In this document: one piece after another, positions 1 through 4,509 of the stretch
How the letters are laid out: each line of letters starts with the position of its first letter
Position numbering within the stretch: the first letter of the stretch is position 1
IMG/VR virus record: IMGVR_UViG_2690316115_000004
Length of the DNA stretch: 4,509 nt
Strand: one strand, 5' to 3'
Source of the DNA: a virus
Taxonomy: Duplodnaviria; Heunggongvirae; Uroviricota; Caudoviricetes
Made by a program: the position numbers and the translations under genes
Notes under the pieces: model-generated
Told to the model about the DNA's origin: nothing
The model's input: the letters and a program-made list of their open reading frames with translations, nothing else
Database searches by the model: none

Positions 1-46
1 CTGCCCGTTGACGGACTTCAGGGGAAAAACGAGTATTTTTAGTCAT
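1..46 (-). CDS. IS3-family transposase OrfA, N-terminal 15 codons only (MTKNTRFSPEVRQRA...), continues beyond the left window edge
   Basis: Reverse complement of 1-46 translates to MTKNTRFSPEVRQRA, which I recognise as the N-terminus of IS629/IS1203 OrfA. The ATG lies 54 nt inside the element end, typical for IS3-family orfA. Confidence 0.7.
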   Translation of the reverse strand, partial: MTKNTRFSPEVRQRA

Positions 47-100
47 CCTGTTTACCTCTTTCTCAGGAAGTTTAGTCTCCAGGATTCCCGGGGCGGTTCA
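1..100 (-). mobile_element. Outward end of an IS3-family insertion sequence (IS629/IS1203-like), cut by the window edge; element terminus at position 100
   Basis: Reverse complement of 47-100 reads TGAACCGCCCCGGGAATCCTGGAGACTAAACTTCCTGAGAAAGAGGTAAACAGG, starting with the TGA typical of IS3-family termini and matching my recollection of the IS629 left end. It is followed on the minus strand by an AAGAGG Shine-Dalgarno and an ATG at 46-44. Identification is by recollection, not a database search. Confidence 0.75.
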
Positions 101-305
101 TGGAGCTGCGTTAATTCATTTTGTGGATGGGCTTGTGACGGATGGTTTTATTTTGCGTGCAAATGAATTTGTCACATCGTTGCCGTCTCTGAAAGAAGCT
201 GGGATTAAGGCTGGTTTTTCTGCTTTTGAAGATTAGTGAATTCATCTACAATTCAGCGCAGGGCTGAACCCCTGTTGAGTAACACTGTGCCACCGGAGAA
301 AGCCG

Positions 306-584
306 ATGGCGCAAAATTCCAGACTACACAATTCTGATAATTCAGCCGTCTTTGCCAGCAGGCACGGGCGGCGTTCTCATGCATTCAAATCTGACTGGTT
401 CCGGCACGCCCCATGCACTGAAGAACAGGCCGAATGGCTGATTCAGAACTACCGCAGACGTGGGTATGAGTTTAGGAAAGCCCTCAGCCTCGATTATCGT
501 CACTGGATAATCTACGTCAGGCTGCCGTACTCCGAGCGCCCACCGCGTCCGTCCCGCACATTCCAGCAACGCATCTGGAGGTAA
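306..584 (+). CDS. Hypothetical phage protein (92 aa), function not recognised
   Basis: ORF from the six-frame track. GGAGA at 294-298 sits 7 nt upstream of ATG 306. TAA stop at 582-584 lies 1 nt before the start of the next gene, suggesting translational coupling in a nin-region-like operon. Confidence 0.5.
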   Translation: MAQNSRLHNSDNSAVFASRHGRRSHAFKSDWFRHAPCTEEQAEWLIQNYRRRGYEFRKALSLDYRHWIIYVRLPYSERPPRPSRTFQQRIWR

Positions 585-585
585 C

Positions 586-1641
586 GTGCGGGTATTACTT
601 CGACCTGTTCCGGTACCGGAACTTGGGTTGGTGGTCCTTAAACCAGGCCGTGAATCCATGCAGGTATTCCATAACCCTCGAGTGCTTGTGGAGCCGGAAC
701 CGAAAAGCATGCGCGGTCTGCCGTCCGGCATCGTCCCTGCCGTTCGCCAGCCGCTGGCGGAGGATAAATCATTACTGCCGTTTTTCAGCAATGAGCGTGT
801 GATTCGTGCTGTTGGTGGCGCTGGTGCACTGTCTGACTGGCTGTTGCGTCATGTCAAATCCTGCCAGTGGCCTCATGGTGACTATCATCACAGTGAAACC
901 GTTATTCACCGTTATGGTACCGGCGCAATGGTGTTGTGCTGGCACTGCGACAACCAGCTGCGTGACCAGACATCCGAATCACTCGAGCAACTTGCTCATC
1001 AAAACCTGTCAGCATGGATGATTGACGTCATCGGTCACGCAATAAGCGGTACGCAGGAGCGTGAATTATCTCTGGCTGAATTATCCTGGTGGGCGGTCCG
1101 CAATCAGGTGGCGGACGCGCTACCGGAAGCGGTATTACGTCGTTCGCTGGGGTTGCGTGCGGAAAAAATCCGCTCAATGTACCGTGAAAGCGACATCGTA
1201 CCGGGAGAGCAGACCGCCACCATCATACTGAAGCAGCGCACAAAAAATCTTGCGCCGCTGCCTCACGCCCACCAGCAAAACCCGCCACAGGAAAAGACGG
1301 TGGTCAGCATTGCCGTTGATCCGGAGTCACCGGCTCAGTATCTCCAGCGCCAGAAACCACAACGGGAAGAGATGCCTGTATACACGCGCTGGGTAAAAAC
1401 GCAGAAATGCATGACGTGCGGTAATCAGGCAGATGATCCGCATCACATCATTGGTCATGGACTGGGAGGGATGGGAACAAAGGCTGATGATTTGTTTGTT
1501 ATTCCGCTGTGCCGTAAATGTCATAACGAACTGCACGCTGGGGTAAAAGATTTTGAAGAAAAACACGGCAGCCAGCTGTTGTTGCTGATTCGTTTTTTAA
1601 TGCACGCGAGAAATTCGGGTGTCCTGAAGTGGAAAGCATGA
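586..1641 (+). CDS. DUF968-like prophage protein (YdfU-like) with two Cys/His HNH-like clusters
   Basis: 351-aa ORF. C-terminal CMTCGNQADDPHHIIGHGLGG...CRKCHNELH is an HNH-type CxxC...H...CxxCH motif; an earlier C..HGDYHH...CWHCDNQL cluster resembles a second copy. GTG start at 586 with GGAGG at 577-581; ATG 658 is an alternative start. Position directly upstream of rusA matches lambdoid prophages. Confidence 0.7.
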   Translation: MRVLLRPVPVPELGLVVLKPGRESMQVFHNPRVLVEPEPKSMRGLPSGIVPAVRQPLAEDKSLLPFFSNERVIRAVGGAGALSDWLLRHVKSCQWPHGDYHHSETVIHRYGTGAMVLCWHCDNQLRDQTSESLEQLAHQNLSAWMIDVIGHAISGTQERELSLAELSWWAVRNQVADALPEAVLRRSLGLRAEKIRSMYRESDIVPGEQTATIILKQRTKNLAPLPHAHQQNPPQEKTVVSIAVDPESPAQYLQRQKPQREEMPVYTRWVKTQKCMTCGNQADDPHHIIGHGLGGMGTKADDLFVIPLCRKCHNELHAGVKDFEEKHGSQLLLLIRFLMHARNSGVLKWKA

Positions 1642-2007
1642 ATGACTGAACGGATAGAATTTGTTTTGCCTTACCCGCCGACGGTGAATACCTACTGGCG
1701 ACGTCATGGCAATACGTATTTCATCTCGGAAGCCGGAAAGCGTTATCGCCGTGATGTGGCGCTAATTGTTCGCCAGCAGCGGCTGAAATTAAACCTGTCC
1801 GGAAGGCTGGTGATAAAGATTATTGCAGAGCCACCGGATAAGCGCCGTCGTGACCTGGACAATATCCTGAAAGCACCACTGGATGTGCTGACGCATGCCG
1901 GACTTCTCATAGACGACGAGCAGTTTGATGAAATCAATATTGTGCGCGGTCAGCTCGTTCCTGGTGGGCGGCTGGGGATAAAAATCACAGAACTGGAGTG
2001 CGCATGA
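1642..2007 (+). CDS. rusA: Crossover-junction endodeoxyribonuclease RusA (Holliday junction resolvase)
   Basis: 121-aa ORF MTERIEFVLPYPPTVNTYWRRHG...DKRRRDLDNILKAPLDVL...DDEQF...GGRLGIKITE. The size and the RRRDLDN acidic motif match RusA as I remember it. ATG 1642 immediately follows the upstream TGA (1639-1641). Confidence 0.85.
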   Translation: MTERIEFVLPYPPTVNTYWRRHGNTYFISEAGKRYRRDVALIVRQQRLKLNLSGRLVIKIIAEPPDKRRRDLDNILKAPLDVLTHAGLLIDDEQFDEINIVRGQLVPGGRLGIKITELECA

Positions 2008-2693
2008 ATAACCACTATTTACAGTTTGTGCGTGAGCAGCTCATTATCGCCACCGCTGATTTGAGTGGGGCAACAAAAGGTCAGCTTGAAGCCTGGCAGG
2101 AGAATGCCATGTTCGATACAGGGCGTTACAGGCGAAAAAAAATCCGGTACCGCGATGAAGTGACTGGAAAAATGATAACGCGGGATAATCCACCAATCCC
2201 GGGAAAGCAATCGCTGGCGAAGGTGACGTCAATTCCTCTGGTCAGTCCGGTTGAGTTTTCGACATCATCGTGGCGGCGGGCTGTTCTGTCTCTTGAAGAA
2301 CATCATAAAGCCTGGTTGTTGTGGTGTTACAGCGGGAGTATTTGTTGGGAATATCAGATCGCGATAACACAGTGGGCGTGGAATGAATTTAATACTCAAT
2401 CCGGTACCAGAAAAATTGCTGGGAAAACGCAGGAACGCCTGAAAAAATTAATCTGGCTGGCGGCGCAGGCAGTAAAAGCAGAACTTTTTGGTGGGGAAGG
2501 TTATGAATATCAGGAGCTGGCATTACTGGCGGGAGTGACAACTAAAAACTGGTCCAAAACATTTACTCGTCACTGGGTTGCAATGAAACACATTTTTCAC
2601 CGACTGGATAGTGAGGCTTTATTATTTGTAATGAGAACACGTTCAAAACAAAAGGCGGCATTTTCAAAGCAAAGTGTTGCAAAAGTAGATTGA
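2004..2693 (+). CDS. Putative late-gene antiterminator (Q-like), assigned mainly by position
   Basis: ORF ending TGA 2691-2693. ATG 2004 overlaps the rusA stop (ATGA) with GGAG at 1995-1998; the track starts it at GTG 1998. It sits between rusA and the promoter/tRNA/terminator module, where lambdoid phages encode Q. I cannot confirm Q-family membership from sequence alone. Confidence 0.5.
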   Translation: MNNHYLQFVREQLIIATADLSGATKGQLEAWQENAMFDTGRYRRKKIRYRDEVTGKMITRDNPPIPGKQSLAKVTSIPLVSPVEFSTSSWRRAVLSLEEHHKAWLLWCYSGSICWEYQIAITQWAWNEFNTQSGTRKIAGKTQERLKKLIWLAAQAVKAELFGGEGYEYQELALLAGVTTKNWSKTFTRHWVAMKHIFHRLDSEALLFVMRTRSKQKAAFSKQSVAKVD

Positions 2694-2756
2694 AAGGCAT
2701 ATGTTTCATGCAAATCTGATATTTTGCCGATTTTGTACGTGATGGCAAAAGCAAAC

Positions 2757-2784
2757 AAAACCCGCCCACAAGCGGGTTTTGTTG
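2757..2784 (+). terminator. Intrinsic terminator-like hairpin downstream of the Q-like gene, flanked by A-tract and T-tract (possibly bidirectional)
   Basis: AAAACCCGC (2757-2765), loop CCACAA, GCGGGTTTT (2772-2780), then GTTGTG. A 5-bp GC stem extended by A:U pairs with a U-rich 3' tail. Confidence 0.55.
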
Positions 2785-2787
2785 TGC

Positions 2788-2836
2788 CACTTATCTCGGA
2801 TAGACATGGTGAATGCGCTGGTGGAGGAGATAAGGG
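2788..2836. repeat. Inverted repeat (CACTTATCTC ... GAGATAAGGG) separated by 29 nt, just upstream of the promoter -35
   Basis: 2790-2797 CTTATCTC is the exact reverse complement of 2827-2834 GAGATAAG; the match extends to 9 of 10 over 2788-2797 versus 2827-2836. Function unknown; could be an operator or RNA structure. Confidence 0.4.
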
Positions 2837-2850
2837 TGATTTTTGTATGC

Positions 2851-2879
2851 TTGCAACATTGATTTCGTAACGTTATTAT
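2851..2879 (+). promoter_or_regulatory. Near-consensus sigma70 promoter (TTGCAA, 17-bp spacer, TATTAT) driving the tRNA cluster; candidate late promoter PR'
   Basis: -35 TTGCAA at 2851-2856, 17-bp spacer, -10 TATTAT at 2874-2879, with a T-rich stretch upstream. Predicted start around 2886, 2-3 nt before the first tRNA. Assignment as PR' is inference from position downstream of the Q-like gene. Confidence 0.55.
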
Positions 2880-2888
2880 CCTGCGCCC

Positions 2889-2964
2889 GGCCCTTTAGCT
2901 CAGTGGTGAGAGCGAGCGACTCATAATCGCCAGGTCGCTGGTTCAAATCCAGCAAGGGCCACCA
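2889..2964 (+). tRNA. ileZ: tRNA-Ile2 (anticodon CAU, lysidine type; formally also readable as Met), ileZ-like
   Basis: Manual cloverleaf: acceptor GGCCCTT/AAGGGCC, D-arm GCTC-AGTGGTGA-GAGC, anticodon loop CTCATAA (CAU), T-arm GCTGG-TTCAAAT-CCAGC, discriminator A and encoded CCA. 76 nt, closely resembling E. coli ileX as I recall it. Confidence 0.85.
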
Positions 2965-2965
2965 A

Positions 2966-3041
2966 CCGCCACTAGCCATCAGGAAAGAGCGTCAACCCTT
3001 TAAGTTGAGTGTGCGAGGTTCGAGTCCCCGGTGGTGGTCCA
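2966..3041 (+). tRNA. tRNA-like element in the argN slot, probably degenerate or a pseudo-tRNA (apparent anticodon UUU with C at position 33 and a weak D-stem)
   Basis: Exactly 76 nt between the flanking tRNAs. Acceptor CCGCCAC/GTGGTGG (one G-U), perfect anticodon stem TCAAC/GTTGA with loop CCTTTAA, T-arm CGAGG-TTCGAGT-CCCCG (one mismatch) and terminal TCCA. The D-stem has two mismatches and position 14 is not A. Confidence 0.4.
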
Positions 3042-3054
3042 TTATCGGTATTCT

Positions 3055-3128
3055 GCGTTGTTAGCTCAGCAGGACAGAGCAATTGCCTTCTAAGCAATCG
3101 GTCACTGGTTCGACTCCAGTACAACGCG
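3055..3128 (+). tRNA. argO: tRNA-Arg (anticodon UCU, reads AGA/AGG), argO-like; CCA not encoded
   Basis: Manual cloverleaf: acceptor GCGTTGT/ACAACGC, D-arm GCTC-AGCAGGACA-GAGC, anticodon stem ATTGC/GCAAT with loop CTTCTAA (UCU), T-arm ACTGG-TTCGACT-CCAGT, discriminator G followed by CTA rather than CCA. Confidence 0.85.
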
Positions 3129-3144
3129 CTACACTTATTTTCCC

Positions 3145-3168
3145 GGCTCGCTTTTGCGGGCCTTTTTT
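3145..3168 (+). terminator. Rho-independent terminator after the tRNA cluster (candidate tR')
   Basis: GGCTCGC (3145-3151), loop TTTT, GCGGGCC (3156-3162), a 7-bp stem with one U-G, followed by TTTTTT (3163-3168). Confidence 0.7.
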
Positions 3169-3211
3169 GTATCTGCGCCACGCCCGGCGCATACCAACCA
3201 CAGAGCCTTTC

Positions 3212-3221
3212 GGGGGGGGGG
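3212..3221. repeat. G10 homopolymer tract in the intergenic leader upstream of the TerB-like gene
   Basis: Direct read: C then ten consecutive G at 3212-3221. Long G runs are uncommon in enterobacterial DNA and are slippage-prone. Confidence 0.9.
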
Positions 3222-3303
3222 AGCTTACGGAGTGGTCAGTGTGACTTTCTCTGTGGGCAGATCGCTCCCGGGCGTTGGCTCACCCACCCAAAGGAACGTC
3301 ACG

Positions 3304-3736
3304 ATGTTTGGTATTTTGGGTAAAAAAAGCCCGCAGAGCGGCAACGGAAATTAAAAAGTTTGAAAAACGCGATCTGGCACAGGTGGTGATTAACGCCGCC
3401 TACCTGGTGGCCTGTGCAGATGGTGAATGTGAGGCTTCCTAGAAAGCGAAGATCGAACAGGTACTGCGTAATCAGCCTGCGCTGTACGCGTTTACGTCAG
3501 AAATTAATGCGATTAGCGCAACCATTATCGGTCAGCTGGATACGAACTTTAAAACTGGTCGTCGTGCGGCGTTACGTGAGATCGAGGATGTGAAACACGA
3601 TACGCGTGAAGCGGAAGATGTGCTGGATGTGGCGGTGGCCATTGCGGAGGCAGACGGCGAAATTGAGCCGGAAGAGCGCAAGGTGCTGGAAGAGATTGCC
3701 GGTGTTCTGGGTCTTCGTCTGGAGAATTACCTGTGA
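3304..3736 (+). pseudogene. TerB-like (tellurite-resistance TerB superfamily) gene, apparently disrupted by a +1 frameshift in an A7 run (3322-3328) and an in-frame TAG (3440-3442)
   Basis: AAGGA (3291-3295) sits 8 nt upstream of ATG 3304; this frame gives MFGILGKKSPQSGNGN then TAA at 3352-3354. The next frame from 3329 reads ARRAATEIKKFEKRDLAQVVINAAYLVACADGECEAS-TAG-KAKIEQVLRNQPALYAFTSEINAISATIIGQLDTNFKTGRRAALREIEDVKHDTREAEDVLDVAVAIAEADGEIEPEERKVLEEIAGVLGLRLENYL, ending TGA 3734-3736. The ADGE...E and AEADGEIEPEE segments look like the paired TerB motifs. Deleting one A restores a continuous frame from the ATG. Confidence 0.55.
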
Positions 3737-3900
3737 CGGTAAAACTGCGCCTGACTGTGGCTGCACTCCTGCTGTTTCTGGTGGTGATGGTGGATTTCAC
3801 CAGCAGAATCATGTCGGTGCTGGCGGATGGGGTGCTGGTCTGCGGCATTGTGGTATTGCTGTGGCCGGTGATAAAAAGAAACAGCCTGCATAATGCTTGA
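3733..3900 (+). CDS. Small hydrophobic protein (about 55 aa, two predicted transmembrane helices), function unknown
   Basis: GTG 3733 overlaps the TerB-like TGA (GTGA) with GGAGA at 3721-3725. Translation VTVKLRLTVAALLLFLVVMVDFTSRIMSVLADGVLVCGIVVLLWPVIKRNSLHNA, stop TGA 3898-3900. Internal ATGs at 3787 and 3811 are alternative starts. Below the 60-aa cutoff of the ORF track. Confidence 0.4.
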   Translation: MTVKLRLTVAALLLFLVVMVDFTSRIMSVLADGVLVCGIVVLLWPVIKRNSLHNA

Positions 3901-4101
3901 TTTTTTTGTTTGCTGTTTATTAAAAACACTTCTGCATGGTGAATCCCCCTGTGCGGTGGGGCAATCAGCAAGAAGGAATATGGGGTAATCGCGGATTCAG
4001 GTGCTGATACTGAATTCACCGGGAGGCACCCGGCACCATGCTTTGCCACAAAAGTGTTATTTCTGTTTTTCTCAAACTATCATCGTTATCCCTTTATTTT
4101 C

Positions 4102-4128
4102 GGCTGCGCATGGCGCGGCCTTTTTTTT
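4102..4128 (+). terminator. Rho-independent terminator upstream of the nanS-p-like gene
   Basis: GGCTGCGC (4102-4109), loop ATG, GCGCGGCC (4113-4120), an 8-bp stem with one U-G, followed by eight T (4121-4128). Confidence 0.75.
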
Positions 4129-4214
4129 ACGACCAGCCACTGGCAGATGGTCATCCTGTGATTTGATTCCGCTTCCGGCTTTTTAACTCTGTTCCTCTAC
4201 ACGGGAGAAATTCG

Positions 4215-4509
4215 ATGTCGATTAAACATTACGATGTTATCAGGGCGGCGTCGCCGTCAGACCTTGCGGAAAAGCTGACACACAAACTGAAAGAGGGCTG
4301 GCAGCCATACGGCGGACCGGTTGCCATTACGCCGTACACACTGATGCAGGCGGTGGCTATTGAAGGAGAGCCACAGGTCGGCCCTTCATCTGAGCCGGAT
4401 TGGTACTACGTCATCGTACTGGCCGGGCAGTCCAATGCCATGGCTTACGGTGAAGGGCTTCCGCTGCCGGATTCATACGATGCTCCGGATCCGCGCATTA
4501 AACAGCTGG
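4215..4509 (+). CDS. nanS-p: Prophage sialate O-acetylesterase NanS-p-like protein (DUF1737 N-terminal domain plus start of SASA/SGNH esterase domain); 3' end beyond the window
   Basis: GGGAGA at 4203-4208 then ATG 4215. Translation MSIKHYDVIRAASPSDLAEKLTHKLKEGWQPYGGPVAITPYTLMQAVAIEGEPQVGPSSEPDWYYVIVLAGQSNAMAYGEGLPLPDSYDAPDPRIKQL, open to the window end. The GQSN catalytic-serine motif and the DUF1737-like N-terminus match the YjhS/NanS family gene found downstream of stx in Stx phages. Confidence 0.8.
   Translation, partial: MSIKHYDVIRAASPSDLAEKLTHKLKEGWQPYGGPVAITPYTLMQAVAIEGEPQVGPSSEPDWYYVIVLAGQSNAMAYGEGLPLPDSYDAPDPRIKQL

Follow-up and report, generated by a model that had tools for sequence, protein, structure and literature searches.

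The locus raises two questions: whether the insertion sequence at its left edge interrupts a gene of the prophage that it borders, and what the insertion does to the phage genes on its right as far as the late-gene antiterminator Q. The whole stretch of DNA analysed, 4,509 nucleotides, is referred to as the window. On the evidence of sequence comparison, the window very probably shows one end of an IS629 copy that lies inside rem of a PPompW-type, Qin-related lambdoid prophage, in an STEC/EPEC-like Escherichia coli, with rem inactivated and the downstream genes intact.

The IS629 end and the interrupted gene

Positions 1-100 of the window, on the minus strand, are the left end of IS629 (100 bases; IRL side, orfA-proximal), cut by the window edge, with the remainder of the element beyond it. 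Their reverse complement is identical (100/100) to L006 2191-2290, which are bases 1-100 of IS629 in the record LC567828 (Enterobacteria phage PPompW_EH2201); the mobile element is labelled there by its authors as 'insertion sequence: IS3 family IS629'. The same end is found with 100/100 identical bases in O145 strain 95-3192, with 99/100 in strain E2 and with 96/100 (4/100 bases differ) in O55:H7 DEC5E. The terminal inverted repeat, IRL, occupies 76-100 on the minus strand and reads TGAACCGCCCCGGGAATCCTGGAGA; in the full IS629 copy of LC567828, 23/25 terminal bases agree between IRL and IRR. Ends of the form TG...CA are typical for the IS3 family.

Read on the minus strand, window 1-100 starts with TGAACCGCCCCGGGAATCCTGGAGACTAAAC, and a purine-rich stretch then leads to the ATG at 46 that opens orfA. 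Of this IS629 gene the window contains the initial 15 codons (2-46, minus strand), which run out of it leftward. Their peptide, MTKNTRFSPEVRQRA, is identical to the N-terminal 15 residues of the OrfA annotated in LC567828. The orfA start lies about 54 bp inside IRL, as expected for IS629; the product is a helix-turn-helix protein, of which 15 codons are within the window. The preliminary description had placed an IS629-like terminus at position 100, with orfA reading leftward out of the window, and both statements are borne out by the match to the annotated end, by the inverted repeat that finishes at 100 and by the OrfA peptide.

IS629 is a member of the IS3 family, 1,310 bp in length, and transposes by the copy-out/paste-in route. 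Its orfA and orfB are connected by programmed -1 frameshifting and encode a transposase with a DDE (rve) domain, features that every related copy inspected possesses. The IS end seen here is present at thousands of E. coli genome sites, up to about 50 per genome; PGAP names for these copies are IS3-family, IS1203 or IS629 transposase. The target duplication made by IS629 is reportedly 3-4 bp, and 62% of the IS629 copies of O157 are harboured by prophages (PMC3271280).

On the other side of the boundary, window 101-700 is identical (600/600) to L001 6001-6600, which belongs to a lambdoid prophage of E. coli E2865 that lacks the interruption, and matches 10 published PPompW prophage records with 100% identity. 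Leftward of 101, zero bases continue the match to the uninterrupted sequence, so the break coincides exactly with the end of the inverted repeat (100/101). BLAST E-values for both halves of the junction are about 1e-44 or better, which rules out chance for the IS end and for the flank.

By homology, the split gene is rem, a prophage gene of unknown function and a homologue of K-12 Qin b1561. The intact counterpart in E2865 is an 86-codon CDS, WP_000984523.1 (L001 5876-6136, PGAP annotation). Its translation is (L)MRIEELREIFSEDGLYTVRVEKGAIVSHCRIKCLQSQQRKS|GAALIHFVDGLVTDGFILRANEFVTSLPSLKEAGIKAGFSAFED, the bar marking the point from which the window matches (codon 42, phase 2). Window 102-236, plus strand, holds the 3' remnant, codons 43-86 and the stop, identical to the C-terminus of WP_000984523.1. 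A stop-free frame at 102-236 had been suspected earlier to be the C-terminal part of a gene divided by the insertion. The frame encodes 44 aa followed by a stop, the same peptide as was then given, and equals the last 44 residues of the 86-codon product; the suspicion was correct.

Full-length WP_000984523.1 shares 72% amino-acid identity with K-12 Qin Rem (b1561) over the entire length. The intact gene is assigned to PF27490 'Rem' in precomputed Pfam tables, the remnant matches phrog_340 (E = 4.5e-11), and the depositors of the PPompW records call the gene rem. In local copies of Pfam and NCBIfam, neither Rem nor the 92-aa ORF that follows it matched a family.

The remnant frame extends back into the IS up to a stop at 9-11, and the first start after it is a GTG at 123, with a purine-rich Shine-Dalgarno sequence absent upstream as judged by eye. 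The earlier remark that the frame has no plausible start agrees with this. An ORF that would fuse IS sequence to the remnant was rejected, given the stop at 9-11 and no start before 123. The remnant is, as read from its frame, a pseudogene fragment and not a complete ORF. Since the 44 C-terminal codons are left without a start, rem is inactivated. The gene is dispensable in this strain, as the IS629 insertion shows.

The 37-aa ORF from the GTG (123-236) was used in a lookup as a marker of truncated rem and returned one draft contig, AETY01000157.1. This contig was rejected as a carrier of the same junction: spacing between hokD and rem is normal and an IS gene is absent. The 37-aa C-terminal rem ORF is called there alone (L018 8001-8114), probably because of a frameshifted rem, or else of a sequencing error.

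Downstream genes and their transcription

The genes listed in the preliminary description as lying downstream (92-aa ORF, DUF968 gene, rusA, Q-like gene) are present, intact and on the plus strand, the Pfam matches among them being full-length. The first whole gene after the IS is the 92-aa ORF WP_010917803.1 (306-584), of unknown function, annotated as a CDS in L001 and matching phrog_1212 (E = 1.5e-36). It is followed by a ydfU-type DUF968/HNH-like gene (586-1641; Pfam DUF968, E = 1.6e-63), by rusA, encoding a Holliday-junction resolvase (1642-2007; Pfam RusA, E = 5.6e-15), and by Q, the late-gene antiterminator (1998-2693; Pfam Phage_antiter_Q, E = 1e-90). In K-12 MG1655 Qin (L007 ~2306-2651, minus strand) an intact, clearly homologous frame of the 92-aa ORF is located between rem and ydfU; at that locus a gene is absent from the NC_000913.3 feature table.

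Along 4.4 kb, 8 substitutions and a single change in the length of a G run separate the window from E2865. Within ydfU, 4/8 of these substitutions fall in 19 bp (window 1521-1539), a cluster more suggestive of a small patch of recombination than of separate point mutations. The G run is G10 at window 3212-3221 and G13 in E2865. Three adjacent tRNA-like genes are located after Q, at window 2889-3129, and are identified by ARAGORN as Met(CAT), Lys(TTT) and Arg(TCT). In the same region of E2865 the first is annotated by PGAP as Ile and the third as Arg; the middle one (Lys, TTT) has no PGAP call and so may be degenerate or unusual. Beyond the tRNAs come a pseudogene of the TerB family, a DUF3927 gene and the first part of a SASA esterase gene. 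The TerB-family gene (window 3275-3736) is split by an in-frame TAG (3440-3442), and its counterparts in relatives carry a pseudogene annotation.

In intact relatives the module is arranged on one strand as cro, ydaT, dnaT-like, P, DUF1627, paa, hokD, rem, 92-aa ORF, ydfU, rusA, Q. The genes in the window thus form the end of a lambdoid P-to-Q ('nin-position') module, a same-strand series ending in Q with replication genes upstream in relatives. Lambda nin gene families were not detected in the window module, and rem is no lambda nin gene. The earlier term 'nin/Q operon' is therefore kept as a positional label for the interval between P and Q, and is dropped as a statement of gene content. In intact relatives the immediate upstream neighbour of rem is hokD, a hok/sok toxin locus with an intrinsic terminator behind it. 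The sok antitoxin RNA gives a strong Rfam match upstream of hokD (103.9 bits; L001 5356-5505, outside the window). A weak match to isrK, an sRNA of Salmonella Gifsy-1 (24.9 bits, E = 0.006, below the gathering score; L001 5667-5748, likewise outside the window), overlaps the hokD terminator just 5' of the rem-Q module.

The left end of IS629 abuts rem in codon 42, with the transposase genes facing away from the downstream phage genes, and the sequences of the 92-aa ORF, ydfU, rusA and Q are untouched. A rightward transcript that began at the early promoter or in the spacer between hokD and rem would, in this arrangement, first have to pass through some 1.3 kb of IS antisense strand. A consensus scan of window 1-700 detected no promoter-like sites on the gene strand, the sole promoter-like match there being at 520-493 and pointing the opposite way, and a scan for terminator-like sites in window 1-700 detected none. 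A full IS629 copy in the same orientation contains one weak terminator-like hairpin on the relevant strand, not above shuffled sequence. Neither an outward promoter at the end of the IS nor a terminator carried by it scored above what shuffled sequence yields in the consensus scans. With no outward promoter and no strong terminator detected, a polar effect receives no support from the sequence.

In intact phages the hokD terminator is already located between the early promoter and rem. Read-through must therefore need antitermination or a promoter-like site in the hokD-rem spacer, and a local promoter-like site is found in that spacer at L002 4713-4742. It had been proposed that the IS could uncouple the downstream genes from the phage early promoter. 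Such uncoupling of Q and its neighbours is plausible, and is reasonable because 1.3 kb of antisense IS would separate the early promoter from the genes; if the far side has been deleted, uncoupling of Q would be certain. We infer a reduced expression of the downstream genes by the IS. The insertion in rem may help to silence the late genes that depend on Q.

The far side of the element

The readings that compete with a simple insertion concern what lies beyond the left edge of the window. On simple transposition, TGG at 101-103 is the predicted target-site duplication, its second copy being outside the window; a 3-bp duplication is predicted because related simple insertions carry duplications of that length (AAC, GAT, TAA). 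In that case ...AAAGGAAGAGTGG (or ...GTGGA) would be expected to abut the right inverted repeat of this IS629 copy, and with a TGG duplication ...CAACAAAGGAAGAGTGG would be expected ahead of the 1,310-bp element. Among related junctions, five classes represent simple insertions, of which four have a clean 3-bp duplication and the fifth an imperfect one: O55:H7 DEC5E (duplication AAC), O157:H7 ECP19-598 (GAT), O157:H7 NE1092-2 (3-bp duplication), PPompW_EH2201 (TAA) and 28RC1 (imperfect duplication, C(T/A)C).

The strongest competitor, held to have somewhat under an even chance, is an IS-associated deletion or a recombination between IS copies, after which IS629 would join the rem remnant to unrelated DNA. 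Such an event would entail loss of the 5' half of rem, of hokD, of paa and of the replication/immunity region, and would cut Q off from the early promoter. Four related classes in the same orientation as the window are without a target duplication (O145 95-3192, O121 RM8352, strain E2, 90-3040), which speaks for it. The far flank in this group is a truncated exonuclease gene in 3/4 and a truncated DUF977 gene in E2, so the immunity and replication region has been lost. Among same-orientation classes in complete genomes, 3/6 have lost the phage region upstream of rem (immunity, replication) at the IS. Deletions adjacent to IS629 in the presence of the IS-excision enhancer have been reported (PMC9943667). 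The five other classes near rem, being simple insertions, weigh on the opposite side, and the window itself is silent on the far side of the IS. Judged from this mix of related junctions, simple insertion and far-side deletion would be nearly balanced, with a slight lean towards simple insertion. A nested adjacent deletion starting from the O145 or O157 junction is not favoured: the rem alleles and one IS end differ by several substitutions, which recombination could mask.

It is improbable that window 1-100 is a solo or truncated end of IS629 that an earlier rearrangement left behind and that does not belong to a functional element. Partial copies are reported among the 47 catalogued IS629 sites of O157 (PMC3271280), but full-length copies that look active have the same 100 bases without a difference, the element measures about 1,310 bp in 9/9 of the related junction classes inspected, and the transposase annotation is intact in 8/9 of them (the 90-3040 copy is marked frameshifted). 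The element is taken to be full-length.

The exact junction is absent from 5,426 complete E. coli genomes (megablast with window 1-160, 1-200, 1-700 and the whole window), and exact-pattern scans found the right junction in none of the GTDB representative genomes, metagenome contigs and viral contigs. A left junction of the predicted form, in which 3 or 4 bp (TGG or TGGA) are duplicated, is likewise absent from GTDB representatives and from metagenome and viral contigs. Contigs encoding the 92-aa protein were considered as junction carriers and rejected; rem is intact in them, or IS629 occupies a different site (28RC1). A misassembly, in which a contig ending in a collapsed multicopy IS was misjoined to rem, is very improbable: the window begins 100 bases into a repeat with up to about 50 sites per genome, where short-read contigs typically stop, and a second example of the junction is absent from the collections searched, but the inverted repeat is complete to its final base at the break, which is true of real transposition and not of random mis-joins, and genuine spanning reads are normally needed for an assembler to extend into a repeat.

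Clustering around rem and known relatives

At least 10 distinct IS629 boundaries are located in about 350 bp, L001 5663-6014 (hokD stop to rem codon 46), 9 of them within 184 bp. Seven have the orientation of the window and three the opposite one; five represent simple insertions and four border a deleted early region; the lineages are O157, O55, O145, O121, poultry and others. Queries of one design, a 100-nt IS end plus 100 nt of target, were applied to three regions and found the parts joined in 34 genomes for rem (6 junction classes, all counts here being of same-orientation classes), in 1 genome for the ydfU control (1 class) and in 3 genomes for the Q control (2 classes), the comparison being crude in that target copy number and sequence conservation differ between the rem, ydfU and Q regions. 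Several of the rem-region boundaries may be deletion end points and not insertion points, and selection could also favour events here. That the stretch from the hokD stop through the first half of rem is a regional hot spot for IS629 is a tentative and rather doubtful proposal. An analysis of 47 sites described IS629 as having no sequence-based target preference (PMC3271280). If the cluster reflected target choice by the transposase, and not selection or target copy number, it would contradict this published view, and would supply a defined substrate for studies of regional targeting in the IS3 family. Clustering of IS629 around rem is the sole aspect of the locus that might repay systematic study.

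The element, the gene and the phenomenon are all already known; the exact junction is a previously uncatalogued allele among the collections searched. It adds a further IS629 polymorphism to those of defective prophages that carry effectors, a type of variation already exploited in strain typing by IS-printing. Because none of the collections searched contains it, the junction could be used to mark a lineage or strain. IS damage of this sort is ordinary in the defective prophages of Shiga-toxin-type E. coli. All PPompW prophages examined are defective, with IS insertions and deletions (PMC8112680).

In K-12 Qin the homologous rem (b1561; 72% identical in amino acids) likewise lies between hokD and ydfU; in K-12 the gene is intact and IS629 is absent there. 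In O55:H7 DEC5E and O157:H7 ECP19-598 an IS629/IS1203 copy is present in the same prophage module and in the same orientation as in the window, 32-45 bp upstream of the rem start, so rem stays intact. O145 (95-3192 and relatives), O121 (RM8352 and relatives) and poultry strain E2 share with the window the orientation, an IRL that abuts a 3' remnant of rem, and the 92-aa ORF, ydfU and Q after the remnant. Their junctions are upstream of that in the window (O145 by 71 bp, O121 by 13 bp, E2 by 11 bp), and the O121 and E2 prophages are Qin-like, with only ~82-87% DNA identity. The far flank in these three is a truncated exonuclease or DUF977 gene without duplication, which indicates a deletion with loss of the early region.

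The closest known case is PPompW_EH2201 (LC567828; Nakamura et al., PLoS Pathog 2021, PMC8112680), with the same prophage type, the same gene, the same IS and an identical flank. Its rem is annotated as 'interrupted by IS629, target site duplication TAA'. The insertion is 11 bp further into rem (L001 6012-6014 versus 6001) and opposite in orientation to that in the window; the full element and the TAA duplication are visible in PPompW_EH2201, whereas the window shows one end alone. E. coli UTME-3 carries the same rem::IS629 junction as PPompW_EH2201.

Follow-up and report, generated by a model that had tools for sequence, protein, structure and literature searches.

Several described systems provide the closest comparisons for the locus analysed here. 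In phage 933W, the late region runs Q, pR', qut, tR', pT, ileZ, argN, argO, terminator, stxA2B2 and yjhS/nanS-p, with pR' and qut adjoining Q and an element homologous to STnc100-type sRNA lying between stxB2 and yjhS. STnc_100 has been placed 75 nt downstream of stx2 (PMC12370729), and a 2026 preprint locates pasD immediately before the gene for the sialate esterase and lists TerB as a conserved neighbour of prophage sRNAs (bioRxiv 10.64898/2026.05.13.724894). Another comparison is the tciA-tciB gene pair, the names of which originate from phage P1, where the 'tci' label is accounted for in the papers found by similarity to terB. The pair is found in P1, JLK-2012, PPyecE_EH1910 and Evi with the same families as in our locus (PF05099/phrog_632 and PF13064/phrog_1470), in the same order and with abutting or overlapping genes. 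In JLK-2012 and PPyecE_EH1910 it is annotated as tciA/tciB or 'TciA/TerB-like' and occupies the same slot, with Q on one side and the yjhS (nanS-p) esterase gene on the other, whereas in Evi the homologous pair is unnamed and follows Q, with lysis genes next. The TciA proteins of P1 and JLK-2012 (query) are about 53% identical. Phage 434 offers a partial parallel, with a Q82-like gene, a terminator directly after Q and a cargo slot containing TciB, followed by a SASA esterase, holin and endolysin; however, it has neither tRNA cluster nor TerB gene and carries a 247-aa membrane protein before TciB.

The window, by which we mean the entire 4,509-nt stretch of viral DNA analysed, contains at 1998-4509 first Q, a tR'-like hairpin, a tRNA promoter, an ileZ-like tRNA, a decayed argN, an argO-like tRNA and a terminator, and then tciA, tciB, an STnc100/PasD-family sRNA with its terminator and nanS-p (Table 1). 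This late-gene control region belongs to a lambdoid prophage of an ordinary, non-toxin kind from pathogenic E. coli. In our best explanation, which we consider very probable, it is a non-Stx lambdoid late region with the known tciA-tciB pair, including a broken tciA, in the stx slot. All parts named in the original prediction (Q, promoter, tRNAs, terminator, cargo and nanS-p) were found at or near the places assigned to them, and the proposed Stx-phage gene order was borne out by alignment. The block of promoter, ileZ, argN, argO and terminator as well as the sRNA align base for base with 933W, with pT, ileZ, argO and the terminator identical or nearly so; homology also covers the STnc100-like element with its terminator and the beginning of the esterase gene. 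As anticipated for cargo in place of stx, homology to 933W ends only where stxA2B2 faces tciA-tciB. The variable slot thus defined is bounded on one side by the tRNA terminator and on the other by the STnc100-type sRNA that precedes nanS-p. Further differences from 933W are the decayed argN and the type of Q, which is annotated as H-19B/DLP12-like in 933W; here, a phage-82-type Q is joined to the tRNA module of Stx phages. tRNA genes are also found near the pair in P1 and JLK-2012. In contrast to P1, which has tciA-tciB(-tciC) within the C1-controlled ban operon, the window lacks tciC and its pair would belong to a Q-dependent late operon.

Table 1. Features of the window (all coordinates refer to the 4,509-nt stretch).
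Feature	Coordinates	Strand	Evidence
DUF968/HNH-type gene (ydfU-like), upstream context	586..1641	+	PF06147 E 1.6e-63; DUF968 protein in 99.7%-identical genome
RusA Holliday-junction resolvase gene	1642..2007	+	PF05866 E 5.6e-15; same annotation in 99.7%-identical genome
Late-gene antiterminator Q, phage-82 type, 231 aa	1998..2693	+	PF06323 E 1e-90; phrog_304
Putative late promoter pR' and Q-utilisation region	2660..2730	+	Position inferred by analogy with 933W
tR'-like hairpin terminator	2754..2783	+	-21.7 kcal/mol, z -4.7
Sigma-70-like tRNA promoter, homologue of 933W pT	2851..2879	+	TTGCAA-17-TATTAT
ileZ-like tRNA, anticodon CAT	2889..2964	+	ARAGORN; Rfam tRNA 72.5 bits; PGAP tRNA-Ile
Decayed argN homologue (pseudo-tRNA)	2966..3041	+	ARAGORN Lys-TTT; alignment to 933W argN
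argO-like tRNA-Arg, anticodon TCT	3055..3129	+	ARAGORN; Rfam 68.1 bits
Intrinsic terminator after tRNA cluster	3145..3168	+	7-bp GC-rich stem + T6; -14 kcal/mol, z -3.5
tciA, TerB-family pseudogene	3304..3736	+	PF05099 (repaired protein); two lesions
tciB, DUF3927 small membrane protein, 55 aa, intact	3733..3900	+	PF13064 E 3.3e-17; phrog_1470 E 5.6e-30
STnc100/PasD-family prophage sRNA	3905..4077	+	Rfam RF02076, 100.8 bits vs gathering 47, E 6e-22
Intrinsic terminator after sRNA	4102..4128	+	8-bp stem + T8; -15.4 kcal/mol, z -2.8
nanS-p 5' part (prophage 9-O-acetyl sialate esterase), runs off window	4215..4509	+	DUF1737 E 1.3e-16

At the nucleotide level, the Q gene is 77% identical to phage 82 Q and 75% identical to its Q82-like counterpart in phage 434, and homology with phage 434 extends beyond the Q coding sequence as far as about 2726. 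Candidates for pR' beside Q, read from the sequence by eye, have hexamer pairs matching at only 8/12 positions, and none of them rose above the threshold of the consensus promoter scan. The hairpin that follows aligns with the annotated terminator directly after Q in phage 434. The promoter at 2851-2879 corresponds to pT and not to pR', aligning with the 933W feature annotated 'pT; putative tRNA promoter'. Transcripts starting there should end at the 3145-3162 terminator, the hairpin of which is identical to one annotated in 933W as the terminator upstream of stx. Read-through from this site into the cargo, as originally envisaged, is therefore not what its identity as a tRNA promoter indicates.

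Three tRNA genes had been proposed for the cluster. tRNA-like genes are indeed present at all three sites, with the ileZ-like gene identical and the argO-like gene nearly identical to their 933W counterparts, but the middle one is a decayed argN. It has no Rfam tRNA match at E<=0.1 and is left unannotated by PGAP; relative to 933W argN, its anticodon loop reads CCTTTAA instead of CTTCGAA and its D-arm carries a 1-nt deletion. At the same position O157:H7 strain 7409 has an intact second tRNA-Arg.

The TerB-like assignment of the first cargo gene held up in profile searches. The repaired TciA protein matches PF05099 with an E-value of 5.8e-10 (39.9 bits, cut-off 24.4), intact JLK-2012 TciA matches phrog_632 (E 3.8e-69) and the family profile matches the solved TerB structure 2JXU from Klebsiella pneumoniae over its full length (E 2.7e-15). 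The predicted structure is all helical (pLDDT 89), with 2h5n (function unassigned) and 2ou3 (deposited as a tellurite-resistance protein) as best fold matches, and the protein contains two DGx5E acidic motifs of the type seen in TerB of ter operons. TciA is a true TerB homologue and an all-helical protein. Unlike terB, however, tciA does not sit in a terZABCDE operon, its partner being the 55-aa membrane protein, and TerC, TerD and TerE neighbours are absent from annotated near-identical loci.

In contrast to its counterparts in P1, JLK-2012, PPyecE_EH1910 and Evi, the window tciA, for which PGAP sets the start at a TTG at 3308, is on the basis of its sequence a pseudogene inactivated by two lesions. 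The A-run at 3322-3328 counts 7 A, one more than the 6 of intact alleles (+1 A frameshift), and an amber codon, TAG at 3440-3442, replaces GAG encoding Glu46, a residue invariant in 22/22 aligned homologues. One lesion falls within a homopolymer run, a typical error site, and sequencing or assembly errors in a really intact gene would give the same picture. This is extremely improbable: both lesions recur in an independently sequenced complete genome, RefSeq marks tciA 'internal stop' in two independent genomes, and a 60-mer with TAG is found exactly in 577 records spanning many serotypes, O157:H7 included, and laboratories. The independent genome and these exact records refute TAG as a sequencing error. 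The corresponding 60-mer with GAG occurs in 42 records; the amber allele predominates across STEC in its sequence background, which may reflect heavy clonal STEC sampling and prophage recombination and not selection. The position of the tRNA cluster immediately before tciA, together with the changed anticodon loop of the middle tRNA, raises the alternative that the amber codon is read through by a phage-supplied suppressor, yielding full-length TciA only when the cluster is expressed. We find this scarcely credible, since the anticodons are CAT, TTT and TCT with CTA absent, and the altered tRNA is not recognised by the Rfam tRNA model and carries a C in place of the 933W argN T at position 33 of its anticodon loop; moreover, in O157:H7 the same TAG allele follows an argN gene that is intact. 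With tciA a pseudogene, full-length TerB-like protein would therefore not be produced here upon induction, contrary to the original prediction of a TerB cargo expressed at that stage.

The second cargo gene, tciB, conforms to the predicted micro-protein with two transmembrane segments, its 55-aa DUF3927 product having two hydrophobic segments. Its GTG start codon overlaps the tciA stop codon (GTGA) and is preceded by GGAG 8 nt upstream. The sRNA begins 5 nt past the tciB stop codon, thus following tciB where STnc_100 in the Stx phage follows stxB, and shares with pasD the position directly upstream of the esterase gene. The published STnc_100 qPCR primers (PMC12370729) match 3936-3955 and 4007-4026 by eye, and the terminator at 4102-4128 is kept in 933W. 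In near-identical genomes (99.7% identity), nanS-p is annotated as a SASA family carbohydrate esterase, and phage records call it yjhS or 9-O-acetyl-N-acetylneuraminic acid deacetylase.

The possible novelty of the arrangement did not survive comparison with sequenced genomes. Hundreds of genomes and several deposited phages carry tciA-tciB, which is a common and annotated pair, and prophages of this kind are present in many copies within STEC and EPEC genomes. At least 80% of window 2694-4214 is contained in 633 of 5,426 complete E. coli genomes, and tciAB-like DNA was detected in 840 genomes at a median of 6 places per genome. RefSeq names the pair "tellurite resistance TerB family protein" and "DUF3927 family protein", phage records use tciA/tciB, and PHROGs families exist for both proteins.

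Expression of tciA-tciB is most likely Q-dependent and late, occurring after induction only, because no + strand promoter-like site was detected between 3163 and 3303 and three hairpin terminators stand between the Q-proximal promoter region and nanS-p. The first result comes from a simple consensus scan, which a weak or non-sigma-70 promoter ahead of tciA could escape. Q-modified RNA polymerase would start at the late promoter beside Q and then enter the cargo, so that the pair would be transcribed only by read-through after induction, as for stx2. In intact alleles, TciB may anchor TciA at the inner membrane, and the complex may act in lytic growth on the envelope or divalent-cation state, for example by protecting the infected cell from pore-forming colicins or superinfection or by adjusting lysis timing, and would not serve the lysogen as a tellurite-resistance determinant. 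We put this forward tentatively, as possible rather than probable. We favour a membrane-associated lytic-cycle role over lysogenic conversion because the adjacent pair of TerB and TciB-like genes is found, besides the C1-controlled ban operon of P1, in the virulent N4-like phage Pollock and the virulent jumbo Erwinia phage ChrisDB.

In the competing scenario, the pair would be a lysogenic-conversion moron transcribed from its own promoter in the lysogen and conferring tellurite or colicin resistance or inhibiting cell division, as the 'tci' name suggests. TciA is homologous to terB of ter operons, which have been associated with resistance to tellurite and colicins and with phage inhibition, PHROGs classes both families as 'moron, auxiliary metabolic gene and host takeover', and morons are classically found in the stx slot (review PMC8065619). 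This scenario is nevertheless unlikely: the consensus scan found no promoter-like site between the 3145-3162 terminator and tciA, the pair is also carried by virulent phages, which form no lysogens, and the window copy, like the majority sharing its allele background, is an amber pseudogene. In addition, terB by itself is not known to suffice for tellurite resistance. The involvement of ter operons in phage inhibition, the frequent presence of defence genes in prophage accessory slots and the predicted membrane location of the products, reminiscent of some exclusion proteins, would also fit a prophage-encoded anti-phage defence or superinfection-exclusion system. The originally suggested link to defence was not supported, since the cargo gave no significant PADLOC match to any known anti-phage defence model (best PDC-S48, E 0.003 over 35 residues). 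The pair is non-essential in P1, with no defence phenotype reported there, most STEC copies of this allele have a pseudogenised TerB partner, and a Q-dependent late operon would be expressed only once the cell is committed to lysis. Overall, a defence function appears rather improbable.

Counting against the preferred lytic-cycle role, all three P1 genes (tciA, tciB and tciC) scored as non-essential by CRISPRi. TciB occurs without TerB in phage 434, and no TciB was detectable beside TerB in Pseudomonas, Vibrio and Sinorhizobium phages; therefore, the two proteins are not obligate partners. In favour of this role, TerC lies directly upstream of TerB in a Vibrio N4-like phage, and natural TciA-TciB fusion proteins exist, although they are rare (P0007, P0065).

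All genes of the window are co-linear on the + strand according to the ORF list, ARAGORN and Pfam, and a consensus scan placed one promoter-like site and two terminators on that strand. The cargo genes, a TerB-family gene and a small DUF3927 gene, are referred to here by their phage P1 names, tciA and tciB. Every element listed in the original prediction was found where it had been placed. Most near-identical genomes align only from position 101 on (98% coverage, 99.9% identity) while positions 1-100 were matched only by O55:H7 DEC5E among the top matches, which points to a recombination or mosaic junction near position 100.

Features of the window, with the analysis that identified each of them
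Feature	Position	Strand	Basis
DUF968/HNH gene	586-1641	+	ORF list, Pfam
rusA	1642-2007	+	ORF list, Pfam
Antiterminator Q	1998-2693	+	PF06323, E 1e-90
Strong hairpin	2754-2783	+	-21.7 kcal/mol, z = -4.7
Promoter-like site TTGCAA-17-TATTAT	2851-2879	+	Consensus scan
Three tRNA-like genes	2889-3129	+	ARAGORN
Terminator after tRNAs	3145-3162	+	Consensus scan
TerB-family reading frame (tciA)	3304-3736	+	ORF list, Pfam
55-aa DUF3927 ORF (tciB)	3733-3900	+	ORF list, Pfam
STnc100-type sRNA element	3905-4077	+	Rfam
Terminator after sRNA	4102-4120	+	Consensus scan
nanS-p 5' part (DUF1737 N-terminus; ORF leaves window)	from 4215	+	Pfam

The window was aligned with the Stx2 phage 933W, whose deposited order is Q, pR', qut, two terminators, pT, ileZ, argN, argO, a terminator, stxA2, stxB2 and a YjhS-like gene corresponding to nanS-p, the prophage 9-O-acetyl sialate esterase gene. 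In the window, the pT-ileZ-argN-argO-terminator block likewise lies between Q and the cargo slot. Window and 933W agree fully in the pT -10 hexamer, in the stretch running into ileZ and in ileZ itself, and partly in the -35 region; argO has three differences, and the terminator of the tRNA cluster shares its stem, loop and T6 tail. Homology ends ca. 30 nt past this terminator and restarts within the stxB-yjhS spacer of 933W, where the window's sRNA element and the terminator behind it have counterparts, as has the beginning of the esterase gene. An STnc100-type element also precedes nanS-p in the window, where the esterase gene was identified by its DUF1737 N-terminus, the SASA esterase annotation and homology with 933W. 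The Stx-phage gene order proposed from the first reading is thus borne out at base level. The promoter-like site, which had been proposed as the start of read-through into the cargo, proved to be the tRNA promoter pT and not the late promoter. No stxA or stxB occupies the slot, as the ORF list of the window contains no stx-like ORF and the 933W alignment breaks across stx. As aligned, the cargo slot is sharply bounded and holds tciA-tciB in the window at the position of stxA2B2 in 933W. This delimits the stx slot precisely, from just past the conserved tRNA terminator to the STnc100-type sRNA, and the boundaries help to interpret cargo exchange by recombination between toxin and non-toxin prophages.

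The sRNA element matches Rfam STnc100 (RF02076) over the full model (1-206) with 100.8 bits at a gathering threshold of 47. It begins 5 nt past the tciB stop, directly upstream of nanS-p, and 933W has the same element in its stxB2-yjhS spacer. Published work locates STnc_100 downstream of stx2 and connects it with PasD. One study reported it 75 nt 3' of the stx2 operon and detected it in STEC outer-membrane vesicles (PMC12370729); by eye, the primer sequences of that study match window positions 3936-3955 and 4007-4026. Among the conserved genes that surround prophage Pas sRNAs, a 2026 preprint names RusA and TerB (PF05099).

At the nucleotide level, the window Q gene is 77% identical to Q of phage 82 and 75% identical to its Q82-like counterpart in phage 434. 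A search for a solved structure returned only 1xov (E 5.6e-4), a spurious match, and the Q type was instead judged by DNA similarity to these two phages; by this measure, the window Q is of the phage-82 type. Similarity to 434 extends ca. 33 nt beyond the Q stop and resumes at the strong hairpin, whose counterpart in 434 is annotated as a terminator ca. 50 nt 3' of Q. We infer that pR', the Q-utilisation site and tR' lie at roughly 2660-2790. The consensus scan of the window detected no + strand promoter beside Q. Reading by hand gave two pR' candidates, TTGCAA-17-TATGTT at 2677-2705 and TTCAAA-17-TAGATT at 2663-2691, each agreeing with the consensus at 8 of 12 positions. Three hairpin terminators separate the Q-proximal region from nanS-p, and no promoter-like site was detected by the scan between the tRNA terminator and tciA. 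By analogy with the late operons of Stx phages and lambda (reviewed in PMC8065619 and PMC10042803), Q would load on RNA polymerase at pR' upon induction, the modified polymerase would pass all three terminators, and read-through would yield the slot genes along with nanS-p and the lysis genes.

For the tRNA cluster, the predicted ileZ- and argO-like genes were confirmed whereas argN, although present, is decayed. No Rfam tRNA match (E<=0.1) was obtained for the middle gene (2966-3041), against 68-72 bits for its two neighbours. Relative to 933W argN, its D-arm carries a 1-nt deletion and its anticodon loop reads CCTTTAA instead of CTTCGAA, with C instead of T at position 33. Neither its covariance-model result nor its anticodon loop is that of a functional tRNA. 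The gene is omitted by PGAP annotation but listed as tRNA-Lys by ARAGORN and in the LC5678xx phage records. In O157:H7, a copy of this module has an intact argN at the middle position, and an intact tRNA-Arg is kept in other copies as well. In four unrelated backbones tciA-tciB adjoins phage tRNA clusters, which may be no more than co-location in accessory regions: Ile-CAT, the decayed argN and Arg-TCT in the window; Asn, Thr and Gly in JLK-2012 (L002 3792-4025); Asn and Thr upstream and Ile-CAT downstream in P1 (L008 1131-1284 and 2716-2791); and Trp and Cys in the Erwinia jumbo phage ChrisDB (L009 286-754).

The prediction of a TerB-like cargo held when the repaired window protein was compared with PF05099, giving 39.9 bits against a cut-off of 24.4 (E 5.8e-10, profile positions 7-109 of 118). 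Intact TciA of JLK-2012 matches phrog_632 end to end. With a profile built from 22 homologues, the solved TerB structure of Klebsiella, 2JXU, was matched at residues 19-144 (E 2.7e-15). The AF2 model of an intact homologue, P0004, is all helical with eight helices (pLDDT 89.3). Its best Foldseek matches were 2h5n, a deposition of unknown function, and 2ou3, whose deposited name is tellurite resistance protein (COG3793), both with TM scores of about 0.45-0.55 and probabilities of 0.89-1.0 at weak E-values (0.02-0.6). Pfam score, full-length similarity to solved TerB and helical fold all place TciA in the TerB family. The 22-sequence family alignment contains two DGx5E motifs (D39-G40...E46 and D117-G118...E124), and an intact frame with both motifs is not found in the window. 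Judged by its sequence, the window tciA is a TerB member by descent but a pseudogene. It also differs from a ter operon in its surroundings, with no ter-operon genes, the partners terC, terD and terE included, annotated within the 25-kb neighbourhood of a 99.7%-identical locus.

Two lesions disrupt the gene when compared with the intact copies of JLK-2012, Evi and PPyecE_EH1910. Positions 3322-3328 hold seven A's instead of six, and 3440-3442 read TAG instead of GAG, the codon for Glu46 of the first DGx5E motif, which is invariant in the alignment. Both recur in a RefSeq complete genome, where PGAP sidesteps the frameshift by using TTG at 3308 as start and flags the gene 'internal stop', and O157:H7 strain 7409 carries the identical pseudogene in the same module. 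A 60-mer centred on the TAG was found exactly in 577 complete-genome records from several STEC serotypes including O157:H7, the GAG version of this sequence background in only 42; these searches list one place per record, so that the counts refer to records and not to copies within a genome. At the protein level, a 97-aa 'partial' TciA cluster with 462 members has the length expected for the fragment following the TAG. Sequencing error as the source of the lesions was rejected because both recur in a second genome, the TAG is exact in 577 records and the cluster length fits the TAG. Intact TciA is found in an O145 strain (143 aa, beside the same tciB and esterase genes), and O145 RM9872 provides an intact pair, WP_000466924.1 and WP_000216636.1. 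Intact proteins from alleles of other sequence type are also common (143-aa clusters with 848, 680 and 354 members). Selection, hitch-hiking in heavily sampled clonal STEC or gene conversion between prophage copies could each explain the amber allele. Reading of the TAG by an amber-suppressor tRNA was rejected, since the cluster has the anticodons CAT, TTT and TCT, and its altered tRNA does not fit the tRNA model; it is also contradicted by O157:H7, where the TAG allele lies behind an intact argN. Restart at GTG 3590, yielding a 48-aa C-terminal piece corresponding to phrog_3920, is unlikely as the sole SD-like sequence, GAGG, lies only 2 nt from the GTG. Only TciB could be produced at full length in the window.

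TciB (55 aa) matches PF13064 (DUF3927) with 62.6 bits at a cut-off of 25 and phrog_1470, annotated 'TciB-like', with E 5.6e-30. It lies directly 3' of tciA, and its two hydrophobic segments agree with the small membrane protein expected from the first reading. The tciB start, GTG, and the tciA stop overlap (GTGA), with GGAG 8 nt upstream. Two rare proteins, P0007 (197 aa) and P0065 (170 aa), join PF05099 and PF13064 in one chain and are apparent TciA-TciB fusions across the GTGA overlap, either real or frameshift artefacts.

At least 80% of the region 2694-4214 is carried by 633 of 5,426 complete E. coli genomes, and tciAB-like DNA is present in 840 genomes at a median of six places per genome. 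RefSeq names the products 'tellurite resistance TerB family protein' and 'DUF3927 family protein', and phage records use tciA/tciB or 'TciA/TerB-like protein' for the genes of this slot, which there too separates Q from the esterase gene; phage Evi has the homologous pair without these names. Literature searches for TciA/TciB returned relevant papers on P1 only and no functional paper for DUF3927. In P1, the tci genes are non-essential by CRISPRi (PMC10695390) and vary in presence among P1-like plasmids (PMC9603915). This cargo is common in prophages and already has names and annotations, and the arrangement belongs to the ordinary annotated features of STEC and EPEC prophages, so that the original prediction, which had reserved the verdict 'real but not novel' for this case, describes something already known. 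In PPompW-type prophages (L006 5520-6978), identity to the window stops at ca. 3218 in a G10 run (about 3212-3221), where the IS110-family element ISEc20 is inserted; the terminase genes come directly after, and tciAB, nanS-p and the lysis genes are absent.

TciA-TciB is a widespread phage gene pair, and its genomic context offers the best clue to what the proteins do. Adjacent TerB and TciB-like genes occur in four unrelated enterobacterial phage backbones, namely in lambdoid phages, within the C1-controlled ban operon of P1, in the virulent N4-like phage Pollock and in ChrisDB. Virulent phages gain nothing from lysogenic conversion, and the presence of the pair in such phages thus favours a role in lytic growth. 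The 'tellurite/colicin/cell division' label, which in the papers and records consulted appears to derive solely from homology, is probably misleading given this occurrence. A relation to phage defence, also raised in the original prediction, found no significant match in PADLOC-DB 2.0 (TciA only PDC-S48, E 0.003 over 35 residues; TciB none). The reading favoured here, although with low confidence, is a membrane-tethered TerB complex that would act while the phage grows lytically, on the infected cell's envelope or its cation state. A further reading, considered improbable, is a lytic-cycle module in which a tiny two-segment partner tethers an acidic TerB-fold protein to the inner membrane. Such a module would be common to temperate phages (lambdoid, P1) and virulent ones (N4-like, jumbo) of enterobacteria, with recurrent links to phage tRNA clusters. 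Were it true, the amber allele predominant in STEC prophages and the TciB-only arrangement of phage 434 would imply that TciB is selected for a function of its own next to nanS-p, and that resident prophages can spare TciA or pay a cost for it.

The two genes also occur apart. In phage 434 (L013 1171-2403), TciB lies upstream of the SASA esterase in the same slot without TerB; compared with the window, a 247-aa membrane protein replaces TerB and another small membrane protein follows TciB. Phages of Pseudomonas, Vibrio and Sinorhizobium carry TerB without a hydrophobic ORF downstream. From these gene arrangements, TciA and TciB are separable partners. In the virulent N4-like Vibrio phage vB_VpaP-MS02 (L011 1-1326), a TerC/Alx metal-homeostasis membrane protein is encoded immediately upstream of TerB, a gene order that suggests a phage-carried functional link between TerB and TerC.

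Follow-up and report, generated by a model that had tools for sequence, protein, structure and literature searches.

A tRNA-cassette promoter probably separate from a predicted Q82-type late promoter in a lambdoid prophage of Escherichia coli

By the ‘window’ I mean here the whole stretch of DNA that was analyzed, 4,509 nucleotides (4.5 kb) in length and corresponding to the late-regulation region of a lambdoid prophage in E. coli. Prophages described as ‘PPompW’ are 99.8% identical to the window, with a full-length match as found in the O55:H7 strain DEC5E. The genes and other features of the window are collected in Table 1. Reading rightward, a DUF968 gene and rusA are followed by a Q antiterminator gene of the phage 82 family, then by a cluster of tRNA genes, and then by a decayed TerB gene, a DUF3927 gene, a match to the small RNA STnc100, and the start of nanS-p, with lysis genes found 3' of nanS-p in the full prophage. 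The middle tRNA of the cluster is degenerate, i.e., it has neither a match to tRNA in Rfam nor an annotation in RefSeq over 2966-3041, though it is alignable with argN(tcg) as found in phage 2851 and in the Sakai prophage Sp5. An Rfam search likewise returned no match at 2788-2890, which is the interval leading into the tRNAs.

Table 1. Features of the window, in order of position, with predicted elements described as such.
Feature	Position	Strand	Basis or remarks
DUF968 gene	586-1641		
rusA	1642-2007		
Q antiterminator gene, phage 82 family	1998-2693	+	Pfam PF06323, E = 1e-90
Predicted PR' -35, TTGCAA	2677-2682	+	Inside 3' end of Q
Predicted PR' -10, TATGTT	2700-2705	+	Just past Q stop; 17-nt spacer; position-weight rank 4 in window
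Predicted PR' start, A	2712	+	7 nt after -10
Predicted sigma-dependent pause module	2717-2736	+	TG-a-TATTTT 2717-2725, GCC 2726-2728, AT-rich GATTTTGT 2729-2736; pause near +25
tR', intrinsic terminator of predicted short PR' transcript	2754-2786	+	12-bp perfect stem; hairpin 2754-2783 plus T-rich tail
Inverted repeat, CTTATCTC 2790-2797 / GAGATAAG 2827-2834	2790-2834	.	8 bp perfect, 29-nt loop
tRNA-cassette promoter, -35 hexamer TTGCAA	2851-2856	+	Also cassette left boundary
tRNA-cassette promoter, -10 hexamer TATTAT	2874-2879	+	17-nt spacer from -35
Predicted tRNA-precursor start	2885-2887	+	2-4 nt leader; placed from -10 position
tRNA-Ile2, anticodon CAT, ileZ type	2889-2964	+	ARAGORN; Rfam 72.5 bits; RefSeq tRNA-Ile
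Degenerate tRNA, argN homologue	2966-3041	+	ARAGORN Lys(ttt); aligns to argN(tcg), phage 2851 and Sp5
tRNA-Arg, anticodon TCT, argO type	3055-3129	+	ARAGORN, Rfam, RefSeq
Intrinsic terminator closing tRNA cassette	3145-3168	+	
Decayed TerB gene	about 3304-3735		
DUF3927 gene	3733-3900		
STnc100 small RNA match	3905-4077		
Intrinsic terminator	4102-4120		
nanS-p start	from 4215		

The product of the Q gene is 76% identical, in terms of amino acids, to Q of phage 82 and 73% identical to Q of phage 434. When compared with solved structures its only match was to 1xov (E = 5.6e-4), a phage lysin, and that match was disregarded.

According to the initial annotation of this DNA, the stretch from the stop of Q to the first hairpin downstream lacks a convincing promoter. 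This is incorrect. A candidate can be recognized if the end of Q is itself included, as the -35 of this candidate (2677-2682) lies within the end of the gene while its -10 (2700-2705) lies just past the stop. The candidate was compared across 20 loci of the phage 82 Q family, consisting of nine phages plus eleven bacterial loci that were found via protein, with these 20 loci coming from Escherichia, Shigella, Citrobacter, Klebsiella, Raoultella, Buttiauxella, and an unclassified enterobacterium, as well as from phages of Enterobacter, Salmonella, and Klebsiella. All 20 display TTGCA(A/G) at a constant position with respect to the stop of Q, though one of them with small indels, followed by a 17-nt spacer which holds the Q stop codon and, then, by a TATATT-like hexamer. 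Beginning 11 nt after that -10 hexamer (10 nt in one locus) there is TGnTAYnnT, as seen in 19 of the 20 loci, with AGnTAT found instead in the other. The triplet which follows the pause element is GCC or CGC, or instead GTA or GTC in two loci, with an AT-rich stretch coming after. This non-coding conservation reaches ~30 nt beyond the stop of Q, and is still seen where phages have a Q of no more than ~60% identity. Stated as a rule, the late promoters of the Q82 family consist of TTGCAA at the Q stop, 17 nt, TATATT, 11 nt, and TGnTATnnT.

Phage 82 itself supplies a second means of placing these elements. Its Q gene ends ...TTGCAAAACTGGATTAA, with TTGCAA as a -35 at the equivalent place. GenBank X92588 (phage 82) ends at the Q stop codon, and the matching of the window to phage 82 pR' rests on that promoter's published verbal description in combination with phage 434 and other relatives. 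As described by Bird et al. (2016), phage 82 pR' possesses a -10-like element with an extended -10, recognized at the point of a 21-nt transcript, along with GCC at +15-17, an AT-rich stretch at +18-25, and pausing at +25/26 (PMC5001585). If the GCC of the window is set at +15-17, then +1 is A2712 and the -10-like element spans +9 to +14. The same A2712 is arrived at based on distance from the -10 hexamer, and the two, independent rulers therefore agree. It had been proposed that a mapped start elsewhere, for example between 2694 and 2756, would count against placing the late promoter next to the tRNAs, and A2712, which is a position predicted by comparison rather than a mapped one, falls within that interval. 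With a cognate Q upstream, the geometry of promoter and pause element, and a terminator downstream, 2677-2736 appears to be a Q82-type PR', found ~170 bases upstream of the promoter that had been flagged, with its start, pausing, and Q dependence all being predictions from sequence. In relatives that are instead lambda-type (Evi, L023), it is the lambda PR' core, GGTAAATT...AACGATGGG, which adjoins Q, followed by tR' and then by the tRNA promoter.

Transcription from 2712 that ended at tR' would produce an RNA of ~75 nt, which, as folded from 2712 to 2790, is predicted to form two hairpins (-29.6 kcal/mol, z = -4.4). This RNA would be, by analogy, the counterpart of the 6S RNA of phage lambda or of StxS. 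A hairpin plus T-run is found ~50-110 nt past the Q stop in most of the Q82-family loci, as judged by eye, and for phage 434 a terminator is annotated at the place equivalent to tR'. The efficiency of termination at tR' nevertheless is uncertain because its T-run is interrupted (TTTTGTTGTG). As a separate observation, sub-threshold Rfam matches to isrK and OrzO-P at 2710-2783 (19-27 bits versus gathering thresholds of 50-60) coincide with the predicted RNA, though these were not used as evidence.

The promoter that had been flagged, TTGCAA-17-TATTAT, is indeed present at 2851-2879. It matches consensus at 9 of 12 positions, with eight other sites tying it in a simple scan, and it ranks first over both strands of the window given a position-weight score, at 11.7 bits, that is derived from textbook hexamer frequencies. 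Composition-matched random sequences of the length of the window, however, contain ~1.1 sites scoring as high. The bare hexamer match consequently proves nothing and is not significant on its own. What makes 2851-2879 credible as a promoter is not that match but instead its conservation and its positioning before a tRNA. Transcription also had been suggested to begin just before the tRNA, and this is as expected: TATTAT ends 9 nt before the 5' end of tRNA-Ile2 (G2889), which puts the predicted start at 2885-2887 and leaves a leader of 2-4 nt. The terminator at 3145-3168, beyond the tRNAs, was confirmed as well.

Conservation of this promoter was considered using IMG/VR contigs possessing an exact match to a 36-nt portion of the tRNA-Ile2 body, in combination with phage records, which together supplied 92 distinct 200-nt upstream sequences. 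TAT(T/C)AT precedes tRNA-Ile2 in every one of the 92, at a distance of 9 nt in 85 of them, 10 nt in six, and 8 nt in one. TTG of the -35 is similarly retained in all 92, with spacing of 17 nt in 89 and of 16 nt in three. In terms of information content, TTG and all but one of the six positions of the -10 stand at ~1.8-2.0 bits over these same sequences, versus an average of ~1.2 bits within the spacer and 0.2-1.2 bits upstream of the -35. There are 15 variants of the spacer and 22 variants of the stretch between the -10 and the tRNA. Upstream of the cassette -35 at least seven unrelated contexts begin. These include a remnant of a methylase gene (Sp5 type), a 65-nt spacer (the window and phage Evi), another sequence (phage 2851), and lambda-type tR' T-runs which directly abut the -35.

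The other boundary is similarly distinct. Anchoring on argO for the sake of comparing cassette terminators along with what lies downstream, the terminator stem is constant, the loop is TTTT, TTCG, TTTG, or TACG, and there are at least five downstream contexts, with divergence occurring within ~10 nt of the terminator T-run. In Stx2 phages (2851, 1717, Nil2, and Sakai-type) similarity to the window spans 2850 to ~3179, setting in at the -35 and ending shortly beyond the terminator. Given boundaries which coincide with a -35 and with a terminator, and unrelated contexts beyond them, ~2850-3179 therefore behaves as an autonomous promoter-tRNA-terminator cassette, one in which the promoter hexamers stand out above their surroundings. 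The promoter, furthermore, does not co-vary with Q family. The promoter of 2851-2879, along with its tRNA cassette, is instead found behind all three of the unrelated families of Q as these are defined in PMC9388147, i.e., PF06323 (the window), PF06530 (Sakai Sp5 and phage 2851), and PF03589 (phage Evi).

In the case of the lambda-type phage Evi, similarity to the window sets in not at the -35 but further upstream, inside of the tR' hairpin (2759), from which it continues through the tRNA cassette. It may be imagined from this perspective that tR' belongs to the downstream module, making for a portable terminator-promoter-tRNAs-terminator unit that would serve any Q and PR', and that in this sub-lineage the 65-nt spacer, with its inverted repeat and its ORF of 18-23 codons, might harbor a small element, regulatory or coding, which overlaps the tRNA promoter. 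This larger unit is an improbable elaboration of the cassette as delimited above.

The copies of the cassette are homologous to one another, so their conservation is in part a matter of shared descent rather than of selection, and the spacer, too, is fairly conserved. It is conceivable for that reason, and as the hexamer match by itself is no better than expected by chance in 4.5 kb, that the hexamers are an inactive relic, such as the promoter of a captured bacterial gene, with the tRNAs supplied solely by the processing of lytic read-through from PR', particularly as Q-modified polymerase coming from PR' must cross the cassette anyway. Such inactivity is unlikely. TTG, TAT-AT, and both spacings have been kept even as spacer, -10-to-tRNA stretch, and upstream sequence all have diverged; the boundary of the cassette is its -35 in each of the seven or more contexts; and tR' is found between PR' and the tRNAs in every one of them. 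In addition, Sy et al. (2020), who mapped primary 5' ends in Sakai by dRNA-seq, found under lysogenic conditions a primary start in the Stx2a prophage Sp5 which appears to drive the tRNAs, as reported without coordinates in the text of PMC7547250. In Sp5 the interval from tR' to ileZ2 is ~160 nt in length, and the top-scoring site within it is TTGCAG-17-TATTAT, 9 nt before ileZ2, though a second site, TTGAGC-17-CAGAAT, scores almost equally. The link between that published start, as so described, and the homologous cassette promoter consequently is strong but not exact. Rather than being a relic, 2851-2879 very probably is a functional, ordinary sigma-70 promoter, that of a mobile tRNA cassette which is found in many E. 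coli prophages. A short transcript consisting of the tRNA precursor and ending at 3145-3168, as initially suggested, is in this way supported, whereas neither the identification of 2851-2879 with PR'/qut nor an action of Q on transcripts initiated there is.

Between tR' and the cassette promoter lies the interval 2787-2850, which might be thought to modulate that promoter, whether as an operator, as an RNA hairpin (the repeat), or by means of a small ORF. The repeat was first described as one of 10 bp, 2788-2797 / 2827-2836, and it is present to the extent that 9 of those 10 positions are paired, but only 8 bp are perfect. A perfect 8-bp repeat with a loop of no more than 40 nt occurs in ~2.8% of shuffles of the 105-nt interval, making it mildly unusual locally, and the left arm with its flank is nearly invariant. 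The small ORF (2806-2862, 18 codons, MVNALVEEIRVIFVCLQH) overlaps the right arm of the repeat and has its stop in the promoter spacer. In relatives a 15-nt insertion leaves this ORF in frame, with several of the substitutions synonymous or conservative. On the other hand, among 12 sequence variants the repeat is a perfect 8 bp in five and mismatched at one to three positions in the other seven, with none of the 12 displaying compensatory changes and with nearly all changes falling in the right arm. Variable sites of the ORF are distributed 3:5:6 over codon positions 1:2:3, which is no clear coding signal; the ORF lacks a convincing ribosome-binding site; and an exact look-up of its peptide in a protein collection found it to be absent. 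The segment 2787-2848, moreover, is missing from the many cassettes in which tR' abuts the -35 of what is the same promoter. Modulation of the tRNA promoter by this interval is therefore very unlikely, and the inverted repeat probably is fortuitous, i.e., without function, as judged from its sequence variation. Its proposed role as a regulatory or Q-associated site does not hold up, with pairing not maintained and with the segment absent where tR' abuts the tRNA promoter.

Almost certainly mistaken is the original reading of the locus, by which 2851-2879 would be PR', the repeat a site for Q or for a regulator, and Q would act on the tRNA precursor to carry polymerase past 3145-3168, for although this promoter ranks first among the sigma-70 matches of the window, is downstream of Q, and has a good terminator following its tRNAs, the same promoter is found behind all three unrelated Q families, in every relative it is separated from Q by a conserved promoter of Q82 type along with a pause element and a terminator, and the repeat is without covariation and often absent. 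A Q-specific binding site would not be shareable by three such families, and therefore 2851-2879 is not PR'/qut. Nor is the promoter where a PR' would be expected, as the stop of Q is 158 nt away and the 2754-2786 terminator intervenes, with what in effect is a tRNA serving as its initially transcribed region. Within +1 to +30, of which tRNA-Ile2 occupies the portion from +4, there is no TATAAT-like hexamer with both A2 and T6, i.e., no -10-like pause element. In phage 2851 and in Sp5, furthermore, the cassette promoter is >150 nt beyond the terminator of the phage's own short late-promoter transcript, with the late-promoter start and the 3' end of the short transcript both mapped for Sp5 (PMC7547250).

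The reading favored here, and one that is likely correct, is of two promoters with two jobs, that is, a Q-responsive PR' at the end of Q and a Q-independent sigma-70 promoter, 2851-2879, belonging to the cassette. This reading draws on the sequence anatomy, the conservation, the module boundaries, and the family of Q as these are observed, from which predictions are made as to the start sites, the pausing, the dependence on Q, and a constitutive activity in the prophage of the window. In the lysogen, sigma-70 polymerase initiating at 2712 would pause near +25, at TGaTATTTT-GCC (2717-2728), and without Q the PR' transcript would then stop at tR', releasing an RNA of ~75 nt. Upon induction, Q would load on the paused PR' complex, and the Q-modified polymerase would pass through tR', the tRNA cassette together with its terminator, and the 4102-4120 terminator, so as to reach nanS-p and the lysis genes. 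Polymerase initiating at ~2886, independently of Q, would give rise instead to a tRNA precursor of ~280 nt, ending at 3168, to be processed to tRNA-Ile2 and tRNA-Arg(UCU). The cassette as a whole, i.e., promoter, tRNA-Ile2, decayed argN, tRNA-Arg(UCU), and terminator, would in this manner supply rare-codon tRNAs to the lysogen.

Correct placement of PR', pause element, and tR' matters for predicting which prophage genes are silent in the lysogen and which are Q-induced. The genes in question are those for the tRNAs, the cargo, nanS-p, and lysis, and in relatives Shiga toxin as well. As tRNAs for AUA-Ile and AGA-Arg are carried by a cassette which has its own promoter and which is insulated by a terminator, they probably are available in the lysogen rather than only following induction.

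Several known systems bear comparison. Prophage Sp5 of O157:H7 Sakai, with ileZ-argN-argO upstream of stx2AB, carries a homologous cassette, identity over the tRNAs being ~94% for Stx2 phages. In Sp5 it is TTGCAG-17-TATTAT which is found 9 nt before ileZ, and the terminator is the same as in the window. Upstream the two differ, with Sp5 possessing a Q of the Q933W/Q21 family, a 258-nt StxS transcript, and a methylase-gene remnant, versus a Q of the Q82 family, a predicted transcript of ~75 nt, and a 65-nt spacer in the window. They differ too in cargo, which is stx2AB in Sp5 but a decayed TerB gene plus DUF3927 in the window, and in the middle tRNA, which is intact in Sp5 but degenerate in the window.

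What resembles phage 82 pR' is not the flagged promoter but instead 2677-2736, given the same Q family (76%), the same placement of the -35, the same pause layout, and a terminator. The -10-like hexamer of the window is TATTTT, whereas for phage 82 all that is stated is a closer match to the TATAAT consensus than in lambda (PMC5001585).

In terms of its relatives among bacterial genes, the cassette may be compared with ileX of E. coli K-12, which encodes a related tRNA-Ile2. There, TATAAT is found 10 nt before the mature 5' end, resulting in a leader of a few nt, and a terminator follows directly after. Unlike the cassette, ileX is a single chromosomal gene, and what lies upstream of it cannot be aligned with the promoter of the cassette.

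The term ‘moron’, as based on comparative work with phages HK97 and HK022, describes autonomous promoter-gene-terminator insertions into lambdoid late operons. Morons are like the cassette in having a promoter to the left and a terminator to the right, in recurring in unrelated contexts, and in being found between Q/tR' and the lysis genes. They are like it as well in that their expression in the prophage does not depend on the late operon, as is predicted for the window. The cargo of a moron, however, is a protein gene while that of the cassette is tRNA genes, and the likeness is one of organization rather than of sequence family.

Both elements of the window are of known kinds, that is, the tRNA promoter of Sp5 has been mentioned in a single sentence, and 82 pR' is classic. 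What is added here is the cassette-level picture along with a late-promoter rule that holds family-wide for Q82, which leave current understanding unchanged and which confirm and extend the known organization of these prophages.

Sequence similarity between the window, from a Q82-type prophage, and the equivalent locus of phage Evi (1500-2061), which carries a lambda-type Q gene, begins only within the hairpin of tR', the intrinsic terminator predicted to end the short transcript from the late promoter PR', and continues from position 2759 onward. A start of similarity inside this hairpin would thus place the recombination joint after the pause region but before the terminator, and tR' may travel with the downstream tRNA module instead of with Q. 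At another Q82-family locus, in Enterobacteriaceae MGYG-HGUT-00110, there is also a tRNA gene, of unrelated sequence, directly 3' of tR', approximately 130-150 nt past the Q stop. This suggests that tRNA genes recurrently land in the position just after tR'.

Features accompanying the predicted late promoter and the tRNA cassette, with window coordinates
Feature	Position	Strand	Remarks
CII-box-like site	2669-2682	minus	reverse complement TTGCAACACTTTGC fits consensus TTGCN6TTGC
18-codon ORF	2806-2862	+	reads MVNALVEEIRVIFVCLQH
Degenerate tRNA, middle of cassette	2966-3041	+	ARAGORN: Lys(ttt)
Run of 10 G	3212-3221	+	between cassette terminator and TerB gene
TerB-family cargo gene, pseudogene	3304-3735	+	frameshift and in-frame stop
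STnc100 small RNA family (RF02076)	3905-4077	+	Rfam, 100.8 bits versus gathering score of 47

Within the cassette, the middle tRNA is a homologue of the argN(tcg) of Stx phages, with an additional 1-nt deletion in its D-arm relative to relatives; the Rfam tRNA model does not match it, nor is it annotated in RefSeq. The small ORF preceding the tRNAs ends within the spacer of the tRNA promoter. In relatives it possesses an in-frame insertion of 15 nt, giving 23 codons, and several of the other changes are synonymous or conservative. A codon-position tally (3:5:6) provides no clear coding signal for this ORF.

Past the cassette, the G-run is longer in phage Evi (11 versus 10), and it is directly past this run that ISEc20 is inserted in the PPompW phage records, similarity to the window stopping at 3218. 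Phage Evi has the TerB-family gene as an intact CDS of 432 nt; the copy in the window is frameshifted near 3320, at a run of A, and carries an in-frame TAG at 3440-3442. The STnc100 match is followed by a terminator (4102-4120) and then, close downstream, by nanS-p.

With regard to known systems, ileY of E. coli K-12 (NC_000913 2785500-2786200) appears to be a phage cassette copy that has decayed. Upstream it has TTATTGCG...GTTATT, a feature shared with the lambda-type copies of the cassette, and downstream an argN-like remnant (…ATCAGGAAGAG…CGATGGCGGTC…). In the record of phage 434, the counterpart of the minus-strand site carries the annotation of a CII binding site and of the -35 of paQ. 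TTGCAA is palindromic, so the putative antisense paQ -35 in the window coincides with the -35 of PR'. The second TTGC of the putative CII box is found in E. coli phages but is absent from Klebsiella and Enterobacter relatives.

What the first reader, a model, noticed from the sequence alone, without database searches (positions are those of the whole stretch)
2966..3041. Middle element of the tRNA cluster is a canonical-length but degenerate tRNA with an odd anticodon loop (CCUUUAA)
The slot between the Ile2 and Arg(UCU) tRNAs is exactly 76 nt and keeps acceptor, anticodon and T stems plus a terminal CCA. However the D-stem is broken, position 33 is C rather than the near-universal U, and the apparent anticodon UUU is not the Arg anticodon expected for an argN-like gene. 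It may be a decaying tRNA, or a tRNA-derived RNA kept for processing or another role.
Basis: seen in the sequence. Interest (0 to 1): 0.45.

Follow-up and report, generated by a model that had tools for sequence, protein, structure and literature searches.

The report
Crippled prophage lysine-type tRNA gene copy
The middle element of this prophage tRNA cluster is a one-base-deleted, recombinant copy of a lysine-type tRNA gene found in many E. coli prophages; it is most likely a recently disabled gene rather than a new kind of RNA.

Summary
Window 2966-3041 is a 76-nt tRNA-shaped unit with intact acceptor and anticodon stems and CCA, a T stem of 4 pairs plus one A.C mismatch, a broken D stem, C33 and anticodon UUU. 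ARAGORN calls it tRNA-Lys(ttt). The Rfam tRNA model gives 28.2 bits against a threshold of 29, and RefSeq/PGAP leaves it unannotated.

It is not an argN that decayed in place. It is 97.4% identical to a 77-nt prophage tRNA that PGAP annotates as tRNA-Lys. That tRNA scores 44.4 bits and has the same CCUUUAA loop in 119 of 123 IMG/VR copies. The family occurs in about 798 of 5,426 complete E. coli genomes, usually in an Ile2-Lys-Thr-Gly cluster. It diverged from argN with three compensatory stem changes, so C33 and UUU are family traits.

The window copy has two lesions of its own. One D-stem base (U12) is deleted. Its 3' end comes from an argN/argO cluster, which creates a G3.U70 pair.

The exact form occurs in 222 genomes, in prophages described as defective. 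Other lineages hold other decayed forms of this slot. The best reading is a recently crippled tRNA gene, still co-transcribed and probably still cut by RNase P. This is ordinary. The intact family is a modest lead as a possible nuclease-resistant tRNA-Lys.

The parts
2851..2879 (+). Promoter-like site TTGCAA-17 nt-TATTAT directly upstream of the first tRNA.
   Evidence: Consensus scan, 9 of 12 matches. The sequence is identical in the parent-type cluster L008, in phage Evi and in Stx2 phage F349. Function is inferred, not shown.
2889..2964 (+). Intact tRNA with anticodon CAU, ileZ-like (tRNA-Ile2).
   Evidence: ARAGORN. Rfam tRNA 72.5 bits. PGAP annotates tRNA-Ile in an essentially identical (99.9%) RefSeq locus.
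2966..3041 (+). The finding: a 76-nt degenerate tRNA with anticodon UUU and loop CCUUUAA. It is a U12-deleted, chimeric member of the prophage 'tRNA-Lys' family.
   Evidence: ARAGORN tRNA-Lys(ttt). Rfam 28.2 bits against a threshold of 29. PGAP annotates nothing here. It is 97.4% identical to the intact 77-nt family member.
2975..2990 (+). Defective D arm. One base (U12) is missing between 2976 and 2977, so only G10-C25 and C11-G24 can pair. A14, G18 and G19 are kept.
   Evidence: Alignments A1, A2 and A4 show a single gap against GCUCA. The D stem adds no stability to the cloverleaf, and the cloverleaf lies 7.9 kcal/mol above the MFE, against 2.7 for the intact form.
2992..3008 (+). Anticodon arm: stem UCAAC/GUUGA and loop CCUUUAA (C33 at 2998, UUU at 2999-3001).
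   Evidence: Sequence. The loop is shared by 119 of 123 family copies. Pairs 27-43 and 30-40 changed on both sides relative to argN.
3013..3034 (+). Interval that contains the recombination junction. To its left the sequence follows the Lys-type cluster; from U70 (3035) onward it follows the argN/argO cluster.
   Evidence: In 40-nt windows, 2777-3038 matches L008 and 3039-3171 matches Stx2 F349. The last Lys-type-specific base is 3012 and the first argN-type-specific base is 3035.
3035..3035 (+). U70, which pairs with G3 (2968) to give a G3.U70 wobble pair.
   Evidence: Only two of the 46 unique family variants have G.U at this pair: this form and F349-type argN (pair 3-71). Phage Evi, which was not in that alignment, also carries U70.
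3055..3129 (+). Intact tRNA-Arg(UCU), argO-like.
   Evidence: ARAGORN. Rfam 68.1 bits. PGAP annotates tRNA-Arg.
3145..3170 (+). Intrinsic-terminator-like hairpin followed by a T run, closing the three-unit transcription unit.
   Evidence: Consensus scan: 7-pair stem with 6 G-C pairs, then TTTTTTGT. It is conserved in phage Evi and in F349.

Best explanation
The element is a recently crippled, chimeric copy of a tRNA gene family carried by E. coli lambdoid prophages. The family has an argN-like body, anticodon UUU and loop CCUUUAA, and annotation pipelines call it tRNA-Lys. The 5' part of this copy, up to about tRNA position 47, comes from the Lys-type gene that normally sits in an Ile2-Lys-Thr-Gly cluster. 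From U70 onward, through the spacer, tRNA-Arg(UCU) and the terminator, it comes from an ileZ-argN-argO cluster of the Stx2-phage type. It has also lost U12, which collapses the D stem.

Shown: the homology, the mosaic structure, the deletion, the score drop from 44.4 to 28.2 bits, and the absence of a PGAP call.

Inferred: the unit is still transcribed with its two intact neighbours from the promoter-like site at 2851-2879. It is probably still cut by RNase P, because the acceptor/T-arm helix and CCA that RNase P needs are intact, and because only 1 nt separates it from the upstream tRNA. It probably folds poorly, so it likely contributes little or nothing to decoding. On this reading it is a young tRNA pseudogene riding in a decaying prophage. 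Its otherwise clean stems reflect how recent the lesion is, not selection.
For: The window copy is 97.4% identical to the intact 77-nt form. PGAP annotates the intact form as tRNA-Lys and annotates nothing over the window form. The window form is exact in 222 genomes and the intact form is exact in 279. The Rfam tRNA scores are 28.2 for the window, 44.4 for the intact form, 43.0 for argN, and 53.2 for the U33 relative.

The only difference within the first 60 nt is the single-base gap in the D stem. The cloverleaf lies 7.9 kcal/mol above the MFE, against 2.7 for the intact form and 2.2 for E. coli lysT. The mosaic is supported by left-flank identity to L008 and right-flank identity to Stx2 F349.

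A deposited phage genome, phage Evi, has the same Ile-Lys-Arg architecture with an intact D stem. The slot decays repeatedly. In 29 of 124 clusters anchored on ileZ (120 IMG/VR loci plus four non-IMG/VR sequences) ARAGORN called only tRNA-Met(cat) and tRNA-Arg(tct), finding nothing in the middle slot. Those include forms with the anticodon arm deleted and forms fused to argO. Another Lys-type form, with U4, C8 and U11, is exact in 171 genomes and also gets no PGAP call.

The host prophage is degraded: neighbouring genes are pseudogenes, and PPompW prophages are described as defective (PMC8112680). The promoter-like site and the terminator bracket the three units.
Against: There are no expression, processing or aminoacylation data. 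ARAGORN still accepts the element as a tRNA, and the Rfam score is only 0.8 bit under threshold. G10-C25, C11-G24 and possibly C13-G22 with a bulged A23 could form a 3-pair D stem, which some real tRNAs have. The U12-deleted form is found in two genomic contexts and in 222 genomes, so loss of function is not proven. Minimum-free-energy folding is a weak guide for tRNAs: argN of F349 also lies 6.4 kcal/mol from its MFE.
Confidence: 0.7

Rival explanations
1. The element is still a working tRNA(UUU). Despite its weakened D arm, it supplies a spare lysine tRNA that tRNA-cutting defence nucleases such as PARIS AriB or PrrC cannot cleave.
For: The anticodon UUU and the rest of the loop match E. coli tRNA-Lys except for U33C. 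E. coli already has several tRNA-Lys(UUU) genes (five lie in the 1.2-kb stretch), so codon supply is not an obvious reason to carry one. All three published AriB determinants differ here: G39, U41 and C16, against U39, A41 and U16. In E. coli tRNA-Lys, U39A abolishes cleavage, and A41C and U16C impair it (PMC12409363). PrrC cuts immediately 3' of U33 (PMC2610378), and this family has C33. Phage tRNA-Lys(UUU) genes rescue cells from AriB (PMC11464382, PMC12445682). The family kept its stems through three compensatory changes.
Against: This copy has the D-stem deletion and scores below threshold. [quoted passage not shown] The Thr(UGU) gene in the parent cluster is 100% identical to host thrU, which is itself a target of AriB and of P2 OLD, so the cluster is not a set of resistant variants. 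About half of the genomes that carry the family hold forms PGAP does not accept, which suggests weak selection. The family is confined to E. coli and Shigella in the species-representative genome set.
Confidence: 0.13
2. The element is kept as tRNA-shaped punctuation. Its acceptor/T-arm helix is retained so that RNase P can cut 1 nt after the upstream tRNA-Ile2 and separate the tightly packed transcript, with no decoding role.
For: Only 1 nt separates the CCA of the upstream tRNA from this element. The acceptor stem, T arm and CCA are intact while the D arm is not. Even the heavily altered middle-slot forms keep the acceptor stem and CCA. From established knowledge, acceptor/T-arm minihelices are sufficient substrates for bacterial RNase P.
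Against: The deletion is too recent for conservation to carry information: there are no other differences from the intact form in the 5' two-thirds. Some decayed relatives have destroyed T loops, with GCGGG replacing UUCGA, and some clusters lack the slot altogether through argN/argO fusion. An intact middle unit is therefore not required. This rival also overlaps the best explanation rather than excluding it.
Confidence: 0.1
3. The element is an argN gene (tRNA-Arg UCG) that decayed in place, with random mutation producing the UUU anticodon and C33.
For: It occupies the same slot, is 84% identical to argN, and has an identical 3' third.
Against: The divergent positions are shared exactly with a distinct family present in about 798 genomes. 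Stem differences from argN are compensatory on both sides at pairs 7-66, 27-43 and 30-40 and do not disrupt pairing. The flanks show recombination, not in-situ decay.
Confidence: 0.03

Closest known systems
Prophage 'tRNA-Lys(UUU)' with loop CCUUUAA in the Ile2-Lys-Thr-Gly cluster of E. coli lambdoid prophages (annotated by PGAP and ARAGORN; no paper on it was found)
   Same: It is 97.4% identical. It has the same acceptor 5' strand, D loop, anticodon arm, C33, UUU, variable loop and T arm. It sits in the same position 1 nt after the Ile2 tRNA and has the same promoter region.
   Different: The window copy lacks U12, so its D stem is broken. It has U70 instead of C70. It is followed by tRNA-Arg(UCU) rather than Thr(UGU)-Gly(UCC). 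It scores 28.2 bits against 44.4, and PGAP does not call it.
argN, tRNA-Arg(UCG), of the ileZ-argN-argO cluster in Stx2 phages (annotated in AP012530; the original 933W description is recalled from memory, not read here)
   Same: It occupies the same slot between ileZ and argO. The body is homologous (84% identity). The sequence is identical from about position 48 to the CCA, and in the spacer, argO and terminator. It shares G3.U70 and A51.C63 with F349 argN.
   Different: The anticodon is UUU, not UCG, and position 33 is C, not U. Pairs 7-66, 27-43 and 30-40 differ. The element is 76 nt rather than 77, and its D stem is broken.
Phage T5 tRNA-Lys(UUU), the PARIS-neutralising rescue tRNA (PMC11464382, PMC12409363)
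   Same: It is phage-borne, has anticodon UUU, and differs from host tRNA-Lys at the AriB cleavage-site positions 39-41 and at position 16.
   Different: It has no common origin. T5 tRNA-Lys resembles host lysT, with G1-C72, A73 and U33, whereas the window element has an argN-type body with C1-G72, U73 and C33. Resistance and lysine acceptance are shown for T5 and untested here. The window copy is also structurally damaged.
Bacterial tRNA pseudogenes and tRNA remnants in prophages
   Same: It is a tRNA-derived sequence with a disabling structural lesion. The standard annotation pipeline skips it, and it lies in a degraded prophage next to other pseudogenes.
   Different: It is very young and full length, it keeps its CCA, and it is embedded in an apparently live transcription unit between two intact tRNAs.

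Membership tests
Canonical elongator tRNA (Rfam RF00005) | Covariance-model score at or above the gathering threshold (29 bits) | tested here: not met
   28.2 bits, E = 1.5e-4 on the 96-nt stretch. No hit at E<=1 in the whole-window scan.
Canonical elongator tRNA (Rfam RF00005) | 7-pair acceptor stem, 5-pair anticodon stem with a 7-nt loop, T loop UUCRANY, U8, A14, G18G19, purine 37 | tested here: met
   Read directly from the sequence and from the model alignment. The T stem has one A51.C63 mismatch, as do the intact family member and F349 argN.
Canonical elongator tRNA (Rfam RF00005) | D stem of 3-4 pairs | tested here: not met
   U12 is deleted, leaving 2 contiguous pairs. The model marks two D-stem non-pairs, and the D stem adds no folding energy.
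Canonical elongator tRNA (Rfam RF00005) | U33 (the U-turn nucleotide) | tested here: not met
   C at 2998. This is a family trait: C33 occurs in 122 of 123 copies.
Canonical elongator tRNA (Rfam RF00005) | Accepted by the standard annotation pipeline (tRNAscan-SE as used in PGAP) | tested here: not met
   No feature is annotated over the element in the RefSeq records listed (about 10 exact-match genomes, plus L001); exact matches occur in 222 genomes. tRNAscan-SE itself could not be run here.
argN (tRNA-Arg UCG) of Stx-phage ileZ-argN-argO clusters | Position between ileZ and argO, with a homologous body | tested here: met
   It is 84% identical and the 3' third is identical.
argN (tRNA-Arg UCG) of Stx-phage ileZ-argN-argO clusters | Arginine anticodon (UCG), including the C35 identity nucleotide | tested here: not met
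   The anticodon is UUU. A20 is retained.
Prophage CCUUUAA-loop 'tRNA-Lys' family | Near-identity in sequence, including the anticodon arm UCAAC-CCUUUAA-GUUGA | tested here: met
   97.4% identity with an identical anticodon arm.
Prophage CCUUUAA-loop 'tRNA-Lys' family | Intact cloverleaf (77 nt with D stem GCUC/GAGC) | tested here: not met
   76 nt, with GC-C in place of GCUC.
Prophage CCUUUAA-loop 'tRNA-Lys' family | Acceptance of lysine | not testable with these tools
   The name rests on the anticodon alone. The discriminator is U73, whereas host and T5 tRNA-Lys have A73.
Nuclease-resistant rescue tRNA-Lys (anti-PARIS type) | Same anticodon as the targeted host tRNA, with substitutions at the nuclease's recognition positions | tested here: met
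   Anticodon UUU with G39, U40, U41 and C16, against host U39, C40, A41 and U16. The determinants come from PMC12409363.
Nuclease-resistant rescue tRNA-Lys (anti-PARIS type) | Shown to escape cleavage and to restore translation or phage growth | not testable with these tools

The most novel reading that the evidence does not exclude
The intact CCUUUAA-loop family is an E. coli-specific, prophage-borne tRNA-Lys(UUU) that was recruited from an argN body by anticodon switching and is kept because it resists tRNA-Lys-cutting defence nucleases. C33 sits at the PrrC scissile site, and G39, U41 and C16 sit at the AriB determinants. On this reading the window copy is either a still partly active member or a freshly lost one. 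A natural, widespread elongator tRNA with C33 would itself be unusual.
Probability: 0.15. Interest if true: 0.55.

Novelty: new member of a known kind. Interest (0 to 1): 0.22.

Why it matters
For this window it matters mainly for annotation. Eleven GenBank phage records label this exact sequence tRNA-Lys, while RefSeq omits it. The evidence favours marking it as a tRNA pseudogene or degenerate tRNA.

More broadly, the middle slot of the lambdoid ileZ-X-argO cluster turns out to be a hotspot of anticodon switching (UCG, UCU, UUU), recombination and repeated decay, while the rare-codon tRNAs on either side stay intact.

If the intact family proved to be nuclease-resistant, it would extend the rescue-tRNA idea from large lytic phages such as T5 to temperate lambdoid phages. 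Those are the phages that P2 and P4 defence systems target. That claim is untested, and the host-identical Thr tRNA in the parent cluster weakens it.

Tried and rejected
1. The whole-window Rfam scan at E<=1 missed the element. Rescanning only 96 nt recovered it at 28.2 bits.

2. Plain MFE folding was uninformative. Neither the window copy nor the intact family member folds into a cloverleaf as its MFE. I therefore compared cloverleaf energy with the MFE. An earlier attempt was invalid because it counted the A.C mismatch as a pair and one structure string had the wrong length.

3. I considered that the whole parent Ile-Lys-Thr-Gly cluster might be a set of nuclease-resistant tRNAs against PARIS and P2 OLD. 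I rejected this for Thr, which is 100% identical to host thrU, and Gly is nearly identical to glyT.

4. I first thought the U12 deletion predated the recombination. I withdrew that. Phage Evi has the recombinant architecture with an intact D stem. Both states therefore occur in both contexts, and the order of events cannot be resolved.

5. Literature searches for ileZ/argN/argO, for argN with 933W, and for Stx tRNA genes found nothing in the held library. The tRNA-library supplement of the OLD paper is not held. The eLife paper on phage-tRNA evasion does not discuss position 33.

6. The scan of species-representative genomes returned only E. coli and Shigella flexneri, so no deeper divergence was available to test C33 conservation.

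7. The ORFs that overlap the element (2791-2979 on the minus strand, 2972-3181 on the minus strand, 3009-3323 on the plus strand) are not annotated in RefSeq. I treated them as spurious.

8. The minus-strand 'Plastid-ycf2' Rfam hits are reverse-complement tRNA look-alikes below threshold.

Full report
**Context.** The window is the late-regulatory region of an E. coli lambdoid prophage. It is 99.6-99.9% identical to prophages of O111:H8 and O55:H7 strains and of other E. coli isolates. The tRNA cluster (2880-3140) is 100% identical to 'PPompW' prophage records. After the Q antiterminator gene (ORF 1998-2693) comes a compact unit. It has a promoter-like site at 2851-2879, three tRNA-shaped genes at 2889-3129, and a terminator-like hairpin at 3145-3162 followed by a T run. 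The outer two genes are sound. The tRNA(CAU) is ileZ-like and scores 72.5 bits. The tRNA-Arg(UCU) is argO-like and scores 68.1 bits. PGAP annotates them as tRNA-Ile and tRNA-Arg.

**The observation.**
- The unit is 76 nt (2966-3041).
- The acceptor stem has 7 pairs and the anticodon stem has 5 pairs.
- The loop is CCUUUAA, with C33 at 2998 and UUU at 2999-3001.
- The T stem has one A.C mismatch, and U73-CCA follows.
- The D stem can form only two pairs.

ARAGORN calls it tRNA-Lys(ttt). The Rfam tRNA model aligns it in the same register at 28.2 bits against a gathering score of 29. PGAP annotates nothing there. Eleven GenBank phage records label the identical sequence tRNA-Lys.

**What it derives from.** In Stx2 phage F349 the same slot holds argN, a 77-nt tRNA-Arg(UCG) scoring 43.0 bits. 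The window differs from it at about a dozen positions, all between tRNA positions 7 and 47. The flanking tRNAs and the 3' third are essentially identical.

I anchored a scan of IMG/VR on the 3' end of ileZ. It showed that those divergent positions are not private to this copy. They define a second family whose intact 77-nt form is CCGCCACUAGCUCAUCAGGAAAGAGCGUCAACCCUUUAAGUUGAGUGUGCGAGGUUCGAGUCCCCGGUGGCGGUCCA. This form normally sits in an Ile2(CAU)-Lys(UUU)-Thr(UGU)-Gly(UCC) cluster. It scores 44.4 bits and PGAP names it tRNA-Lys.

A second scan targeted the anticodon arm. It found CCUUUAA in 119 of 123 copies, UCUUUAA in 2, ACUUUAA in 1, and a canonical CUUUUAU loop with U33 in only 1. That U33 relative scores 53.2 bits and occurs in only about 20 complete genomes. 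C33 and UUU are therefore the normal state of the family.

Forty-six unique argN-type and Lys-type sequences were aligned on the cloverleaf. 96.6% of the sequence-by-pair cells form standard base pairs. Three pairs differ on both sides between the two clades: 7-66 (U-A to C-G), 27-43 (C-G to U-A) and 30-40 (G-C to A-U). G.U intermediates are present for two of them. These represent about three events, not many. They do show that the Lys-type lineage diverged from an argN-type ancestor while keeping tRNA structure, that is, by anticodon switching rather than decay.

**What is specific to the window copy.** There are two differences from the intact family member.
- U12 is deleted, so GCUCA becomes GCCA between 2976 and 2977.
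- Position 70 is U rather than C (3035).

U70 belongs to a larger mosaic. Window 2777-3038 follows the Lys-type cluster (L008). Window 3039-3171 (spacer, argO, terminator) follows the F349 argN/argO cluster. The junction lies somewhere in the shared stretch 3013-3034.

The same recombinant Ile-Lys-Arg architecture, with an intact D stem, exists in the deposited genome of Escherichia phage Evi. The U12 deletion also occurs in two loci that keep C70 and the downstream Thr gene. Recombination among these clusters is therefore frequent, and the order of the two events cannot be fixed.

**Consequences of the lesion.** The model score drops by 16 bits. The D stem no longer adds any stability. The cloverleaf lies 7.9 kcal/mol above the minimum-free-energy fold, against 2.7 for the intact form and 2.2 for E. 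coli lysT. This measure is crude, since F349 argN is also 6.4 kcal/mol away from its MFE.

**Population picture.** About 798 of 5,426 complete E. coli genomes carry a member of the family.
- 279 have the exact intact form, which PGAP calls tRNA-Lys.
- 222 have the exact window form, which PGAP does not call.
- 171 have the exact U4/C8/U11 form, which PGAP does not call.

More degraded versions also exist. In 29 of the 124 clusters anchored on ileZ (120 IMG/VR loci plus four non-IMG/VR sequences) ARAGORN found nothing in the middle slot. Those include an 80-nt form with a replaced anticodon arm and a ruined T loop, forms with the anticodon arm deleted, and argN/argO fusions.

The family was found only in E. 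coli and Shigella flexneri among species-representative genomes. The prophage around the window copy carries several pseudogenes, and PPompW prophages are described as defective (PMC8112680). The simplest reading is that the middle slot is under weak selection and is lost repeatedly, and that the window copy is one recent loss.

**Mechanism proposed.**
- Shown: the element is a structurally damaged, chimeric member of a tRNA gene family, embedded between two intact tRNAs inside one promoter-terminator unit.
- Inferred: it is co-transcribed with its neighbours.
- Inferred: it is probably still released by RNase P. Its acceptor/T-arm helix and CCA are intact, and only 1 nt separates it from the preceding CCA. 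Established knowledge is that such minihelices suffice as RNase P substrates.
- Inferred: it folds poorly and contributes little to decoding.

A residual role as processing punctuation is possible. It cannot be inferred from conservation, because the lesion is too recent.

**A lead at the family level.** E. coli already has several tRNA-Lys(UUU) genes (five lie in the 1.2-kb stretch), so a phage copy is not an obvious codon supplement. PARIS AriB cleaves host tRNA-Lys(UUU) at U36AAUC|A41. U39A abolishes cleavage, and A41C and U16C impair it (PMC12409363). This family has G39, U40, U41 and C16. PrrC cuts 3' of U33 (PMC2610378), and the family has C33. Phage tRNA-Lys genes are known to rescue cells from AriB (PMC11464382, PMC12445682).

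Several points count against this lead.
- The Thr(UGU) gene in the parent cluster is identical to host thrU, which is itself an AriB and P2 OLD target.
- The discriminator is U73, not A73.
- Lysine charging has not been tested.
- About half of the carrier genomes hold forms the pipeline does not accept.

I rate this reading at about 0.15. It concerns the intact family more than the window copy.

**Verdict.** The element is a degenerate tRNA. Its odd loop and anticodon are inherited family traits. Its true lesions are a one-base D-stem deletion and a recombinant 3' end. It is an ordinary, recent tRNA pseudogene in a decaying prophage and is of low interest in itself, with a modest testable lead attached to its intact relatives.

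Noticed in passing
window 2968 and 3035; also L002:2589 and 2656 (argN of Stx2 phage F349): The acceptor stem carries G3.U70, the pair that is the main identity element for alanyl-tRNA synthetase (recalled from established knowledge). Only these two of the 46 unique family variants have it. Mischarging with alanine is conceivable but was not tested.
   Followed up: partly
IMG/VR loci such as L007, L014, L015 and L024 (the middle slot after ileZ): The commonest middle-slot variant in the ileZ-anchored scan, about 25 of 120 loci, is an 80-nt form that ARAGORN does not call. It keeps the acceptor stem and CCA. Its anticodon arm is replaced by a GACGAC/GUUGUU stem with an 11-nt loop, and its T loop reads GCGGG. 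It may be a decayed argN or a distinct tRNA-like RNA.
   Followed up: partly
L008:7349-7503 and K-12 thrU/glyT (L227): The prophage Thr(UGU) gene is 100% identical to host thrU, and the Gly(UCC) gene differs from glyT at two positions. They are separated by 3 nt, whereas the host operon has tyrU between them. This looks like capture of host tRNA genes by the phage.
   Followed up: partly
window 3905-4077 (+): There is a strong Rfam match to the sRNA STnc100 (100.8 bits against a threshold of 47). Related loci carry several tandem STnc100-like copies: L009 has four or five, and L021 has partial copies interleaved with tRNAs.
   Followed up: no
window 2754-2783: A 13-pair hairpin, terminator-like on the minus strand and with a partial T run on the plus strand as read directly, lies just downstream of the Q gene. 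It gives weak sub-threshold Rfam matches to isrK and OrzO-P. It may be the tR'-type terminator of the late operon or a small RNA.
   Followed up: no
window 3212-3221: A run of ten G lies between the tRNA terminator and the TerB-family pseudogene. It is a possible slippage-prone tract.
   Followed up: no
L234 (Escherichia phage Evi) 287-363: The phage Evi copy has an intact D stem and the same Ile-Lys-Arg architecture. It carries G66A, which gives a C7.A66 mismatch, and a change in the variable loop. No tRNAs are annotated in that record.
   Followed up: partly
L031, L021 and variant v19: The argN-type body also occurs with anticodon UCU, and in some clusters the slot after ileZ is taken instead by an argO-like tRNA with anticodon CCG or UCU. 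Some argN variants have acceptor or T-stem mismatches, for example AAGGCGG giving A6.A67. Anticodon switching and decay are common across the whole family.
   Followed up: no

Follow-up and report, generated by a model that had tools for sequence, protein, structure and literature searches.

The window, i.e., the whole stretch of 4,509 nucleotides analyzed in this work, belongs to a lambdoid prophage of Shiga-toxin-type E. coli and represents its late regulatory region. Over 4.4 kb it is 99.9% identical to prophages of many O111:H8 and other Shiga-toxin-type E. coli, and at least 80% of it is covered at one place in 527 complete genomes. Genes for a DUF968 protein (586-1641), RusA (1642-2007) and the antiterminator Q (1998-2693) are followed by the terminator of the short region after Q (2754-2783) and by a plus-strand tRNA cluster (2889-3129). 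According to ARAGORN, Rfam and the NCBI annotation of near-identical loci, this cluster consists of a CAT tRNA (Ile2-type), a degenerate argN-like gene and an Arg(TCT) tRNA. A terminator scan placed an intrinsic terminator after the cluster (3145-3170, plus strand), which forms the upstream edge of a conserved two-gene cassette, tciA-tciB. Downstream of tciB, an Rfam match to the STnc100 sRNA (3905-4077, plus strand; 100.8 bits, threshold 47) precedes a DUF1737/esterase gene starting at 4215, with a further intrinsic terminator 3′ of the match at 4102-4128. In this late region, tciA and tciB lie downstream of Q, pR′/tR′ and the phage tRNAs, and the place they occupy after the tRNAs and ahead of the esterase gene presumably corresponds to that of the stx genes in Stx phages.

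Just after Q, the plus-strand segment 2710-2783 ends in a strong hairpin and weakly resembles isrK and OrzO-P (19-27 bits, below threshold). Its position is the expected site of the short pR′-tR′ transcript on which Q acts. On the minus strand, at about 4095-4238, related RefSeq loci annotate a 144-nt 'hypothetical protein' pseudogene fragment that overlaps the start of the esterase gene and may be an annotation artefact.

The names tciA and tciB for the TerB-like and the DUF3927 gene come from phage records (JLK-2012, PPyecE). In the window the same arrangement was found, a TerB-like gene followed by a small overlapping DUF3927 gene. The latter, tciB (3733-3900, plus strand), is intact, encodes 55 amino acids and matches Pfam DUF3927 with 62.6 bits. 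It starts with a GTG that overlaps the stop of tciA (GTGA), a GGAG of its own lies 8 nt before this start, and all related loci have it annotated as intact. The tciA-tciB pair also occurs in JLK-2012, Evi, PPyecE, P1 and the Erwinia phage ChrisDB, and conservation of the cassette extends to loci with other tRNAs, or none, upstream of it.

The first gene of the cassette, tciA (3304-3736, plus strand, as are all features of the gene given below), spans 433 nt compared with 432 nt for the intact gene. Its ancestral start, ATG 3304-3306, is the one used by intact homologues. It is preceded by a Shine-Dalgarno-like AAGGA (3291-3295, read directly from the letters) with a spacer of 8 nt, a motif kept in every homologous locus aligned. 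In the window this ATG opens a frame of 16 codons only, which reads MFGILGKKSPQSGNGN and ends at TAA 3352-3354 according to sequence and translation. A run of seven A residues (A7, 3322-3328), one A above the A6 of the closest intact allele in our alignment, shifts the ATG frame by +1 relative to the frame that encodes the TerB-like protein. This TerB frame, in which codons begin at 3308 and 3329, extends from 3275 to TGA 3734-3736, with an amber TAG at 3440-3442 as its sole interruption. The TAG replaces GAG by a G-to-T change and corresponds to Glu46 in ATG numbering; the first in-frame start codon 3′ of it is GTG 3590. Sequence and translations agree in every point with the start, the frame length, the A7 run and the TAG position described for this gene in an earlier note.

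With one A removed and the TAG read as a sense codon, the encoded protein matched Pfam TerB (PF05099) with 45.7 bits versus a cut-off of 24.4 (E = 9.5e-12), and residues 15-137 of this repaired protein matched Klebsiella TerB (PDB 2JXU, E = 3.1e-7). The TerB profile is thus recognized, and an uninterrupted frame for the whole domain is lacking. With a stop after 16 codons in the ATG frame and a TAG in the TerB frame, the window gene, judged from its sequence, is a pseudogene of the TerB family rather than a functional member. The TerB of the Klebsiella pneumoniae ter operon has the Pfam family in common with it, although sequence similarity is low, and belongs to a multi-gene plasmid or chromosomal ter cluster, whereas the window contains a two-gene phage cassette.

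Five intact copies were compared with the window gene, those of JLK-2012, Evi and PPyecE and two chromosomal ones (L009 and L010). All five comprise 432 nt or 143 codons, start at the same ATG and have GAG at the position of the window's TAG. At the run, JLK-2012 tciA reads GGT AAA AAA GCC (A6), and Evi, PPyecE and the two chromosomal copies carry AAAAAGAAAA, with the run reading AAA AAG AAA ACC. The JLK-2012 TciA (AFB75444.1) and the 'TciA/TerB-like protein' of PPyecE_EH1910 represent the same gene in the same place, with an overlapping tciB next to it. Cassette DNA identity with the window is 87-91%, and the proteins are 92-95% identical to the repaired window sequence. In contrast to the window with its A7 and TAG, both copies are intact over 143 codons and combine A6 or AAAAAGAAAA with GAG. 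More distantly, phage P1, source of the gene name, encodes a TciA-TciB-TciC module in which TciA is 50-53% identical, tciB follows directly downstream and a tRNA gene is adjacent; it differs from the window in its third gene tciC, its intact tciA copy and its genomic setting.

Glu at position 46 is present in every intact homologue examined. Both this residue and the N-terminal MFG..F.KK persist in homologues whose identity to the repaired window protein is 43-68%, namely those of Pseudomonas phage AF (43%), of P1 (TciA, 50%) and of an Erwinia jumbo phage. By this comparison, A6 and a sense codon represent the ancestral state, and A7 and TAG are both derived. The earlier note had proposed such an alignment as a check; the intact homologues do carry A6 (or AAAAAGAAAA) and the sense codon GAG, which supports the reading preferred there, namely decay of a cargo gene. 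We hence consider it very probable that tciA is present here as a pseudogene allele that arose by two inherited mutations from an intact 143-codon gene.

The frequency of both lesions was determined in public genomes. For the TAG we used a 47-mer probe in which every 28-base seed word includes the T, so that only the T allele can seed. This probe matched at 1005 places, distributed over 577 of the 5426 complete E. coli genomes, and a single genome had up to five copies of the TAG allele. For comparison, tciA-like sequence in general occurred at 4036 places in 842 genomes, and roughly a quarter of the matches had the amber codon. At the A run, a 70-mer with A7 was found exactly in 554 E. coli records and its A6 version with identical flanks in four, a ratio that does not correspond to a phase-variable homopolymer. 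Three of the four A6 records were inspected: one (L011) has GAG and is annotated as intact with 143 codons, and two (L012, L013) have TAG. The allele with A7 and GAG, represented by an O157:H7 locus (L005), was the best place in 288 complete-genome records. The TAG probe detected 577 genomes versus 563 for the probe of the A7 region; from this it follows that some TAG copies lie on other N-terminal backgrounds, presumably as recombinants. Fragment ORFs derived from the TAG allele are found among public proteins as well, a 44-aa N-terminal one on 430 and 184 contigs and a 48-aa C-terminal one on 992 and 802 contigs, and the 55-aa ORFs from TTG 3275 had no exact match in the protein collection.

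Sequencing or assembly error, which the earlier note had listed among its explanations, is rejected because of the 1005 places and 577 genomes with TAG and the 554 records with A7 versus four with A6. For the lesions to be homopolymer and base-call errors, the true genome would have to carry A6, GAG and an intact gene. A7 runs are indeed prone to indel errors under some sequencing chemistries, A6 does occur within the same flanks in the four records mentioned, and the window has a T-to-G change at 3318 that is not shared by the aligned tciA loci and leaves its N-terminal fragment without a counterpart in the protein collection. However, both lesions are identical in hundreds of independently assembled complete genomes from varied laboratories and platforms, a substitution that creates a TAG is not a typical systematic error, and the nearest full-length matches (99.9% over 4.4 kb) have the same pseudogene. 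We thus regard an error as extremely unlikely; both lesions are real inherited alleles. The pseudogene allele itself is real, heritable, widespread and already annotated.

The G of the window at position 3318 is not shared by any of the 13 tciA loci in the alignment, of which the eight closest have T and the more distant ones C. In the ATG frame the codon TTT thereby becomes TTG, and in the TerB frame TTG becomes TGG. The 44-aa fragment with this change is missing from a collection of 15 billion proteins; the change could be a private mutation or a base-call error. In addition, the window shows a few other single-base differences from the RefSeq pseudogene loci.

In NCBI/RefSeq, copies with the TAG are listed as pseudogenes and carry the remark 'internal stop'. 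Two such RefSeq entries, 'tellurite resistance TerB family protein; internal stop' (C6991_RS01730 and KP514_RS13685), share both lesions and the flanking genes with the window. Since the RefSeq feature starts at a TTG in the TerB frame, the frameshift versus the ATG remains unflagged and the internal stop alone is noted. This TTG corresponds to window 3308-3310. From it, NCBI annotates the A7/GAG allele (L005, CDS 569-997, 429 nt) as an intact protein of 142 residues, WP_001303509.1, which is found exactly on at least 993 contigs. The two lesions are not equivalent, as the TAG alone is unambiguously inactivating.

It is therefore conceivable, if doubtful, that the gene bears a single lesion: A7 would be tolerated by starting at TTG 3308 with an altered N-terminus (MVFLVKK...), and the TAG alone would have killed the copy. 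The public annotation and its many contigs, the 288 complete-genome records with A7/GAG as best place, and the frame 5′ of the A run, which is open and includes the TTG, are in line with this. In our estimate, however, TTG 3308 is a doubtful start. It lies 12 nt from the Shine-Dalgarno sequence and is overlapped by the better-placed ATG, which with its 8-nt spacer would capture ribosomes into the 16-codon dead end. Its use would moreover replace the N-terminus MFG..F.KK, which is conserved out to homologues of 43% identity. An open frame downstream of a recent frameshift is also what inertia would leave, and it is no sign of use. The earlier note had named a true start elsewhere as an observation that would overturn its view; with the annotated TTG 3308 this applies in part to the A7 run, but not to the TAG. 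Our preferred reading remains the allele with two lesions.

The frameshift and the stop could also be bypassed by programmed recoding, an explanation that the earlier note already rated as less likely and that found no support here. Ribosome or RNA polymerase would slip by +1 at AAA AAA A and the amber codon would be read through, which would yield TciA at a regulated low level. With the run phased as AAA AAA A, a tRNA-Lys could move by +1 and pair perfectly again in the TerB frame; phage tRNA genes are clustered just 5′ of tciA, and the rest of the frame is undamaged. However, neither the slip site nor the TAG is conserved. With their A6 or AAAAAGAAAA, homologues of 43-95% protein identity to the repaired window sequence need no shift of frame after the ATG, and at the position of the TAG every intact homologue examined has GAG or Glu, the diverged ones included. 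Furthermore, the three tRNA-like genes of the window have the anticodons CAT, TTT and TCT, and thus no CUA-anticodon tRNA that could act as a suppressor is encoded in it. The A run is short, and the 0 frame continues with AGC, a sense codon that does not count among the known hungry codons. The leader fold (3171-3310) gave no structure signal, and two independent events of low efficiency would multiply to a negligible yield. Taken together, we give recoding next to no probability.

The TTT gene of the cluster (2966-3041, plus strand) was called by ARAGORN as a tRNA-Lys with C at position 33 and an encoded CCA. Its Rfam tRNA score of 28.2 bits is slightly below the threshold of 29 bits, and in near-identical loci it is missing from the NCBI annotation. 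Apart from one missing base in the D arm, it can be aligned with argN, a tRNA-Arg (TCG) gene of two related loci (L005, L007), of which it is a decayed relative. Phage Evi has the same TTT version with the D-arm base present. As a decayed argN below the Rfam cut-off that is not annotated by NCBI, this tRNA-Lys(UUU) was rejected as a candidate for promoting slippage on Lys codons.

For the decay of tciA, which we prefer, the following order of events may be proposed. In a first step, most likely a slippage during replication, the A6 run at codons 7-8 would have gained one A. The TerB frame would thereby have lost its link to the conserved ATG and the Shine-Dalgarno sequence, with TTG 3308 and its 12-nt spacer left as the sole possible start. 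In a second step, the G-to-T change would have made Glu46 a stop, and the product would be truncated after 44-45 residues, upstream of most of the TerB-aligned region (residues 15-137). A7 as the first and TAG as the second mutation is the most likely order, as read from the allele combinations and not from a rooted tree, because A7/GAG copies exist and the TAG is found almost only on A7-lineage sequence. All inspected TAG copies are on this lineage, including two with A6; the two A6/TAG copies most simply are rare reversions or assembly slips. Full-length TciA would probably not arise from the window copy, while tciB is intact and has its own ribosome-binding site.

The doubly hit allele would then have spread among co-resident lambdoid prophages by recombination and prophage carriage. 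TAG alleles are found behind differing upstream genes, for example, Q in one locus (L001) and a DNA methyltransferase in another (L008), and the latter is a mosaic inside tciA yet retains A7 and TAG. Spread by recombination is thus indicated.

Between intact alleles, dN/dS was 0.01-0.05 with dS up to 0.66, which shows strong purifying selection on the intact gene. The A7 lineage has seven variable sites, with nonsynonymous changes at 3318, 3414, 3486 and 3728, the nonsense change at 3440 and synonymous changes at 3400 and 3436. This pattern fits neutrality (P = 0.78) and is unlikely at an omega of 0.04 (P = 3e-4), in a test of relaxed constraint that comprises seven sites from few recent, recombining alleles, among which dN/dS is inflated even for functional genes. 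The remaining TerB frame contains no further stops or indels. Such an undamaged frame fits a young pseudogene without proving loss of function.

The success of the allele might alternatively reflect a split gene with functional fragments, i.e., the 44-aa N-terminal one and the 48-aa C-terminal one from GTG 3590, or a selected loss of TciA. Its high frequency, its several copies per genome and its presence on different prophage backbones would agree with either, and the C-terminal fragment holds the second ADGE.E..E motif. However, hitch-hiking with the recombining late region explains the spread equally well. Visual inspection revealed no Shine-Dalgarno sequence ahead of GTG 3590, neither fragment covers the TerB alignment (residues 15-137), and the substitution pattern looks neutral, which makes functional fragments or an adaptive loss very unlikely.

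We may finally speculate that A7 is a working rearrangement of the start region, in which the 16-codon ATG frame laid over a weak TTG, or +1 slippage, throttles TciA. On this view, poly-lysogenic Shiga-toxin-type E. coli would profit from the loss of TciA, and the later amber allele may for this reason have reached up to five prophages in one genome. Nothing points to such an arrangement, and we consider it highly improbable.

The pseudogene allele of tciA has a meaning mainly for annotation hygiene, as RefSeq calls the A7-only allele intact on a doubtful TTG start. Three allele states are to be distinguished, A6/GAG, A7/GAG and A7/TAG. If TciA and TciB prove to have a role, for example, in stress tolerance or phage exclusion, strain comparisons must separate these three states. 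The literature found on tciA and tellurite mostly concerns P1-like plasmid prophages, and none of it addresses the A7/TAG allele.

The conserved 140-nt leader upstream of tciA (3171-3310) gave no signal for a structured RNA (z-score of -1.18, covariation term of -0.04), and no sigma-70-like promoter was found on the plus strand between the terminator at 3145-3170 and the ATG. The leader contains a tract of ten G residues (3212-3221, plus strand) about 83 nt 5′ of the tciA ATG, with no promoter-like site around it. The length of this tract, which sits outside the coding frame, varies among near-identical copies (G6, G7, G10 and G12), and more distant copies have GGGGGTG. It could be a truly hypermutable leader tract or reflect homopolymer noise in assemblies.

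In three unrelated phage types, lambdoid phages, P1 and an Erwinia jumbo phage, the tciA-tciB pair adjoins tRNA genes. In the retrieved P1 locus (601-1385), a tRNA-Met lies just after tciC, and in ChrisDB (79-909) a tRNA-Cys lies just before tciA. This adjacency could be a coincidence or mark a shared hotspot for accessory genes.

Follow-up and report, generated by a model that had tools for sequence, protein, structure and literature searches.

A 55-codon open reading frame that overlaps the stop codon of a TerB-like gene in an Escherichia coli prophage raises a chain of questions: is it a gene, which protein does it encode, has it been described before, and what would be left of its function if the gene ahead of it were dead? 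The stretch of DNA analysed here, hereafter the window (4,509 nucleotides, 4.5 kb), comes from a lambdoid prophage of pathogenic E. coli and makes up its late-regulatory and cargo region. DNA of 99.9% identity is present in O111:H8 and other STEC chromosomes, and at least 80% of the window is carried by more than 500 complete E. coli genomes. The lambdoid cargo site, from Q to the lysis genes, is a frequent home of genes that benefit the lysogen. The features on which the argument draws are the following.

586-1641: DUF968 gene
1642-2007: RusA gene
up to 2693: gene of the Q82-type antiterminator Q
2754-2783: hairpin where tR' would be
2851-2879: promoter-like site ahead of the tRNAs
2889-3129: tRNA genes
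3145-3170, plus strand: intrinsic-terminator-like hairpin and T-run, 3' of the tRNA genes, the upstream boundary of the cassette
about 3304-3736, plus strand: tciA pseudogene (TerB family), its stop overlapping the tciB start (Pfam, PHROG, RefSeq, alignment to JLK-2012)
about 3321-3327, plus strand: A7 run inside tciA (A6 in intact alleles), a +1 frameshift (alignment to JLK-2012, lesion typing)
3440-3442, plus strand: TAG in place of the GAG of intact alleles, a nonsense lesion at codon 46 of tciA (alignment, lesion typing)
3721-3724, plus strand: Shine-Dalgarno-like GGAG (sequence)
3733-3900, plus strand: tciB, encoding a small hydrophobic DUF3927 protein, with GTG start and TGA stop (Pfam, PHROG, RefSeq, dN/dS)
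3905-4077: match to the STnc100 sRNA (Rfam)
4102-4128, plus strand: second intrinsic-terminator-like hairpin and T-run, 3' of tciB and STnc100 and 5' of the esterase gene
4215 onward: start of the DUF1737/SASA sialate esterase gene

The match to STnc100, a known sRNA, begins 5 nt past the tciB stop codon.

The reading frame runs from GTG at 3733-3735 to TGA at 3898-3900. Its length is insignificant alone, as the window holds 59 ORFs of at least 30 aa and two of them overlap tciB (3606-3893 on the plus strand and 3727-3891 on the minus strand), hence conservation decides which frame is real. Indeed, the tciB frame alone is stop-free in all 16 of 16 diverse homologues, variable columns are distributed 43/26/49 over the three codon positions, and the median pairwise dN/dS is 0.24 (128 pairs with 0.1 < dS < 2). 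The length of the product stays at 50-55 aa across 21 diverse homologues, and the window protein has every invariant column of an 11-sequence alignment (D21, F22, L30, D32, G33, L35, V36, P45 and K48), within a family core that reads D-F-T-S-x-x-M-S-x-L-x-D-G-x-L-V ... P-x-x-K; the C-terminal tail is the most variable part. By these comparative measures tciB is a real gene under purifying selection. The initial annotation had proposed a genuine gene for a small, very hydrophobic protein, which would fall if the frame were unconserved among relatives or the region a mere 3' UTR; the frame is conserved and the region more than a 3' UTR, and the dN/dS of 0.24 and a GRAVY of 1.39 bear the proposal out. 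The opposite reading, of a non-functional ORF that is conserved through a DNA or RNA constraint such as a 3' UTR or an STnc100 promoter, could draw on the closeness of STnc100, on a -10-like CATAAT in the last tciB codons (3889-3894) and on the variable tail. It is nonetheless extremely improbable, since 50-60% protein identity with saturated synonymous sites extends to P1 and N4-like phages, which show no flanking homology to the STnc100 region in BLAST sequence comparison, and since the frame is uninterrupted in diverse homologues with the above codon-position pattern. Judged on this conservation, the non-coding reading is refuted for the tciB family.

Next to the question of coding stands that of identity, and the ORF is almost certainly tciB, a member of the DUF3927/TciB family. 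The protein matches Pfam PF13064 (DUF3927) with 62.6 bits against a gathering cut-off of 25 (E 3.3e-17), the match spanning residues 3-51 and profile positions 2-50 of 53, and PHROG 1470, labelled 'TciB-like inhibition of cell division or resistance to colicin', matches it over the full length (E 5.6e-30). It had been thought unannotated, which does not stand: RefSeq places WP_000216649.1, a 'DUF3927 family protein' with M40V as sole difference from the window TciB, at the same position in 99.7-99.9%-identical DNA, and 997 public contigs carry the exact protein under the name 'DUF3927 family protein [Escherichia coli]'. The name TciB is in use in records of phages 434, JLK-2012, 2B8, P1, SJ46 and N4-like phages; tciA, tciB and tciC were so named in the annotation of the P1 genome, on homology to TerB only (PMC10695390). 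Pfam, PHROGs, RefSeq and the annotated P1 genome thus already cover the gene, the family it belongs to and the pairing with a TerB gene. The family is small, with 128 clusters at 50% identity (E <= 0.001) in a profile search of 1.84 billion representatives, and its genome matches are in Enterobacterales, namely Escherichia, Pseudescherichia, Enterobacter, Franconibacter, Buttiauxella, Pantoea and Rosenbergiella, a few matches coming from likely contaminated MAGs. In the literature we found annotation-level mentions of tciB only and no experiment on any DUF3927 protein.

The tciB product is MTVKLRLTVAALLLFLVVMVDFTSRIMSVLADGVLVCGIVVLLWPVIKRNSLHNA. As had been claimed, it contains two hydrophobic segments, at residues ~5-20 and ~26/33-47 on the Kyte-Doolittle and Hessa scales; these are parted by a polar DFTSR stretch, and basic residues flank the hydrophobic region on either side (K4 and R6; K48 and R49). 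AlphaFold2, given a shallow alignment of 15 sequences, instead predicts a single continuous helix over residues 2-54 (pLDDT 90.6) without a hairpin. The modelled helix is longer than one membrane span, and may represent an unpacked form of a hairpin or a fold that depends on oligomerisation. A two-helix arrangement is plausible from the hydrophobicity scales, the AlphaFold2 model being one helix.

The start region likewise agrees with what was first noted. The GTG of tciB and the TGA of tciA (3734-3736) share a GTGA, and GGAG at 3721-3724, 8 nt 5' of the GTG, provides a Shine-Dalgarno-like sequence of its own. This motif doubles as Leu-Glu codons of tciA; it is kept in the JLK-2012 allele and replaced by a weaker GGAT in the Fostie and Klebsiella alleles.

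How general is the arrangement? Directly 5' of tciB lies a TerB-family gene, 141-149 codons long, with a stop that overlaps (ATGA/GTGA) or abuts the start of tciB, and this adjacency is found in the phage-plasmid myovirus P1, in the virulent N4-like podoviruses Pollock and FSL SP-058, in the lambdoid phages JLK-2012 and Fostie, in Klebsiella phage 5 and in 15 of 20 Enterobacterales genome loci. Overall, a full-length TerB gene precedes tciB directly in 21 of 27 diverse loci. The proposed coupling to the TerB-like gene is accordingly seen as an overlapping arrangement conserved across unrelated phage types. Exceptions are the 434/2B8-type loci, where TciB occurs without a TerB gene and a different 5' segment with a 247-aa membrane protein takes the place of tciA, one locus with a 5'-truncated TerB gene, one without any TerB gene, and two degraded remnants in E. 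albertii. A third cassette gene is not conserved: P1 has TciC of 35 aa, the N4-like phages an unrelated protein of ~110 aa, and the lambdoids nothing consistent. As Pfam has no match for the 434 247-aa protein, for P1 TciC or for the downstream gene of the N4-like phages, these neighbours offer no functional lead.

JLK-like and P1-like TciA are ~41% identical and occur with more than one TciB type, the JLK type with both. This shuffling of types between loci suggests that the genes are exchanged independently by recombination, and argues against tight co-evolution. No genuine TerB-DUF3927 fusion was found among the 1.84 billion representatives; the longer representatives P0129, P0168, P0171 and P0240 were considered as fusions and rejected, being chimeras or frameshift read-throughs.

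Adjacency conserved over three phage lifestyles, together with the membrane settings of TerB proteins, points to a partnership of TciB with TciA, which we consider probable. TerB domains are membrane-associated and form part of the Bunzi, Shango and Dionysus defence systems; in DjlA a transmembrane helix tethers a TerB-like domain, the Bunzi TerB protein has transmembrane helices, and in Dionysus a TerB protein is paired with a 4-TM pore-forming effector. Taken as a whole, the best explanation, to which we lend the same fair degree of belief, is that TciB is the inner-membrane partner of the TerB-type TciA. In such a scheme TciB would be an inner-membrane protein acting with soluble TciA, embedded in the membrane as anchor or effector of a TerB-type module for membrane stress or membrane surveillance. 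Its role might be in the infected cell, e.g. membrane protection or the exclusion of other phages or colicins. That this role would not be confined to lysogenic conversion is suggested by the carriage of the tciAB pair among the early/middle genes of N4-like phages, which are virulent, by the transcription of tciB during P1vir infection (PMC8201110) and by the position in a lambdoid late operon. A CRISPRi screen found P1 tciA, B and C to be non-essential (PMC10695390), as expected of an accessory module. Confidence in any specific physiological role is low; superinfection exclusion by TciB is possible. The NCBIfam and PADLOC profile libraries gave no match to TciB (0 PADLOC families), and the TciA fragment matched PADLOC weakly, with PDC-S48 at E 0.016.

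The gene ahead of tciB had been suspected to be possibly dead, and the evidence goes further: it is dead. Pfam TerB matches the C-terminal part of the window tciA, as does PHROG 632 the gene, and RefSeq labels tciA in 99.9%-identical DNA as 'pseudogene, internal stop'. Compared with the intact tciA of JLK-2012, the window has an extra A in the run at ~3321-3327, after which the shifted frame stops at 3352-3354, and a second lesion that turns GAG of codon 46 into TAG. The +1 lesion of the A-run recurs, in 32 of 82 close relatives typed and in 24 of the 71 copies of a tciA-anchored sample described below. Read from its sequence, the window cassette lacks the intact tciA frame of a functional tciAB pair.

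Is tciB then still expressed? No consensus sigma-70 promoter is present between 3163 and 3733. In lambdoid late operons of the usual layout, RNA polymerase passes terminators under the action of Q, and the cassette lies 3' of Q, of the tR'-like hairpin, of the tRNAs and of the terminator-like hairpin at 3145-3170. From this position downstream of Q we infer that tciB is carried mainly on a Q-antiterminated late transcript, in lytic growth; the promoter-like site at 2851-2879 could add some read-through into tciB in lysogens. Translation of tciA would end at 3354, and with two lesions in tciA translational coupling is lost, leaving tciB to be translated only via its own GGAG/GTG. The local RNA fold at the tciB start is not significantly structured (z = -0.88 against shuffled sequence). 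An occlusion of the start that depends on coupling was considered and set aside, as there is no evidence for it and the fold does not differ from that of shuffled sequence. With coupling lost, a ribosome-binding site and start of its own and an unstructured fold, the translation of tciB is expected to be reduced, not zero. Judged from these sequence features, the tciB of the window is hence most likely a weakened orphan, left over from a cassette in decay.

Natural alleles bear on whether the two genes decay together. A first sample of 80 viral loci was picked by similarity to TciB and is biased toward intact tciB; it was replaced by viral contigs anchored on a 23-nt string at the tciA 3' end, yielding 71 copies with both genes readable, which are unbiased for the state of tciB because the anchor lies in tciA. 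None of the 28 copies with intact tciA has a broken tciB, compared with 11 of the 43 whose tciA is broken by at least five lesion types (Fisher's exact p = 0.0025 per copy, the copies not being independent). Those 11 correspond to ~4 events, namely W44stop, seen with two tciA backgrounds, and a pair of distinct frameshifts after G33; with non-independent copies and so few events, co-decay is only a trend at the event level. Segregating variants of tciB number 5 synonymous and 5 nonsynonymous where tciA is intact, against 1 synonymous and 6 nonsynonymous where it is broken, including V34G and P45S at conserved positions, a contrast that is not significant (p = 0.30). Aggregated, these observations suggest, as trends and not as proof, that constraint on tciB relaxes after the loss of tciA and that the pair decays as a unit.

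The same sample also feeds the main rival to a TciA-TciB partnership, in which TciB would be an autonomous small membrane effector that does without TciA and the window copy would still be fully functional. Possible roles of such an effector are a block of DNA entry by superinfecting phages, resistance to pore-forming colicins or another modulation of the membrane. Congruent with autonomy, tciB is still intact in 32 of the 43 copies with broken tciA, has its own GGAG/GTG, and is retained by 434/2B8-type phages with no TerB gene upstream; the exact allele of the window is that found on 997 contigs, and the gene sits in the Q-to-lysis cargo region, which often harbours lysogen-benefit genes (general knowledge; Tree et al.). 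Against it, 21 of the 27 diverse loci keep the TerB gene directly upstream in overlapping or abutting register, every tciB-inactivating lesion lies on a tciA-dead background, V34G and P45S strike conserved residues in tciA-dead copies, and no phenotype is reported in the literature. On balance we regard autonomy as possible but rather unlikely. A further reading, of TciA-TciB as a minimal phage-borne TerB sensor with a two-segment membrane effector and some solo activity of TciB, is put forward more tentatively still. It would act in lytic growth and at low level in lysogens, excluding competing phages or pore-forming colicins, or stabilising the energised membrane; the solo activity would explain why tciB is retained in 434-type phages and in many tciA-dead prophages.

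Dead tciA next to intact tciB also weighs on the suggestion that the protein is toxin-like. Here TciB would be a toxic membrane peptide that resembles a type I toxin or serves as an abortive-infection effector, and TciA would restrain it. The small size and high hydrophobicity (GRAVY 1.39) would suit such a peptide, the Dionysus TerB protein accompanies a pore-forming membrane toxin, and components of the ter cluster of R478 are toxic when a protective region is missing, according to the account of Whelan 1997 in a paper that cites it. Combinations of dead tciA and intact tciB are however common in complete genomes and viral contigs, which makes a TciA-dependent antidote a poor fit, provided that tciB is expressed. 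Moreover, the translational coupling of TciB downstream of TciA is opposite to the layout of a typical type I locus, and compared with type I toxin-antitoxin systems of the Hok/Ldr/TisB kind tciB has no Rfam antisense family on the opposite (minus) strand, no consensus promoter at 3163-3733 and no PADLOC or NCBIfam toxin model, a novel antisense RNA being possible. A toxin role is accordingly judged very improbable.

Still less probable is a function in the timing of lysis, as a holin, antiholin or pinholin-like protein, which had also been proposed. Class II holins and pinholins (S21, Phage_holin_2_1) are likewise small, with two hydrophobic helices, and likewise reside in the lambdoid late region; tciB is positioned between Q and the lysis cassette, and ~1 kb or less separates it from a holin or endolysin gene in Fostie and Klebsiella phage 5. 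The proposal is not supported by family, and context speaks against it. At E <= 0.1 Pfam returns DUF3927 only, and PHROGs returns TciB-like only. Near-identical prophages have a separate class II holin of their own ~3.2 kb downstream, past the esterase gene; in one such locus (L001) a 1.85-kb esterase gene and the class II holin stand between tciB and the lysozyme gene. In P1 and the N4-like phages a long distance parts the pair from the lysis genes, in a context that is not lysis-related, and P1 tciB is non-essential.

There is little for discovery here, and the remaining value is practical. DUF3927/TciB is carried beside a TerB gene by temperate and virulent enterobacterial phages alike, and many EHEC prophages carry the cassette at the site of the Shiga toxin genes in Stx phages. 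TerB domains are now emerging in anti-phage systems of unknown mechanism, and a two-gene cassette of TerB and a membrane peptide would be about the simplest available model of TerB action at the membrane, with natural tciA-dead/tciB-intact and doubly dead alleles as ready-made controls.

Among named systems, the closest relatives of the window copy are in lambdoid phages and prophages. The EHEC prophage protein WP_000216649.1 is, but for position 40, the same TciB, and JLK-2012 (E. coli O55:H7) has the same cassette at the same cargo site, in the order Q, tRNAs, tciA, tciB, esterase, at 91.8% DNA identity; it differs in an intact tciA and a different C-terminal tail of TciB, while the window tciA is doubly inactivated. 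P1 TciB (P1_gp075) belongs to the same family with ~50% identity over the full length (54 versus 55 aa) and shares the D-F-T-S...D-G...P..K core, and its gene likewise directly follows a TerB-family gene whose stop overlaps or abuts its start. P1 differs in having an intact tciA and a third gene, tciC, whose 35-aa product has one hydrophobic segment and for which no counterpart was found in lambdoid loci outside the window. The P1 cassette lies between tRNA genes and ban, whereas that of the window is placed in a putative Q-dependent late operon. More distantly, the ter cluster of R478 (IncHI2), the source of the 'tci' name, has a TerB-domain protein at the inner membrane beside an integral membrane protein, and functions in resistance to tellurite, inhibition of phages and resistance to colicins; TciB is not homologous to TerC or any other Ter protein, and the phage cassette has 2-3 genes only. 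Bunzi, Shango and Dionysus, finally, combine a TerB-like protein with partners, membrane-spanning in Bunzi and Dionysus, for a proposed membrane surveillance. Their partners differ from TciB, being a 4-TM pore-forming toxin or a helicase/ATPase, and these systems are encoded by the host, whereas TciAB is carried by phages, virulent ones included.

Immediately downstream of tciB, the 55-codon DUF3927 membrane-protein gene at 3733-3900 (+), the window contains a strong hit to STnc100, an sRNA family in Rfam (RF02076), scoring 100.8 bits against a gathering score of 47 and beginning only 5 nt 3' of the tciB stop codon. The match is accompanied by a terminator:

3905-4077, + strand, STnc100 sRNA match
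4102-4128, + strand, terminator that goes with the STnc100 match

STnc100 has been linked to the PasD sRNAs, with PasD located directly 5' of the prophage sialate esterase gene (2026 preprint), and the match in the window occupies the same position relative to that gene. Since a -10-like CATAAT (3889-3894) sits within the final tciB codons, the variable C-terminal tail of TciB may, judging from this motif, have been shaped by the promoter of the sRNA.

TciB of the phage 434/2B8 type is a mosaic, as revealed by comparison of phage 434 (2967-3125 of its locus) with 3733-3900 of the window: homology to the window allele is restricted to the part from the polar DFTSR motif onward, while the first 20 codons and all DNA further 5' are unrelated. 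The unrelated codons are still in frame and encode a hydrophobic helix, hinting at either selection for a two-segment protein following recombination, or a diverged N-terminal lineage.

In tciA, the TerB-family pseudogene directly 5' of tciB, the frameshift represents a homopolymer length change, with A7 in the window (3321-3327) and A6 in intact alleles. The change is found in many copies among the related loci L009-L189, both with and without the TAG46 nonsense lesion; a few bases 5' of the A-run, related loci also show a -1 change. A mutational hotspot or reversible slippage could underlie the recurrence, and another possible cause, for part of it, is sequencing error in the homopolymer. 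A second length-variable homopolymer is present just 5' of the tciA-tciB cassette:

3212-3221, poly-G tract between the post-tRNA terminator and tciA

This tract comprises 10 G in the window versus 12 G in the O111:H8 locus (99.9% identical).

In addition to the tciAB remnant, several cargo genes are carried on this prophage backbone, as the 99.7%-identical prophage copy in NZ_CP027555 includes paa, an adhesin gene, and hokD, which encodes a type I toxin (within 1-609 of that locus), just 5' of the part corresponding to the window. ARAGORN called a third tRNA, 'Lys-ttt', at 2966-3041 (+), flanked by the tRNA-Met/Ile2(CAT) and tRNA-Arg(TCT) genes. The call has no hit to the Rfam tRNA model at E <= 0.1 and is absent from the RefSeq annotation; it probably represents a tRNA gene that has degenerated, at the middle position of a three-tRNA cluster.

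Finally, a GC-rich 13-bp hairpin followed by TTTTGTTGT (2754-2790) is located approximately 60 nt 3' of the late antiterminator gene Q. The hairpin matched no Rfam family, and its place is taken in Stx phages by tR' together with StxS, the short pR' transcript.
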